In this document: one piece after another, positions 1-64,000 of the stretch
Numbering within the stretch: the first letter of the stretch is position 1
How the letters are laid out: every line of letters starts with the position of its first letter
Sequence record: OP589283.1
Length of the DNA: 64,000 bases
Reading direction: 5' to 3' (one strand)
Position numbers and translations under genes: made by a program
The notes under the pieces: model-generated
What the model was told of the DNA's origin: nothing
The model's input: the letters and a program-made list of their open reading frames with translations, nothing else
Database searches by the model: none

Positions 1-2192
1 TCGGTACAATTAAGATGTTCTATATCGACATAAACGATATTGAAAATCTTTCCATGCAAACTGTTCCATTACGGGATTGGATAATTAATTACACAATGCC
101 TGATGGCAAAGTGGTTACAGGAAGTCAATACCTTGATTTATCACCAATGAGTGTTGACCCCGATAACCCCGGAAAATTAAAACAGCTTTATTACACATTT
201 CCTGAGTCCTTATCTGCTAGTGGTGGTGGTTATCGTTCTGTCAACGTAATTTCAACAATTAATCCAGATGATGACACAGAGTCTATTATTAACGTGAATC
301 GTTCTTTTTATTTTACGTATCGCGATTCTAATAATGTGCTGCGTTCTCATGGAGGGACATCAAACGAAGTTATCTGGAAACGTGTGGATGACACATTCTC
401 TCTGTTAGACTGTACCCCTATTACCGACATGAATTTAGGTAATTTGGGATTTACGTTACAACCCACAGCAAACGAAAGAACATCAGTTTTCGCCAACCAA
501 TGTAGTAGTATGCTTTCAAATGGTTGGCGGGCAACGTGTCGTTCCGGTAATGAAGACCACGGATGGAATAATGCGATGTTTACAGAGCGCTCCAACAAAA
601 CACCATGGGAGTGGTTGTCAAAATGTTCCTACACTGCTAACCACACCATCAATCGCATCGGTAGTAAAGAGACGTTTAATCCTCCAATGAAACGTGGTAT
701 TAAACCGCTTGAATTAACATGGACAAGAGATGGTTATGAAGTTACCCATCTTAAATCCCAGAATGGTGCCGCCACTAAGACAAAGGTAAAACTACACGAC
801 ACTAATGCAACTGCTAATTTACCTTTCTTCAATTGGGAAGTAAGACCTGAGGTTAACTTAAAAGAAAACTTAATGTCTCTTCCTATCCCCACAACCGATC
901 AAGAAACCGAAATTGCGGATTCCTTTGTTAGACCTAATTCTAACATTACTGGTGACGCAGCTTTTCTTTCTTCTGTTAGTGCGGGTTATGGTTTAAACAT
1001 AAAGGGGAATTGGGGGCAAAACAGAAGTGTCGGAGGATTATACGCATTTGACCCAGCATTAATAGCGGGAACTGACGATGGTGTGTTGCTTTATGATAGT
1101 GCGGGTGATTTATTGTATTATCCATCTACCATTGTAAACCAACTGAAGGGATTGGTAGAAGGTGCAGGCGTGCACCCTGTTAAAGGTGTAAGCATTTGTG
1201 ACTTAACTGCCAACGTTAACAAAAACTCTGGTTACTCAGGAAGCTGGAATCCAAATCTCAGTATTGTTGTAGTGACTTATGGTAAGTACGTTCCTTCCGC
1301 ACCCTCTAAGTTTGGACGAATGTTTGTTATACGACCAGTAATTTCTAACAACACTGGAAACTTGTATAATCCTAACTATCCTCGAATTGTAACTGGTTAC
1401 ACAATCTTGGATTCTACACCAGAACGTCAATTTAGTTCTACTGAAGCGCAAATGACGGAAACTACTTGGTCTCTTTCTACTTTAGGGCCTAGTGGTTCAC
1501 AACGTCGCATGTTCCAAGGTTATGTTTCAGGCAATATGATGGATTTTGCATTTGAAACCATGATGTATTCTGCCGTAACTGGTAATGGATTAACCAATTC
1601 TTTTTTAGGAAGAATCGACCTATCAACAGGGTTGCTGGAAAGTTACAATCACTATGCGTTAGGACCCGCTTGGAACACAAATGCAAAACTCGCGGTACCT
1701 CGTGTGGGGTTGATGACTACTTCTAATTCCCCGGTGGATTACGGAGGTTGCGCTCTACTTGCCAGTTTTAACAGCGTCACTTACTGTTTGTACAACACCT
1801 ATCTGAAAGATGGCTGGTTTGTCTATATTGCAGAATGTGACGTTGTGTTTAACGGGATTAAGGTTCATATCCCTGCTACGGTTATCGATGTTCGAACAGT
1901 TGACCCAAATTATCTCAACCAACGTTTTTATATTTACGTTTATTGGGATGGCAGAAGACCTGCTTATTTTTACTTAAGTAAGTTAAAATTTGCAGAGTCG
2001 GTTTGGCAAATGTGGGTTGGGACTGTTGATACAGATGCTTCAGGTATCAAGACTATTACTCGTCAAAACGTATTATCGTTAAACGGGATAAGAATCGGTA
2101 CTGAAAGAGGGGGTGGTACGATTATGGGGAGTTTGGGTTCTGTCAATTCATTTGGTAGTATCCCTTGGTTCTCGAGAGATGATATTGTGTAG
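1..2192 (+). CDS. Tail fibre / tail-associated virion protein, 5'-truncated (C-terminal part)
   Basis: The frame is open upstream of the ATG at 15 (ggt aca att aag), so the gene likely starts before the window. It is beta-rich and rich in G/S/T/N. Its C-terminal module (FYIYV...ESVWQMWVGTV...LSLNGIRIGTERGGGTIMGS) resembles modules in the next two genes. Confidence 0.65.
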   Translation, partial: GTIKMFYIDINDIENLSMQTVPLRDWIINYTMPDGKVVTGSQYLDLSPMSVDPDNPGKLKQLYYTFPESLSASGGGYRSVNVISTINPDDDTESIINVNRSFYFTYRDSNNVLRSHGGTSNEVIWKRVDDTFSLLDCTPITDMNLGNLGFTLQPTANERTSVFANQCSSMLSNGWRATCRSGNEDHGWNNAMFTERSNKTPWEWLSKCSYTANHTINRIGSKETFNPPMKRGIKPLELTWTRDGYEVTHLKSQNGAATKTKVKLHDTNATANLPFFNWEVRPEVNLKENLMSLPIPTTDQETEIADSFVRPNSNITGDAAFLSSVSAGYGLNIKGNWGQNRSVGGLYAFDPALIAGTDDGVLLYDSAGDLLYYPSTIVNQLKGLVEGAGVHPVKGVSICDLTANVNKNSGYSGSWNPNLSIVVVTYGKYVPSAPSKFGRMFVIRPVISNNTGNLYNPNYPRIVTGYTILDSTPERQFSSTEAQMTETTWSLSTLGPSGSQRRMFQGYVSGNMMDFAFETMMYSAVTGNGLTNSFLGRIDLSTGLLESYNHYALGPAWNTNAKLAVPRVGLMTTSNSPVDYGGCALLASFNSVTYCLYNTYLKDGWFVYIAECDVVFNGIKVHIPATVIDVRTVDPNYLNQRFYIYVYWDGRRPAYFYLSKLKFAESVWQMWVGTVDTDASGIKTITRQNVLSLNGIRIGTERGGGTIMGSLGSVNSFGSIPWFSRDDIV

Positions 2193-2197
2193 TCATT

Positions 2198-2235
2198 AAG
2201 AAACTAGGAGGGGGTAATACCTTTCCTAGTTCTTT
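2198..2235 (+). terminator. Intrinsic terminator-like hairpin
   Basis: Inverted repeat aagaaactaggagggggt-aat-acctttcctagttcttt followed by a T-rich run. Confidence 0.7.
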
Positions 2236-2259
2236 CTTTATTTTTAGTAGGACGGATTT

Positions 2260-3519
2260 ATGTCTATCACGTTACCTAAGTATGATTTAGATGTGTTTGG
2301 GACTAATCCCAAAAACTACATCAAAAATGAAAAGGTGCTTATTGCGGCAAATTGCAAATACCTTATTCCGGATGGTTCTCCTTTCTTTGTCAAAGATGTT
2401 GTATTGACCACTGAACAAGGTGCTATCATTTCCCCTTCAAAATACAAATTAAAGGGACACCAATATTTTATCGACCTCATTGGAAAGACAGGCCAAAAGG
2501 TTTCAGCATTTATTGAAATTACCGATCCTACCATTTTAGCCAACAATGCTTATTTGTTAATGACTTACCGCACTGTAGGTAAATACTACATTCCCCGTAA
2601 TAAAGTGCCTGAGTGGTTAGACGCAATTAAAAATGCGGGTGCAGGGTTGACTTTTGACAAAATCTTACACCTACCGGATTTATTCCCATGGAACTATCAC
2701 AAACATTCTGCGGTAGAAGAAGTGGGTGATTACTACGAACTCACTGACTTCTTCAGAATGATGTTGGGTTCACGCTTGTTGCTTGAAAATAATATCGGTG
2801 GAATGATAGACACTGAATTCAATAACCAACTGAACCGCTTAGCAACATATCGCGATACTTATCATAATGCTTTAATAGCTCACCGTAACAATTATGGTAA
2901 CGCGCACGGCATCACAAAAGCAATGGTGGGGTTAGGGTTAGTTGAGAACTACAGCACTGCTTCAATTTCTGAAGAAGTGGCTGGTGTCAGTTCTACGTTG
3001 TACAGTACGCCATTAGGGGTACGAAGCATGGTGGCGAACAATGTTGCTAACAACGTAAGCTTTTTAGAGAACGGGGTTTTCCCAGTTAGCTATGTTCGTG
3101 ATTTTACTTATTCTATCGCGGGTAGAGTACTCACTATTAATTCAGGTTGTACTGCACTGATTAACGGGACTAAGTATGAAATGCCTTCTGGGACAATTAA
3201 TGTTGACGATTATTTAACCTCATCGCCACAAACATTAAACATTTTTGCTACTCTTGAAAACGGTGTACCTATTTGGATGGTGAACACGAGCACAAACACA
3301 GAGATAAGTGATAACTTTAATCTGATTGTGGCAAAATTGTTGGTGTCTACAATCACGATGCTGATGTCCAGTACATACTCCCCATTTTTAATTGCAAACT
3401 ACGAAGTGACAGATTCATTATCTAAACCCGGTTCTATTGTACACTCATCTGGGTTACCAATGGATGAAGGTGTATATCGGATTCAAGAAAAATACGTTAG
3501 AGACGATCCTTACGCATAA
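2260..3519 (+). CDS. Tail fibre-associated virion protein (phiKZ-like fibre family)
   Basis: Contains the tail-fibre motif HRNNYGNAHGITKAMVGLGLVENY (HxxxxxNPHxVTKxQVGLxxVxN type) and lies between two fibre genes. Confidence 0.65.
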   Translation: MSITLPKYDLDVFGTNPKNYIKNEKVLIAANCKYLIPDGSPFFVKDVVLTTEQGAIISPSKYKLKGHQYFIDLIGKTGQKVSAFIEITDPTILANNAYLLMTYRTVGKYYIPRNKVPEWLDAIKNAGAGLTFDKILHLPDLFPWNYHKHSAVEEVGDYYELTDFFRMMLGSRLLLENNIGGMIDTEFNNQLNRLATYRDTYHNALIAHRNNYGNAHGITKAMVGLGLVENYSTASISEEVAGVSSTLYSTPLGVRSMVANNVANNVSFLENGVFPVSYVRDFTYSIAGRVLTINSGCTALINGTKYEMPSGTINVDDYLTSSPQTLNIFATLENGVPIWMVNTSTNTEISDNFNLIVAKLLVSTITMLMSSTYSPFLIANYEVTDSLSKPGSIVHSSGLPMDEGVYRIQEKYVRDDPYA

Positions 3520-3533
3520 CAGCGAGGTAAAAA

Positions 3534-6500
3534 ATGATTGATATTGATAAATGGGGGGCACCCCCACCAATTACAGATAATGTAAATCATGGGGATTTAT
3601 TAAAAGCATTGAATACATTGGGATTTAAGATTCAAACCAATGATGCGGTTTACGGTACTAAACCTTACCAAGTGCTTCAAGAAGTCACTACTAAGGTAAA
3701 TGATTTTTTACCTTATGTAAAAACCTTAATTGAAAATCACACCAATAAAGTAGGGATAAGTCACGGTGAAACAAAAGCCACAACAGGATTGAGCGATAAA
3801 GATAACTACCGCATGGCGACTATTGATGAATGTAAAACATTTGCAAATGTAAGCGCATTTGTTCATCCAGCAGGTGTTAAAGCCACACTGGATAACATCA
3901 CTCTCGACCTTAGTGGGCGTTTCCAAGAAAATGATTTATACCCTATAGCTGTCATTAGCAATCAATTGATGTTTAAACATGCACCATTTGATTCTGTTAA
4001 ACGCGCGGTAGTTGGTCTAGGTCAAGGGACAGTTGGGGTTTACAAAGATTGTTTATTATTGTCACCAAAACAAAATGGTAACATAAACAACACTTTCTCT
4101 ATTTTTAAAGGTTTCAATCAAGCGGCGGGTGTAAATAATCGTTTCTATGATACTGGTGGGATTAAAAACGGAATTGTTGCAACATCTGAAAACGCAGAGA
4201 TTTTTCAACAGATCGGTGAAACCGCCGCGGGGGCGACAACACTCCCCTTCCCGCTCAAAAATATTACAAAGCAATTAACTGTGCAACGTCCTGCAACGTT
4301 AAAATCTTCTAATCGTTTTAACGGACTTATGGGAGGTAGTTTTCGTTCTGCATCCGGTAACACAGTATATTGTTATTTTGCTACAGCGGATAAAGAAGCC
4401 TATCCTGATAACCGTTATGCATATTTACACCACTACACGCGTGCCATAGGTTCAACCGGTGCTGAAGTGTTGTTATCGTTTAATCCTACCTATACGGGTG
4501 GTGGGAGTACGTTATTTAACAACATGACAACCAACGGCACATTAGACAGTGGCACACACATTGGTATCAACATAAACAACATCTGTACAAGCAATGATCC
4601 TGATGTGGTACTGACGTTTGAAAAATATATTGCTAGCACATGCTGGGAGGTAATGGATAAAAGTTACATTATCAGATTACACGGGGTGATTAAGCATCAA
4701 AATAACCGCACTAATAAAACGTTGTTTGTTCATTTTAGTTGTGCGTTCCGTTGCCAAATCACGTTAGCACCATTCGTTGATAGAAAACTTGATTTATCTC
4801 CAGTATATTTTTATACCCCCACAGTGTTAAACGAGAAGAACCTTGCTAGTTTCAATTTTGGTTACACTCGTTTAATCGAAAAAGGCAGCGTTATCGACAC
4901 CATAACACACTCAGGTAGCATGATTAAAGGTGGGTTGTATGTTCGTCTATTAACACACATGCAACACAGCTACGTGCATTACAGTCGCTTTACCGACATT
5001 AATTCGGTGTTGGATTATTTTAAAACCCCTATTAATTCACTTGAAGCGACCTGGGTTAATACGGTTCCGTTAGCACACACTGGTTTGAGCCCCATCGGAA
5101 ATACACCACAACGTTTGATACCTGTTGAGTATGACGATAGTGGGTTTAAAGTGCTAAGCTTTGGATTAGACAATTCTGTTGCTGGTTTTTCATGGTCTTT
5201 GTTAACATGGAAAGATAAAACATTAACGCCCTTTAGAGCAAGTTTCTTAACACCTAGTAAAGGCGAAAGAATAGACACCAGCAAAGTAGTCCCATCCAGC
5301 ATTGCATGTTTTTCAGGTACGGAGGGTGTGAGTTACCATGGGTTAAATTTTGTGTCTTGTAATCGATACACGGGGGTTGCCGGATTACAATTTGAAAACA
5401 GCGCTTTTAAATATGCAAGCGAGGTTAAATTAAATCCTGCTAATTTGTCTGGGTTAATGAAACTCGAAGAAGCTTTTATTGGTAGAGCCAAAACGTACTA
5501 TGCTTCTGCTGGTAAAGTGGATAAATTCCTTGAATTTGAAGTAGGGGTATTTACCATTAATAGCGGATTAACCACCAAGAATAATGCATTAGTTGTATTA
5601 TCTGATGGTTTTGGTTATCTTGAGATGGGGATAGCTAATTACAGTATCAATAGTGGAATATACAACATAACCACACCCATTGATTCGATCTCTTTTTCTA
5701 TTATTACCCCGAATAGTAAGCCCTCTCGGTTTGTTGGGGAACTTGAAAAAGAAGACACTTACAAGATCCCAAGCACTTTTTCTGATATGAGTGTTTATGT
5801 TTATGACACGGGTGAATTAGTTATTTCATTTAACCGACCATGGGGAGACCATCGAATAGGTAAAGCGACGGTGCATATTCAAAGATATAATGCTGATGCA
5901 CTTACAATGGAGTGTACAAGCAGATTTGTTACACCTGTTAAACTGGTGGGAGGGGAAACCCCCGCAGGAGTATTGTTAACAGAAGCACAATTAAATGATC
6001 TTTATCAATCTGCTTGGACTGAGTTCCCTATTGTAAACAGCGCTGCGTTTGAAGCATTTGATATTGCAATACCCGGCAAAGGTATGTATTGTAACAGATG
6101 GGCGATGACAGGAGGAATTGGGTTAAAACGTCACTTTGTAATTAGCGCTGATAAGGCTGAAAACTCATCAGTCGATTTTGATTACATTCAACCAGGTGAT
6201 ATTGTTGTTCCTAGTGGGTATCCTGTGGTGTTAGCAGGTAGAGCGATGAAAACGTATCGTGATACTTCTCGTAGTGCTTTAAGTAACAGTGCTTGGTTTA
6301 AATACTACTTAAAGAGAGACGGATTCAATTTAAATGTTGAGTCTTCGACTATGGAGCTTGAACCTCGTTCAGACTACATCGAAATAGCTAACTACAACAC
6401 CGCATTAGCGGGGTACACATTAACCGAAAACGAACTCACTGTTAACGGATTGAAATTAAGTTATGAACGTAAGGGGAGTTGTTTCCCCATCAGTCAGTTT

Positions 6501-9500
6501 TATGATGGAGTGGGTAATGAACTGTATGGATTTTTCTATTACAACGACTCCCCACATTACCCACCTAAGTTTGAGGTAGATTTGCCAACATCAAAAACGG
6601 TGTATGCCACACAAAATGGTGCGTATTCTGTAGATATCTATTCTCGGGTACCTCCTATTGCTGTTGACTGGTATGTTCAAAAACCCGGTAATGCGGCAGT
6701 AAAGGTAGCTGACCAAGTACCAGCTTCGGCATTAGGAAATAATTTGTATCGTTGTTCAATTAATTACCCATTTGAACATTGGAATTTGACAGGAAGTAAA
6801 GTGTGGTGTGAAGCATTCGATGAGCGCCCATTATCTACGTTAAGTGCGGTATGTAACGTTACTGTCACAATACCTATTCTGCGTTTTACAACTGATTTAC
6901 CTGCGACGTCTTCAGTTGACTACAACGGTAATATAACGTATTCAGTAGTAGCAGAATCCCAAGCGGGTGTGGTGCAATATCAATGGTACCAACGTGTAGG
7001 TGGTAATGTCAACCAAATAGGAGGAGACGCAAGTTCTGTAACTTTGTTTAATCAAGTGACGATGTTTAACAACTCAGAAATTTGGTGTGAGGTTAAGGAT
7101 CTAAGTGGTCAAAAAATTACATCAACTGTTTGTAGACAAACAGTGAGACAACCTCACTTGTCGTTTATCACAAACAACGTGTCAACTAAGACTGTTATGG
7201 AAGGGGGCACAACACAACTTTCAGTGGCTGTTAATTCTGAAGTGGGTGTGACACAATATCAGTGGTATATGAGGAAAGGAGGCACTACTACTCCGATTGG
7301 AGGTAATGACCGCGTGCTCACTATTCTTAGAGCGGATTATGCTTGGAATACAGGTGAATTGTTTGTGGTTGTTACAGATAACGTCGGACAACAGATTACG
7401 TCTGTGTCTTGTGTGTTGACTGTAATTAAAGCAGTACTTGCGTTTACCGTTCAACCTGCTAACACCACGGTTGCATGGGATGGTACAGCAAACTTCTCAA
7501 CGACGGTTAATTCAAACATCGGAAGTTTGGTGTATGTCTGGAAGTTAGACGGAACAGTTGTTGGTGGCAATAGCAACACGTTATCTCTGCCTAATCGTAG
7601 AGCTAATGGAACAGTTGTGGTCGAAGTTACTGACGGATTTGGTAACAAGATTACATCCAATGTGGTATCGTTAACGGTTAATCCACCAACACTGGTGTTT
7701 ACTACTAACAACGTTACAGCTAAGTCAGTTAACTACTACGAAGGTACTAACTTCTCCGTCGCTGTCAACTCACAAGCTGGTGTAGCTGCTTACCAATGGT
7801 TTAGGAAAAGAGGTGCAAACACAGACCTTGTCGGTGGTAATGCCTCGTTGACTTTAAACAATCTCGTGACTACGGATAACGGTGCGACTGTATGGTGCGA
7901 AGTAACAGACCTCGCAGGCTTCAAGATTACGTCAGCGGTCTGCACACTCACCGTTAACAACCCATACATCGTGACTGACTTAGTGGATAGAGTGTACCAT
8001 TACGCGTCTCCAACAGCAAAACGATTCACCTTTACTGTTGAAGCTCATAGTGGGACACCTGGATACAAGTGGTATAAAGTAACTGGGACTAACACACACA
8101 CTGAACTCACTCAGGGCATTAGTTCATCAGGAGAAACATCACATTTAGATTATGTGTTAAATAATGGAAATGAAGAAAGTCATTATGTTTACTGTGTGGC
8201 TACATTCAATGATGGTTTCACACTAACCTCTAAGATGAACTTCATTGTCATAGCAAGTTACCCATACATTTCTGTCGACTTAAATGAAAACGGAGGAAAT
8301 GTTAAACCCGGTGAAACGAAGAGTTTCAGAATCATCTTCCATGGAGGGTTCAGTGACTTTAACTACACTTGGTATAAACGTTATACACCACCGAATGGTA
8401 CACCGGTTACTACGACTGAAAGCGGTACAGATGGCAGGGATATCACTCTGACATTCCCATTAACAGGGGCGCCAGGTGGTTCGTGGAGTGTCTGGTGTGA
8501 AGCAACTGGCATGCTGTTAGGTGAAAGGTTAACAAGTAAGACGCAGAGTGTCGGAATGGTTAACCCGTTAGTTGTAACTTATCCGTTACCTAACATCAGT
8601 GCGTCAATTAGCTGGCTTGAACCAACTCAGTTCTTCTTTGCTGTTGATTCTGATGGTGGACCATACACATTCACGTGGTCTCACGGAACGCAAATAATGA
8701 GCAGCGGAAACGCCACTCTGATGGAAATACCGGCCCAAGGAGTCCCCAATGGTACGACATTAACACTAAAAGTTAAAGACCCAAGCGGGTTCGAAACAAC
8801 GTTTAGTACGTTAATTTTACTAAGTACAATTGAAGGTCAGCAAGCCTCGTTCAGCCCTCAATTCCCTGTCGCACTACCAGCATACAGAGATAGTACTGAC
8901 CCGTCAGATATGATTGCCTTTAAGGTGCATCATCCGGTTGATACAAAACCATTGTCATCATTCTTCTGGGTTGATGGTATAAGTGATTATACGACGGATT
9001 TTGTCCTGTCTAATCAGCAAAACTTCAAAGCACTAACGTACACACCAAAATATGTCGCGTTAGACAACGTTGGTGGATTGAGGGGGATGGCTAAGTATGA
9101 AAGTTCCATGGAACTTAGGTCAACACGGTGTGATGTGGTGAGTGTGCCTGTTAAGAATGATGGCTATGGATTAGCCGATTTCACAGTAAACACAGTAACA
9201 CGTCAGTACACGTTGAATATTCCAGCAAATCTAGGAAGATTCCCTTACGCATTGTTTATCTATTACATAGATAGAACACAATCTACTGATATTTACAAGA
9301 CTACTCCTAAACAACTCTTCAGTAAGTTGACTGTTGCTTCATCAGAAGTTATAACTGGTACACTACCGTCTGAATTAGTTGGGAAGGACGTGGAATTGTA
9401 CGCTGTAGCGTTTGATGCAAGAGGTAAGTGGTACACGTCATCAGCTAAGACTGTCAAGATAACCGGGGAGATACTAGATACATTTAGAGGGTACCATAAC

Positions 9501-9911
9501 GTCTATTCGGATGGCAACAACCCAGGTAAACTTGCACAGGCCACAACTAACTTCCTTACAAATGGAGAGATGGTGTGTCCTACCTACTCAGCACATAATA
9601 AACGCTGGAAGGTGGACACGTCAACAACCCCTAATTATTCTATCCGATATTTGTCAATCAACTCTACGTCAAATGAAGATATGAATGAAACCCCACCTGT
9701 AAACACAAACGTCACCACGAGTTTCCAGAAGATCAATCAAACGATGTATTTCTCAATATCTACGTATACACCTGGTTGGGATGGGGAACACGTCGCAGAA
9801 GCTGACATCGTCATAGAGATTAAAAATGACGTTACTGGGGTGGTAAGTAAGTATGAAGTTTATTTATTGGCTGTGGCAGGAAGACATGGAGGAGGAGGTG
9901 AAATACCATAA
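3534..9911 (+). CDS. Giant tail fibre / adhesin (2125 aa) with about 8 tandem Ig-like domains
   Basis: N-terminal fibre motif HTNKVGISHGETKATTGLSDKDNY. Repeated Ig-like units of the form F(T)xxL...TV...F/YSV...YQW(Y/F)...G...L......xxWCEVxD...ITSxxCxxTV. Confidence 0.8.
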   Translation: MIDIDKWGAPPPITDNVNHGDLLKALNTLGFKIQTNDAVYGTKPYQVLQEVTTKVNDFLPYVKTLIENHTNKVGISHGETKATTGLSDKDNYRMATIDECKTFANVSAFVHPAGVKATLDNITLDLSGRFQENDLYPIAVISNQLMFKHAPFDSVKRAVVGLGQGTVGVYKDCLLLSPKQNGNINNTFSIFKGFNQAAGVNNRFYDTGGIKNGIVATSENAEIFQQIGETAAGATTLPFPLKNITKQLTVQRPATLKSSNRFNGLMGGSFRSASGNTVYCYFATADKEAYPDNRYAYLHHYTRAIGSTGAEVLLSFNPTYTGGGSTLFNNMTTNGTLDSGTHIGININNICTSNDPDVVLTFEKYIASTCWEVMDKSYIIRLHGVIKHQNNRTNKTLFVHFSCAFRCQITLAPFVDRKLDLSPVYFYTPTVLNEKNLASFNFGYTRLIEKGSVIDTITHSGSMIKGGLYVRLLTHMQHSYVHYSRFTDINSVLDYFKTPINSLEATWVNTVPLAHTGLSPIGNTPQRLIPVEYDDSGFKVLSFGLDNSVAGFSWSLLTWKDKTLTPFRASFLTPSKGERIDTSKVVPSSIACFSGTEGVSYHGLNFVSCNRYTGVAGLQFENSAFKYASEVKLNPANLSGLMKLEEAFIGRAKTYYASAGKVDKFLEFEVGVFTINSGLTTKNNALVVLSDGFGYLEMGIANYSINSGIYNITTPIDSISFSIITPNSKPSRFVGELEKEDTYKIPSTFSDMSVYVYDTGELVISFNRPWGDHRIGKATVHIQRYNADALTMECTSRFVTPVKLVGGETPAGVLLTEAQLNDLYQSAWTEFPIVNSAAFEAFDIAIPGKGMYCNRWAMTGGIGLKRHFVISADKAENSSVDFDYIQPGDIVVPSGYPVVLAGRAMKTYRDTSRSALSNSAWFKYYLKRDGFNLNVESSTMELEPRSDYIEIANYNTALAGYTLTENELTVNGLKLSYERKGSCFPISQFYDGVGNELYGFFYYNDSPHYPPKFEVDLPTSKTVYATQNGAYSVDIYSRVPPIAVDWYVQKPGNAAVKVADQVPASALGNNLYRCSINYPFEHWNLTGSKVWCEAFDERPLSTLSAVCNVTVTIPILRFTTDLPATSSVDYNGNITYSVVAESQAGVVQYQWYQRVGGNVNQIGGDASSVTLFNQVTMFNNSEIWCEVKDLSGQKITSTVCRQTVRQPHLSFITNNVSTKTVMEGGTTQLSVAVNSEVGVTQYQWYMRKGGTTTPIGGNDRVLTILRADYAWNTGELFVVVTDNVGQQITSVSCVLTVIKAVLAFTVQPANTTVAWDGTANFSTTVNSNIGSLVYVWKLDGTVVGGNSNTLSLPNRRANGTVVVEVTDGFGNKITSNVVSLTVNPPTLVFTTNNVTAKSVNYYEGTNFSVAVNSQAGVAAYQWFRKRGANTDLVGGNASLTLNNLVTTDNGATVWCEVTDLAGFKITSAVCTLTVNNPYIVTDLVDRVYHYASPTAKRFTFTVEAHSGTPGYKWYKVTGTNTHTELTQGISSSGETSHLDYVLNNGNEESHYVYCVATFNDGFTLTSKMNFIVIASYPYISVDLNENGGNVKPGETKSFRIIFHGGFSDFNYTWYKRYTPPNGTPVTTTESGTDGRDITLTFPLTGAPGGSWSVWCEATGMLLGERLTSKTQSVGMVNPLVVTYPLPNISASISWLEPTQFFFAVDSDGGPYTFTWSHGTQIMSSGNATLMEIPAQGVPNGTTLTLKVKDPSGFETTFSTLILLSTIEGQQASFSPQFPVALPAYRDSTDPSDMIAFKVHHPVDTKPLSSFFWVDGISDYTTDFVLSNQQNFKALTYTPKYVALDNVGGLRGMAKYESSMELRSTRCDVVSVPVKNDGYGLADFTVNTVTRQYTLNIPANLGRFPYALFIYYIDRTQSTDIYKTTPKQLFSKLTVASSEVITGTLPSELVGKDVELYAVAFDARGKWYTSSAKTVKITGEILDTFRGYHNVYSDGNNPGKLAQATTNFLTNGEMVCPTYSAHNKRWKVDTSTTPNYSIRYLSINSTSNEDMNETPPVNTNVTTSFQKINQTMYFSISTYTPGWDGEHVAEADIVIEIKNDVTGVVSKYEVYLLAVAGRHGGGGEIP
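6560..8830 (+). repeat. Tandem Ig-like (I-set-like) domain repeats within the giant fibre
   Basis: Units begin PKFEVDLP, LRFTTDLP, LSFITNNV, LAFTVQPA, LVFTTNNV, PYIVTDLV, PYISVDLN and PLVVTYPL. Each has a conserved Trp strand (DWYV, QWYQ, QWYM, VWKL, QWFR, KWYK, TWYK, TWSH). Boundaries are approximate. Confidence 0.75.
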
Positions 9912-9935
9912 ACTTAATTAGCTAGACGTTTAACT

Positions 9936-9972
9936 ATAACTCCTACTGGCCGGTAAAGCCAGTAGGAGTTAT
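9936..9972. terminator. Bidirectional terminator hairpin between convergent genes
   Basis: ataactcctactggc-cggtaaa-gccagtaggagttat. Confidence 0.8.
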
Positions 9973-9986
9973 ATACCTTTATGAAA

Positions 9987-11123
9987 CTACATAGGGGCAG
10001 TAGTTGGGCTACCGTTGTTACCATTTCCATGGGTGTGTCCTAGGAAGGATTTACCCCCGATTATTGCGTCTCCAGTAATTGTGGCGGTAGTACCCACCTT
10101 TGCATCTTGTTTAATATCCAAACTTCCTGAACCAGTTATACTACCGGCCGCAGGAATAGAACCACTCCCGCCCCCAGAAGAACTGGATACAGTGTCTCCG
10201 TTAATTTTAATGGTAACAGACACAGAAGCGGCTCCCGCTGCTGATGCTACCCCTCCTGCTAATACCCCCCCGCTGATTTTTTCAGACCCCTGACGCGTTA
10301 AGTCTCCTTGTGCTATGTAATCTCCCTTTTGGGCGTATTTTCCTTCTTGAGTAATATTCCCTCGCCATATTGTTTCAGGGCAATCCACAATCAGTTTCTC
10401 TTTAATATAGAGTCGCATAATTTGCGTATAAATTTCGATTTGTTTCCCAATCTCCACATTTAATGAATCGGGAATTTTAATAAACATATCTTCTTTATCA
10501 ATACAAAAACTACTGCCGTCTTTGTTAACGTAAGTCAGACTATGTTCAACGTCATTTATATTTAAAATACTTTCTTCGCCCCCCACAATGGAAAGATAAC
10601 CTTCTTTTCCATTAATGTTGATATCCCATGTGGTAGCTTCACTATTTTTATCCGTAGTGCGTAATCTAACTTCTCCAGTGTGAGTGCTGATTAACATTGT
10701 GTAATAGTTTTCAAGGTCGAATTCATAATCCGTCCCTAATTCAGGGTTTGCACTCCATCCCCACATAACAGTTTCTAATTTATGGGTGACAAGGTTCATC
10801 CCCCATGTGGTCCAATAGTACTTATCAGTACCTGCAATTGTGTACAATAATACTGGGGTGCCTTCCCTAACGTCCGGTGCAGTAATTCGATTGGGTTCAC
10901 CCATACTACGCCATACAGCCGGTACAGTGTTGCTTCTTAGTGATGAAGTGCGTACAACGTTACCTGAAGCATCTTGTCCTTCTACGGTGACTTCACTATT
11001 GTTTGCTCTTACTGCACCGCTGGCTTCTGGAGAATAACGAGGAAGGTAAACCATAATGTCTTTAGAGTTAGTATTTTTATTTACTGCGACAGTGGCTTGA
11101 CCTAAAAATTGTATTACGTTCAT
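9987..11123 (-). CDS. Central tail spike / baseplate puncturing protein (gpV/gp138-like; phiKZ gp164-like)
   Basis: OB-fold-like N-terminus (ITAPDVREGTPVLLY), beta-helix repeats, and a C-terminal HxH metal-binding tip FLGHTHGNGNNGSPTTAPM. Confidence 0.8.
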   Translation of the reverse strand: MNVIQFLGQATVAVNKNTNSKDIMVYLPRYSPEASGAVRANNSEVTVEGQDASGNVVRTSSLRSNTVPAVWRSMGEPNRITAPDVREGTPVLLYTIAGTDKYYWTTWGMNLVTHKLETVMWGWSANPELGTDYEFDLENYYTMLISTHTGEVRLRTTDKNSEATTWDININGKEGYLSIVGGEESILNINDVEHSLTYVNKDGSSFCIDKEDMFIKIPDSLNVEIGKQIEIYTQIMRLYIKEKLIVDCPETIWRGNITQEGKYAQKGDYIAQGDLTRQGSEKISGGVLAGGVASAAGAASVSVTIKINGDTVSSSSGGGSGSIPAAGSITGSGSLDIKQDAKVGTTATITGDAIIGGKSFLGHTHGNGNNGSPTTAPM

Positions 11124-11189
11124 AGTTTATTAACCTTAAATAAAAACGACACGTCCAAATATATAACATCTCACAAGAGGAATAACATC

Positions 11190-11489
11190 ATGTCATCACT
11201 TTGGATAGACCCTGTTTTTAAACTCGTTCCACCCACCCCCGACCATCCCGGTTATGACGATTGGGTAGAACGTATGTTTATCTTGGGATATGAGAATCCC
11301 TACGATGCTTATTTTGGTTCTCCAAGTAGGCCTGTTTCATTTGCAACGACAGCAGCGGTACATGGCGCTATTTCTGGTGTTGTGGCGGCGACTGTAATAG
11401 AAGGTACTCCGGAAGAGAAATTAAGGGCCGGATTGGTTGCTGGAGGATTAACGGCAGTTGGTTCTCTGTTCTTAAACATTTTCTTATAA
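11190..11489 (+). CDS. Small membrane protein with glycine-zipper C-terminus
   Basis: RBS gagg precedes the ATG at 11190 (MSSLWIDP). Hydrophobic GAISGVVAA and AGLVAGGLTAVGSLFLNIFL segments. Confidence 0.55.
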   Translation: MSSLWIDPVFKLVPPTPDHPGYDDWVERMFILGYENPYDAYFGSPSRPVSFATTAAVHGAISGVVAATVIEGTPEEKLRAGLVAGGLTAVGSLFLNIFL

Positions 11490-11509
11490 CCGAAATGGAC
11501 GCGGGCTAA

Positions 11510-13993
11510 ATGATTCACAAATTAGAATTAGAGAATTACATCCCGTTATTAGTTGCGGGTATTAGTAAAATTTCCATGACCTTAGGGGAAGTTGTAAATT
11601 TACTGATTAGTCTAAATGGCTCCGGTAAATCACGACTCCTTACTCAAATGAACCCACTGCCTGCTGAAAATGCTGATTTTACTAATGGTCGAAAATACAT
11701 TGAGATATTGTTAAACAATAGACTCTATAAACTGCTAAGTGTAACAGGTAAAGACGGTTATCACAGTTTTAAAATTGATGACGGTCCAGAACTGAACACA
11801 GGCGGCACCATTAGTGTACAGAAAAAATTAGTTCAACAACACTTCAAGCTTAATCCCAACTTAGCCAAAGTGCTAAGTGGGATTAAAGCAGGTGACCTTC
11901 TCAGCAATTTATCAGCAGTACGCCGTAAAGATGTATTTATGGAGTTGTACCCAAATGATGTCGATTATGCCTTGAGTGTTTATAACAAATTAAAGGCAGA
12001 AAGAAATAATTTAAAGGGTGCGATTAAAAACCAAATGAAGAACTTGTCAGAAGAAACTGAAAAGTTATTCCGATTAAGGGAAAGTGAGTACGAAGGAGAT
12101 TTAGATAAGGAAATTGAAAAACTGGATGAAAGTATTAAGGAAGGGTTAGTATTAAGTGGAATGCTTTCTCAATTTAAACTGAGTCCTGAAAAAGAAGATT
12201 TGTTTAAACGGTTCAATTCGCTGACTAAGAAATTAACGTTAACAGCGTTAACAGCAAAACCTCAGTACACCGAATCAATGATTCGTGCATTTATTGAATT
12301 GCGGACAGCCAACTTAAATTCCTTTATTAAATTAAAGGATCATTTTGCGAGTTTATTAGCGGAATGTCGTTGTCAAATAGAGGAATTAGGAGAAGGTAAG
12401 ATAGATGACCCTGCGACGTTTAAAGAACACCTCGCTTCTGTTGAAGGGGAAATAAACCGCACTAAAGCAGATTTTGATAATGCATATCGGTTATACAAAG
12501 ACCTTCCTTATTTTGGCGAACATGAACCATCTGAAACGCTGGTTGTGATTACAGATGAGTTTATTAATTACTTGAATAGGGTGGTGGATTGTGGTACAGC
12601 AAATCTAACCAGTACTGAATATCAATCTCTTTGTAAAGAAAAAGAACAACTGTCTTTAAACATTTCGTCTAATACCTACACAATTGAAAAAATCCAGCAC
12701 CAATTAAACCACATTCGAAATATGGAAGATTTAACTTGTCCTGAATGTACACATACCTTTAAACAAGGTGTGACAAAGAAAGACATTGTGGATTTAGAAA
12801 CTCGTGTAGAACGGTTAACAAAAGAAAATGAATTGCTTCAACGTAATCTCTCCATTGTTTCTGATAAAGTCGAATTGGAAAATGATTGGTATTTAACCAT
12901 GAAACAATTGACCGGGTTTCTTCGGGAGAATGATCACGTAAAGGGATTGACAGATGTTATTCGAATTTATAATGTAGGTAAGTTCGAAAGTAACTTAGGG
13001 CGAGATGCGTTAATTAACGCGTTAAATCTTCACAGGGTGACATTAAAACATCAACAGGCTCTCTCAGCCTTACTGGAAGAGAAAAACGTATTAGCGTCTC
13101 GTATAGCGTTGTTAGATAAAGTCAGTCAAGATGGATTGTTTAAGAAAGTCACTGAGTTCGAACAAATGTTGCTTTTTTACACAGATGCAGTTAATCGCTG
13201 TAAAAAGTCCATTGATGAGTTACAAGAAGAATTAAACATCATCATCGAATACACCCAAGGAATTTCTTTGTTAGGCGTGTTGCAAAATCAAATTGAAGAC
13301 GTCATCGAAAATGAAACGGGTTATAAGTTGAAGAAAGTATTAGACAATAAATTAAACTTAATGTCGGATAAGAAAAATCAACTGATGAAAGATGTGATTC
13401 GAAAAGCAAGCTTAGAAACGGTTGTTGAAAAGATTGAAGAAAATCTAGCGTCATTAAAACGACGTTATCTGATTGTCACCAAACTCATGGATGGATTATG
13501 TCCTAACAAAGGGTTGATTGGAAAACTCATGACGGATTTCATTAAAACAGTTTGCGGTAACATGAACGCATTAATTAAAGAAATTTGGAATGGCACGCTG
13601 TATGTTAAACCGTGTTCAAAAGATAACGGTGATTTAACATACAAGTTTCCAGTAGTCAACGGGCATGATTCTGAAACATCGGATATTGAGGATTGCAGTG
13701 ATGGCCAGTGTGATATTATCAATTATGCATTTCGTCATGTTATTTTAAAATACCATGATTCGGGATTCCCGTTAATTATGGATGAGATTGGTGTGAAGTT
13801 TGACGAAATCAATCGAAATCGTTTCTTTAGTTATATTAACGAATATGTCAACAGTGGGGATTGTAAACAACTGTTTATGATTAGTCATTACGTTAACCAG
13901 TATGAGTCGTTTAAACACGCAAACATCATTGCGTTAAAATATGACGGTTTAACATTAACAGGTAAAGTTAATCGTAATACAGTAATACAGTAG
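11510..13993 (+). CDS. sbcC: SbcC/Rad50-like SMC ATPase
   Basis: Walker A SLNGSGKS, long coiled coils, zinc hook CPEC, signature-like CSDGQ, Walker B LIMDE, H-loop ISH. Confidence 0.9.
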   Translation: MIHKLELENYIPLLVAGISKISMTLGEVVNLLISLNGSGKSRLLTQMNPLPAENADFTNGRKYIEILLNNRLYKLLSVTGKDGYHSFKIDDGPELNTGGTISVQKKLVQQHFKLNPNLAKVLSGIKAGDLLSNLSAVRRKDVFMELYPNDVDYALSVYNKLKAERNNLKGAIKNQMKNLSEETEKLFRLRESEYEGDLDKEIEKLDESIKEGLVLSGMLSQFKLSPEKEDLFKRFNSLTKKLTLTALTAKPQYTESMIRAFIELRTANLNSFIKLKDHFASLLAECRCQIEELGEGKIDDPATFKEHLASVEGEINRTKADFDNAYRLYKDLPYFGEHEPSETLVVITDEFINYLNRVVDCGTANLTSTEYQSLCKEKEQLSLNISSNTYTIEKIQHQLNHIRNMEDLTCPECTHTFKQGVTKKDIVDLETRVERLTKENELLQRNLSIVSDKVELENDWYLTMKQLTGFLRENDHVKGLTDVIRIYNVGKFESNLGRDALINALNLHRVTLKHQQALSALLEEKNVLASRIALLDKVSQDGLFKKVTEFEQMLLFYTDAVNRCKKSIDELQEELNIIIEYTQGISLLGVLQNQIEDVIENETGYKLKKVLDNKLNLMSDKKNQLMKDVIRKASLETVVEKIEENLASLKRRYLIVTKLMDGLCPNKGLIGKLMTDFIKTVCGNMNALIKEIWNGTLYVKPCSKDNGDLTYKFPVVNGHDSETSDIEDCSDGQCDIINYAFRHVILKYHDSGFPLIMDEIGVKFDEINRNRFFSYINEYVNSGDCKQLFMISHYVNQYESFKHANIIALKYDGLTLTGKVNRNTVIQ

Positions 13994-14000
13994 TAAGTGA

Positions 14001-14022
14001 GCCGGGGTAACTCGGCTTAACT
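14001..14022 (+). terminator. Hairpin after sbcC
   Basis: gagccggg-gtaa-ctcggctt imperfect stem immediately after the stop codon. Confidence 0.5.
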
Positions 14023-14033
14023 GTTTAGAGTTC

Positions 14034-14041
14034 TATATTAC
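14034..14041 (+). promoter_or_regulatory. phiKZ-type early promoter motif TATATTAC
   Basis: Exact match to the known phiKZ early (virion RNAP) promoter core in an intergenic AT-rich region. Confidence 0.6.
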
Positions 14042-14095
14042 TTTAAGGAAGGTGTTGCTTATAAGGTTTAACGGTGTCTGTTAAAGGTGAGTAAA

Positions 14096-14194
14096 ATGTC
14101 GACACATAAAAATGTTTCTTTTAACATCGAGTTCAATGAAAATGAACACACAAATAAGTTATTAACGAGTATGAAGTCAAGTAACTCGGCTTAA
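14096..14194 (+). CDS. Possible 32-aa small ORF
   Basis: aaggtgag RBS-like sequence then MSTHKNVSFNIEFNENEHTNKLLTSMKSSNSA*, downstream of an early promoter motif. Confidence 0.3.
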   Translation: MSTHKNVSFNIEFNENEHTNKLLTSMKSSNSA

Positions 14195-14297
14195 CTATGG
14201 ATTGTTTTAGCACGATTCTTTCTATGGGTATAGGTTGGAAGAAACGCATCAATAACTTGACTCATTATCTATTTCATTTTTATAAGAGAGAATCATC

Positions 14298-14549
14298 ATG
14301 GTAGGTACATTAACCGTAAGAGAACAAAACAACATTCTTTATCCAGACCCAACGGGTATTTTTTCAGTCACTTATTCTGTCAATTTGATTGATGGTAGTA
14401 AAGTGGCGAGTATCGGTTGGGGTGGTAAAATGTTTGGATTGGTGACAAAGGACGCCAATAACTTTTTAGTGAGTATTCAGGTATTGGATGAAATGTCTGA
14501 CTCCCCCGAACTAAGAACAAGTTTGGAGAATATTGGCCGTGTTATTTGA
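14298..14549 (+). CDS. Hypothetical protein (83 aa)
   Basis: RBS agag upstream; followed by a terminator. Confidence 0.6.
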   Translation: MVGTLTVREQNNILYPDPTGIFSVTYSVNLIDGSKVASIGWGGKMFGLVTKDANNFLVSIQVLDEMSDSPELRTSLENIGRVI

Positions 14550-14553
14550 TGCG

Positions 14554-14586
14554 TTATAAGGGGAAGGAATGACCTTCCCCTTATAA
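14554..14586 (+). terminator. Intrinsic terminator hairpin
   Basis: ttataaggggaagg-aatga-ccttccccttataa. Confidence 0.75.
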
Positions 14587-14620
14587 GCTTTATGTATGCT
14601 ATTAAAAAATCGAGGTATTT

Positions 14621-16600
14621 ATGTTTTCTACAGAAGAACTGCTTTTAGATGCTCTTAGAGAGTTTAATGTGGAATCACATCAAGCTTTGTTTCAGAAATT
14701 AAAGGGCATCATTAACCACCATAATAACTTATATTTTGTTAAAAACTCCCCAGAAATTTCTGACGAAGAGTATGATAGATTATTTAACATTTATCAAACA
14801 CTTGTGAATCTTTATTTTGATAAACCAGAAACAATATCAGTTGATACGTCTGTTTTACTTCCCATATCAGAACCTACCCATCTCGATTTAATCGAGTTCA
14901 CTACTCCAATGATGAGTTTAGATAAGGCGCTAAACTTAGAAGCATTTGAAAAGTTCTTTAATAAATTCCCTGAAGATACTGAATTTGATTACGAATACAA
15001 GTATGACGGATTGGCATTAGAAGCCAAATTTGTTAATGGGGTGTTGTTAGGACTCAAGACTCGTTATGACGGAATGAGCGGTGAAGATGTATTACACAAC
15101 ATCTCACTATTTGATAAGTCATTAGGCTTGTATTTCCCCGGCTTAGATGAGATTAATGAAGTTACCATCAGGGGAGAAGCTTATCTCACCATTAAGAATT
15201 TTGAAAAGATTAACGAAACCTTAGATAAACCTTTTAAAACACCACGTAGTGCCGCAAGTGGTTTAATTCGTCGGCTTAAAGGAAATAATGACGAGAGTTT
15301 TAATGGAATGTTGTCGTTTGTTGTGTATTACAGCGATAAAGACTTCGGTCACACCCATTATTCCCAAGTGAAGAATCATCTTTACGATAAAGGATTCAAA
15401 GTTCCTTTATCAGCATCACACAAAGCGATTGTGTTGAATGAACGTCCATCCGATATACCAACGGATGGGATTGTCGTTAAAGCAGATGAAATTGCTTTAC
15501 AAAGAGAATTAGGGGAACGTCAGAATAACCCTCGTTGGGCAATTGCGTATAAGTTCCCTCCTTTAACAGGTACCGCCGAATTTCTTGGTGTACATTGGAA
15601 CCTTAGTTTAACCGGCACTTTATCGCCCGTTGCAATTTACACCCCGGTTAGTATTGGTGGAGTCACTAACACTAATGCCACTTTGTTTAACTATCGCACG
15701 TTTAAACAAAAAGGACTGCGATTAGGGGCGAGACTAGAAATTAGTCGCAACGGTGACTGTGTGCCTTATATTGCCAATGTCATCGAAAATGGGACGGGTA
15801 AGTTAGTCACCGCACCAAAAGAGTGCCCAAGTTGTGGTGCGATACTTCAGTATTCTGGGGTTAATGATGAGGAGGTTAATTTATATTGTCCTAACAGTAT
15901 CGGTTGTAAAGGGCAATTGGCAGGTAGGGTAAATCAATTCCTTGGTAAAGCAGGTTTAAATGTGAAAGGGATAGGTTTAACGACGATAACAGAATGGGTT
16001 AAGAAAGGAATAATCACGAAGTTAACTGATTTGTATACTGCTTCTTCAGAATTATTAGGTGAACGGTTTTATAACCTCATCCACAATAATACTGAATGTA
16101 AGTTAAGTAACTTTTTAGTAGGATTAGCATTACCGGGAGTAGGCATTGTTACTGCCAAAGAACTGGTAAAACTATCTGAAAGAGAGAAACCGATATTAGA
16201 GTTGCTAAGCGATAATCAATTGCTGATTAAATTTGGTATTGAGATTGGTATCGCGCTAGCGGTTGCTGATTACTTTTCTGAAACCAGCAAATACAAAGAA
16301 GTTGAAAAACTGTTAAGTTATCTGACCATCTTACCTGAAGATAATGAAACACTATTGGGTAAGCGGGTTTATTTAACCGGGGTGTGTGATATCCCGCGTA
16401 AAGAAATAAAGGCATTGCTTGCGTTAAACGGCATTGAATTAGTAGATAATTTCAATGGTTCTGTGAGTGTGCTTTTAAAAGGTAGTAATCCCGGCGAAAG
16501 TAAAATAAACGCCGCCAATAAACGTAAAATAAAGATTGTGGAGATTACTCCACCATTCAACATCAACACAGTCCTTAGGGAGATTAACAATGAGCATTAA
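14621..16600 (+). CDS. ligA: NAD+-dependent DNA ligase
   Basis: ISDEEYD, MMSLDK, adenylation motif EYKYDG, RGE, TDGIVVK, PRWAIAYKFP, OB domain, Zn finger CPSC..C...C, HhH GIG, C-terminal BRCT (LTG...GSNPGESKI..A). Confidence 0.97.
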   Translation: MFSTEELLLDALREFNVESHQALFQKLKGIINHHNNLYFVKNSPEISDEEYDRLFNIYQTLVNLYFDKPETISVDTSVLLPISEPTHLDLIEFTTPMMSLDKALNLEAFEKFFNKFPEDTEFDYEYKYDGLALEAKFVNGVLLGLKTRYDGMSGEDVLHNISLFDKSLGLYFPGLDEINEVTIRGEAYLTIKNFEKINETLDKPFKTPRSAASGLIRRLKGNNDESFNGMLSFVVYYSDKDFGHTHYSQVKNHLYDKGFKVPLSASHKAIVLNERPSDIPTDGIVVKADEIALQRELGERQNNPRWAIAYKFPPLTGTAEFLGVHWNLSLTGTLSPVAIYTPVSIGGVTNTNATLFNYRTFKQKGLRLGARLEISRNGDCVPYIANVIENGTGKLVTAPKECPSCGAILQYSGVNDEEVNLYCPNSIGCKGQLAGRVNQFLGKAGLNVKGIGLTTITEWVKKGIITKLTDLYTASSELLGERFYNLIHNNTECKLSNFLVGLALPGVGIVTAKELVKLSEREKPILELLSDNQLLIKFGIEIGIALAVADYFSETSKYKEVEKLLSYLTILPEDNETLLGKRVYLTGVCDIPRKEIKALLALNGIELVDNFNGSVSVLLKGSNPGESKINAANKRKIKIVEITPPFNINTVLREINNEH

Positions 16601-17915
16601 ATTAAAAGCAAAGAAAGAAAAAGAAACCCCAGTTGCAGTAGTAACTGACGAAGCGGTGTTAACCACAGACAGTGGTGTTAAAACGTTAGCTGAGAAAAAA
16701 CACCCTAAAGCGGTTAACTTACGTGAACCTTTTGACGAGAAAAAACATCTCAATTATCCAAAGGTAGAAAATGCTTCTGGTGAAATCCTTAAACCAATAG
16801 AAGTGATTACGTTCTATGGTGGGATCGAAAAAGTTGTGTTTAGTAATGAACACGATAAACTAAGAAGCAAATTAAGTAAATTAAAGTGCTCTCTTTTTGG
16901 TTATCGCCAATTTTCAGTTGATAAAGAACTAGAAAAACCCATTAAAAATAAAAAGCTCTATTGTTTTAAAGATAAAGACGTAACACTCTACCTAACAGAT
17001 GATTGTGAGGTCAGATTCGTAGAAGGAGGTTTTTATGGGTTTAAACCTTCAGAACCTACCATTCTTGTTGCTTCAGGATTAAAAACTTCCGAACTTCGTA
17101 TTAAAGGAATTAACCTTTTTATGGGAAATGGAGTTGAGAGTTTGGCGTATGTCAACCTTTCTGATTCAATTACCCTATTAGGTGATTTTGATATATCGGT
17201 GAACTCCGCTGGAAATATCAACCGAATCAATATCCCTAATCAAACGTACTATAAAACACAGGGTGGTTCGTTTATTTCTAGAAGCGCTGTTTTTGCCGGA
17301 AGACATTCCAGCAAAACAGATATATCAATAGAAAAATCGATCGTCACTTGCGCCCATTTCTTTAACACTGACTCGTTAAATGCTAATCAAAGTGTTTTGT
17401 CCAATGTAAGCATTAATGTTAAAAACATGTATTTAACCCGTGTTTCTATTATTGGCGGGAGTATCAATCTCAAAAGCATGTATGTGAAAAATGTGAAGTT
17501 GGTTAATCCCGCTATTTATTCTCCCACTTCAACTGTTTCAACAGACCATTCTTACGGTATTTCAGAAATACATCATCCGTTATTACCCAAAGTAATGGTG
17601 TTGGTTAACGGAGAAAAAGAAGTATCCTTAAAAGCATCACACTTTGATGAAACGATAACAATCAGTTTAACAGACACGGTTTCTGAGATTATTCAAAAAT
17701 TAATCGGCTGGAAAGACAGTTTTAGTAAACCCATGTTCACAGAAACTGAATCGTTGGAATTGGCTAAGCTGATTTTCTCCAGAACAACTGTATTGCGCAC
17801 GTTGAGTAATATTGAAAATACAAGACGACATTTCAATTTTGTTAATCGAATGCACCTACCGATTCTTGATGAAACAAACGATTATGATGATTCTTGGGAT
17901 ATCGGTGAATTTTAA
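16590..17915 (+). CDS. Hypothetical protein
   Basis: Long ORF; likely start is the ATG at 16590 (RBS ggag), overlapping the end of ligA. The C-terminal half has I/V/L-x-x-S/N periodicity. Confidence 0.7.
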   Translation: MSIKLKAKKEKETPVAVVTDEAVLTTDSGVKTLAEKKHPKAVNLREPFDEKKHLNYPKVENASGEILKPIEVITFYGGIEKVVFSNEHDKLRSKLSKLKCSLFGYRQFSVDKELEKPIKNKKLYCFKDKDVTLYLTDDCEVRFVEGGFYGFKPSEPTILVASGLKTSELRIKGINLFMGNGVESLAYVNLSDSITLLGDFDISVNSAGNINRINIPNQTYYKTQGGSFISRSAVFAGRHSSKTDISIEKSIVTCAHFFNTDSLNANQSVLSNVSINVKNMYLTRVSIIGGSINLKSMYVKNVKLVNPAIYSPTSTVSTDHSYGISEIHHPLLPKVMVLVNGEKEVSLKASHFDETITISLTDTVSEIIQKLIGWKDSFSKPMFTETESLELAKLIFSRTTVLRTLSNIENTRRHFNFVNRMHLPILDETNDYDDSWDIGEF

Positions 17916-17923
17916 TCAACTAA

Positions 17924-17949
17924 GTAAGAGGGAGATTACTCCCTCTTAC
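17924..17949 (+). terminator. Intrinsic terminator hairpin
   Basis: gtaagagggag-atta-ctccctcttac followed by tttt. Confidence 0.75.
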
Positions 17950-17969
17950 TTTTATAAAGGAGTTGTCTC

Positions 17970-18515
17970 ATGGCAACTAAACCTTACATTGTTTACACCG
18001 ATGGTTCTGCATTAAAAAATCCAGGGCCAGGTGGATACGGTATTGTGCTAAGGCTAGGAAGCCAAATGACAACCTTATCCAAAGGATTTAAACTCACCAC
18101 CAATAACCGCATGGAAATTATGGCAGTAATAGTGGCATTACAAACGATAGGAGAAGGAAAGAAAGTCGAAATCCACACAGATAGCGAATACACCATTAAT
18201 GCAATCACTAAGTGGATTTTTGGCTGGAAGAAAAATAACTGGATTAAACATGACGGTGGGTCAGTAACCAATCGAGATTTAATCGAACAACTTGACGAAC
18301 TTGTTCGATTAAATAAAGTCACATTTATCAAAGTAAAAGCTCACGTCGGTATCCCAGATAACGAGTTAGCTGATAAATTGGCTAAAGAAGGTGCTGGTAA
18401 TCCCACAGAAATTGATGAGGGATATTTAGAAGAGTTAGCTAAACCTAAACCCCCTGTTGTCAATAACAATTATCAAAACAAGTATAAACCCTGGTACTAT
18501 AAAAAGAGAGCATAA
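17970..18515 (+). CDS. rnhA: Ribonuclease HI (bacterial-type)
   Basis: VYTDGSALKNPGPGGYG, TTNNRMEIMA, HTDSEY, WKKNNW, VTNRDL, KVKAHVGIPDNELADKLA. Confidence 0.97.
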   Translation: MATKPYIVYTDGSALKNPGPGGYGIVLRLGSQMTTLSKGFKLTTNNRMEIMAVIVALQTIGEGKKVEIHTDSEYTINAITKWIFGWKKNNWIKHDGGSVTNRDLIEQLDELVRLNKVTFIKVKAHVGIPDNELADKLAKEGAGNPTEIDEGYLEELAKPKPPVVNNNYQNKYKPWYYKKRA

Positions 18516-18517
18516 AA

Positions 18518-19072
18518 ATGATCCCGCAATATAAACCCAACGTAAGTTTAATTACTGCCAAGATAGGCAAAATAGTAAACAACCTATATTGGTTAATTAG
18601 TAACTCTGGAAGTTCAATTCAATATCCAAAAATTGAATTGGGTAAAGACCGCGTAGTTGTTAATCGACACTTGATTAATTTACTCACTGTAAATGAAAAA
18701 GATTATATCACCTACCTAGCTTTCATGTATAGACTCAATGAAGAAGAAAATGTGGTGGTGCACTTCAAAGTGGATATGGAGAAATTTGAAGTCACCGATT
18801 TTCCTGTTGTATTAAATACGCTTGTCAAAAGTATTTTGAACACATCATCGCTTGTTCATGAATACGGTGTTGTACTTAATCGAGATAACTTTATAAAGTA
18901 TGTGGGATTGGTTGGTTATGTAGACCAATATGAAATTGAATCAATTGAAACATCATTATTTAAGATGATGATTTCTGATGAAGACATACCTCCTTCTACT
19001 TACGAAAATATCCGATTGTTAGAACTCAATGATTTCATTGGGGATTTCCTCCAAATGTGTAAACGTGTATAA
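18518..19072 (+). CDS. Hypothetical protein
   Basis: 184-aa ORF directly downstream of rnhA in the same operon. Confidence 0.65.
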   Translation: MIPQYKPNVSLITAKIGKIVNNLYWLISNSGSSIQYPKIELGKDRVVVNRHLINLLTVNEKDYITYLAFMYRLNEEENVVVHFKVDMEKFEVTDFPVVLNTLVKSILNTSSLVHEYGVVLNRDNFIKYVGLVGYVDQYEIESIETSLFKMMISDEDIPPSTYENIRLLELNDFIGDFLQMCKRV

Positions 19073-19091
19073 CGTTAAAAATGTTCAACCC

Positions 19092-19099
19092 TATATTAC
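19092..19099 (+). promoter_or_regulatory. phiKZ-type early promoter motif TATATTAC
   Basis: Exact motif about 50 nt upstream of ORF 19148. Confidence 0.6.
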
Positions 19100-19147
19100 C
19101 TATGTGAATCTGTCACATCAAACTTTATATCAAGAAGGATTTTCAGT

Positions 19148-19561
19148 ATGACTAACGCCACTACCCCTTTAAAAACGTTCGAAGTTCCTTTCACTAAAGA
19201 GTTCCATAATGTATTAGAAAGTAGCTTTTCACGCGCAATGAAAAAGGCGGTAAGAAGAAAAAGACTTCCGATAATAGCTCCTATTTCGGAAATTAATAAT
19301 AACAACACCAGTTTAGTAATGGGTGCGTTAACAACTTGCCAAATTGGAGAATTGCTAATTAATAACATCTCTCCATTAGAAAATGGTGGTGTAAAAATCT
19401 CGGGTACGCTCACTCCTTTCGGGGATGGAGCCAGACTGTTCATAGAAGCGGTCAACAATGGTACCTTAACTGACAGCATTACAAATCTTTACGGACTATG
19501 GGGTCAAGAAGACCATAAGTTTGTAACAGTTTTAGGGTTAGAGTCCTCTCTAGCTAAGTAA
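19148..19561 (+). CDS. Hypothetical protein
   Basis: RBS aagga; flanked by a promoter motif and a terminator. Confidence 0.65.
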   Translation: MTNATTPLKTFEVPFTKEFHNVLESSFSRAMKKAVRRKRLPIIAPISEINNNNTSLVMGALTTCQIGELLINNISPLENGGVKISGTLTPFGDGARLFIEAVNNGTLTDSITNLYGLWGQEDHKFVTVLGLESSLAK

Positions 19562-19565
19562 CCAC

Positions 19566-19597
19566 AAAAAGGGGATGTCAGGAGTCCCCTTTCTTTT
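19566..19597 (+). terminator. Intrinsic terminator hairpin
   Basis: aaaaagggga-tgtcaggag-tcccctttc followed by a long T run. Confidence 0.7.
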
Positions 19598-19614
19598 TTT
19601 ATTGGGAGTTAACA

Positions 19615-21246
19615 ATGAAAGGTCTTATTTTAAATACTGAAGCCGAACAAACGGTAGAAACTGTTGTTAAAGATTTTGAAACAGCAGTCGGTTCAACCCT
19701 TGGCCCTAACGGTAATTACGTTATCATCAGTTCTGGTACCAGCAGTAAAGTCACTAAAGACGGTGCGACGGTAGCGAAGTCAATTGATTATGACGACCCA
19801 TTCAAAGCACACATCGCTAACATCATTCGTGAAGCGGCAATTAAAACTGAAACCGAGTGTGGCGATGGTACAACCACAACCACGTTGTTTGCTTGTGACT
19901 ATTACTCTTTATTGGCGAAGTATAACACTTATCGCGAACATGAAATCATTCGTCAACTCACTGACAAAGTCATTGTCGAAGTTTCTAAGTGTGAAGTTGA
20001 TACTGAAGAAGCTATTCGAGCGGCTGCGTTAATCAGTGCCAACCGTGATACCAGCATCGCTGATATGGTGTGCGACATTGTGTTTGAAAACCCTGGTGTT
20101 ACACCCGACATCACCTTGATTGAAGGGGGGACCAACAAAGATGTGATTGAACGTATTGAAGGTCATCGTGTTGCCGTTACACCCGTGTACTTGCCAGACA
20201 ACTTTGTCAAAGATAAACAGGACTCCCAAATCCGTTTTATTTATATTGACCAGCGTCTGGATAATGCTGCGCAGTTTATTGAACTGATGCAAGGGTTTGA
20301 TGTTCACTTCCAAGCAAATCCAAATGATTGTATTTATTTGTTTGTGATGAAGAACATCGATAAGTCAGCATTGGCAGTTGACTCAGTTAATCATAAAAAT
20401 GTGTTTGAACCTATTAAACACCGTTTTGGATTACTGAGTGCTAACATTGGCGGTGGGATGTCTTATGAACTGTTGGAAGATATGAAAGCGATGACAGGTG
20501 GCTGCTCATATCACTCCATTGGTGAGTACGTGACTATCGGCGGAAGTTTGATGTACTATGGTGGTAATGAATACACCGTTACTCCTAAGTTCATTCAGGT
20601 AAATAATTTAACTAATGCGAATATACCCTCGGTAAACGAACGCATTGAGTTAATACGTGAAGAGCTTAAAGGGATGGTGGGGTCTAAACTTCACACAGCC
20701 TATGCGGGTATTCTGCGTAAACGATTAGCCAGTTTAGCGAGTCTCCACTACATCATTCATGTTGGTAGCGAAACGCATTCCGACTTCTTGGAACGCAAAG
20801 ACCGTTTTGATGACGTTATCACCAGTGCCGTAACTAACACCATCTACGGAGTTGTACCTGGATTTAACACTGTGTTTGTTAACGCTATGTTGGCTTTACC
20901 TGAACTTAATATGGTATTGTCGAAATCTGAGGAGCAAATGAATGAATCGGACATGCTGTATTTCGATTTTGCTAAAATCTTCTTTAAGCAAACCGAACGA
21001 TTAAAGAACGGGGTGGACACTAAAAATAACGTTGTGAATGACTTAAGTACAGGTGAGTTCATCGAAATCCCATTAAACTCCACTAACTTCGGTGAAGACT
21101 TAATGGAAGCTGCTAGACAGTTAAAGATTTATGACCCTGCTTACACAGTCATTAGCGCATTGCGTGGTGGGTTTAAAACTGGTCAGATTCTGGCCAAAAC
21201 TAAATCTGTTGTAGTCAGTAATCGTTTCGCAAGTCAAATGTTGTAA
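19615..21246 (+). CDS. groEL: Phage GroEL-like chaperonin
   Basis: STLGPNG, VTKDGATVA, ATP-binding GDGTTTT, ERKDRFDDVI..., GVVPG, IYDP; 543 aa. Confidence 0.92.
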   Translation: MKGLILNTEAEQTVETVVKDFETAVGSTLGPNGNYVIISSGTSSKVTKDGATVAKSIDYDDPFKAHIANIIREAAIKTETECGDGTTTTTLFACDYYSLLAKYNTYREHEIIRQLTDKVIVEVSKCEVDTEEAIRAAALISANRDTSIADMVCDIVFENPGVTPDITLIEGGTNKDVIERIEGHRVAVTPVYLPDNFVKDKQDSQIRFIYIDQRLDNAAQFIELMQGFDVHFQANPNDCIYLFVMKNIDKSALAVDSVNHKNVFEPIKHRFGLLSANIGGGMSYELLEDMKAMTGGCSYHSIGEYVTIGGSLMYYGGNEYTVTPKFIQVNNLTNANIPSVNERIELIREELKGMVGSKLHTAYAGILRKRLASLASLHYIIHVGSETHSDFLERKDRFDDVITSAVTNTIYGVVPGFNTVFVNAMLALPELNMVLSKSEEQMNESDMLYFDFAKIFFKQTERLKNGVDTKNNVVNDLSTGEFIEIPLNSTNFGEDLMEAARQLKIYDPAYTVISALRGGFKTGQILAKTKSVVVSNRFASQML

Positions 21247-21253
21247 TTGACAT

Positions 21254-21288
21254 TAGTTTACAGCACACTTAGCGTGTGCTGTAAACTA
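21254..21288 (+). terminator. Intrinsic terminator hairpin
   Basis: tagtttacagcacac-ttagc-gtgtgctgtaaacta followed by T-rich sequence. Confidence 0.8.
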
Positions 21289-21381
21289 TTTCATTTTATT
21301 TTTCAGGAGAATATCATGGAACACTCTTCAGAAAATAAATAGAAGACATCGGGTCGATTAAAGTATGCTTTTTCTTAAGTC

Positions 21382-21389
21382 TACATTAT
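21382..21389 (+). promoter_or_regulatory. Degenerate early promoter-like motif TACATTAT
   Basis: Same spacing (about 50 nt) to the next start codon as the TATATTAC copies; two mismatches. Confidence 0.35.
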
Positions 21390-21441
21390 TGATGTGATGA
21401 AACATTAACGTTTTTAATGTAGACTATAAGAGGATTTCAAA

Positions 21442-22923
21442 ATGATTGACAAATTAAGATTACCCCTGATTAAGTATTCAAAAATCATCGTTACACCAGA
21501 AACAGTGAATGACGATAAATATATCCAAAAGATTACTTTGTTTTACAAAGATTTACGTGACAAAGAATTCGACAGGATTTTTATTATTAGAGCTGAAGAT
21601 GACACGTTGGTGGTGTCAAATAATGATGAGTTCTTTTTTGCTATAACTGCTGATCGAATCACGGTTGCTTCAGATAAAGAATTCTTTATTTATGAAGAAC
21701 TGTTTAAAACGATGTATTCTAATTTCATGGAAAGGTTGTCCCCTCCATTAGAAAGAGAAGCGGTGTCTGATAAAAATCTTGCAGATGAAATTTTTGATGC
21801 ACTAAAGTTTTATGGTATCAAGCCGATGTTTAGTCTTGAATCAACAAGTTTAAAAGTCTATGTAGACCAGCTTGTTGAGTTCAGTAATACTACTTTAGTT
21901 AACATGGGTGTCACCCATTACGGCGTGGCGAACCAAATTAAGGAGCACTTTCCAATTTCTGAAACAGCAGAACCACTTACTAAGCAGCGTTATTTCTTTG
22001 TGATGACGAAAAACATCGTGGAGAATATTGAAAAAGGCAATATTTCAATATTCGAAAACTTTGATGATTTAAACCTATCAAAAGAAAAACGTTTTTCCAG
22101 ATTAGCGTCATTTAATAAAAATATGCGTGCTATTTGGAAAGCTGCCGCTGCGATGGGGGCAGAAGGAGTTCTTTTTGTTACTGATTCCGAAAAGGAAAGT
22201 TTTTCACTACAAATTCAATTGGTAGATGGAAAACATAGAGTCTTTGCTAAATCAGCGCTCGAAGGGGTCTTCTCCAAAAAAGATTTGGAAACAAAAGCAA
22301 TTAAACAACTGATCAAAGAAGTGAAAGCGGAGTTTAGTACCTACGCGGTAGATGCTAAAAATCGTTTTACAATTCAACCTATCAAAACCAGCTTTTTGAT
22401 AAAAGGAAAAACAATCATGTTTAAACAAACCTTTAAAGACCATTTGCATTTAGATGTAAATGAACATATTGAAACCGGTCTTCGCCACGGAATAAAAACG
22501 GCACCTCTATCTGCTAAACACTTCGCTGAAACAGTAACACAGAATGACGGTACCCCCGTTAAAACCATGACAAGCATGATAGCAAATAACGCGTTAACTC
22601 AACAGAAGCAAATTGCTTTAGTTAATTGTTTTTATACTTGGGATGGGCAGTGTGATGAAGACGTTATTACACAGGGTATTTTAGATCGATATGCTGCAAT
22701 GGAGGCTCCACTTATTGGAGTGAAATTGGTGCGTAAAAATCTTTACAATGTAGTAGTCCTGGGTATTTTTGAAAGTCATGAAGACTGTCCAAAAATATTA
22801 TTTGATTTTTCAGTTAAACCGTACATCTGTGCTGACCATATCAGTGATAATCTATTCTTCCATACAGAAGAAATTAATTTTCTGAAAACATGGTTGATGG
22901 AAAACTTTTATCACACCAAATAG
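21442..22923 (+). CDS. Hypothetical protein (493 aa)
   Basis: Long ORF with RBS agga; no motif recognised. Confidence 0.75.
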   Translation: MIDKLRLPLIKYSKIIVTPETVNDDKYIQKITLFYKDLRDKEFDRIFIIRAEDDTLVVSNNDEFFFAITADRITVASDKEFFIYEELFKTMYSNFMERLSPPLEREAVSDKNLADEIFDALKFYGIKPMFSLESTSLKVYVDQLVEFSNTTLVNMGVTHYGVANQIKEHFPISETAEPLTKQRYFFVMTKNIVENIEKGNISIFENFDDLNLSKEKRFSRLASFNKNMRAIWKAAAAMGAEGVLFVTDSEKESFSLQIQLVDGKHRVFAKSALEGVFSKKDLETKAIKQLIKEVKAEFSTYAVDAKNRFTIQPIKTSFLIKGKTIMFKQTFKDHLHLDVNEHIETGLRHGIKTAPLSAKHFAETVTQNDGTPVKTMTSMIANNALTQQKQIALVNCFYTWDGQCDEDVITQGILDRYAAMEAPLIGVKLVRKNLYNVVVLGIFESHEDCPKILFDFSVKPYICADHISDNLFFHTEEINFLKTWLMENFYHTK

Positions 22924-22930
22924 TAAATCG

Positions 22931-22960
22931 AAAATAAGGGAGAAGTTCTCCCTTATTTTT
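22931..22960 (+). terminator. Intrinsic terminator hairpin
   Basis: aaaataagggaga-agt-tctcccttatttt. Confidence 0.75.
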
Positions 22961-22972
22961 TTGGAGAAACTT

Positions 22973-23260
22973 ATGACAACTATCGAAACATATAAAGTGG
23001 TAATAACGCTGTTATTTGGTGTTTGCTTTTTACTTGCAGTAATTATCGCGCGTTTAGCAAACCGAGAAAGAAAATATCGGAAAACGATTACCAACCTCAT
23101 CGCTGGGCTTGATACTTTACATTCCATGAATAGGGATGATAAAGTCGTTCATCAAATCCGCAACCCTAATTCACCCATAGCCAATAGACATCAGGGTGGT
23201 TATACTCCAATACCTCAACCCGAATATAAACATTGGGGGGCCCCTCCAGGGGATGATTAG
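22973..23260 (+). CDS. Small membrane protein (single N-terminal TM helix)
   Basis: RBS ggag, ATG at 22973, hydrophobic VVITLLFGVCFLLAVIIA followed by basic RLANRERK. Confidence 0.6.
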   Translation: MTTIETYKVVITLLFGVCFLLAVIIARLANRERKYRKTITNLIAGLDTLHSMNRDDKVVHQIRNPNSPIANRHQGGYTPIPQPEYKHWGAPPGDD

Positions 23261-23621
23261 TATGAATGAAAACACAGAAGAGTTTAAAGAGCTTGGAAGA
23301 TTCTTTCCTTCTAAGTCTTTTTCTCCTGAAGTTGTTCTTATCGTCGGGAATCTGTTAATCGGCGCTAAAGAAAAGGGAAACGAACCACTCGAGGTTCAAG
23401 TGGTATCGTTTGAAGATAAATGTAGAAGTGTGTTGATTCGTGTTAAAGGTCAAAAATGGAAACCTTTAGCAAAATGGTCTGGGCCAAGAAGAAAACTACA
23501 CTGCTATACTACGCTACCAGACCACATCAACTATAAGCAGTTTGTTGCATTAGATGAATGGTGTGATAAATATTTGTCTAGAACTGCTAAACGAGTTGTT
23601 TACCTCGAGACTCGTCTTTAA
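23253..23621 (+). CDS. Hypothetical protein
   Basis: Start overlaps the previous stop (atga); followed by a terminator. Confidence 0.55.
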   Translation: MISMNENTEEFKELGRFFPSKSFSPEVVLIVGNLLIGAKEKGNEPLEVQVVSFEDKCRSVLIRVKGQKWKPLAKWSGPRRKLHCYTTLPDHINYKQFVALDEWCDKYLSRTAKRVVYLETRL

Positions 23622-23625
23622 TAGA

Positions 23626-23659
23626 AACACTGTATCTCCTTAACGGGAGATACAGTGTT
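23626..23659 (+). terminator. Intrinsic terminator hairpin
   Basis: aacactgtatctcc-ttaacg-ggagatacagtgtt. Confidence 0.8.
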
Positions 23660-23727
23660 AATCTTATATTTTTATTTGTTTTTGAATTTTATGCCCAGTT
23701 AACTTTTAATACGAGAGAATACCAGTA

Positions 23728-25395
23728 ATGAGTAGAGACAGTATTAATTTATTCAAGAAGCGTTTCTTGGAGTATAACAGGGTCAGGTATGTCGAGGAAG
23801 ACAATTGGCGTATCGCGTTAGAGAGTTTAACGGTAGACGACATCAATGTTCTGGAGTATGTACCAGACCCTGAATCGAAATACAGAACTGTGTTAACTGA
23901 GGTACAATCCGACAAATTCAGTTTGACGGGTTTAGACCAAAAGTACACTAAAGCGTATTTCGGTACAGACACGGTTTCTATGTTGTCTGACAGATTTATT
24001 TACCCAGACTTGGTATCAGTATTAAACCTGAATATCCTGGGTATGTTTTTCTATGAGAACAAAGAGGAGCCTGAATTTCCACATGTAGTCATCGCAACCA
24101 ATTTCCTTCGGGAATGGAGCGAAGGCTTGCCTTTCATTAATGAAGTATTGGAAGCGATTAACACGTATACCAAATACGACATTAAAATGATTGAATGTAC
24201 GTTCAGTAAAAACGAAGAAGATAGTTCCGGTACTCGGGAAGTTATCGACGTGGACCTTGATAACCACACTATCTGGGGGAGTATTAAAGTAGGTCAAATT
24301 CCTGCGGCGTATCCATTAGGGACTTACCCTTATGAATACCTCGGTAAATTCAGTGAATTCCACCTCATTGAAAAGAACAAGTTATTGGAACTCTCCAATA
24401 TCCCTGACTCCCCTTTAGACGAACAAAGCCGTTTGGAAACTCCCTTTGTTTGGTTGAAATTCCGTTACTACGGAAAAATCGTTTACATTCCTAAATACCC
24501 TATTTTGTCTGGGGTAAGTTGGAACACCTTAAACGACCGTGGATTAGTTGGTGGTAAGACAATTATTACAGGATTGGACGGTAATGAATACCGTTTACGT
24601 CTTGTGCTGGTAAATGATGAAGAGAACGAGTGGGACAACCTCATCAAACGCTGTGTAGATGGCTCTGAGATGATGGAGTGGGAAGCATTCAACTACAGTA
24701 ATGAAATGCAATATTCTGGTGCACAGGGTTCTACCGCTGTGTTAACAGAAGGGATTGACTCTACTCAACAGAACTACCTTGTCGGTGGCGCTGGAATGGT
24801 TGACCTTATTACCCCGATTGCTAAAGGCACCACCCAGGTGTCTAATCGACTGGTGTCATGGCTGCCTGTGTTGGAGTTACGTGGTTGTGACCCCATTGAC
24901 GCAGACAGTGTTCATCCTCACTGGGTTGATTTGAAAGACCCCATTCCAGACCAGTATGATGTTGAGTACGAGCTACCACCGGACATGACATTTGCTATCC
25001 GTCTGAAAAAGGTAGAATACGAAGGTAAGAACTTAGCGACCATCAGTGTTGAGGCCGAAAGCCCGTCTGATACTGCTATTGTGTACCCGACTAAAGTGAG
25101 TGTATTGAGTGAAATTGAAGAGCCTGATTTAGAACCAGTATCAGTCAGTGCGATTTCAATCGTGTATCCGTTAAGAGTATCTGAAGCTGCGCTCGATGAA
25201 GGAGTGTTAGACATGTCTGTCTCAGCAGTCCAAGATGCTTACTTTATCTCGGTGGACACGCTTAAAGAAGTTCCTATTGGTATCAGTGAAGCCGTTATCG
25301 ATTTACCTAGCGAAACGGATGCTACCATTAAACGTACTCGTATAAGCTACCTGTCCGAACCTACCAAAACAATCTCTGAGCCTTACATCAAGTAA
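23728..25395 (+). CDS. Virion structural protein, member 1 of the paralog array (chimeric three-module protein)
   Basis: The middle region (WLKFRYYGKIVYIP...GNEYRLRL...EWDNLI...WLPVLEL) shares motifs with the next four genes. Confidence 0.7.
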   Translation: MSRDSINLFKKRFLEYNRVRYVEEDNWRIALESLTVDDINVLEYVPDPESKYRTVLTEVQSDKFSLTGLDQKYTKAYFGTDTVSMLSDRFIYPDLVSVLNLNILGMFFYENKEEPEFPHVVIATNFLREWSEGLPFINEVLEAINTYTKYDIKMIECTFSKNEEDSSGTREVIDVDLDNHTIWGSIKVGQIPAAYPLGTYPYEYLGKFSEFHLIEKNKLLELSNIPDSPLDEQSRLETPFVWLKFRYYGKIVYIPKYPILSGVSWNTLNDRGLVGGKTIITGLDGNEYRLRLVLVNDEENEWDNLIKRCVDGSEMMEWEAFNYSNEMQYSGAQGSTAVLTEGIDSTQQNYLVGGAGMVDLITPIAKGTTQVSNRLVSWLPVLELRGCDPIDADSVHPHWVDLKDPIPDQYDVEYELPPDMTFAIRLKKVEYEGKNLATISVEAESPSDTAIVYPTKVSVLSEIEEPDLEPVSVSAISIVYPLRVSEAALDEGVLDMSVSAVQDAYFISVDTLKEVPIGISEAVIDLPSETDATIKRTRISYLSEPTKTISEPYIK

Positions 25396-25426
25396 GGTAT
25401 CGTGTTATTAACAAAGGAACTTAAGA

Positions 25427-26332
25427 ATGGCTATTACACTCCATTTTGACAACCCTAACCCAGAGGGTGTTAAGTTAGAAATCTTCCGTGACACGGCCCA
25501 CATTGACCGTGCTAACCTACCAGCTCCTATTGCGACAATTCTCACTCATGCTGATTCATGGACTGACGTAACTGCAATTAAAGGTGCGACGTACTACTAC
25601 GTATTTAAAACCACCGGTGCAGTGGACTCTAAACTGACCCGCAACCTTGAAGTCATTGCATTGGACGACAAAGGTGTGGGTAACGACAAACTGTACTTTG
25701 GTAACTTAGACTACGGTTACTATGGTAACGTATTGGTGAGTTCATTCTTCACTGGCGCACAGTTGATTTCTGCGTTGGGCATGACGTTCCCTTTACCCGG
25801 TACGGCAATTACCATGTGGCACAAGTTCGCCTATAAAGGCAAGACTGTGTTTGTACCAAACAGTTTCGTGGGTAAAGGTCTAAGCTACAACGAATTAGTT
25901 GCTGCTGGTCTACGTGAAGGTAAGATTGTTCAATACGGACAATTCCAATACCGTGTACGTCTGATGAAAGGTTTCGATCCAAACAGAAACTTCGGTGACT
26001 TTATCACCATGAACAACGGTTCTACTGATACAGCGCTTCTCCCAGACTTCGACAGCGAATTCGACCGTTTAGTGTACCCACTGTCCCGCTATATTCCAGT
26101 GAGACAAGCAACACACAACGTCGATTACCGCAACATGGCTGAACTAGGTTATGCCACGAGTACTTGGTTCGTGATGGCAGAATTGAACGGTGATGCTTCG
26201 TTGTGCTTAACCCGTGGCACGAACACTGAAACAGCCGTTGGGTTAACAACCGCAGTTGCATTAACACCTGCTACTAAAGTAAACGGTGTGGCCTTCCTTC
26301 CAATCCTTGAACTGATCACTGACCAAGTTTAA
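25427..26332 (+). CDS. Virion structural protein, paralog 2 (FN3-like N-terminus + conserved family domain)
   Basis: ITLHFDNPNP...IFR...YYYVF; GNLDYGYYG; WHKFAYKGKTVFVP; QYRVRL; ends FLPILEL. Confidence 0.7.
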   Translation: MAITLHFDNPNPEGVKLEIFRDTAHIDRANLPAPIATILTHADSWTDVTAIKGATYYYVFKTTGAVDSKLTRNLEVIALDDKGVGNDKLYFGNLDYGYYGNVLVSSFFTGAQLISALGMTFPLPGTAITMWHKFAYKGKTVFVPNSFVGKGLSYNELVAAGLREGKIVQYGQFQYRVRLMKGFDPNRNFGDFITMNNGSTDTALLPDFDSEFDRLVYPLSRYIPVRQATHNVDYRNMAELGYATSTWFVMAELNGDASLCLTRGTNTETAVGLTTAVALTPATKVNGVAFLPILELITDQV

Positions 26333-26349
26333 TGTAAGTGGGGTGAGAC

Positions 26350-27336
26350 ATGGCTTTAACAATCAATTATGCATTAGACCCTAACACGGCTTCTGCTGTA
26401 TTGAAACGCACTGTTGGTCGCGATTACTCCCCCGGTCAGGCTCCTGATGACACTGTGACACTTGATGTAGGTGCCGCAGCTTATTCATACGCTGATGGGG
26501 TAGAAGGTACCAAGTACGGTTTCATGATTACTGCAACAGATAGTACGGGTAAAACGATTGACAGTAACCCGTTCAGTTTAGTTTATTTTGAAGACACTGG
26601 TCCTGGTGTACAGAATAAACCAACACGGGGTTATCCAGACTTTGGTGTCTTTGAGTTTCTGACTACTGCACAGTTTGGTAAAACACCGTCTGAAGTTCGT
26701 GATATGGTTATTGCGTTGGGTTTCCCAAGTGTAGGGTTACCTTATACTGGCACAACGACAGGTTGGTATAAATGTCTAGTGGATGGCAAGATTATCTTAA
26801 TTCCTAAGAACTTCTTCATCTACTTAGATTCGATACTCAGTCAGATGATTCCATCACGACTCATCAGTTCCGGTCTTATCTCTGCGGGAGCCGCTGGCGC
26901 ACATAACTTCGATAACTGCCCGATTGTGACCATCGGTGGTTTGAATTATAAATGGCGTGGTTTAAAACATTGGACGGGGGATTTAGTCGACATCAACGAT
27001 AAGTTGAAGGAAACTACCGCTAAAGACTACGGTCGTTCAAGTGAAGCGGATATGTACATGTGTTTGACCAACCCGACTACTGCAAACGCGGGTTATGACC
27101 CAGGATTGAGTGGGGCTTCAAATGTGGGTAAGACATTACCTCCATTCGTAGCGGGGGATGATAACCTCATTTTCGGACCCACAGCCAACGCGGGGATGGT
27201 GCTCTTGGGGAATGCTAACTGGCCCAATGCAAACGGGGCTTTCCGTTTAATGGGAACAACGGCTAACTGGTTCTCGAGTACAGGTTCAATTTACGGTGCG
27301 AAAATGGTGCCGGTGCTTGAACTCGTCAGTAACTAA
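26350..27336 (+). CDS. Virion structural protein, paralog 3
   Basis: GPG...RGYPDFGVF; WYKCLVDGKIILIP; NYKWR; ends MVPVLEL. Confidence 0.7.
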   Translation: MALTINYALDPNTASAVLKRTVGRDYSPGQAPDDTVTLDVGAAAYSYADGVEGTKYGFMITATDSTGKTIDSNPFSLVYFEDTGPGVQNKPTRGYPDFGVFEFLTTAQFGKTPSEVRDMVIALGFPSVGLPYTGTTTGWYKCLVDGKIILIPKNFFIYLDSILSQMIPSRLISSGLISAGAAGAHNFDNCPIVTIGGLNYKWRGLKHWTGDLVDINDKLKETTAKDYGRSSEADMYMCLTNPTTANAGYDPGLSGASNVGKTLPPFVAGDDNLIFGPTANAGMVLLGNANWPNANGAFRLMGTTANWFSSTGSIYGAKMVPVLELVSN

Positions 27337-27350
27337 TTGAGGTAACTAAC

Positions 27351-28331
27351 ATGGCGTTAACGGTTAATTACAAAGTCTCTCCCGATGCCACACTTGCGAG
27401 ACTCTATCGCAGTATTGGTTCGAAGATTGACTTAACTAACCTTCCAGCCAACCCAACGGTGCTGGATAAAACTAAAACCCAGTATGTTTACCCAGATGGC
27501 GTAAACAATACTCACTACAGTTTTGTGGTAGAAACAACAGATATTAATGGAAATAAGAACTTTTCCAGTATCCAAGATATTCTTTACAAAACAGAATTGG
27601 GGCCTGGTCCTACTAAGGTCACACGTGGTTATTTTGACTTTGGCGTATTTGGTGAAGTCAGTTCAGAAGAACTCGGTGCTAACCCACATGCTCTACGGGA
27701 TTACATCAACACTATCTCTGGTAACTGTCCGGCATTAGACGGACCTACTGGACAGGGTTGGTTTAAATGTCTTGTTAACAAGAAAATCATTTACATCCCT
27801 AAAGATGTGCGTTTTTACCACGGTGCTTCGGTCTCTTACACAAAAGCAGTCTTGTATCCGACCAGACTGTGCGATGATAACGGACTGTTTGATGACTGCC
27901 CAATCATTACGTTGAAAGGCCGTCAATACAAATGGCGCAGTCTTGCTCATCACGACACTTCCCTAACTGGTGCTGCCGCATTAGCGGCGATTAAGGATAT
28001 TGGAAGTGGGACTTTCCTAACTAAGCAACGTTCTGAAATCATGATGATGGTTTGCTTAACCGCTTCAAATTACGGTGGTGCTGACTTTGATGGGTTGGGT
28101 TTACCGGTGGCTCCATCAACAGGTGGCGCCCCATTCCGAGCTGGTGAACTTAAACCATTCAACAACGACCCTGCGTTTAAAGCGTACGGTATGGGTACAA
28201 CTGGTTGGCCAAATAACGGTTCCGGTATTTTCGCTTATCAGGCTAACCCACCATCACTTGGACAACAGGGCGTATCTTCATCATCACCTTACTACGTGTG
28301 TTCGGTGCCGATTTTAGAACTGTTGGATTAA
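27351..28331 (+). CDS. Virion structural protein, paralog 4
   Basis: GPGP...RGYFDFGVF; WFKCLVNKKIIYIP; QYKWR; ends SVPILEL. Confidence 0.7.
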   Translation: MALTVNYKVSPDATLARLYRSIGSKIDLTNLPANPTVLDKTKTQYVYPDGVNNTHYSFVVETTDINGNKNFSSIQDILYKTELGPGPTKVTRGYFDFGVFGEVSSEELGANPHALRDYINTISGNCPALDGPTGQGWFKCLVNKKIIYIPKDVRFYHGASVSYTKAVLYPTRLCDDNGLFDDCPIITLKGRQYKWRSLAHHDTSLTGAAALAAIKDIGSGTFLTKQRSEIMMMVCLTASNYGGADFDGLGLPVAPSTGGAPFRAGELKPFNNDPAFKAYGMGTTGWPNNGSGIFAYQANPPSLGQQGVSSSSPYYVCSVPILELLD

Positions 28332-28343
28332 TTGGAGACGGTC

Positions 28344-29249
28344 ATGCTAACAATCTTTTGGGATAACCCTAATGAGTTGAGCTTTGACCATATCGACGTC
28401 TACCGGTCTAGTAGTAAGAACGGGGAGTTTGTTAAGGTAGCTACTTTACCTTCTACGGCTCTCCAATTCAAAGACACCGCATTACCCAAAATGCACCACG
28501 TCTATTACTACAAAATCGTGTTTGTGGATGAGTACATGGATGACGCGGACTCTATTGCTTTCCCAATGGGTTACTACCCATTAGGAACAGGTCCGGGACC
28601 TCAAGAACTCATGCGAGGAAATTGGAACTTAGGTTACTTCGGCCCAGTTAATATTGGGTTGTTACCTAGTTTTGGAGAAATTGCTGCGGTATTAAAGCAT
28701 GACCCTCCTCAGATTTTCTCACCGTTTGTATGGCATAAGTTTGTTGCTCAAAGTAACATCATCTACGTTCCTGACAAATGGGTAGCGTGGAACCAAACTG
28801 CAGTGTCTGCTATTAATCTCAATACCCCCGGTGAAGACCGAGATGACGTTATTGGTCTTCTTACCAAGGATGGACACAACTATAGTGTCAGAGCTCCCTA
28901 TGCGGACTCTTCTCGACGCAATGATTGGGTCGGATATGAAGATGTTGATTTAAGAACATCTGAAAACGTGAAAGACTCCGAGTTAGGTGCTGTGATGTCG
29001 ATGTGTACCAACCTCACCGAGGAAATTTACGGGGGTTGGTTTAAACTCGTTGAAGTTCCTGAATTGAATGATTTCAGCTATGCCGTCACCACCAGTACTC
29101 CAGGCAAACCAACCGCGGACAGTAATTTCCCTGGTCGAACCACTATCCCTTGGAAAATTCCAGCGGGACCGGCTGGTAAGGTACTCCCCGTTACGGACGC
29201 CGCAGGAAACCGTATGGTATTCAACATTCTAGAATATTTATTTGACTAG
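28344..29249 (+). CDS. Virion structural protein, paralog 5
   Basis: RBS ggag then MLTIFWDNPN...VYR...YYYKI; GPGPQELMRGNWNLGYFG; WHKFVAQSNIIYVP; NYSVRA; ends VFNILEY. Confidence 0.7.
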   Translation: MLTIFWDNPNELSFDHIDVYRSSSKNGEFVKVATLPSTALQFKDTALPKMHHVYYYKIVFVDEYMDDADSIAFPMGYYPLGTGPGPQELMRGNWNLGYFGPVNIGLLPSFGEIAAVLKHDPPQIFSPFVWHKFVAQSNIIYVPDKWVAWNQTAVSAINLNTPGEDRDDVIGLLTKDGHNYSVRAPYADSSRRNDWVGYEDVDLRTSENVKDSELGAVMSMCTNLTEEIYGGWFKLVEVPELNDFSYAVTTSTPGKPTADSNFPGRTTIPWKIPAGPAGKVLPVTDAAGNRMVFNILEYLFD

Positions 29250-29265
29250 GACTTAAGGGTACACC

Positions 29266-29901
29266 ATGTCAGAAAAACTTAACCCCATGGAGTTGTTTCT
29301 TGACAAGTTTAAAAGTGTTAACTACGAGAAGTTTGCAGGTAACGACTACGTAATCAGACAGTTGGACGCAACGGAAATTGACACAGTGGTATTCTCCAAG
29401 ATTACCCAGACGTTGATAGAAGATGAAGGTCAACGATTACGTCGTTCTACCAACATTAACACGCCGGGTTTCTTAATTGCGTATAACCAACGCTGGACCA
29501 CCGCCTTCTTTATTTCTCCTGAAGCAAGTACGTTAGGAGCAATGCCCCCTATTCATGTTGATGACGTGAAGTTGGATGAAGGTGCCTCCGTGTTTACGTA
29601 TTACGAGACCCCACCCAACATTGATGATTTACCTGCGGGTACTGAAACAGTGCAAGTGCGTGTGCGGTTAGGTGCGACTATCCCAGATAGCGTACCTGAC
29701 AAACTTCAATTCCTTTTCGAGATGCTCTATCCTTACGCTAAGTATGAGTTTGGAAAACAGCATCTTTCGTATGTAGGTAACAATATTTACTTGTTAGATA
29801 CTCCCACTATTTACGAATACATTCGTGTGTTCCAATTTAGTATCTCTCCGAACTATCTAACCATTCCACCCACTTTCTACGGGAAAATGCAAAATGGCTA
29901 A
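29266..29901 (+). CDS. Putative virion structural protein
   Basis: In the same operon as the structural array; N-terminus MELFLDKFKSVN resembles the N-termini of ORFs 23728 and 29894. Confidence 0.6.
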   Translation: MSEKLNPMELFLDKFKSVNYEKFAGNDYVIRQLDATEIDTVVFSKITQTLIEDEGQRLRRSTNINTPGFLIAYNQRWTTAFFISPEASTLGAMPPIHVDDVKLDEGASVFTYYETPPNIDDLPAGTETVQVRVRLGATIPDSVPDKLQFLFEMLYPYAKYEFGKQHLSYVGNNIYLLDTPTIYEYIRVFQFSISPNYLTIPPTFYGKMQNG

Positions 29902-30547
29902 AACCAATCCAAGAGTGTTATTCTTCCAAGCGTTCAAGGCGTTTAACCAACAGCGTTACGCTGGTAGCCGTGTAGATAAACCTCGTTTCCAAGGTCTACA
30001 GATGTCTGAGTTAGTATTCGGTAACTTAAAACGTACACCTGAAACCCAAACCGTGGTGATTGATACTATCACCTCTGCCTCTCGTCGTTTCAATGCGGTT
30101 AACCAATCGTTCATTCGTTGTCAGTTGAGCGATGCAGGTATTGCGGCAATTAAGTCTACCGGTTACCCATACGAAGACATCACCACCATGAAAGCACTGG
30201 CTGAAGCTGGCTTGAATGCTTACATGAACCCAGCGCAAGATGCGGTGTTAATCGCAGTAGTGTTCCCAGAGTCAGTTGCTGATGACCCTGCGGAAATCAC
30301 TCAAGTTGTTGAAACCACCATCATTGATGCGTGTAACTACGAGATTAAACCAGAAGAAATCACTGTGAGTGCTACCGAAGACCCTAAACTTTGGACAGTG
30401 TCAGTAGACAGTGAAATCATCTACGCTGAATTGATTGCAGTGCGTTCTGAAATGCCAGTGCTTGATATTCCGGCAACTGACTACGGTCATCTGTCTACTC
30501 CAATTCAAGTACCTAATCCGTACCCACCAGTACAAGGTCCTCAGTAA
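29894..30547 (+). CDS. Putative virion structural protein
   Basis: Overlaps the previous stop; N-terminus PRVLFFQAFKAFNQQRY. Confidence 0.6.
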   Translation: MAKTNPRVLFFQAFKAFNQQRYAGSRVDKPRFQGLQMSELVFGNLKRTPETQTVVIDTITSASRRFNAVNQSFIRCQLSDAGIAAIKSTGYPYEDITTMKALAEAGLNAYMNPAQDAVLIAVVFPESVADDPAEITQVVETTIIDACNYEIKPEEITVSATEDPKLWTVSVDSEIIYAELIAVRSEMPVLDIPATDYGHLSTPIQVPNPYPPVQGPQ

Positions 30548-30561
30548 TCATTAAATAAGAT

Positions 30562-30599
30562 ATAACCTACCTATCCCTTAATTGGGATAGGTAGGTTAT
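30562..30599. terminator. Bidirectional terminator hairpin
   Basis: ataacctacctatccc-ttaatt-gggataggtaggttat between convergent genes. Confidence 0.8.
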
Positions 30600-30607
30600 T
30601 CATATAG

Positions 30608-33600
30608 TTACATAAATACATCAAAAGGAGTGCGACAACTACTTACAGGAAGAGTATCAGGCTCTAAACTGAGTTCATACAGTTCATTACCTGTCACATC
30701 ATTAAACACGTTACCGAGTTCATGTCCTGCAATGTCTAACATCATTTCTGCTACTTGGTCTCGACTCCACTGAAGGATGTCCAGTGTAGTAGTACTAATG
30801 TTAGGTTGGTCTCCAGTGTCTAATCGCAAACACCAGAAGAAGGTAGGACTGTCTTGGCCTTTACGGTGAATACGTGCTTTAGTTTGAATCACTTCATAAT
30901 CCCTATACGGGACATCAATCATAATCAGTTGGTTAGCCATTGTAAGTGGATAGCCTTCCTTTAGACTTTTGTATGTCGTGATTAACGGGTTGGTATTAGG
31001 GTCATTTTCGAACCGTTTAATCTCGCTGTCTGTATTTCCTAGATTCTTACCCGTAATAGTAACTGGCTTAAATCCATTAGCAAGAAAGTATTCTTCAGCT
31101 GCTTCTACCGCTTCCACATACGTACTGAAAAACAACGTTTTCTTTTCGACATGGTTAACTAGCTCAATTAATCCAGCGTGCTCGATAATCGCTTTAGCGC
31201 ATTCTCTTCGAGCTGCACCAAATACGTTACCAATTACTTCCCCTTGAATTTTCAAACTCACGTATTTTACCGCGGAACAATTAGAACGAAACTCTAACCG
31301 TTCTCTACCTGCTAATACACCTTCTATTTTTTCTTCAACACTTTTACAGAATTTACTTTTATCTCCATCTGTAAAGGTATTGAATCCTCGCTTATTGAAG
31401 TCATGAACATAACGCTTGTACAATTCAAGTTCTTGTAATGCAGTTGCATCACGTTTAATCTTTTCTTCGTACTTATCAACACACGCAAGATACTGCGAAC
31501 GAATAGAAGGAAGGTTAGCTTGATAGAAAGCATAGCGTTCCCGGATGTAGTTCAGCATTCTTAAACGGATGTTTTCAATAGTGAATTGTTCGGCTCCTTT
31601 AAAGCTGACATTAATCACTTCGGTATCGGGTGCTTCATCCATTCCGTCGATTGCCGCAATTGTAAACTTGTTACGTCCAATCCGACGAGCAAACAGTTCA
31701 TTTAAACGCTCTCTACCGCGTCCATACGCATCTTTAAACCGATCCCTAGCCAACCCTACGAACAACGGGTCTGTTAGGCTAAAAATAGCGTAGGATTCTT
31801 TACTGCACGCTTTCAATGGAGTACCACTCATAGGGAGAGTATGGCTAAAGTATCCTTTGTCAGATAACTCAATGATCATTTGGGTGCGGTTAGAAGTGGG
31901 TTCGTTGAAATTATGACATTCGTCTATAATTAATTTAAACTGATTACCTGATTTCTTATAGAACATCATGAACCGTTCGAATTCTTCAAACCCTTTGTTG
32001 GTTAAAAAATCATAATGCAAAATAAAGAATTCAACCGATGTATCTAGTGATAATCCACTCATACTTGTCCAGTAAGGTGGTACTACTCTAAACTCTTTAT
32101 CCAACGTTTCTTTCCATACTTTATCAACCAATTTAGGGGGACAAAGAATAATCGTTTTTGTGTTGTTCCCATTTAACATACGGGACCACATTAATGACAA
32201 AATCGTATTATGTGTCACAATAAAGTCATCAGTGATGTACAAATGACTTGGGTGGTCAACAGAAATACACTGAGTTAACTCATTAGCACGTTTTTCAATA
32301 TTGATTATCTCTAATTTGAGATTATCAGAATACTGAGTTTGTGTGGCTCTCTCGCGCTTATGAGTTAACGTAAACAACTCCTCAGGTCGAGGATACCGAA
32401 TGGACAATCGATAATCTGTTCTTCCTGATTTCTTTTCTCCTTTGTAAGAGTAATGTGGGATTCTGGTAGATAACAGTGCTATACCTCCTAAACTCCGCAC
32501 TAGATACTGCACACCTAAAGCAAGTTGTTTAGAACTGCTTGAGAAACTAATTGTTTTATTGGTGCCCGATGTACCATCAGTATCCAAAAGACCTTGCAAC
32601 AACTCCAATCGCTGTTGTTTGTTTGAATTTAAAAGATAGTCTACGGGAATAACTTTTTCCCAAGAACGTTTACCCATTAAATCCATTTCCCTTAAATCTT
32701 TTGTTATGTGAGAATCTACTGCTTTCTTTGTTCTTGGTGTGTTTAATGTAATGTTGAAAGTTACATCGTCCACCCATTTACAAGAAAGATGGGGCGGCAA
32801 CAATTTCTGCACCTTATCAAACAACTCTTGATAAGGTTTAGATATGTACGGAGTTGAGCCAGAAAGACTACCGTCACCCAACAATACACCCATTAAATAA
32901 GGATGGATTTTGAATTCTTTGGCTGGTCCATCCTCGGGCTCACACAAAGGGATATATATACGTTCATTTTTATTTTTCTTTAGTCTTTGCATTATGTAAC
33001 GTAAAGACTTGGTGTGCCATCTTTCACCCCACGGCTTACCCTTTACCGCATCTTTATTTTTTTCGTAGATGTCCCAAAGATGGTCTGGGTTACAATCTGT
33101 GTGACGCCCATCTTTGAAATGCACACGATAGACTTCGGTAATGCCCTGCGGGAATACCCCTGTGACTTTGGTATGAGAACCGTCTTTTGCAATAACGGTA
33201 TCTCCTACCTTGATATCCCCCATTTTCTTCCACCCATTAGGGACTTTAAGTAAAGAAGATAATGTCTGAGCTTTCCCTGAGCCTGCTTTACCATCTAATA
33301 ACAACCCTTTTAACTTGTAATTCTTAGTGATTGTTAGGTAACTATCAAGAAATTCTTTTTGTGTGGGAAAGGGTGTTTTTATAAATTCAGCTAAATAACT
33401 TTGTAATGCTTGATAAGGAACTGGATTAATCGTATTTTTAATCCATGTCTCGCTCTCCAGTAAATCTTTTAACTCAATTAGCTGTTTGCGTTTTGTCGCT
33501 GTTCTGCGGACTGTTAGTAATCTGGATACAATGTGGTGAAGTTCTAATAAAAAGAATTCACGAGTACGGATAACACTACCGCTTCGTAAAAACATGTACT

Positions 33601-33727
33601 TACCAATCACCGAGGTATTATAAAGACGCCCGATGTCGTATTCAAGTTTACGGGCATCGATACCTTTAATTTCCACTCCACCCATTTCGTTGATTGTTAT
33701 TCTCACAGAGAAGAAATCAAATAACAT
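30608..33727 (-). CDS. SF2 (SNF2-like) DNA helicase containing an intein
   Basis: Walker A GKAGSGK|T split by the intein; IIDECHNF (DExH), MSGTP, TYKSLKEGYPL, motif VI QTKARIHRKGQ. Confidence 0.9.
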   Translation of the reverse strand: MLFDFFSVRITINEMGGVEIKGIDARKLEYDIGRLYNTSVIGKYMFLRSGSVIRTREFFLLELHHIVSRLLTVRRTATKRKQLIELKDLLESETWIKNTINPVPYQALQSYLAEFIKTPFPTQKEFLDSYLTITKNYKLKGLLLDGKAGSGKAQTLSSLLKVPNGWKKMGDIKVGDTVIAKDGSHTKVTGVFPQGITEVYRVHFKDGRHTDCNPDHLWDIYEKNKDAVKGKPWGERWHTKSLRYIMQRLKKNKNERIYIPLCEPEDGPAKEFKIHPYLMGVLLGDGSLSGSTPYISKPYQELFDKVQKLLPPHLSCKWVDDVTFNITLNTPRTKKAVDSHITKDLREMDLMGKRSWEKVIPVDYLLNSNKQQRLELLQGLLDTDGTSGTNKTISFSSSSKQLALGVQYLVRSLGGIALLSTRIPHYSYKGEKKSGRTDYRLSIRYPRPEELFTLTHKRERATQTQYSDNLKLEIINIEKRANELTQCISVDHPSHLYITDDFIVTHNTILSLMWSRMLNGNNTKTIILCPPKLVDKVWKETLDKEFRVVPPYWTSMSGLSLDTSVEFFILHYDFLTNKGFEEFERFMMFYKKSGNQFKLIIDECHNFNEPTSNRTQMIIELSDKGYFSHTLPMSGTPLKACSKESYAIFSLTDPLFVGLARDRFKDAYGRGRERLNELFARRIGRNKFTIAAIDGMDEAPDTEVINVSFKGAEQFTIENIRLRMLNYIRERYAFYQANLPSIRSQYLACVDKYEEKIKRDATALQELELYKRYVHDFNKRGFNTFTDGDKSKFCKSVEEKIEGVLAGRERLEFRSNCSAVKYVSLKIQGEVIGNVFGAARRECAKAIIEHAGLIELVNHVEKKTLFFSTYVEAVEAAEEYFLANGFKPVTITGKNLGNTDSEIKRFENDPNTNPLITTYKSLKEGYPLTMANQLIMIDVPYRDYEVIQTKARIHRKGQDSPTFFWCLRLDTGDQPNISTTTLDILQWSRDQVAEMMLDIAGHELGNVFNDVTGNELYELSLEPDTLPVSSCRTPFDVFM
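32207..33271 (-). mobile_element. Class 3 intein (355 aa) with LAGLIDADG homing endonuclease
   Basis: Starts AQTLSSLLKVPNGWKKMGDIKVGD and ends FIVTHN/T. Block B DHLW, block F TQCISV and block G VTHN give the W-C-T triplet. LAGLIDADG blocks are MGVLLGDGS and LQGLLDTDG. Confidence 0.88.
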
Positions 33728-33759
33728 AAGAATCTACCCATATTAAATTATTGAAAACC

Positions 33760-33767
33760 TATATCAT
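33760..33767 (+). promoter_or_regulatory. Early promoter-like motif TATATCAT
   Basis: aacctatatcat, the same aacc flank as the TATATTAC copy at 46965; about 40 nt upstream of ORF 33806. Confidence 0.4.
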
Positions 33768-33805
33768 TTATTGGATAATGTTACTTAATTAGGATAAGAA
33801 ACAAT

Positions 33806-34021
33806 ATGAAATTATTCTTACTAATTTACATCTTTATGTCTTTTATGTTCACACCCTATAACAGCGTAACCTATTACGGTTTTGAAACAGTAGGGTATGA
33901 CCCTTCGCTTTGGTGTACATGGGTTCACCCTGACCACGAAACCCGTGTATTAAAAAGTTCTAAAGCATCTGCGATGACTAAAAAATTAATTGGTCGTCCA
34001 AGTGATTATGGCAATTGTTAA
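33806..34021 (+). CDS. Small protein with signal peptide/TM N-terminus
   Basis: RBS agga; MKLFLLIYIFMSFMF hydrophobic N-terminus. Confidence 0.5.
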   Translation: MKLFLLIYIFMSFMFTPYNSVTYYGFETVGYDPSLWCTWVHPDHETRVLKSSKASAMTKKLIGRPSDYGNC

Positions 34022-34076
34022 TTACCCCCCCCCTCTAATTATTTACATCAACATTTCTTAATAAAAGGAAAATCCC

Positions 34077-34811
34077 ATGATTCGTATGATTCTTGCAATT
34101 AACAACGAGTGTTTTATCGGTAAAGACAACAAACTTATGTATCGTTTAAAAGGCGATATGTTAAACTTTAAAACCATGACCCAAGGCGGGATTGTGGTTA
34201 TGGGTCGTAAGACATTCCAAAGTTTAAAGGGTGCTTTACCCAATCGTACTAACTATGTCATCACCAGTGACCCAACAAGCATTAATCACCCATCGGAACT
34301 CATCTTGACTCCGGAACAATTCAAAGAAGAGTTTCTCCCACACCATAAAGTAAGTAATGATAATGTGTGGATTATTGGCGGTGCTCAAGTGTATGAAACT
34401 GCCACTCCTTTCACTAGCGAAATCATCTGTACATTTGTGGATGATGACGAAGTAGGTGATGTAGCGCTAAAACCTAAACTCTTTGGCGGGTTTACTCATT
34501 TGGCGACATTAAAGTCTGTTGATGTGGATGAAGACAACGATAAACCTTATGAAATCACCCAGTTAGTGAGACATGAGGATTTAGAACATAAACTTCGTGA
34601 ACTTCAGGCTCAACAACATGAGATGGAGAAAGAACAGACTCAGAATAATCTTAGCACTCCGTTAGAAAATGGCGGGTTAAGACAAGGTGAAGCTTTTGTT
34701 ATAGCTGCGACTACTTCGGCTGCGCTATCACAAATCGATACCGAATCCAGAGAAGACTCCAGTGATTCTGATTCAAGTTCATCTGATTCAAGTTCTCCAT
34801 CATCTGACTGA
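34077..34811 (+). CDS. folA: Dihydrofolate reductase with a C-terminal low-complexity extension
   Basis: ILAINNECFIG, RLKGDMLNFK (catalytic Asp), VVMGRKTFQSL, LPNRTNYVITS, WIIGGAQVY. Confidence 0.93.
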   Translation: MIRMILAINNECFIGKDNKLMYRLKGDMLNFKTMTQGGIVVMGRKTFQSLKGALPNRTNYVITSDPTSINHPSELILTPEQFKEEFLPHHKVSNDNVWIIGGAQVYETATPFTSEIICTFVDDDEVGDVALKPKLFGGFTHLATLKSVDVDEDNDKPYEITQLVRHEDLEHKLRELQAQQHEMEKEQTQNNLSTPLENGGLRQGEAFVIAATTSAALSQIDTESREDSSDSDSSSSDSSSPSSD

Positions 34812-34868
34812 TTTATCCTCCAATGAATTTTAAGAGGGCTACCTTCTAACTATTCATTGGAGTTTACT

Positions 34869-35390
34869 ATGTCAGTAACCGCGATTGTGGTAATGAACCA
34901 CGAAAACAAATTAACAACCACGCAAAACCCACTTCTACGTGTTAAAGAAGTAGAAGAGATGTTGACGAAGTATGCAAAAGACGCCGTTGTATTTATTGAC
35001 GAACGTCAGTTTGATTTACGTCGTGCGCTTTCAGACGGCGCCCGTGAATTATTTGCCGTAGTAGGTGAACAAAATAAACCCATTGTTGGGGTTGAAAACA
35101 TTTTACCTAAGTCAGCAGAGTTGTTAATTAAACATTACTACAAAGCAAAAACAAGCGATGTTGTGCTTTTTATTTCTGCTTCTCAACTTGACAGAGTGAA
35201 AACTCACTTAGATCAAGTCGTGCTGGTTACTATTAATAACCCCAGTCGAGAATTAGAAACTATCAGTAAAGGGTTTACTGATGACCTTAAGTCTCGTGTG
35301 AACCGTAAAAAACTGTCCATGACGGAATGGTCTATCGCTCAATCAACAGAAGAGCATAAACGTCGTTACTCTGTTAAAATCTATTCATAG
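34869..35390 (+). CDS. Degenerate DHFR-fold paralog
   Basis: Aligns by eye end-to-end with DHFR (VTAIVVMN~IRMILAIN; VVFIDERQF~VVMGRKTF; VLFISASQL~WIIGGAQV; LDQVVLVTIN~TSEIICTFVD) but lacks the catalytic and NADPH-binding motifs. Confidence 0.55.
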   Translation: MSVTAIVVMNHENKLTTTQNPLLRVKEVEEMLTKYAKDAVVFIDERQFDLRRALSDGARELFAVVGEQNKPIVGVENILPKSAELLIKHYYKAKTSDVVLFISASQLDRVKTHLDQVVLVTINNPSRELETISKGFTDDLKSRVNRKKLSMTEWSIAQSTEEHKRRYSVKIYS

Positions 35391-35397
35391 TAAATAA

Positions 35398-35434
35398 AAA
35401 CGACTAAGCGGATGTAATGTCCGCTTAGTCGTTT
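35398..35434 (+). terminator. Intrinsic terminator hairpin
   Basis: aaacgactaagcgga-tgtaatg-tccgcttagtcgttt. Confidence 0.8.
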
Positions 35435-35450
35435 ATTATAAGGAAACATT

Positions 35451-36941
35451 ATGTACTTGCGTGAACCTCAATTTCATTTAAAGAATTCCAAACTCGCTGA
35501 AGTGTTTAACACCATTTTCAACGACCTTATTGTCGGGAGACAAGATGTTGAAACATTGGAAACAGAATTGTATTCATATGACATTTATGTTAAGAATACC
35601 ATTTTAACCGTGTTTATTTTCCGTGCTGAAATCGTTTCTCTCTTGGGTGAAAAAGACGTAGAAGTATTAGGTTTCTGTTACCCACGAGAGTTGGAGCAAA
35701 AGATTATTGACGTGTCTGTCAATAAAAACTATCAGACGGTGTTTAAAGTACCTAACGGGATTAAAGACCTAGAAACTGTTGAGGTTCGTAACCTTCGTTT
35801 ACAATCCCCCGGGTTCTCAGAGTTGTATAGTCGTTTCTTTATTAACCCGCATTACTACATTTTAAATGCGTATCCTGTACACTGCGATCCAAAACTTACT
35901 TTTGTTGAGCCTGCACCACTAACGCCTGAACAAGAAGTTGAAGCAGCAGCGTATGACCGTTTTTGTTTACACGATTTGCCTAAGTTTGAAAAGGCAAAGA
36001 CTTCATTGATTAAAGAAATGGGTGTCGCCTTTAGTCGTATTCCTGAAATGTATGGGCGTTTCCGATTAAAGCGGAAAGATCCACCAACAGACCTGGTTGC
36101 AACTTGTGGTGCTAAGCCTAATTTCAATGCTGATGATTACGAAGAACGTAAAGTCGACCATGACTTGTACTTTACATTCCTAGGTGAAAAGATTGAAGAG
36201 GTAACGCCTAATCCTTTCACTGGTTATTATGATGTATTGAAACCGGCCTTTATTGCTATACCGCACTATATGGAAGAAACTGGAACCCGAGTTGTAACAC
36301 CAGTACCTTTTGATAAAGTGGGTGTATCACCAAAGTCTATGCAGACTTATGTTGAAAAAGAATCTGATGAAGAAGATTTGCTGCTTATTGAAGAAGAAGA
36401 TAAAGACAGCTTATTGTTTGTCGATATAGACTTGTTTGAAGTCATGGACCGCATTCAAACTGCGTTTGACCATGTCAATCAAATGATCACTACCTTTATC
36501 AAGAAATGGGGTTATCACCCTGAGTTGGTTTCAAAGACATTTGAAACCATTAACATGTTCTCTTATGTAGCAAGTCAAAAACAAGACTTGTTATATTCTT
36601 TCAATAGCACCGAAATCTTGGAAGCTCACCTAAACAAAGTGTTAGGTCGAATTGACGAGATGAAAGCTGAACAGGGTGTCCCTGATGCGGAATGGGGATT
36701 AGATTGCGATAGCTGGGTATTATGGGATTACACAAATCCAGACAATCCAGTAAAAGTCCCTGAATGGCATTTAGGTGAAGAGTTGGTAGACCACTATTCT
36801 GAACGTTATGTGGAATACTTCTCTGGGTACTCAAAAAGTACACCTCATAAAAGCTTACGTCCCTATGTCACCACCACTGTAGTGCCGGAAGAGAAAATTG
36901 CTGAACATGCAATCGGTAGTGTTCGTCATACGTTCAATTAA
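35451..36941 (+). CDS. Hypothetical protein (496 aa)
   Basis: Long ORF with RBS aagga; no motif recognised. Confidence 0.75.
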   Translation: MYLREPQFHLKNSKLAEVFNTIFNDLIVGRQDVETLETELYSYDIYVKNTILTVFIFRAEIVSLLGEKDVEVLGFCYPRELEQKIIDVSVNKNYQTVFKVPNGIKDLETVEVRNLRLQSPGFSELYSRFFINPHYYILNAYPVHCDPKLTFVEPAPLTPEQEVEAAAYDRFCLHDLPKFEKAKTSLIKEMGVAFSRIPEMYGRFRLKRKDPPTDLVATCGAKPNFNADDYEERKVDHDLYFTFLGEKIEEVTPNPFTGYYDVLKPAFIAIPHYMEETGTRVVTPVPFDKVGVSPKSMQTYVEKESDEEDLLLIEEEDKDSLLFVDIDLFEVMDRIQTAFDHVNQMITTFIKKWGYHPELVSKTFETINMFSYVASQKQDLLYSFNSTEILEAHLNKVLGRIDEMKAEQGVPDAEWGLDCDSWVLWDYTNPDNPVKVPEWHLGEELVDHYSERYVEYFSGYSKSTPHKSLRPYVTTTVVPEEKIAEHAIGSVRHTFN

Positions 36942-36960
36942 ATAACGTATTTATAACCAT

Positions 36961-36996
36961 ATTAACCAGTAGCGGGATTTCCCGCTACTGGTTAAT
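36961..36996. terminator. Bidirectional terminator hairpin
   Basis: attaaccagtagcggg-attt-cccgctactggttaat. Confidence 0.8.
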
Positions 36997-37012
36997 TTAT
37001 TATTGTTATTTT

Positions 37013-37645
37013 TTATGGCGTTGGATTTGCTATCTTTTGTTCTAATACTTTAATGTACGCTTCTTGTTTGGCTACTTTCTCTTGTAATTCCCGAATGACT
37101 TTGACGTTAGTTTTGGCAGCCGTAATAGCGTTCTTGCGTGTATTCTCAAATACCTTTGCTTGACCTGCACTAATATATGCAGCAGTAGGGACCACACCAA
37201 TATGAACAGTATTATTAACACCTACTCGTGCTAATACCAAATCTTGGATTTCTTGTTGTGTTTCTGCTAGTACGTTACGCAACTGAGGTGGGACCACCCC
37301 TAAGTCTACAATCATCGCCATATGCTCGTAACGAGTACCGTCTGCACTGGGAAAGCTTTCTAAATAAGAGCTGGGTAAATAGACATCTTTCTTACCTACT
37401 GCGGTAAGTACGATAACCACGCCCGCAGAATTATCCAATTCTGTTAGTACTGCTTCCGCATCTTCTTCTGTCATTTCAACAGGAACAAACACAGTTTGAT
37501 ATAGATTAACGTTAGCGCCACGTAATTCATCAACGGTGCGTAAAGCTTCAACGGTAAAACAAACTTCAGGGTCTACTACTTTGTCAAAGGGGGGCTTGGC
37601 TTTAAAACTCCCTTCTACATACATTCCGGGTATCATGTTACTCAT
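37013..37645 (-). CDS. Putative virion structural protein
   Basis: 210-aa ORF with a C-terminal coiled coil; position typical of phiKZ-like structural genes near RNase H/UvsX. Confidence 0.55.
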   Translation of the reverse strand: MSNMIPGMYVEGSFKAKPPFDKVVDPEVCFTVEALRTVDELRGANVNLYQTVFVPVEMTEEDAEAVLTELDNSAGVVIVLTAVGKKDVYLPSSYLESFPSADGTRYEHMAMIVDLGVVPPQLRNVLAETQQEIQDLVLARVGVNNTVHIGVVPTAAYISAGQAKVFENTRKNAITAAKTNVKVIRELQEKVAKQEAYIKVLEQKIANPTP

Positions 37646-37680
37646 TGTCTTTTCTCACGTTTGAAATCACTATATGATTT

Positions 37681-37710
37681 AAAGGCTACCGCATCATTGC
37701 GGTAGCCTTT
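37681..37710. terminator. Terminator hairpin
   Basis: aaaggctaccgca-tcat-tgcggtagccttt. Confidence 0.75.
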
Positions 37711-37713
37711 ATG

Positions 37714-39063
37714 TTACTCTTCAGTAATTAAACCATCTTGAATAAGTTGATGACGAACCAACATTACAATGCGAGTTACCCCCACTGTTTTACTAACGTA
37801 AGTGCTACCATTTCGTACGATACGACTCACACCAATAGGAACTGAGCTAGTAGGTGTAACTACCCAAGCAGCCTCCAGTAACAACTCAATAGTGTTAATG
37901 AAATCACGAGTGACTGGTTCCATCATTCCAAAGTCACTATCTAGACTAGGAATTAACTGATAATCGGTGTACACATCTGCGAGATTTTTATAACCGGGAC
38001 GGTTAGTTGGTTTACCCACAAAGGCAATGTTAGCACTTTTGTACATAAAAGGAACATACACAAGGGATTCTATGATATGTTCTTCAGTGGTGTACGGTTT
38101 AGCATAACGATCAACCAAGATACGACGCACATCTTCTCTCACCATGGGAGAAAGTGTACTTGTTTCGTTAGTTAAATTCGTGATACCTTTTCGAGTATAA
38201 TCAGGATACGCTAAATACTCTACCGGGTTAAACAGGTCTGGGATTTTCTCTTCCCAATCTGCCAGTGGGTATTTAGACGTGGCAAGAATTTCTTCTCTAA
38301 TTTTTTCAAATAACGCATCTTCAGAATCAAGGTCGTTTCCCCAACTGATGTACCGCCAGTAACCCAATACAGACGTTTCGTTTACGTCGTCCATGATTTC
38401 AAATGGACGTACACCACGAGCAGTATATGGGTAGGCGTTATTGTTAGTCAACTCATCCGTACGTTTTTGGATGACGTCTGGGGTTTCTTCATCAAAGCGT
38501 GCTTTGATTTGTTGGTAGTTCATTTCCATTAAACTATCGATTTCAGCCAAAGGGATAGGGTGAATGATAGTAAAAATAATGTTGGGATATTGACGACGGA
38601 AATATTCGTCAGCAAACCATAAATAGAACTCGTGACGAACAGGTTGACCATCCACCGTTTCAATATGGTTACCATGTACCATACTGGGTAAGTAGATAGT
38701 AGAATCTGTTACCATATCACCTACTGCTAAAAATTCAATGTCAACAGTGAATTGGGTTTTTAGCATTGCGAGACAGCTTGCTTCATTGTCATTTAAATTG
38801 CCTTTCTTAGCCTGGTCATATAACCAATCTGAGATTGCAATTTGACGTTGAGCGATGGCTGTTGGCATGACGATGTCAGCAGTCCCATTTGAGCTATAGA
38901 AGTTAAACAAAATCGTGGGTGAGTCTGTTACTGCTCCAAATACAGCCGGGTCTTTACAATACGTCCTGGCTTTGTTAGAAAGTTCTCCAATCGGAGAAAC
39001 AGTGATAGCACTGTTATTATGTAATTTGGCAATACTGCCAAATGAGAGAAACGTATTGCTCAT
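37714..39063 (-). CDS. Putative virion structural protein
   Basis: 449-aa ORF; N-terminus FLSFGSIAKLHNNSAITVSPIGELSNKARTY resembles conserved phiKZ-like virion proteins (from recollection). Confidence 0.6.
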   Translation of the reverse strand: MSNTFLSFGSIAKLHNNSAITVSPIGELSNKARTYCKDPAVFGAVTDSPTILFNFYSSNGTADIVMPTAIAQRQIAISDWLYDQAKKGNLNDNEASCLAMLKTQFTVDIEFLAVGDMVTDSTIYLPSMVHGNHIETVDGQPVRHEFYLWFADEYFRRQYPNIIFTIIHPIPLAEIDSLMEMNYQQIKARFDEETPDVIQKRTDELTNNNAYPYTARGVRPFEIMDDVNETSVLGYWRYISWGNDLDSEDALFEKIREEILATSKYPLADWEEKIPDLFNPVEYLAYPDYTRKGITNLTNETSTLSPMVREDVRRILVDRYAKPYTTEEHIIESLVYVPFMYKSANIAFVGKPTNRPGYKNLADVYTDYQLIPSLDSDFGMMEPVTRDFINTIELLLEAAWVVTPTSSVPIGVSRIVRNGSTYVSKTVGVTRIVMLVRHQLIQDGLITEE

Positions 39064-39093
39064 ATTCAGTACCTAATATGTGGGAATTAAGAG

Positions 39094-39636
39094 ATGGTCA
39101 ATGTCATAATGGAATTAATTGATAGGTTCATAGAATTTATCTTGCAAAGGTTGCCGGACGATGCACCCGAAACAGAAAAACACCGTTATGTCATGCGTAT
39201 GATGGTTATTTCTTTTTCTGTGCTATTTTGGGGGTTAATTGCAATTACCGCAGCTAACATCGATTTAAAAAGAGATAACTATGCATTAAATAAAACAGTA
39301 GGTAAAGTTAACAAATTGTTAGACGTTAACGATACGACTAACCCGCTTAACGCGTTGTTGATTCTTAATAAAGAAACGTTAGTTAAGTTGCAGGGTGTTA
39401 ATCACGAGAATATCGAATTAACGAAAATGGTACTACAGTTACAAACACAGTTGTCTGTATGTCAGGAAGGGTTAGTTATACTGGATGATAAAATTAAAGA
39501 GGAGCAAGATAATCCTCTCGATAATAGAAGTCCACCTAAACCAACCCAGGCTATCATTAATCGTCCCATAAATGGAATTAAAGAAGACGAAAAGTTAATT
39601 GACGAAGCAACTTACCCTAATGAGTTAAGAAAATAA
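39094..39636 (+). CDS. Membrane-anchored coiled-coil protein
   Basis: TM segment MMVISFSVLFWGLIAITAA followed by a heptad-rich region. Confidence 0.6.
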   Translation: MVNVIMELIDRFIEFILQRLPDDAPETEKHRYVMRMMVISFSVLFWGLIAITAANIDLKRDNYALNKTVGKVNKLLDVNDTTNPLNALLILNKETLVKLQGVNHENIELTKMVLQLQTQLSVCQEGLVILDDKIKEEQDNPLDNRSPPKPTQAIINRPINGIKEDEKLIDEATYPNELRK

Positions 39637-39638
39637 AC

Positions 39639-39674
39639 TAACTAGCGAAGAGGCATTGGCTTCTTCGCTAGTTA
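39639..39674 (+). terminator. Terminator hairpin
   Basis: taactagcgaagag-gcattggc-ttcttcgctagtta. Confidence 0.7.
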
Positions 39675-39721
39675 AAATATACGATCAAGTATATGTAATA
39701 GTGATTTTTGGAGAAAACCTC

Positions 39722-41209
39722 ATGTCAGAAGAAACCCTTATTGTCCAGAAACAAGGACTGATTGTTTATCTTAAAGATGGTGGATTTGAACACGCTAAAC
39801 AATCTCATTGGTTTAGTGGAGTTCATGGTTATTTTTACAACGATGACAAAGAAGGTAAAAAGAAACTAGCGAAGAACGTTCCTACCGTGAATGGGTATTA
39901 TACAGGCAATGCTAATATGAGCAATAGCGTGGTTGCTATTGAACGTTATTTGTCCGGGTATACCGTAGGGTATAAAAATGCATTTGATAACGCAGAGAGC
40001 GTTTTAGGTGCCTTATTAAAGACAATAGAATCACTTGCATTGAGTTCTTTATATTTAATCGTTGATAGTGCTTTTATTGTCGGGTTTTTATCACAACCGA
40101 TTAAAAATATTGAAAAGAATTTAAAATTAGCACGGCACGAGATTACCCCTGAGCAACTGGAACGATTAAAGGCATTCCGTGAAACATTCGAAGAACTAGG
40201 TAACAGCATCACAGTAACGGTAGATGCAAATAGTGCAGTAGAAGGTGGGTTGGGTAATCGTACAGTTAATAAGCAAGTTAAGCTCGCTGAAGCGTTTACC
40301 AGAGGGTCTAAGAAAACCTTAAAGCTAATTACATTGATAGAAAAGAAAGCCTTTGAAAATCCAGAGGTGGACTTTAACAAAATTGTGTGTGGTAATCGTT
40401 GGTATATTAACACAGGTAAAGATACGACGCATTACGAAGTTATAGAGGGGTATCGTTATTATTCCTTTGGTACTGTAGAACCTAAGAAAAAGTATTACGG
40501 TAAACTCACCCCCGATGTAACCTTTTCACGACTGTATACAAAAGAACCCATGGTTGCGTTGGATAAACTATTTAACTACATGCAGGAGCAGATTCCTAAT
40601 AAAGAGGGTTACCTCAGTGCGGGGAACATTGATTTAATTAAAAGTCGAGACCTGACCTTTTTGATTGACAGTATTCCGGGGATTCCTCACGGTAATAATC
40701 TGGTAATGCCTCATCGTGTTGGTGCGGTAGACGAACCTGTTTTAATTGAGTTAATTAACCCCCCAATGATGTCTTACGTTATTAAAGAACGTTTGGAAGT
40801 ATTGGACAACGCATTAACGTTTTTCTTACATCCTGATAAGCGCCCTGATAATTTGACGTATATTGACATCACAGACCGTATTTACGATAAGGTTCCTAAT
40901 AAGAAAGGAGATGTTAAAGTTTCACTGGTTAAGGAACTTACCCCTACTACTGACTTTATTAAAGTCGACGCAGAACACCGCAATGCTAAAAAGCCTGTTC
41001 CGTTAATCGTGTCTTTCCGATACGACCTTCCTGAACGTAACGGGTTAAACAGTGTGGACAACCCAGATGTTAAAGTCTGGTTGGTGGTAGACACGCGTTT
41101 ACATAAAGGGTTGAGTTTTTACACCATTGTTGAAACACCCGATTGGATTTATATTAACACTAATGCGGTAGGTAACCTTCGTATACTGAGTGAAAAAGAA
41201 TTGAAATAA
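39722..41209 (+). CDS. RNase H-like protein (phiKZ gp155 type)
   Basis: IVYLKDGG...GVHGYFY; DNAESVLGA; LIVDSAFIV; EGGLGNRTVN; long C-terminal domain. Start is the ATG at 39722 with RBS ggag. Confidence 0.6.
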   Translation: MSEETLIVQKQGLIVYLKDGGFEHAKQSHWFSGVHGYFYNDDKEGKKKLAKNVPTVNGYYTGNANMSNSVVAIERYLSGYTVGYKNAFDNAESVLGALLKTIESLALSSLYLIVDSAFIVGFLSQPIKNIEKNLKLARHEITPEQLERLKAFRETFEELGNSITVTVDANSAVEGGLGNRTVNKQVKLAEAFTRGSKKTLKLITLIEKKAFENPEVDFNKIVCGNRWYINTGKDTTHYEVIEGYRYYSFGTVEPKKKYYGKLTPDVTFSRLYTKEPMVALDKLFNYMQEQIPNKEGYLSAGNIDLIKSRDLTFLIDSIPGIPHGNNLVMPHRVGAVDEPVLIELINPPMMSYVIKERLEVLDNALTFFLHPDKRPDNLTYIDITDRIYDKVPNKKGDVKVSLVKELTPTTDFIKVDAEHRNAKKPVPLIVSFRYDLPERNGLNSVDNPDVKVWLVVDTRLHKGLSFYTIVETPDWIYINTNAVGNLRILSEKELK

Positions 41210-41233
41210 TTCACTTATGTTTCATTTAAAGTC

Positions 41234-41241
41234 TATATCAC
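41234..41241 (+). promoter_or_regulatory. Early promoter-like motif TATATCAC
   Basis: One mismatch to TATATTAC; about 54 nt upstream of ORF 41295. Confidence 0.45.
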
Positions 41242-41294
41242 TTAAGTGAATAAATCAAACAATGTTGTTTGATACTTACTTAAGGAATTCGATT

Positions 41295-41633
41295 ATGACT
41301 TTATTTGAACTTGTTAAAAAGGCGATTCAAAATACTTCTTCAAGAAAAGATGTATTACATTTACCCGCCATCGAGTTTAAAAGAATCGATTTATCAAGTA
41401 ATAACCCAGGTTACATTGAAAAGTTGATTATTGAACACATAAACAACTTTGCAGTAGACCCACGGCACGAACTTGATTTTCGTTTGCATCATTGCGAAAT
41501 TAATTACAACATTAATGACGCACGTATCGTTAAAGAAGGTTTAAGACGGTTAATTAAAAGTAAGTACGCTTATAGCTGTACTGAATCAATTACCATTACT
41601 AAACCAAACTCAGTAGATGTAACAAAACTATAA
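41295..41633 (+). CDS. Hypothetical protein
   Basis: RBS aagga before the ATG at 41295; followed by a terminator. Confidence 0.55.
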   Translation: MTLFELVKKAIQNTSSRKDVLHLPAIEFKRIDLSSNNPGYIEKLIIEHINNFAVDPRHELDFRLHHCEINYNINDARIVKEGLRRLIKSKYAYSCTESITITKPNSVDVTKL

Positions 41634-41637
41634 AGCA

Positions 41638-41673
41638 TAACTACCAGCGTCCTTAATTGGACGCTGGTAGTTA
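41638..41673. terminator. Bidirectional terminator hairpin
   Basis: taactaccagcgtcc-ttaatt-ggacgctggtagtta. Confidence 0.8.
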
Positions 41674-41692
41674 GTTTATCTTTATTTTTTTT

Positions 41693-42502
41693 TTATGCTA
41701 AATCTCTTAGCATTTGGCGGGTATCATCCATCACGGCTGACATTTCATTTAACAATACGAGCATAGCGCCTGTCACGTTAGTTAAGTGAGCAAATGTTTT
41801 GAACATGCTTTCCAGCCCACGGATTTCATCTTCATTGGTAGGGATATCACCAATTCTTAATTTCTCGGCGATTAAGCTGGAGATATCATAAACCCGTTTA
41901 AGCTCATTGTTCAACATTTCAGCGTCACGCGATTTAAAGTTACTGACGATTTGGTTATACTTATTAACCACATCGATCATTTCATTTGTATTACCGTAGA
42001 CTTCCTTCAATTTGTAAGAACCACGGTTTTGCTTTAATCCTCTCATGAAGACTTCAGCACGTTGAATAACTTTATCGGTATCGGTAACCACCCATTTAAA
42101 CGCAATAGGAGCAACACCTGATGCAGCAAACTTTTTCATGCGGCTGTACATGGTGGACGCTTCGGTATTAAGAATATCCATCAGTACGGCGGTGTCAGCT
42201 AATGCCTTTACGTAGTTAACCATCCACTGAGGAGATTTAACAAAATATTCTGGTGTTGGACAGAAAACGGAGCCGTGTTTATAGAACGCAGATGCATCAT
42301 GTACCATTACACTCAGTTCAGCAGACATATCAACTTTGTGAATATTGAACGTGAACTTGGAATAAATTTTTTGAATGAACGAGTAAATGTCAGTTAACCA
42401 CATTTTGACATGCTCAGGGAAAGAGAGCTTCTCCTCACCCGTGACATATTCGAATACAGGAAATTTATTATCCTGTAGGTATGTATCTAAGATATTTTTC
42501 AT
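41693..42502 (-). CDS. Putative virion (head/inner body) protein
   Basis: Alpha-helical 269-aa ORF adjacent to uvsX, as in phiKZ-like synteny. Confidence 0.55.
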   Translation of the reverse strand: MKNILDTYLQDNKFPVFEYVTGEEKLSFPEHVKMWLTDIYSFIQKIYSKFTFNIHKVDMSAELSVMVHDASAFYKHGSVFCPTPEYFVKSPQWMVNYVKALADTAVLMDILNTEASTMYSRMKKFAASGVAPIAFKWVVTDTDKVIQRAEVFMRGLKQNRGSYKLKEVYGNTNEMIDVVNKYNQIVSNFKSRDAEMLNNELKRVYDISSLIAEKLRIGDIPTNEDEIRGLESMFKTFAHLTNVTGAMLVLLNEMSAVMDDTRQMLRDLA

Positions 42503-42655
42503 GATCGGCCTTTACGTCTGGGAAATTGAATGGGAGACATAGTATTTTTATTCTATACTTTTGAAGCGTTTAATAATACGAATATCCCATTGTTATAGTC
42601 AACAGCGTCTTCTCAATTCACATAACAAATTATCGTTAACATTTAAGGTGCGAAC

Positions 42656-44083
42656 ATGAACCCCTTTTCTTTTTTAGCAAAGTTAAAATCACACGATACA
42701 ATCACACCGATGTTTAACTTTTCCCCTTTATTTGATTGCTTATCCGGATATTACGCAAAAGGTGTCGACGACGTCTATTACCTAAATGGTGGGTTAACCC
42801 CTAACAACGCTATTACTGGTGGTAATAACACTCAGAAAACGGGTGTCTGTGTTTTAGCGATGGCGAGAATGTTAATTTATTGGCCATCCAGTGTGGTTAT
42901 TTTCTTTGACGTTGAAAGTACATTTGATGTGACACGTCTCGCTAAAATGATAGACCGTGAGATTGGCATACCTGGATACTTTGATGAACATATCTTAGAT
43001 AAACGTTTCTTCTATTACACTCGTTCTAAAGGTATGGACGGAACTTTCATCCATAACTTTGTAAAAGATTACGCCCTCAAAGTACAAGACGCTATTAAAA
43101 ACAAAGAAGACGTGTATCTAACTTTGCCGTTTCCGGATAACGACGGTAATCCCATCAAGGTAATAAGTCAGACCACACTGGTTGTTGACAGTATTAGCGA
43201 AATGGATTTCATTAAAGTCAGCGAACACTTCCAAGAAGGGGACGTGGATTCCGGCGGTGAGAAACGAACACGTGACATGCAGTTAGGTAACATGCGCCGT
43301 GTTGTTTATGAAGACCTTGATGTTATTGGTGGAAAATCAGGATTCGTACAGCTCTGGACAGCGCAGGTTGTTGATATTATCAACATGACAGGTCAACCTT
43401 TAGAAAAACAATCTGTCTTCATTAGACAGGGTAAGAAATTAAAGGCACCTAAAGCGTTGTTACAACGTCCTCCTTTGGGTATTGAAATCTTTCGAGGTGG
43501 CCCATTAAAGAACGGCCAAGAGTGGATGTACCCCAACCCATTTGGTAAAGACGTGGTAATCACGAGTGACGCTAAGGAAGCACCAGACTTAATTCAATAC
43601 AGTTCTGGTACTTACCGTTGTAAGAGCGGACCTTCTGGTTTCATCTTATCGTTTATCGGTAGTCAATCACTGGGTATCCAAGAAGAACTCAGTATGTACG
43701 ATACACTAAAGAAAAACGATTACTATGGGTTGGATGGAAGCAAACAATCACATGCTTGTACGTTCTATCCTGAATGCAAGGTTAGCCGCACGACAGTGTG
43801 GGGTAAAACCATGGAAGACCCACGGTTATGCACTGCATTGACTTTACAATATCACTTATTGGTATTAACTACAACAAATCTTGAGCTAGATAAAAAATAT
43901 CGATTGTCGCCCAAAGAGGTGTATGATTTAGTTATTGAACAAGGGTATGATTTCAACGAGTTCCTCGACACGGTTTATTTTTATCATGGTAATCCTGATA
44001 TTAAGAAACCAACACTAACGATTATGGAACTTCTCTGTATTGCGGTAGATAAAAAGAAACCCTACTGGCACAAGAAAAAATAA
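42656..44083 (+). CDS. uvsX: UvsX/RecA-like recombinase
   Basis: LNGGL..., divergent P-loop TGGNNTQKTG, FFDVEST, Walker B LVVDSISE; typical phiKZ-like UvsX length. Confidence 0.85.
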   Translation: MNPFSFLAKLKSHDTITPMFNFSPLFDCLSGYYAKGVDDVYYLNGGLTPNNAITGGNNTQKTGVCVLAMARMLIYWPSSVVIFFDVESTFDVTRLAKMIDREIGIPGYFDEHILDKRFFYYTRSKGMDGTFIHNFVKDYALKVQDAIKNKEDVYLTLPFPDNDGNPIKVISQTTLVVDSISEMDFIKVSEHFQEGDVDSGGEKRTRDMQLGNMRRVVYEDLDVIGGKSGFVQLWTAQVVDIINMTGQPLEKQSVFIRQGKKLKAPKALLQRPPLGIEIFRGGPLKNGQEWMYPNPFGKDVVITSDAKEAPDLIQYSSGTYRCKSGPSGFILSFIGSQSLGIQEELSMYDTLKKNDYYGLDGSKQSHACTFYPECKVSRTTVWGKTMEDPRLCTALTLQYHLLVLTTTNLELDKKYRLSPKEVYDLVIEQGYDFNEFLDTVYFYHGNPDIKKPTLTIMELLCIAVDKKKPYWHKKK

Positions 44084-44093
44084 AAGCACTTAT

Positions 44094-44114
44094 AAGGGGG
44101 GAACATCCCCCTTT
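44094..44114 (+). terminator. Terminator-like hairpin
   Basis: aagggggg-aaca-tccccctt followed by tctt. Confidence 0.55.
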
Positions 44115-44122
44115 CTTATGGG

Positions 44123-44518
44123 ATGAAAATAATGGAAGATTTGGACTTTCTTAATACTAAACCAGCGCCTTTATCAGTCCTGCTTCTTGCAGATAAATCA
44201 TTTATGCGTCGTTGTTTAAACCCAGATGAATATTTGGTTAAACTCAAACAATACTTTGTAACGAATAAAGGAGAGGATGTTTGTTTATATACTCCTTCTT
44301 CTATGTACAACCTTTCTTTTGATGGTGTGAAGTTTGTTGATTTCGAATGCCAAAATAAAACGTCATTTGTTTATTCCTTGGAAAACACCATCAACATGTA
44401 CGATGAATGTTACATTATCAGTCAACAGGATACATCTGACCCTTACTTAGATGGTGCCCGTGAAATCATGACAGCACACAACAAATCTATTACTGGGTTA
44501 GGGTACAAATTGAAATAA
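44123..44518 (+). CDS. Hypothetical protein (possible degenerate SLOG/YspA-like fold)
   Basis: C-terminal YDECYIISQQDTSDPYLDGAREIMTAHNKSITGLGY pattern; weak assignment. Confidence 0.5.
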   Translation: MKIMEDLDFLNTKPAPLSVLLLADKSFMRRCLNPDEYLVKLKQYFVTNKGEDVCLYTPSSMYNLSFDGVKFVDFECQNKTSFVYSLENTINMYDECYIISQQDTSDPYLDGAREIMTAHNKSITGLGYKLK

Positions 44519-44529
44519 GGAATACCCTT

Positions 44530-45213
44530 ATGAGTAATAAAAACCGTAAAGCGGCTGAAACGTTCTTATTAACTTTTATGGGTAAGTTAACTAAGGGTGG
44601 TTATAACCGAACCGTTTATGAAAACTTATTTAAGCGTCTAGACGATAAACAGTTTGAAGCTTTTGTTAATACTGTTGCTGAAGGTAATCCACTCAGCATT
44701 TGGATTAGTAACTTCGACCCGACTGAAGCACTGGATTGGGGCAATTTAATCCAATTGTGTGGTGAATACGGTTATGACCCAGAACAACATTTGGTTGTTT
44801 ATGATGTCGATACAGGGGTAAGAACACTCACTCCAGTTAAATATGTTGCGGGCAACGCTGAAGTACGTAAGCAACGTCAGCATTTGTTTAAGAAGTTCGG
44901 AGGCGCTAAGGACGATAGCCAGGTTGATGATTTGACAGGCCAGGTAATTAGTACCAGCCGTTCAGCGGGTTTATCTGCACCAGAAGTAGGGGTGTTGATG
45001 GAACTTGGATTAGTAGTTACCACTCACGAACTGTATAACGTGAAAGGTGGTGACGTTGATGCATTAAAGGCGTATAAAAACGATTTAATTTCAACGGGTA
45101 AAACTACTGCCATTGGAAGTTTACGTCAGGGTAGTGGTGTGAAAAGCTTGCGTACACTTCAAAGTATTTTCCGAGGTCGTATGCTTGACAACAACTTTGG
45201 GAGCAACCAATAA
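44530..45213 (+). CDS. rpoB: Virion RNA polymerase beta subunit, C-terminal fragment (phiKZ gp149-like)
   Basis: RQRQHLFKK...DDLTGQV...SAPEVGVLMELGL...ELYNVKGGD aligns with beta C-terminal HLVDDK..TQQP..GEMEVWAL...EMLTVKSDD. Confidence 0.8.
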   Translation: MSNKNRKAAETFLLTFMGKLTKGGYNRTVYENLFKRLDDKQFEAFVNTVAEGNPLSIWISNFDPTEALDWGNLIQLCGEYGYDPEQHLVVYDVDTGVRTLTPVKYVAGNAEVRKQRQHLFKKFGGAKDDSQVDDLTGQVISTSRSAGLSAPEVGVLMELGLVVTTHELYNVKGGDVDALKAYKNDLISTGKTTAIGSLRQGSGVKSLRTLQSIFRGRMLDNNFGSNQ

Positions 45214-45656
45214 TGAGAGATCATCATTTAAGAATAATGCGTTATTCAGCTTTAAATGTATTTAGAGTAATAAATACGGTTTTTAAAGCTGATGATTCAA
45301 CGCTCACTCCACATCATCAGTTATTGCGGTTGCTTTCCAATTTGTTCAAGGTTCCTACCATCCGATTCATTGAAGGTTATCAGACCTTTTTAGATGAGTT
45401 GAGTAGTAATAACGAAGCGCTGGATAGTTGGTGTAAATTGCTTGGTGTGTTTACTTCTGAACTTGGGGAAGATGCTAAAGAATTAAGCATCAAAACCATT
45501 AAAGATTTATTCGCCACTTTTGCCGAAATGCACCCTTCATTAAGCAACCACTTTAAAGTGTCAGGTGAGCCTGACATGAGCCAAGTACTTGCTTACATGT
45601 TGTGTATTGTCCAGTCTACTGAATTCGATGACTTTAAAGTGGTGAAACATGGCTAG
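45213..45656 (+). CDS. Hypothetical protein
   Basis: Translationally coupled to the upstream gene (taatg overlap). Confidence 0.65.
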   Translation: MRDHHLRIMRYSALNVFRVINTVFKADDSTLTPHHQLLRLLSNLFKVPTIRFIEGYQTFLDELSSNNEALDSWCKLLGVFTSELGEDAKELSIKTIKDLFATFAEMHPSLSNHFKVSGEPDMSQVLAYMLCIVQSTEFDDFKVVKHG

Positions 45657-46389
45657 TAAAAAACTTTTGGCGTATACTGACTTAGACAGCATCTTTGACA
45701 GTAGTCGCGGTATCGCTCAAAAACTGATTACACAGCATTTGTCACACTTACCCTTAAAAGAGCGTATTAAAGAAAGTGATGCTTATTTCCACAAACATTT
45801 ATTACGTAAATATAAGGAACGCACTTATCATTTATTCAATGCACCGGAATTAGGAATTACTCCTGAAATTTTTAATACTGCCTATCTTCATCGTTCTGCT
45901 GATGATTTTGATTATTATTATCCTACTCCATTACTGGATGGTATTTTTAAAATCATTGTTGGGATAGAGAACAGTAAGAACGGGGGATTTGATGTTGAGG
46001 AAATTAATCTCACTGTCAACGTTCACCCGTATGACTTTGATGAGGAACTATTGACTGAACTGGAAAACCAGATTAAGTTGAAGGTGGGTGGGTACTTCAA
46101 AAACATTCATATTGTAAACTTGGATATCGAAGAGAAAACTGCTTCTTATTTCCAAGGGTATGATTATGTGTTTAAGAAAGATATCATGTTTGGCTGTAAG
46201 AAATTTCATCAGTCTCTTGAAAACGTGTATATTCCTAACACACAGCTCATTGTTCCTATCTTGCATTATAAATACAACGAAGGATTTAAAGGCACCCCAA
46301 AAGAAACACTAGAATTATTCAGTGTGACGATGGGGACAGTGATAGGAATCACTCCTATTGATAAAAGTCTTTATGACTGTTATTTATAA
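45649..46389 (+). CDS. Hypothetical protein with HAD-like N-terminal motif
   Basis: LLAYTDLDSIFDS resembles HAD motif I (hhhDxDxx). Confidence 0.5.
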   Translation: MASKKLLAYTDLDSIFDSSRGIAQKLITQHLSHLPLKERIKESDAYFHKHLLRKYKERTYHLFNAPELGITPEIFNTAYLHRSADDFDYYYPTPLLDGIFKIIVGIENSKNGGFDVEEINLTVNVHPYDFDEELLTELENQIKLKVGGYFKNIHIVNLDIEEKTASYFQGYDYVFKKDIMFGCKKFHQSLENVYIPNTQLIVPILHYKYNEGFKGTPKETLELFSVTMGTVIGITPIDKSLYDCYL

Positions 46390-46393
46390 TGGC

Positions 46394-46426
46394 TACTCCT
46401 ACTACTCCAGTGGAGTAGTAGGAGTA
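46394..46426. terminator. Bidirectional terminator hairpin
   Basis: tactcctactactcc-agt-ggagtagtaggagta. Confidence 0.8.
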
Positions 46427-46437
46427 TTTAGTTAGCA

Positions 46438-46950
46438 TCACGCTACTTTAGTACCATTAATATCAACCAATGAATTACCTTGTTCTAATTCAGCGGGAGA
46501 GATTGGATTAACCCCCGGCGCATTACCCAACAAACTTTTAGTGGGGTCAAGAAGGAAACTACCAATATTAAACGTAGGTAATTGAATCTGCCCTGATGAA
46601 ATTTGTTTCATCGCCTCCATCATTTGGTTAAAGGTCAGCTTATCATCCTCTTTTTCTTTGGCACGGGCTTTCTCTTTACGGTCATCCCGGACTGTCTTTT
46701 CAATCTGGGCTAATAAGCTAGTGATGGACTCCAACATCTTTGGATTGGTTGGATTACGTTGATACGCCATCATCGCATAATTTAATAAGACGTACTTATT
46801 GTGCTGGACAGCCGTAATCAAGGATTTTTGTTCTGGGTCTTCCTCGTTTTGTTCAATTGTATTACGAATCTGTTCTAACGCAGTAATCACTTCCAGCTCT
46901 CTAATTTGCTCCGGAGTTGCTGGTGACGGAGTGGATTGTGTTTGTTCCAT
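46438..46950 (-). CDS. Hypothetical helical protein (phiKZ-like core-type)
   Basis: 170-aa ORF with coiled-coil character. Confidence 0.6.
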   Translation of the reverse strand: MEQTQSTPSPATPEQIRELEVITALEQIRNTIEQNEEDPEQKSLITAVQHNKYVLLNYAMMAYQRNPTNPKMLESITSLLAQIEKTVRDDRKEKARAKEKEDDKLTFNQMMEAMKQISSGQIQLPTFNIGSFLLDPTKSLLGNAPGVNPISPAELEQGNSLVDINGTKVA

Positions 46951-46964
46951 AATTTATTCAAACC

Positions 46965-46972
46965 TATATTAC
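46965..46972 (+). promoter_or_regulatory. phiKZ-type early promoter motif TATATTAC
   Basis: Exact motif 35 nt upstream of ORF 47007. Confidence 0.55.
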
Positions 46973-47006
46973 TTAAGTAGAAAGAGATAATTAAGGTAGT
47001 TCAACT

Positions 47007-47576
47007 ATGCTCAAAAAAATAAGGGCTTATTTTTCCACTAAGCGAAAAAAAGAAACGATAGCGAAGTTAATAGAAATAAAAGCCGGTTTCTACAAAGCAA
47101 ATGCGCAATACACTAATAACCTTAATGAGCTATACAATGTCCTATATAACACTGAATTGACGATTACAGACGATTTAGTGTTATTAAGGGGGGTTACTAT
47201 TGAATCAATGTTTACATCGTCTAAGGAAGCATGTGAGTTCGTTTTAGACGTAGTTGATAAGGGAGACGACTACCACAATAATGTATACCTTAACAAATAT
47301 ATTCCAATTAAACAAAATTATTTAGATTGGCGAGTCAACGATTTTACACTTGTTGAACTGGCTAAACTTTATAAATTGTTTATTAAATTGTTTTATTTTC
47401 ATCGCGCCAACAAAGACAACCTTCTGTCTTTGGATGAAGTAAACATTTATAATCGATTGACATTTAATCAACTCGATTTTTTCAAATCCATTCACGCATC
47501 ACGTTTAAGAGATGAAGCGATAAACTTTTATATTTTATTGCTTCAACTGGAGTTAGGGAGCTACCATGAAGAATGA
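47007..47576 (+). CDS. Hypothetical protein
   Basis: RBS aaggt; overlaps the next gene start. Confidence 0.65.
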   Translation: MLKKIRAYFSTKRKKETIAKLIEIKAGFYKANAQYTNNLNELYNVLYNTELTITDDLVLLRGVTIESMFTSSKEACEFVLDVVDKGDDYHNNVYLNKYIPIKQNYLDWRVNDFTLVELAKLYKLFIKLFYFHRANKDNLLSLDEVNIYNRLTFNQLDFFKSIHASRLRDEAINFYILLLQLELGSYHEE

Positions 47577-48015
47577 GCGAAAAAATAAACCCGATTCTAA
47601 AGGAAAAACATTGGCAGATACCATATCTAAGTATGTCAAAGACGAAGATTTATTGGATACACCTGCACGGTTATTTCGGGCACTTCAGAATCGTATGAAA
47701 ATGAATCCAATCATGTGGGCTAAATTACTCCGAGAATATTTAGAGCATTCGATTGTGATGCGGGACAAAGAGAAAGAGAAGAAAGCGCGTGCTCATCAGG
47801 CGGGTAACTATAAAACGGTTTTCTTCAATAATAATACGTTGACATGGAATAAGTTGCTTGAGGGGGTAAGTATCCTTCAGGCAAAAAAATGTAAGTTCAC
47901 CATGCAAGTAACGATGATGGATGATACGGTAATTGAAGTATCAGAAGAATGTATCATTAAGAACTGCAAAAACTCAGGCGATCCTGTTGAACTTGATGAT
48001 TTAGATATTAAGTAA
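47566..48015 (+). CDS. Hypothetical basic protein
   Basis: RBS ggag; followed by a terminator. Confidence 0.65.
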   Translation: MKNERKNKPDSKGKTLADTISKYVKDEDLLDTPARLFRALQNRMKMNPIMWAKLLREYLEHSIVMRDKEKEKKARAHQAGNYKTVFFNNNTLTWNKLLEGVSILQAKKCKFTMQVTMMDDTVIEVSEECIIKNCKNSGDPVELDDLDIK

Positions 48016-48020
48016 TCTGG

Positions 48021-48052
48021 GTAGGAGTAGAGGCTTCGGCTTCTGCTCCTAC
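48021..48052 (+). terminator. Terminator hairpin with UUCG tetraloop
   Basis: gtaggagtagaggc-ttcg-gcttctgctcctac. Confidence 0.8.
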
Positions 48053-48072
48053 TTTACTGTAAGGATTTTTTT

Positions 48073-49305
48073 ATGGGTACAGCATACGGTGCGGGTAATC
48101 AAGGCACATTAGACAGCATTAAAGAACGGTTAGATAACGCTAAAAAATTAGGGAGTACGTCAGTAAGTAGTTACGAAGTCTCTGTTGAAGAAACACAATC
48201 AAAAGGGATAGCCATCATTACCCCGGATGATGTGAGTGCTGAATCCGCGATTGGAAGTTACAAAGAGACTGTCGTTGAACAAATGGACAGCAAGGTAGGT
48301 AACGCCGCAGGAGGTATTTTAAACGCAGTTACGGCACCTGGAAAAGATACACTTAACCGTATTCAAAATGATGATGCGAGTGTGGTCGATGACTTATTTA
48401 GTAAAGTTGACCAATATAAGAACGCTCCCAAAGGTTATCAAACAGCGATATTAGACGATCTTGCCAATAACGTTAACAACGCTGACCTCGGAATGGAAGG
48501 AACCTATTCAGCAACGTTAAAGGAATTAGGTACTCGTAACTTTGGTAGTGGAAGCGGTGGGTTTAAGAATAACCTTGTTGAGAACATTAACTCTGCCTTT
48601 AAACTGGCTACTGGTGACAACAGTACCAAGTTACTTTTAAGTAACGGTTCAGGTGAAAATCCAGTATCCCTACAACTCAGCTCTTTATTGTTAAAAGGGG
48701 GTGGTGATAAACTCTTAAACGTAGTCAGTGATTATACTGGTTTTAGTTTAAGTAATGTTGCACAGAAGAACGCCATTGTTAGCACACTTCTTGGTAAAGT
48801 AATCGATTTAGGGGTAAAGGAGTTAATCGACCCTTTAATCAATAAACTGCTCTTTGGTGCTGAACGAGATGAAGCGTTATTATGGAATGCAAGTGGTGCA
48901 ATTTCCGGTGGGGACATTCGTACTTTAAACAAAATTATTGAAGCCCTTAGTGACGATCAAGCCAGAAAGAATCTGTACCGCACTTACCCTATGGCGGTAG
49001 CAGATATTTTACGAGCATTTCGTTTTCGTTACGAAGATAAAGAAAAGGATTATCCATATTTAAAATCCCTTATGTTGGATATCTTTGTAAAGTTCGGCGG
49101 AACAAACTGGATGTATCATCCTGATTATCTCACTGAGAAGTATGTTAATTTAACCTACACTTCTGTTTCTCCTGATGCAATTACTTTGTTGATGGACATT
49201 CCAGAAGTTGCGCCTATCATTCAGTGTAATAATTTATTTGCTATTATTCCTGCTAAAATGGTTTTCTTACGCGACTTCAGCAATGTGCCTATTGTAGACT
49301 ATTAA
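48073..49305 (+). CDS. Putative virion (tail/baseplate) structural protein
   Basis: 410-aa ORF next to tail genes; G/S/N-rich N-terminal half. Confidence 0.55.
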   Translation: MGTAYGAGNQGTLDSIKERLDNAKKLGSTSVSSYEVSVEETQSKGIAIITPDDVSAESAIGSYKETVVEQMDSKVGNAAGGILNAVTAPGKDTLNRIQNDDASVVDDLFSKVDQYKNAPKGYQTAILDDLANNVNNADLGMEGTYSATLKELGTRNFGSGSGGFKNNLVENINSAFKLATGDNSTKLLLSNGSGENPVSLQLSSLLLKGGGDKLLNVVSDYTGFSLSNVAQKNAIVSTLLGKVIDLGVKELIDPLINKLLFGAERDEALLWNASGAISGGDIRTLNKIIEALSDDQARKNLYRTYPMAVADILRAFRFRYEDKEKDYPYLKSLMLDIFVKFGGTNWMYHPDYLTEKYVNLTYTSVSPDAITLLMDIPEVAPIIQCNNLFAIIPAKMVFLRDFSNVPIVDY

Positions 49306-49313
49306 CCCCACTA

Positions 49314-49351
49314 TACTCCTCCAGTATCCCATTTGGGATACTGGAGGAGTA
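49314..49351. terminator. Bidirectional terminator hairpin
   Basis: tactcctccagtatccc-attt-gggatactggaggagta. Confidence 0.8.
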
Positions 49352-49353
49352 GA

Positions 49354-51378
49354 CTATCTTGCCATTTGTTTGTGGAAAATACGGAATACGTCTGACACAA
49401 TACTATCACTTACTTTAGCAGCGATGTTTTGCGCACTAAATGTTTGTGTGATATTGAGTTTAGCGGAAGTTAAACGTTGGTTTAAGATACGGTATTTCAA
49501 GACGGTGTCTAAATAGTCTACCGCAGTTAATCGACTCAAATAGTTGTTATATCCATGAGTATCGTTTAACATCCGTTTAACATAGTGAGCAGGGTCACTT
49601 AAATCAAATAATCCACCCCCACGCATAATAGGAACACTGACCATAGGGTCTAAGTCCACAATATTGAGTCGTATCCGAATGTTTAATGGTTTACGGTCTT
49701 TTGTCCAACCTGCATCCCCCATACCAAATTCGAAGTCAGCAGACTCCACCATTCCTGTACGAATAAACGTTTTTCCCTTAGAGAATGCTGAAACCATCAA
49801 AGGAGCACTGTGAGAACTCGCACCTGTACTTGCACCTGCTACTAGCGGGAGTATCATTGCAAACAACGCCCAAATTTTAACAATCTGTTCGTAAGGGTGA
49901 GCGTAAGTACAGTGACTTTCAATGGTAAACGCTTCTCGATGTAAACTGGTGCTAAAGGATTCCCAATGTTTCGGTAATCGAATATACGAGTTATTGGCAA
50001 GTGCTAACGGGATGTTACCAATAATGGAACCTGATAACGCACCGTTAATCATATCCACGCCAATATTCTTAATAGCGTCAATAGGGTCAAAACCAGTGTT
50101 CATTCCACCAGTAGCAAATTTAAGTTGGTTAATCGTTTGGGTCAATCCATTAAACTTGTCTTCTAATGGTGAGCTGGTTGCACTGTTGCTAAAGCTATCA
50201 CTCACCGAACTTTTGTCGTTGTCAATTCTAAATGTAATACCGTTTAACCCACCATGGAAAGCAGCGGTTAACATTGATTTAACATCGTTATACCAACCTC
50301 CCTTGTCTTGTTTATAAGCATCATTAAACTTCTCATCAGGAATTTTTTCGTTTGCTGCTTGAGAATCGTCGACAATTTGTTGGTTAGCTTTAGCACGGTA
50401 GTATGCTGAAGCTTTCTCCGTGTTTTTAGCTTCTTCTTCTGTAGACCCCCGAATCTTACTTACCGCATTGATTTCCATCTCCGCAAGCTCATGAGCATGC
50501 TGCCCTTGAATTTGTGGTATAGTCATTTCAAGGTTTTCGATGATACTTTGAATAGCGGCATCTTTTTCAGAAACAGTTGTAATAGCTTGGTTGTCATCCA
50601 GTTTGGATACCTGGTCAAGCATGTAAGCGTATTTACGCGCACCCTTTTGAGATAGTTTCAATAAGTCCAGTGTGCCGTCTGGGTTTACACAACCAGGAAA
50701 TAACGTATGAAGACGACTCATCTCTGTTGCAAGCTTGGTTTTGTCACCGGGTAACATACCGTGAAGCATGTTGTAACTACTGTTTTCACGAATAGGTAAC
50801 ACAGGGATGATGTAACCTAGCTTTACCATGATGTCGTTTAATACACCCTGAGCAATCATCATGTGATGACCTGTTGCTCTTTTTAAGTTATAAAAACTGG
50901 AGTTAGGGGTATCAAATAAAAACTGTAAGAACGTTACACTAATACTTACTAATTGGAAAGGCCAGAACGCAATTGAAGCTGCACCCTGTGCCAAATAAAA
51001 AGCGACTCCCGGTGCACGACCTTTGTTAGCAGCTACTGCCGCTTCACCATCAATCATGTTTGACACAAAGTCAATCAGACCTGCAAATTCTGGGACACCT
51101 GCTACTAACGTTACCGTGGATACGTTGTCGTCGTACATTGACTTGTACATATGACCCATGCCACCTTCTTCACTCACCATCGCTCGTTTAATACGGGGGT
51201 CGGTTGCAGGACTGAATTGGGCAATGGTGTTAAAATAGGTATTGTCCCCAGTAGCGCTACTGAAGATATTAAATTTGGTTCCCCATTGTAATCTGTCTAA
51301 TACTTCTTGTGGGTCGGTACCGTGAGAGATTAATCTCAAGGATTTCAAAATAAGACTCTTGTCTTTAATTCTCGCCAT
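49354..51378 (-). CDS. Tail/baseplate structural protein (phiKZ gp182-like)
   Basis: Directly downstream of the giant tail muramidase gene, as gp182 follows gp181. Baseplate-like C-terminus (LPKHWE...RTGMVESADF..G..GW...P..I.I.LNI.DL). Confidence 0.65.
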   Translation of the reverse strand: MARIKDKSLILKSLRLISHGTDPQEVLDRLQWGTKFNIFSSATGDNTYFNTIAQFSPATDPRIKRAMVSEEGGMGHMYKSMYDDNVSTVTLVAGVPEFAGLIDFVSNMIDGEAAVAANKGRAPGVAFYLAQGAASIAFWPFQLVSISVTFLQFLFDTPNSSFYNLKRATGHHMMIAQGVLNDIMVKLGYIIPVLPIRENSSYNMLHGMLPGDKTKLATEMSRLHTLFPGCVNPDGTLDLLKLSQKGARKYAYMLDQVSKLDDNQAITTVSEKDAAIQSIIENLEMTIPQIQGQHAHELAEMEINAVSKIRGSTEEEAKNTEKASAYYRAKANQQIVDDSQAANEKIPDEKFNDAYKQDKGGWYNDVKSMLTAAFHGGLNGITFRIDNDKSSVSDSFSNSATSSPLEDKFNGLTQTINQLKFATGGMNTGFDPIDAIKNIGVDMINGALSGSIIGNIPLALANNSYIRLPKHWESFSTSLHREAFTIESHCTYAHPYEQIVKIWALFAMILPLVAGASTGASSHSAPLMVSAFSKGKTFIRTGMVESADFEFGMGDAGWTKDRKPLNIRIRLNIVDLDPMVSVPIMRGGGLFDLSDPAHYVKRMLNDTHGYNNYLSRLTAVDYLDTVLKYRILNQRLTSAKLNITQTFSAQNIAAKVSDSIVSDVFRIFHKQMAR

Positions 51379-51402
51379 GGTATTTACTCAAGTTAACTGA
51401 AA

Positions 51403-51442
51403 AATAAAGGGAGGGAGCTAACCTCTACCTCCCTCCTTTATT
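51403..51442 (-). terminator. Terminator-like hairpin between tail genes
   Basis: aataaagggagggag...ctccctcctttatt. Confidence 0.55.
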
Positions 51443-51444
51443 AC

Positions 51445-54400
51445 TTATTTTAACGCGACTGTCATAGGATCATTTTTTGATTGATTCATTTTCTGCAATT
51501 CAACCAAAATATTCGCCAACAGTTTAGAACTATTTGGATCATTAGTGTTGATGCCTCCCGCTAACAATTTCTTCAGTTCATCGTTGTTGTTAATCACTTG
51601 AACTGGAGTAGGTGCCGCAGGAGTCTCTTTAGGTAATGGTGCAAGTGACGCAGGTACACCATCAGGCTTAGTTGTACCAGTAGGTTGTGTCGCAACTTGT
51701 TTGTTAACAACACTATCATCAGGCGCAGCCACTCCTGCAAACGGAATACTGGATTTCTGGTATGGTGCTTTCTTTGGAATAGCAGCAGTAGAAACTGTCT
51801 CAGCTTTCTTATCTTCATCCTTGTTTTCTGCCGTTAACGTTCCGTCTACTAAACTACTTAAGTAATCTTTGTAATAACCAAAACGTTTATCCATATCCGG
51901 TAAGTTTGCATTCACCCCTTGTGAAGCAAAAGCAAAGTTATCATTCTCCGTGATTGTTCGCATCTTTTTGTTGCTAGCAAAATATTCTACGAGAATCTTG
52001 GCCATGATATTTGGGTCTTCACTGGCAAGTTTAGGGTTACCCACTAAATCTAATCCCAGTCTATCCCCAATTGACTTATAGTTGTTCTTACCGGTTAATT
52101 GAATGAACCCGCGACCGCGATAGCGCCATCCATCCCCCGGATTAGTGTTACCTAAACTAAGTCCTTTTGCACCTCCATAAACCGTGTTAGCCGTAGTCAC
52201 AGGACCTGCTTTCATTAAGCTACGTGCTTGCTCGATCGTCTTCACTTCACTGAATAAGTCCACCATCCGTTTAGGGTCGGTGTATTTCAGGTTCTCTGTC
52301 GACTTCTTAAATCCACCGGACTCCACGTAAGCGTTTGCTAATACTAACGCAATTTCACGTGGGTCGGTAAATCCTCTCGCCAGCATTTCCTTAATAATAA
52401 GCTGTTCTGCTAACTCCCTTGGTACACTAATACCTTGGTCGTCTCCTTCGTTAGCTGTGACACCACCGTAGTCCAACATTTTGGTGTCAGTGTTACCTTT
52501 GATGGGTTCAAAATAGGTTTTGGTGTAAGTATTACCACCATACCCACCTGCTAACATAAAGTCTTTACGACTCTTCGCATCATTCCCTGTTGTGCGGTTA
52601 GACGTGTAAAGAGTTTCTTGTCCCTTTGTGTTGGTTTCAACAATCTTACCTAAATAAGCTTTCGTGCTTGTCCGTTTTGCTTCCGCAATAGGGTCAATCA
52701 AATTAGCACGAGAAGATTTCTCTTCCAACACACTTAAATAAGCAAGAATCTTTTCTCCCAATTCATCATCGATACCGTCTTTAAATGCACTGTATGATGT
52801 CGTTTCAATAACAAGGTTGCGACGTCCTGTTAATGATTTCGTTAGAGTAAGTGCTTTTGCAATTTTGTACTTAGCGGTCGCAGATAGTTTCGTCCAGTTT
52901 TTACCTGGGGCACCTGTACCGTACTCATTGTAATAACTCATGTACCCTAAGAATGCAGGTAAGAATCGACTGTTGAACCAGTTAATCCATGTTCCACGAT
53001 TTGAGACGTTATTACCAAACACACTGGAAACTTCGCTGTAAACATCAATAGGTGTTTTTGAGAAGGTGACTTCTTGCCCATTGATGGAAACGTACTTCTC
53101 ACAGTAACGTTCTAAATACAGTACAGCTTCCACCTCGCTTTGATTAATTAACGATACCCCATACATCCCAACTCGTAATGCGACAAATGGGTCTAGTGTA
53201 CCATCTTCAGGCATCAAATCAGTAACGGATAAATCATTACCACTCTTAAACTTAACCACCGCTTCGTTATTAAGGAATTTCAGTTTTTGTTCAACATCCT
53301 GTAATTCTCTTAAGTTAGCAGTGCGTTCAAAATAGTTTTTACCGTTAAAGTTATCATCCCTAGCGATTTGTTTTAACTCATCGCGTTTAGCTTCTAATGA
53401 CGCCTTAGATTCCATTTTTAACTGTGTTGTTACATCAGTCTTTAACGCATCACCTAACAACTCTTTCCAATCTTCAAAAAGATTATCGGTAAAGGTTGTG
53501 GTATTATCCAAGTTAATCAGTAAGGTATCTTTATCAATACGTGGGGTGACGTCGTAGACATTAGGGGTGATACCGTTGATTGCACGTTGAACGTCTTTAG
53601 CGATACGATAACGAATAATATCTTCGTCACTGTCATAAGCTTCCATGCCTTTAACGTCTAAAGCCTGCATGGTTCCACAGTAATTCAGGAACACAGGTTT
53701 AAACCGGTAAGTAAACCAAGATAAGAACGCTTCTACTTCTTTACCATCTTTTGGATTTTGTAAGAAAAGTCTTAGCATCCCTTCCACATCAGCTTGTTCT
53801 GATAAACTTGCAGATGTACCTTTAATGACAACATATTCTTCTAAGAAACGTTCTAAGTTGAATACCCGAGCAGCAAGGTCACTTTGGGAATCAGCAACAC
53901 CATACTGTGCCATACGAATTTGAGCAGGAAGTTTTGGTTTATCAAAATGTTTATAAGCTTTGTATGCGCCGTAACCAACCGCACCTACGGCCGCTGCACC
54001 GATTACCACAGGCCAAGATAACAATCCTGCAATACCAGCCGCTGCACTGCTTAATAAACCACCTACACTGTAACCACCTAATCCTAACACAGAGTTTGCC
54101 ATACCCCATGTACCTGCTACCCCTAATGCGGTAGACGCTACACCAGAGACGTCATCAACAAGACCACCTTCTTCCACTATACCAGAAGACACTAAAGCAC
54201 TGGTGCCATAACTTAATGCTGCGCCAGCCCCTAACAGTTTACCTCCTTTAAGGAAACGAGAAACGGCTTTACCTTTATTACCCGCTTTTACTTTTTCTCG
54301 CTTGGCTTTTTCTTTGTCAGCTTTATTTTGTTTGCGTTGTTCTGGAGTTAGGTCTTTATCTCCCCCAAAATCAGGAATCCAACTTCCTCCTAACGCCCCC

Positions 54401-57400
54401 ACAATTGCTGCGATACCACTAACCAATGTTCCACCAATAGATAGAATACCAGTAGCGATTTTGGGTAACAATCCACTGATTAATCCAAAGCCAGAAGTCA
54501 ATAAACTGAGTAAGCCTCCTTTCTTCTCCTCCTTCTTCTCTTTGTCTTTACCTAACCCTCTGACCATGTCTAAGAAGGAACGACGATACTCCTTCTCTTC
54601 TTTCTCCTCTTTTTCTTGTTTCAAATCTTCAAAAGAGTTTTCACGGACAAATGGCTTCCCGTCTTTATCAGTGGTTGGTGTTTCACCCTTCGCTTTCTTA
54701 CGGCGTTGTTTACTAATAGGGTCTACCGTTCCCTCTTTACTCTTATCAGACGACACGGGAGGAGTCACCCCAGCGGTTCCGGGTTCAGCAGGCATTGGTT
54801 CCCCTGTTACAGGGTCGTTAAAACGAGGTGGGGTTTTGCTGTACTTCCAGTGTGCCATCAATAAGTCATAGATGCGGTCTACCGAAGACACCACTGGGGT
54901 TAAGTCAGTAGTAAACGCATTCTTTGTCATTTCTTTAGCGCGGTTCATTGCAGGATTAAAACGTTCCTTCATAATCCCGAACTTTTCACCTAACCATTTA
55001 CTGACTTTTCCAAGAGTTGATTTGGTAGTATCTAAACTTACCCCAAAGATATTGCATAATCCATTATCGTAATCTGTTTGGGTAATAAGAGGTTCCATAT
55101 CACGGTCATAGACAGGACCTTTAATATCCGACCATGAAGTAACTGGGTTACCATTCTCATCAAAGTACCAACCTTCTTGGAAACCTTTCCGTGTTAATAC
55201 TGGGGTACGGCTTACTCCGGTATCTGTTTTCAGATACACCGCAGATTGTTTAACTCTTGTGACCGCTGCATCTTTTAACTTAGTTAAACGATTTAAAGGG
55301 TCTAACCATCTAAACGCTCTAAAAAGTAAATCCTTACCTTTGTTTAATCCTGCCAACAGAATAGGTTTACCTTTACTCGTCCACAGCTTCTTACTTAATT
55401 GATAAGCAGAAGCAACCAATGCACCGGTTTTAGTGACAACGGCACCAATGATTTCTTTCCAAGACGTTAATACCTTTTTAGCTACCGCACAATAGTACTC
55501 ACCCCGTTTCAGACGTTCTGCTTCCAGTAACGGAGATTCCGCACCTTCTTCATAAATGTCTTCGTCGTCATACACACCACGTGCTTGTGCCTTCTCATGG
55601 AACTTCATGTATCCCACAGTAAGCGCACTCACCCCACCAATTAACATCGCCATTTTGGGATCATGGAATGCGGTGGCTGCTAAGCCCCCTAATAAGCCGC
55701 CTAAGATGAGTGGGTCATGTTTAAGTATCTTATCCATCCCACCAGAGAATAATCCACTACCGAAGCCCTTGATGCGTTCTAGGATACCTTGCTTCTGAAC
55801 TTCTGCTTCATCTTTCTCTTGCTTCTCTTTACGACTCACAATTGTTTTAGTGGTGATACCTTCTTTTGCTACTCGTTCAAGTAGTGCTTTCATGTCAGCC
55901 GTATTTTTAGCAACATCAGCAATACCAGAATTGATTTTCGCTAAAGTAGGTTCAAGATTCTTTAACCCACCCAAATCAAATTTACTGAAATCCAACTTCT
56001 TAATGTTTTCATTAAGTTCGCGGAAGACGGTGTAATCGATAGCAGTAGGTTGTTCGGTGTCTTGATTAGCCTTAGGAGTTTGCAGTGAATTAAATCCACC
56101 GTTATTGAAATTAGATTTACTTTTTGATTCTGCTTTCTCCATCGTCTTAGACAATGGGTCATTACCTTTGGCATATTCCTCAATCAAACGCCAACGGAGT
56201 TCATTATCAAATGTATCATCTTCTTTCAAAATACCTGCACGACGTAAAGCATCGGTATTACCCGCAGCTTTCATTTCGTCAAAACGGTCTGCAATGCTTT
56301 GTGCACTTTGTCCAAGGTAGTTGTAAGACTCGCTCACCTCGTTTAAGCGTTTAATGTCTTTGATACCAGCAAGCGCTTCAAGCACACTACCTAAATTACC
56401 ACTTTTGAATTTGTCGATATCATCTTGGGTTAATCCCCATTGAGAGATCATCAACTGCCGTACTTTCTCAGCTTCGGCTTTAGTAAACCCTTCCCCTTCT
56501 AATTCCAAATAGCTGTAAGGGCTGAACGCTAATCCTTTATCTTGATTACGTGCAACTAAGGCAGCTAATTTCCCACGAAGTGTTTTATCATTAGTTAACA
56601 CACCATCTTTATCTAACTTATCCACAACGCGTAAAGAAGAATCAGCATAGCTACCTACTTCATTTTTAGCAAACACACGAGACATAACAGAACTGTCACG
56701 TTCTTTCTGCCCTATGAATCGGGCTTTAACAATGTCGTAGTGTTCGGCTTTTAAAGAATTGTTACCCGTGCGGATTTTTTCTAAGCTTAGGTTAATGTTG
56801 GCTAGATGAGCTGGAATCACTTCGTTCAATGTCAAATCATTACGTAGAGACCATTTTGCAGGATTAGCTAAATCAGCATGACGGCGAAGTTTGTTGGTGA
56901 TACGTGTACCAGAAGAGTTGTATAAATCCTCTGTTAGACGATTACCTACATGAGTAGCACCTGCCTTTATTTTTTCCTGCGTCCACCACACTACTTTATT
57001 GAGGGGTTTCTTGCCTTCTTCTTGCATACGTTCTACGTAATCATCGTAAGACAAATCTTGTCCTTCGTAATCATCGTAACTAGAAGAATGTTTGGCGGCT
57101 AGGTTAACCAACCCTTCAGTGTTACTGGTTAAATAACTTAACCGACCACCCTTGTCGTCTAACCAAGCGTATTTACCTTTTAACTGTTTATACAGTTTAG
57201 GGTTCTTACGGATAAAACTGCGAATACGTTTCTTCGTCCACCCTGATTTAAGAAGTTTGGGGATTAACGCGTTAACAGCATATTCACCCGCCAGACCGCC
57301 CGCAATGTTGAACATGTCTAGTTCCATACCTTCTGACATGGAAGCAGTCATTTCAATAGCACTGGTTAAGGTATTTAACGCATCATACTTTTCACTCCGG

Positions 57401-58326
57401 GAGTCTTTACCAAACTTCTCGTTTAACATTTCACGAATACCGCCAGATTTACTAACTGCGGTATTGTAGATGCTTTCTCTTAAATTCTTTTTAACAAACT
57501 GACTGGTGGTAGTCTTTTGGAAATCAGACATCGCTGTTTGTTTGTTAATGGCTTTAAGCTCCTGAATCGCTCTGTGTTGAGCTTTTTCCATGAACTTATA
57601 GAACTTAGCGCTGGTAGCATATTGTCTCGCTAATAAGCTGATTTTAGCCTTATCGTTAGCCGTTTGAACACGTTGCTGATAGATGACAATATCTTGCAAC
57701 GTTCTGTTCATTTGACCCATGCCGGATGCAATAGCGTTGCTGCTACCTAACAGGTGACTTGCAGTCTGAGTGATTGTTTGACTAATTGCATCTCCCACAG
57801 TAGATAATGCAGAAACGGTGTTGTCTCCGCTTTGTGCCACTGTGCTAACTAATTGGTTAACTTCTTCATCAGAAGTTTCTTCCATCTTAATCGTGTCATC
57901 ACTACTTGAGCTTGACTTCTCCCAATCACTGAAGTCGTGTTTAGAAAAGCTTTCAACCCCCTCTGAAATCTTATTAGGCAAGTACCGGTCAATCTTATCT
58001 TTTGAAGATTTTGCGATAGATTGCAGGTTGACCATACTTTCATGGGTGTTATTTTTAATTTCTTGAATCAACTCACTGCGTTGTTGTTCAAGACGTGAAA
58101 TATTACTAAAGAAAGGTTTAAAACTGTTGGGGAGAACGCGTTCTAATGTACGTAGATTCGTAGAAGTGTCACCGTAGGTTGAATCAGTCGCACCTGCCAA
58201 AAATCCAGTAACAAAACTTTTTAATTTGCTTTTAGGTTTTGACGAATCGAAATCATCATCAAAACTCATATCACCTTCAAATGGGTCATCTCCCCAATCG
58301 AAATCATCATCGAAATTATCACTCAT
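51445..58326 (-). CDS. Giant tail protein (tape-measure-like, phiKZ gp181-like) with a C-terminal GH19 muramidase domain
   Basis: Real start is likely MSDNFDDDFDW at 58326 (2293 aa). Helical, with glycine-rich hydrophobic segments. GH19 motifs ANAYVESGGF..ENLKY and GDGWRYRGRGFIQLTGKNNY. Confidence 0.85.
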   Translation of the reverse strand: MSDNFDDDFDWGDDPFEGDMSFDDDFDSSKPKSKLKSFVTGFLAGATDSTYGDTSTNLRTLERVLPNSFKPFFSNISRLEQQRSELIQEIKNNTHESMVNLQSIAKSSKDKIDRYLPNKISEGVESFSKHDFSDWEKSSSSSDDTIKMEETSDEEVNQLVSTVAQSGDNTVSALSTVGDAISQTITQTASHLLGSSNAIASGMGQMNRTLQDIVIYQQRVQTANDKAKISLLARQYATSAKFYKFMEKAQHRAIQELKAINKQTAMSDFQKTTTSQFVKKNLRESIYNTAVSKSGGIREMLNEKFGKDSRSEKYDALNTLTSAIEMTASMSEGMELDMFNIAGGLAGEYAVNALIPKLLKSGWTKKRIRSFIRKNPKLYKQLKGKYAWLDDKGGRLSYLTSNTEGLVNLAAKHSSSYDDYEGQDLSYDDYVERMQEEGKKPLNKVVWWTQEKIKAGATHVGNRLTEDLYNSSGTRITNKLRRHADLANPAKWSLRNDLTLNEVIPAHLANINLSLEKIRTGNNSLKAEHYDIVKARFIGQKERDSSVMSRVFAKNEVGSYADSSLRVVDKLDKDGVLTNDKTLRGKLAALVARNQDKGLAFSPYSYLELEGEGFTKAEAEKVRQLMISQWGLTQDDIDKFKSGNLGSVLEALAGIKDIKRLNEVSESYNYLGQSAQSIADRFDEMKAAGNTDALRRAGILKEDDTFDNELRWRLIEEYAKGNDPLSKTMEKAESKSKSNFNNGGFNSLQTPKANQDTEQPTAIDYTVFRELNENIKKLDFSKFDLGGLKNLEPTLAKINSGIADVAKNTADMKALLERVAKEGITTKTIVSRKEKQEKDEAEVQKQGILERIKGFGSGLFSGGMDKILKHDPLILGGLLGGLAATAFHDPKMAMLIGGVSALTVGYMKFHEKAQARGVYDDEDIYEEGAESPLLEAERLKRGEYYCAVAKKVLTSWKEIIGAVVTKTGALVASAYQLSKKLWTSKGKPILLAGLNKGKDLLFRAFRWLDPLNRLTKLKDAAVTRVKQSAVYLKTDTGVSRTPVLTRKGFQEGWYFDENGNPVTSWSDIKGPVYDRDMEPLITQTDYDNGLCNIFGVSLDTTKSTLGKVSKWLGEKFGIMKERFNPAMNRAKEMTKNAFTTDLTPVVSSVDRIYDLLMAHWKYSKTPPRFNDPVTGEPMPAEPGTAGVTPPVSSDKSKEGTVDPISKQRRKKAKGETPTTDKDGKPFVRENSFEDLKQEKEEKEEKEYRRSFLDMVRGLGKDKEKKEEKKGGLLSLLTSGFGLISGLLPKIATGILSIGGTLVSGIAAIVGALGGSWIPDFGGDKDLTPEQRKQNKADKEKAKREKVKAGNKGKAVSRFLKGGKLLGAGAALSYGTSALVSSGIVEEGGLVDDVSGVASTALGVAGTWGMANSVLGLGGYSVGGLLSSAAAGIAGLLSWPVVIGAAAVGAVGYGAYKAYKHFDKPKLPAQIRMAQYGVADSQSDLAARVFNLERFLEEYVVIKGTSASLSEQADVEGMLRLFLQNPKDGKEVEAFLSWFTYRFKPVFLNYCGTMQALDVKGMEAYDSDEDIIRYRIAKDVQRAINGITPNVYDVTPRIDKDTLLINLDNTTTFTDNLFEDWKELLGDALKTDVTTQLKMESKASLEAKRDELKQIARDDNFNGKNYFERTANLRELQDVEQKLKFLNNEAVVKFKSGNDLSVTDLMPEDGTLDPFVALRVGMYGVSLINQSEVEAVLYLERYCEKYVSINGQEVTFSKTPIDVYSEVSSVFGNNVSNRGTWINWFNSRFLPAFLGYMSYYNEYGTGAPGKNWTKLSATAKYKIAKALTLTKSLTGRRNLVIETTSYSAFKDGIDDELGEKILAYLSVLEEKSSRANLIDPIAEAKRTSTKAYLGKIVETNTKGQETLYTSNRTTGNDAKSRKDFMLAGGYGGNTYTKTYFEPIKGNTDTKMLDYGGVTANEGDDQGISVPRELAEQLIIKEMLARGFTDPREIALVLANAYVESGGFKKSTENLKYTDPKRMVDLFSEVKTIEQARSLMKAGPVTTANTVYGGAKGLSLGNTNPGDGWRYRGRGFIQLTGKNNYKSIGDRLGLDLVGNPKLASEDPNIMAKILVEYFASNKKMRTITENDNFAFASQGVNANLPDMDKRFGYYKDYLSSLVDGTLTAENKDEDKKAETVSTAAIPKKAPYQKSSIPFAGVAAPDDSVVNKQVATQPTGTTKPDGVPASLAPLPKETPAAPTPVQVINNNDELKKLLAGGINTNDPNSSKLLANILVELQKMNQSKNDPMTVALK

Positions 58327-58357
58327 ATGCTTACTCTCTTTTAATGAGGTTAGAATA

Positions 58358-59818
58358 ATGAAACCAACCAGAATTAAATTATTAGACCCCAAAACAATTT
58401 TTCCACCTCTTATTAACGAAGTGAGTAGTGGGGACACGTTTGACCGGGGCACGCACAACCTTCACGAAGAAGGGTTATATTCTCCTACCATCTTTGGTAG
58501 AATCGGACGTAAAGACCGGTTTTCCAAAGAAGGGTTTATCAATACGGGTGCACCTATTTTAAACCCCACGTATTATAAAACTATCGTGGGATTGAACAAC
58601 GGTCAAAACGGTTTATACGCCGGTATTTTGAAAGGGATCGTTTACGCAAAATGGGATGCCCAGAAAAAGGATTTCATAAAATCCGATATCATCGAAGGAA
58701 GAACAGGATATAGTTTCTTTTTAGAACACTTATCTGAGTTCGCACCTGAGTTAAAAGATTCCCATTCCCGTAAGCAAGCCATTAAGTTAATTTTGGAAAA
58801 CAAAGATAAAGCATTAATGAAACGCTTTATTGTCATTCCGGCAGGTTTACGGGATATTGAACATCGCCCCGATGGTGGGGTTAAAGAAAAGGAAATTAAT
58901 AAAACGTATCAACGTTTAATTTTCCGTGCCCGTTCTTTACAAGGTATTAACGAGCGTGATGAGAACGATCCTGTTTACGATAACTCTCGTGCATCCATTG
59001 GTGAAATTGTTAACGAAATAGACCACGAACTGTTTGAGATGTTAAACGGTAAGAGTGGTTTCATTCAATCTAAAGTAGGTACCCGTGGTTTAGTCAGTTC
59101 TACTCGTAACGTGATTGTGGCCAGACAAGTCAGTCGTACTCATTTAGACGAAGATGACGGTAAAGGCATCAATAGCACCGATATCGGTTTATATCAAGCA
59201 ATGTTGATGTACAATTATGCTTGTTTACATGAACTGATAAACGGTTGGTTATCCACTATTTTTACAATAGGGGCTAACGTGGGTAAATTAGTTGATACCA
59301 AAACCTTAACTTCAGAATACGTGGATTTGAAACCAGACACCATCAGTAAGTGGACAACCGTTGAAGGGTTAAATAAACTCATCTATGGTTTCAAGAACGT
59401 CCATCTACGCCATAAACCAATTGTGGTGGAAGGTTACTACCTTGGGTTAGTTTACGACGATGGTAAAGAGGTTAAACTACTCAGTGACATCGGCGAACTT
59501 CCAGATGGAAGGGATAAAAAGTTTGTCACTCCATTGACGTACTTTGAAATGTTTTATTTAATTTGTAACCAAGCCATTAAACAAAACCTGATGCAACAAA
59601 CGCGTTACCCCATTATCGGTATCGGTAGTACGTATCCTTCTTATAACAATCTTGTTACGGGAAGTGAAAACAAACCCCGTAACGTATTAAATGAAATGTG
59701 GGAAACCGAATATCGTTGTTTAAGTTATCCTGAGAAATCAGAACATCCAGTTTATTATGACGCAATGTCTGTTGACATTAGTCGATATGCTAACTTGGAC
59801 GCTGACAACGACGGCGAT
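58358..59818 (+). CDS. rpoC: Virion RNA polymerase beta' subunit (phiKZ gp180-like), exon 1
   Basis: Start MKPTRIKLL (RBS gaggt). EGLYSPTIFGRIG, VIPAGLRD, GKSGFIQSK..TRG..SSTRNVI. Ends in the catalytic motif NLDADNDGD. Confidence 0.88.
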
Positions 59819-61619
59819 TTTCTTGTACATTAATAAAGATGTGATTATTGCACCTTCGTGTTCTATTTTATATAGATAAAACCGAGGAAATAACATGTCA
59901 CTCTTTACTTTACATTATCTTAAACTTCCAGAGTCAAACATTACGTATGAACTCAAGAATGATTTTTTGTTCTACGATGGAGAAACCACTCTCCCCCACT
60001 TAACTTTTACTGACAGCCCAGATAAAGTGTTGGTTAAAAATCCGTCTCCTAAGAAGGAAGGTGACGCTTACCTTACACTGGATAGAGGGTTACTTATTCT
60101 TTTTGCATGTCGTCGTTTCTATCTTCCTCTCAGTTTATGGAGGATGGTTGATATTCAGTTTTTAGATGATAACACAAAAAATTATGACCCTCGTAACTTA
60201 TATGTCATGTACAAAGAAAAAATACCCTATCCTGAATTGGAGGGATTTTACTACATACCAGGACACGAACTGAACGTCATCAATGAAAAAGGAGTGGTGT
60301 TTAATATTCCTTGCTCTAAACTCAGACCCCCGAAAATAAACAATGCGCACATTGATAAGAACACCTACATCGGTACCACTGTAGAGATAAAACCTCATAA
60401 GTTTGTCACAAGGGTGTTACATCGATTACTAGGGTTGGTATTTAAGAACCCCCCCAAGGGTTATCCTAATTGTGTGGTAGACCATTTGAATGCGGTAAAG
60501 TACGATTTCTCATTGGATAATTTAGAATGGGTATCGTCAGGTGAGAATAATGACCGTGCTAAACAAATGGGGTTACGAACGGACAATAAACGAGTTGAAG
60601 TGTTAGACACTAAAACAGGTATAACGTCCACATACATCTCAGGTAATAGTGCAGCGGCCGCTATAGGCTGTTCTAACGGGATTTTGAGTAATGCGTTTAC
60701 AAGTGGTTCTAGGGTAGTTAAAAAGCGGTGGAAAGTAAGGTACGTTGGAGAAGAAGTCAATTGGGATTCGATTTCAATCAAACCCAGCGGAAACTCAGAA
60801 GTAAAACCTATTTTAGCCAGAAATGTTGTGTCTGGTCATATTCGTAAGTTTCCGAGTGTAAGGGAAGCCATGCGAGTATTGTCAAAAGAAGGTGTACGCG
60901 TTCATTTGGCATCCATCACCAGACAAGTTAACAACTCTGCGGAGAAACGAATAACAGGCGGGTATGAATTCAAATACCAAGATGATAGTACACCTTGGCA
61001 TGTATTCACTGAATGGGATGTAGAGGTATTTAGACGCGGCCTCAATACTCGTACACCTGTTTATAACGTTACCGATGTTACCACCAAAGAGTCAACCATT
61101 TACTTTGGTTGGCAACCAGTTGCTTTATTAACTGGAGTAGAAAAGCGTGCTGTACTCATTGCAGCGGCTGAGGGTGGTATACTGGCTCGTAAGTTTAAGA
61201 TAGTAAAGTTAAGGTAATAATGTATTATGTCCAGCTAGGCGCGAAAGCCCTAGACTGTTTTCCTTTGAATTGACTGGGACGACCACAAAAGTGAACCGCT
61301 ACTGCTCATTAGAAATGATGAGTGACAGAGACGAAAGTCAGAAACAATGGTGTTCACCTGCCCTATGCTAACCAATAACGCTAAGGGGTATTGACAAGGG
61401 TCTATCAGCAGCTAAGCTCCGTACGAGGGTTATCCCTCAGGAGAATGTCCAACGACTAAGGCCTAGCCAGCCTGTACTCATGACATGGATTCGTTGTGGG
61501 GAAGTGGAGGAGACCTAAGGTTACAAAAGTAACTATGGTTAAGATATAGTCTGTCCCTGGCTTAAGAGCAAGGCGGGTGTCTGTGCACACCGGGTGTAAG
61601 TAATACACCGGACAAAGAG
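59819..61619 (+). mobile_element. Group I self-splicing intron (IA-like, about 1801 nt) carrying an HNH endonuclease
   Basis: Exon 1 ends in U (GAT) and the intron ends in G. Core elements: P aattgactggga 61268-61279, Q tatcagcagc 61403-61412, R gtccaacgactaa 61447-61459, S aagatatagtct 61541-61552. P7 is GACTA/TAGTC. Splicing restores DGD|QLN. Confidence 0.88.
59895..61217 (+). CDS. Intron-encoded HNH homing endonuclease (NUMOD4-HNH-NUMOD1 type)
   Basis: LHRLLGLVF...VVDHLNAVKYDFSLDNLEWVSSGENNDRA; three C-terminal NUMOD1/IENR1-like HTH repeats; RBS gagga. Confidence 0.9.
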   Translation: MSLFTLHYLKLPESNITYELKNDFLFYDGETTLPHLTFTDSPDKVLVKNPSPKKEGDAYLTLDRGLLILFACRRFYLPLSLWRMVDIQFLDDNTKNYDPRNLYVMYKEKIPYPELEGFYYIPGHELNVINEKGVVFNIPCSKLRPPKINNAHIDKNTYIGTTVEIKPHKFVTRVLHRLLGLVFKNPPKGYPNCVVDHLNAVKYDFSLDNLEWVSSGENNDRAKQMGLRTDNKRVEVLDTKTGITSTYISGNSAAAAIGCSNGILSNAFTSGSRVVKKRWKVRYVGEEVNWDSISIKPSGNSEVKPILARNVVSGHIRKFPSVREAMRVLSKEGVRVHLASITRQVNNSAEKRITGGYEFKYQDDSTPWHVFTEWDVEVFRRGLNTRTPVYNVTDVTTKESTIYFGWQPVALLTGVEKRAVLIAAAEGGILARKFKIVKLR

Positions 61620-61790
61620 CAATTGAACGCTAACGGGATTGTTGCAGAAGACAGTAAAGAAGAATGTAAAGGTTTATTCGGTAAACGTGACTTTTACATT
61701 GGTGGTGGGGATAACTTTTATTATACCCCGGTTACTGATACATTGGCTTGGTTGCTTAAATCTGCAACTTCGGGACTTAAATCCGTTTAG
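61620..61790 (+). CDS. rpoC: Virion RNA polymerase beta' subunit, exon 2 (56 aa)
   Basis: QLNANGIVAEDSKEECKGLFGKRDFYIGGGDNFYYTPVTDTLAWLLKSATSGLKSV*. In frame with exon 1, giving a spliced product of 543 aa. Confidence 0.8.
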   Translation, partial: QLNANGIVAEDSKEECKGLFGKRDFYIGGGDNFYYTPVTDTLAWLLKSATSGLKSV

Positions 61791-61798
61791 GAAAGATT

Positions 61799-64000
61799 AT
61801 GAAACAGGCACCTTTATATGAATTGTGGTATCGTAAGCTCGGGTTACGTAAAAAGCAAAACATTGCTAACCCAATGTTTTTGTCTTTAGCGGAATTGAGT
61901 TTACCGTTATACAGCACAATTCATTATTTAGCAAAACATGAAAATGAGTTAGGCCCCAGCCCAAGTGAAACGTTAATTTCAAATTGGTTGGGCGAAAACA
62001 TTTACATTAACTTTGTGAACACCTATACTCCTTATATTGGGAGTATTGGCCCTGCTGTGTTTGATCTACGTAAAAACATTAAGAAATATCGTGCAAGTCA
62101 TTTTAACTATAGTTGGATTATGAACATCAATGACGTCTATAAACGTCGTGAAAATTTGATTGTTTGGAACCACGCTTGTGCGAATAAAACGTTCAAAGTA
62201 AGAGCAAGTCTTTTTGCTACCTATGAACGTTATTATAATGATTTCCGTAACGTAATCGAAAGTGTTAATACCGTTACTGAAAAAGGATTACGTAATCAAT
62301 TTTTAAGAATTGAACTACCCAATCGGATGCCGAACTTTTTACGTATTAGTGATGATTTAAATCATTTTGCTAAGGTGCGTAGAGAATACGCCAAAACCGG
62401 CAAGATGATGCTGAATAAAGAAATGATGCGTCAGACAAAAGGCGAAAGTTGCTATTGGGTATTAGAGTTACTCAGCTTCTTATTAACAGATTTAGCAACT
62501 AATAAGAAAGGGGAAGAAGCTGAAGAAAAAATTAAAATAAGTTTATTTAACCTACTCAATGATGAGTCTAAACATAAATTAAATATTGTGTTTAGTTATC
62601 AAGGTACCGGATTTGTCGTTAACCTTGGTTTATTAGAAAGTTGGTTTAAAGAGCTTCGCGATGATGGTAGTCGTGTTAATGGTTTCAAACGTTTCTATCT
62701 TTCTCTTATCAAGTTGTCTAGCACCGAAATGGTTTTAGAGGACGAAAATGAAGAGATTAAAAACACTGTCGAGGAGACTACGGAAGAACCAGAGGAACTG
62801 GATGAAGATGAGTCAGAGGCGCCCATTGAAAAAGATGAGCAAAAGGTCGCTGTTCACGATACTACTCCTATTCTTGATATTTTCGCTGATCAAGTCGATT
62901 CTGATGACGGAAGTCTTCAATCCGGAGGAGACGAGGGAGGGGAAGATGATTCTGGAGAGCCTGCTGAACAGTCGTGGACCGATCCAGTAGACGATAGTCT
63001 ATTTGAAGAGCCTGAGGTTGCCACTGAGACGGATTCAGGTCGTAATGTATTCGCTGACCCTTCCGCAGGTATTGAACGCAGTCTTCGCTTAAAAGGGAAA
63101 GAGAACGGTATTAGCGCAAGAGAATACGCTCTCTTTAAAAAGAAATCGGAGTCTTATAAAAACATTGTGTTACCTAACGGTGAAACGATGGAAACGTTTA
63201 TGAAGATAGACGAAAAAGAACTCCGTAATCTTGACGGTAAAATTAAGGGGACTTTTGAAACCGTAAAAGACCCTTCGTTATTACAGTCTCGTACTTCGGA
63301 ATTGCGTAAAGGGTACGTGAAGAAGTTTTTACATAAAGACATCATTCGTACTTTAGTTGCTTTCCAAAACAGTGGTACCGCGTTAACTGATTTGTCTATC
63401 ACTGAAGAGGGTGACAAAGAAGGGATGTATGAAATTTATAACGCGCAATTCCATCCTGTTGGGGGAACTGTTAAAACCGTTCCTATTCGCATGCCGAAAG
63501 TGCTACCTGACTGCACCATCATGATAGATGGTAATAAAAGCTATTTACAAAACCAACGCATGGAACTCCCTATTCGTAAGGTGAGACATGACGAAGTAAT
63601 GCTATCTAGCTTTTATGGTACACGATTAAGTTTAAAACGCAGCCGTATGGTGAAGGACGATTATCATCTTTGGTTATTACGTCAAATCATCAAAGGGGAT
63701 AAAATCAACGGTTATCAAATTGCATTGGGTCGTAGTAAAACAAGCCACTTAAAGGTTCCTCAACTTTATTACACGCTTGCAGCCAAATTTAAATCTATTG
63801 CATTTGATGACATGACCTTTGTTTTCTCAATGGACACGTTGATTGAAGAAGACCCAGCGATTGAAAAGTTGAATTCCCCTGATAGTGTAGTCATCGGTAA
63901 AAAGGGTGACAAATACATTACATTGGATGCGTTTAACAACGTTTATGTCGGGGATGAGTTAAAAGGTGGGTTTACTGAGTTAGTTAAAATCGACCAGCGC
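61799..64000 (+). CDS. rpoB: Virion RNA polymerase beta subunit, N-terminal part (phiKZ gp178-like), 3'-truncated by the window
   Basis: Not in the ORF track because no stop occurs in the window. Starts MKQAPLYELWYRKLGLRKK; contains RNQFLRIELP and beta-like IRMPKVLPDCTIMIDGNKSYLQNQRMELPIRKV; synteny gp181-gp180-gp178. Confidence 0.8.
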   Translation, partial: MKQAPLYELWYRKLGLRKKQNIANPMFLSLAELSLPLYSTIHYLAKHENELGPSPSETLISNWLGENIYINFVNTYTPYIGSIGPAVFDLRKNIKKYRASHFNYSWIMNINDVYKRRENLIVWNHACANKTFKVRASLFATYERYYNDFRNVIESVNTVTEKGLRNQFLRIELPNRMPNFLRISDDLNHFAKVRREYAKTGKMMLNKEMMRQTKGESCYWVLELLSFLLTDLATNKKGEEAEEKIKISLFNLLNDESKHKLNIVFSYQGTGFVVNLGLLESWFKELRDDGSRVNGFKRFYLSLIKLSSTEMVLEDENEEIKNTVEETTEEPEELDEDESEAPIEKDEQKVAVHDTTPILDIFADQVDSDDGSLQSGGDEGGEDDSGEPAEQSWTDPVDDSLFEEPEVATETDSGRNVFADPSAGIERSLRLKGKENGISAREYALFKKKSESYKNIVLPNGETMETFMKIDEKELRNLDGKIKGTFETVKDPSLLQSRTSELRKGYVKKFLHKDIIRTLVAFQNSGTALTDLSITEEGDKEGMYEIYNAQFHPVGGTVKTVPIRMPKVLPDCTIMIDGNKSYLQNQRMELPIRKVRHDEVMLSSFYGTRLSLKRSRMVKDDYHLWLLRQIIKGDKINGYQIALGRSKTSHLKVPQLYYTLAAKFKSIAFDDMTFVFSMDTLIEEDPAIEKLNSPDSVVIGKKGDKYITLDAFNNVYVGDELKGGFTELVKIDQR

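Follow-up and report, generated by a model that had tools for sequence, protein, structure and literature searches.

A diverged dihydrofolate reductase-fold protein, predicted to lack DHFR activity, is encoded beside a canonical DHFR in Shewanella phage FishSpeaker

Introduction

Dihydrofolate reductase (DHFR) is usually a stand-alone monomer. In the present study, the type I chromosomal and phage enzyme (PF00186, EC 1.5.1.3) is compared with ORF2, a protein encoded next to a DHFR gene in Shewanella phage FishSpeaker, a nucleus-forming jumbo phage and chimallivirus. The two share the predicted fold, the order of strands and helices and a similar size (173 aa for ORF2), whereas ORF2 escapes detection by the PF00186 profile and is without the catalytic Asp, the G-R/K-x-T motif, the Gly-Gly pair and the substrate-binding Arg. 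The other large family with a DHFR-like fold, the RibD C-terminal domain (RibD_C, PF01872), has the general fold class in common with ORF2. Unlike ORF2, in which the glycine motifs are lost, RibD_C still binds NADPH; PF01872 is not matched by ORF2 or by any of the six family members examined.

Catalytically dead paralogues that partner an active enzyme, known as prozymes, have been described for trypanosomatid AdoMetDC and deoxyhypusine synthase (PMC6221367, PMC3663545). Prozymes and, as judged here, ORF2 are alike as inactive homologues retained by selection alongside an active enzyme. In FishSpeaker the ORF2 and DHFR genes are adjacent and apparently co-transcribed. A heteromer of the phage pair, or an activation of the DHFR by ORF2, would be hypothetical; in addition, DHFR is normally monomeric and an origin of ORF2 by duplication of its neighbour is unsupported. 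A second parallel is provided by Pandoravirus proteins annotated as "dihydrofolate reductase incomplete domain" or "motif-containing" (PMC13390436), which are likewise viral, carry a degenerate DHFR-like domain and were recovered as structural matches in BFVD (E 3e-7 to 1e-5). In contrast to ORF2, these proteins belong to giant viruses of amoebae, are multi-copy and are often much longer (207-1215 aa); they have no detectable sequence relation to ORF2, and a two-gene unit with an active DHFR is apparently absent in Pandoravirus. Neither FishSpeaker itself nor a pseudo-DHFR of any phage was the subject of a paper in the literature searched, in agreement with the first-pass annotation, which had regarded such a pair as undescribed.

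Results

Genomic context of the DHFR-ORF2 unit

The window analysed is a 64-kb stretch of the FishSpeaker genome (OP589283.1), in which the following features were located:

30608..33727, minus strand: SNF2-type DNA helicase with an intein-like insert, the left neighbour (Pfam SNF2-rel_dom, Helicase_C, LAGLIDADG_3, Hom_end_hint)
33751..33779, plus strand: sigma-70-like promoter match 5' of the small ORF (10 of 12 hexamer positions match)
33806..34021, plus strand: small ORF of 71 aa with a hydrophobic N-terminus, 5' of the DHFR gene
34077..34811, plus strand: canonical DHFR, 244 aa (PF00186, E 2.9e-33; phrog_316, E 1.7e-38)
34818..34862, plus strand: RNA hairpin in the DHFR-ORF2 intergenic region (MFE -21.4 kcal/mol, z -5.3)
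34869..35390, plus strand: ORF2, 173 aa, predicted DHFR-fold protein in which the catalytic and cofactor residues of DHFR are missing (UYE93551.1, hypothetical protein in GenBank)
35398..35434, plus strand: terminator-like hairpin with a 16-bp stem and a 5-nt loop, followed by a T-rich stretch (terminator scan; MFE -25.8 kcal/mol, z -6.9)
35451..36941, plus strand: 496-aa conserved chimallivirus protein of unassigned function, the right neighbour (phrog_23926, E 1e-27)

Both reading frames of the pair lie where the first-pass annotation had placed them. The helicase forms a conserved core-gene border of the insert that bears them, and the right neighbour gave tblastn matches in Erwinia phages RisingSun and Joad and in Pseudomonas phage EL. 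In RisingSun the helicase gene adjoins the homologue of the right neighbour, and neither DHFR nor ORF2 is found at the locus. The DHFR-ORF2 unit is an accessory insert between two core genes in FishSpeaker-like chimalliviruses. Besides the DHFR, FishSpeaker has genes for a ThyA-type thymidylate synthase (PF00303, E 8.9e-68) and a thymidylate kinase; ThyA generates dihydrofolate.

The small ORF belongs to the variable part of the insert. Counterparts were present in the related loci L002 (71 aa) and L006 (61 aa as called), no gene was called at this position in L008, and L002 carries an additional 191-aa gene. Searches of Pfam, PHROGs, PADLOC and NCBIfam gave no family match for the small ORF, which may be functionally apart from the DHFR/ORF2 pair. 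The sigma-70-like match in front of it is weak evidence for a possible start of the unit; the promoter region contains fewer sigma-70-like sites than its shuffles, so that 33751..33779 is to be read as a consensus match.

The upstream gene encodes a canonical DHFR

The first gene of the pair was found to be a canonical DHFR, as had been proposed. The protein scored 115.3 bits against PF00186 (cut-off 25) over the complete profile (positions 1-159 of 159), and all columns that are invariant in a 33-sequence DHFR alignment are retained. Residues present include G15, M42, G43, R44, T46, G101 and G102, as well as D27, F31, R57, Y106 and T119. The DHFR core spans aa 1-165 (34077-34571) and is followed by a C-terminal extension (aa 166-244; 34572-34808), consisting of a charged helix-like stretch and an unusual acidic Ser/Asp-rich tail. 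The tail differs in length among relatives and is hypervariable even between near-identical genomes. The GenBank name "DfrA" was not upheld, the best NCBIfam trim_Dfr models reaching only 52-67 bits against cut-offs of 250-400; judged by its sequence, the enzyme is a generic DHFR and no known trimethoprim-resistance allele.

ORF2 is predicted to retain the DHFR fold

The start of ORF2 was assigned to the ATG rather than to a TTG at 34857, since all relatives begin at the same Met and a GGAG is located 8 nt upstream of the ATG. BLASTP of ORF2 against the neighbouring DHFR revealed no similarity. Likewise, no Pfam, PHROG or NCBIfam match was obtained for ORF2, and the six family members gave no PF00186 match even at E ≤ 10. 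Conversely, an AlphaFold2 (AF2) model built from the alignment of six sequences reached pLDDT 90.6 and pTM 0.87, with all five models at pLDDT 87-91; the corresponding single-sequence model (pLDDT 42) was too poor for use. The predicted fold corresponds to that of DHFR, a central eight-stranded sheet with four flanking helices, with an extra helix (about residues 134-145) ahead of the last two strands.

When this model was compared with the PDB using Foldseek, the best 50 matches were all DHFRs, at full length and with E values from 8.6e-10 to 2e-7; TM scores towards PDB DHFRs were 0.58-0.70 over about 175-183 alignment columns. The match at rank 10 (3jtw, "putative DHFR") may be a RibD-type protein. 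Similarly, DHFRs made up most of the named best matches in BFVD. Profile-profile comparison by hhalign of the ORF2 family with DHFR profiles gave E values of 7.3e-5 to 5.5e-6 in full-length alignments that are colinear from residue 1, as compared with 0.013-0.028 over about 24 columns for reversed-sequence controls. Two independent phage DHFRs matched the ORF2 profile (E 4.7e-4 and 9e-3), whereas 13 non-DHFR controls remained at E ≥ 0.15. The whole-length alignment with DHFR noticed in the first-pass annotation is thereby reproduced. By predicted structure and profile comparison, ORF2 is a very diverged DHFR homologue that has kept the DHFR fold, a kinship that lies beyond ordinary sequence search and is seen only through these two approaches.

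Two other resemblances were dismissed as chance. The likeness to XPD/Rad3, obtained with the family profile against PDB sequences, covers about 60 residues (E 7.7e-4) and does not recur in Foldseek; the PADLOC model PDC-M30A (E 0.002) was matched by a single one of the six family members.

Catalytic and cofactor-binding residues are replaced

The residue register between ORF2 and DHFR was taken from the profile alignment, and DHFR residues are numbered according to FishSpeaker's own enzyme. Only 2 of 30 conserved DHFR columns survive in ORF2. The catalytic Asp, D27, is aligned with the invariant V28 of ORF2 in 15 of the 19 single-sequence alignments that cover the helix, and with E27 in none of them (0/19). 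The G-R-x-T motif is replaced in that MGRKT corresponds to IDERQ, with G43 opposite D/E44 and T46 opposite Q47 in 19 of 19 alignments each. Across the family, G43 has become D or E and T46 has become Q in 6/6 members, while R44 is replaced by E, S, I or K; the glycine position of this NADPH motif is thus taken by a conserved acidic residue. The Gly-Gly pair G101-G102 is aligned with I102-S103 (S103-A104 in a minority of alignments), the family as a whole showing I, L or G followed by S or N. The LPNR motif is absent, an Arg being found at that spot in only two of six members, and the substrate-binding Arg is lost. All four replacements correspond to those listed in the first-pass annotation.

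With the catalytic carboxylate gone and other residues in place of both NADPH-binding glycine motifs, ORF2 should no longer be able to act as a DHFR, and we infer that the protein would be inactive as a reductase in vitro. The earlier description of a pseudoenzyme that has kept its fold, as opposed to a normal active reductase, agrees with both the structure prediction and the residue losses. The family also carries an invariant Glu, E27, immediately N-terminal to the residue that aligns with the catalytic Asp; the side chain of E27 might point into the cleft.

Conservation, selection and spread of the ORF2 family

The ORF2 family comprises seven sequence clusters, found in one isolated phage and a few metagenomic relatives and in no bacterial genome; with seven clusters and an alignment of n=6, the conservation statistics that follow are thin. 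The reading frame is intact in 7/7 clusters, with a length of 169-176 aa and conserved start and end. The dN/dS ratio was 0.14 towards the closest relative and 0.12-0.28 at 62% identity, with similar values for the DHFR itself. ORF2 is under purifying selection. DHFR is located directly upstream of ORF2 in all five loci for which upstream DNA is available (FishSpeaker, L006/L007, L002, L008 and L005), an adjacency that holds across 32-97% identity. In combination, the dN/dS values, the constant adjacency to DHFR and the conserved terminator (see below) indicate that ORF2 is kept for some job.

Conservation is highest in the segment that in DHFR comprises strand A, the active-site closing loop and the beginning of helix B, with 12 of the 25 invariant columns falling within residues 1-30. 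Invariant polar residues across 32-64% identity are N10, K14, T17, N20 and E27, together with Q47 and R51 in helix C. The pI of ORF2 is about 9.2 (7.8-9.5) in 5/6 members and 5.4 in the acidic member P0006, as compared with 4.6-4.8 for the DHFRs.

An exhaustive HMMER search among 1.84 billion representatives retrieved four proteins of this family, and two word-indexed searches added nothing new. No relatives were found in IMG/VR or in the GTDB species genomes, the JGI metagenomes yielded one contig only, identical to FishSpeaker, and tblastn with three members against 50,697 phage records returned FishSpeaker alone. With so narrow a distribution, the suggestion that the pair constitutes a "system" is not sustained. 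The genes beside the DHFRs of Wellington, phiKT1028 and PhiXhv-12 gave no single-sequence hhalign match to a second DHFR-fold protein, in a method that is powerless for this purpose (ORF2 alone reaches E 0.38 against the DHFR profile).

The tandem arrangement had been taken to reflect a duplication. The ORF2 family gave E 0.12 against the DHFR core of its own clade, a shallow profile, as compared with E 2.2e-5 against other DHFRs. Neither a recent tandem duplication nor a local one is supported by these values, in which the clade of the neighbouring DHFR stands no nearer to the family than DHFRs elsewhere do.

RNA elements flanking ORF2

The hairpin downstream of ORF2 has counterparts at the equivalent position in L002, L008 and L005, which differ in their stems but share the loop motif; the motif was discarded as a repeated element, not being enriched in the 64-kb window. 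As read from the sequence, this hairpin closes the DHFR-ORF2 unit, and the two genes are apparently co-transcribed. The 3' arm of the intergenic hairpin carries the ORF2 Shine-Dalgarno GGAG. The same fold was found in L006, a weaker one in L008 and a different one in L002, and it was missing in L005. No RNAalifold consensus structure and no Rfam match were obtained, and as the fold is kept only in the closest relatives the hairpin was rejected as a conserved regulatory RNA and is regarded as a lineage-specific feature. Conceivably, it could couple the translation of DHFR and ORF2.

Discussion

Five results were obtained by computation: the fold of ORF2, its loss of DHFR residues, the purifying selection acting on it, its linkage to DHFR and a terminator common to both genes. 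On this basis we favour, at a probability of roughly 60%, the reading that ORF2 is a diverged DHFR-fold pseudoenzyme in a two-gene unit, most likely acting as a non-catalytic accessory of the phage folate/dTMP module. ORF2 is fixed as the second gene of the unit, between the active DHFR and the terminator, and the module that it would serve consists of the ThyA-type thymidylate synthase, the DHFR and the thymidylate kinase. The protein may bind a partner through the remodelled face of the former active site, and this partner could be the neighbouring DHFR. The basic character of ORF2 in 5/6 members, set against the acidic DHFRs, supports such partnering, although the acidic P0006 weakens the charge complementarity and the usually monomeric state of DHFRs speaks against it. 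The conserved former active-site region suits a small-molecule ligand equally well as a protein partner. None of the particular jobs suggested in the first-pass annotation (sink, regulator, structural protein or decoy) gains support from these results.

A more specific proposal is considered doubtful. It casts ORF2 as an obligate subunit without catalytic activity, heterodimerising with the phage DHFR or else with a thymidylate synthase of phage or host origin and thereby controlling how folate is recycled in infected cells; if true, it would constitute the first prozyme-like DHFR/pseudo-DHFR pair. Somewhat better placed, while still unlikely, is the possibility that ORF2 is a neo-functionalised binder or enzyme, its DHFR cleft rebuilt for another small molecule such as a pterin or folate derivative, a nucleotide or another metabolite. 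The fact that conservation is concentrated where DHFR has its active-site strand, its lid loop and the first part of helix B would fit such a role, as would the seven invariant polar residues and the Glu beside the former catalytic position. Still, nearly all DHFR positions that contact NADPH or folate are replaced, the conserved acidic residue in place of glycine at the dinucleotide-phosphate site would disfavour a nucleotide cofactor there, and no enzyme family in Pfam or NCBIfam is matched.

A host-directed function, with ORF2 as an anti-defence protein, decoy or inhibitor that mimics DHFR and binds a host folate-pathway enzyme or immune sensor, appears improbable. An accessory insert between core genes, missing in RisingSun, and a small, phage-restricted and fast-evolving family are traits typical of host-interaction genes; however, the dN/dS values give no sign of positive selection, a metabolic role is suggested by the strict linkage to a metabolic DHFR and by the terminator that the two genes share, and there was no consistent defence or anti-defence match, PDC-M30A being confined to one member. 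Certain DHFRs and thymidylate synthases bind the mRNA that encodes them. The basic pI of most members could be read in the same direction, as could the intergenic hairpin, which in FishSpeaker and its closest relative overlaps the ribosome-binding site of ORF2; ORF2 would then be a nucleic-acid-binding regulator on a DHFR fold, for instance a translational one, acting on the transcript of the DHFR/ORF2 unit or on other phage mRNAs. We consider this quite improbable: the hairpin is not conserved family-wide, one member is acidic, no nucleic-acid-binding domain was matched, and the XPD/Rad3 match is weak and absent from Foldseek. It is very improbable that ORF2 is a decaying, functionless second DHFR copy, or that a shallow alignment has produced a spurious DHFR-like model. 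The small number of aligned sequences and the failure of the single-sequence model would be compatible with an artefact, whereas the intact frames of conserved length, dN/dS well below 1, the uniformly high pLDDT of the five models and DHFR-specific fold matches in two libraries, with independent agreement from the profile comparison, argue against both variants.

The ORF2 family represents a new family of predicted DHFR-fold pseudoenzymes. The immediate impact of this finding is modest, because the family is so far very small and its role putative. The practical gain is that an ORFan belonging to a family invisible to sequence models is given a fold and a likely pathway context. DHFR is among the best-studied enzymes, and a conserved but catalytically stripped DHFR-fold protein, inherited together with an active DHFR, would represent a kind of pseudoenzyme pairing new to this fold. 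Such a pairing could reveal the way in which the supply of nucleotide precursors in the cytoplasm is organised or regulated by a nucleus-forming phage.

Locus and gene content

Over positions 33700-37700 the window shows 100% identity to the 203,356-bp genome of Shewanella phage FishSpeaker (OP589283.1); subtracting 124,000 from a record position gives the window position. The phage was isolated from zebrafish tank water and has S. oneidensis MR-1 as its host. A nuclear shell protein, PhuZ tubulin and split multisubunit RNA polymerase genes are annotated in the record, and homologues of the 496-aa protein encoded by the right-hand neighbour of the locus occur in the Erwinia phages RisingSun and Joad as well as Pseudomonas phage EL. 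Consequently, FishSpeaker is a nucleus-forming jumbo phage (chimallivirus); a literature search returned no publication on it.

Features of the locus (genes as in the ORF list)
30608-33727, - strand: SNF2-type helicase, 1039 aa, core gene on the left flank
34077-34811: dihydrofolate reductase (DHFR), 244 aa, GenBank UYE93550.1
34818-34862: hairpin between DHFR and ORF2, z -5.3
34857/34869-35390: ORF2, ATG at 34869
35398-35434: strong hairpin after ORF2, z -6.9
37013-37645, - strand: DUF7194 / phrog_3241 protein, E 1.3e-52

The upstream gene reads unambiguously as a DHFR, as the first-pass annotation had stated: it matches the entire PF00186 profile (E 2.9e-33) as well as phrog_316 (E 1.7e-38), and all columns that are invariant across 33 aligned DHFRs are present. 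The GenBank product name, 'DfrA', was considered as pointing to a trimethoprim-resistance allele and rejected, the best NCBIfam trim_Dfr models scoring 52-67 bits against cut-offs of 250-400. Since all of these models fall far below their cut-offs, the product is, as judged from the profiles, a generic phage DHFR. FishSpeaker also encodes a thymidylate kinase and a ThyA-type thymidylate synthase (PF00303, E 8.9e-68). The ThyA reaction yields dihydrofolate, and an active DHFR is thus metabolically sensible in this phage.

Residues 166-244 of the DHFR (34572-34808) form a C-terminal extension of 80 residues ending in an acidic Ser/Asp-rich tail. Over this stretch the DNA identity to the related locus L006 is only 58-62%, with indels, while the flanks are 97-100% identical on both sides. 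Among relatives the tail is of very different length or missing, and a short conserved motif in its middle is common to four of these relatives.

The true start of ORF2 is the ATG at 34869, as the same Met opens all relatives and a GGAG lies 8 nt upstream. Start, end and length (169-176 aa) are kept throughout the family, and the opposite strand holds no overlapping ORF of at least 40 aa. ORF2 is under purifying selection: by the Nei-Gojobori method, and restricted to near relatives because dS is saturated at larger distances, dN/dS comes to 0.14 for the closest relative (dS 0.11) and to 0.12-0.28 for those at ~62% identity, compared with 0.13-0.22 for the DHFR and 0.03-0.23 for the right-hand neighbour.

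DHFR and ORF2 share one common terminator. The hairpin 3' of ORF2 recurs at the equivalent position in the related loci L002, L008 and L005, is followed by T-rich sequence, and has an identical loop motif on differing stem sequences across the four lineages. No further copy of the motif occurs in the window, and it is not a dispersed repeat. The intergenic hairpin, with the ORF2 Shine-Dalgarno sequence paired in its 3' arm, begins 7 nt past the DHFR stop codon, a distance that would suit translational coupling. If functional, it could couple translation of ORF2 to that of the DHFR; however, it is given little weight because its conservation is confined to the nearest relatives. Neither Rfam families nor tRNAs were found in the region.

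Fold and remote homology of ORF2

ORF2 escapes routine sequence comparison: BLASTP gave no match to the neighbouring DHFR, and Pfam, PHROGs and NCBIfam gave none for any of the six members of the family. Likewise, AlphaFold2 run on the single sequence did not give a usable model (pLDDT 42). Conversely, when the alignment of the six full-length relatives was supplied, all five models were confident, the best (pLDDT 90.6, pTM 0.87) having every residue at 50 or above. Foldseek of this model against the PDB returned 356 matches at E <= 0.001; the top 50 consist entirely of dihydrofolate reductases (E 8.6e-10 to 2e-7, TM 0.58-0.70, about 175-183 alignment columns), and viral DHFRs or DHFR-domain proteins make up most of the named best matches in BFVD. 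The DHFR fold proposed for ORF2 in the first-pass annotation is thereby borne out at the level of the model. An extra helix (about residues 134-145) is placed before the last two strands.

Profile-profile comparison agrees independently with this fold call. The ORF2 family matches the 33-sequence DHFR alignment at E 7.3e-5 over residues 1-135, at E 1e-5 in global mode (ORF2 2-173 on DHFR 1-164), and at E 5.5e-6 (probability 86%) when only DHFR cores are used; reversed-sequence controls for the core comparison gave E 0.013-0.028 over ~24 columns. The DHFRs of phages Wellington and phiKT1028, both outside the 33-sequence alignment, match the ORF2 profile colinearly from residue 1 onward (E 4.7e-4 and 9e-3, respectively), compared with E >= 0.15 for 13 unrelated neighbouring proteins. 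From model and profiles in combination, ORF2 is concluded to be a true, very remote DHFR homologue with the same fold.

Loss of catalytic and cofactor residues

Loss of DHFR residues in the ORF2 family is evident from the alignments. Among the 33 DHFRs, 30 columns are conserved in 80% or more of the sequences; of these, just two, I5 and T35, persist in four or more of the six ORF2 proteins, and both are taken to be structural positions. The functional roles of the positions listed here are presumed from general knowledge, as are the E. coli DHFR secondary-structure boundaries used for orientation.

Selected DHFR positions (window DHFR numbering) and their state in the ORF2 family
Asp27 (catalytic): invariant Val28
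Gly43: Asp/Glu, 6/6
Arg44: lost
Thr46: Gln, 6/6
Arg57: Arg in only 2/6
Gly101-Gly102: Ile/Leu/Gly, then Ser/Asn
Tyr106: Leu/Ile
Thr119: Val/Ile

One caveat to the residue loss is the invariant Glu27 of ORF2, which adjoins the position aligned with the catalytic Asp27, the register being that of the alignment. When the 33 DHFRs were aligned one by one to the ORF2 profile, Asp27 coincided with Val28 in 15 of the 19 alignments covering helix B and with Glu27 in none, and Gly43 with Asp44 and Thr46 with Gln47 in 19/19 each. The changes at the catalytic Asp, MGRKT, LPNR and Gly-Gly elements listed in the first-pass annotation are thus reproduced. ORF2 would accordingly not be expected to reduce dihydrofolate.

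Distribution and origin

The family is very small. HMMER, run exhaustively against 1.84 billion cluster representatives, retrieved four members, and word-indexed searches found a total of six clusters. No homologue was found in IMG/VR or in 185,579 GTDB species genomes; the JGI metagenomes yielded only one FishSpeaker-identical contig, and FishSpeaker is the sole carrier in a set of 50,697 phage records. The linkage with an active DHFR is consistent: a DHFR lies directly upstream at all loci with upstream DNA (the window, L006/L007, L002, L008 and L005, where the partial upstream gene aligns with the DHFR C-terminal half), with ORF2 identities spanning 32-97%. Co-occurrence, a check named in the first-pass annotation, is thus found at these related loci.

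Downstream of ORF2 follow the 496-aa protein and the DUF7194 protein, both core genes. The small ORF, DHFR and ORF2 form an insert confined to the FishSpeaker clade, as in RisingSun the 496-aa homologue comes directly after the helicase. The DHFR-ORF2 pair is constant; the helicase-DHFR interval varies, with an additional 191-aa gene in L002 and zero genes called in L008.

The two genes had been described as tandem paralogues. The ORF2 family matches the adjoining DHFR clade at E 0.12 (a shallow clade profile) and 27 other DHFRs at E 2.2e-5, which lends no support to a recent tandem duplication. ORF2 is better termed an adjacent remote DHFR homologue than a 'tandem paralogue'.

Several further observations concern the surrounding genes. 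The helicase contains an intein-like insert (Hom_end_hint and a LAGLIDADG_3 homing-endonuclease domain), present in L006/L007 and absent from the L002 and L008 orthologues (684 aa) and from RisingSun gp211. The 71-aa ORF at 33806-34021 has a strongly hydrophobic N-terminus, occurs in only some relatives and is without a family match; between it and the DHFR lies a run of nine C (34025-34033), a homopolymer that could be prone to length variation or sequencing error. The DUF7194 / phrog_3241 protein, a chimallivirus core gene, is conserved in position at every related locus. In Vibrio phage phiKT1028 (locus L012, 4351-6392), the thymidylate synthase beside the DHFR is annotated in two pieces around a homing-endonuclease gene and looks like an intron-split gene.

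Possible role of ORF2

Fold, residue loss, selection, DHFR linkage and the common terminator, all shown computationally, together point to a non-reductase that would work alongside the phage folate/dTMP enzymes. As 12 of the 25 invariant family columns fall within residues 1-30, the counterpart of strand A, the lid loop over the active site and the beginning of helix B in DHFR, the functional surface is probably the former active-site face. Five of the six ORF2 proteins are basic (pI ~9.2 in the window), and the DHFRs are acidic (pI 4.6-4.8). Our best guess is a non-catalytic partner, for which 'prozyme' pseudoenzymes provide a model (PMC6221367, PMC3663545). The main rival to such a partner is a protein whose ligand pocket has been rebuilt; an RNA-binding or a host-directed protein appears less likely. 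A PADLOC match, seen in only one of the six members, was dismissed as chance.

The literature search found no phage DHFR/pseudo-DHFR pair, in line with the initial impression that none had been described in jumbo phages. The nearest viral parallel is the 'DHFR incomplete domain' proteins of Pandoravirus, known from annotation alone (PMC13390436), which are also among the BFVD fold matches of the ORF2 model. While interest is tempered by the tiny family, and the role is put forward as a proposal only, ORF2 is rated as a new family of the DHFR-like fold, an orphan by sequence and a putative pseudoenzyme homologue.
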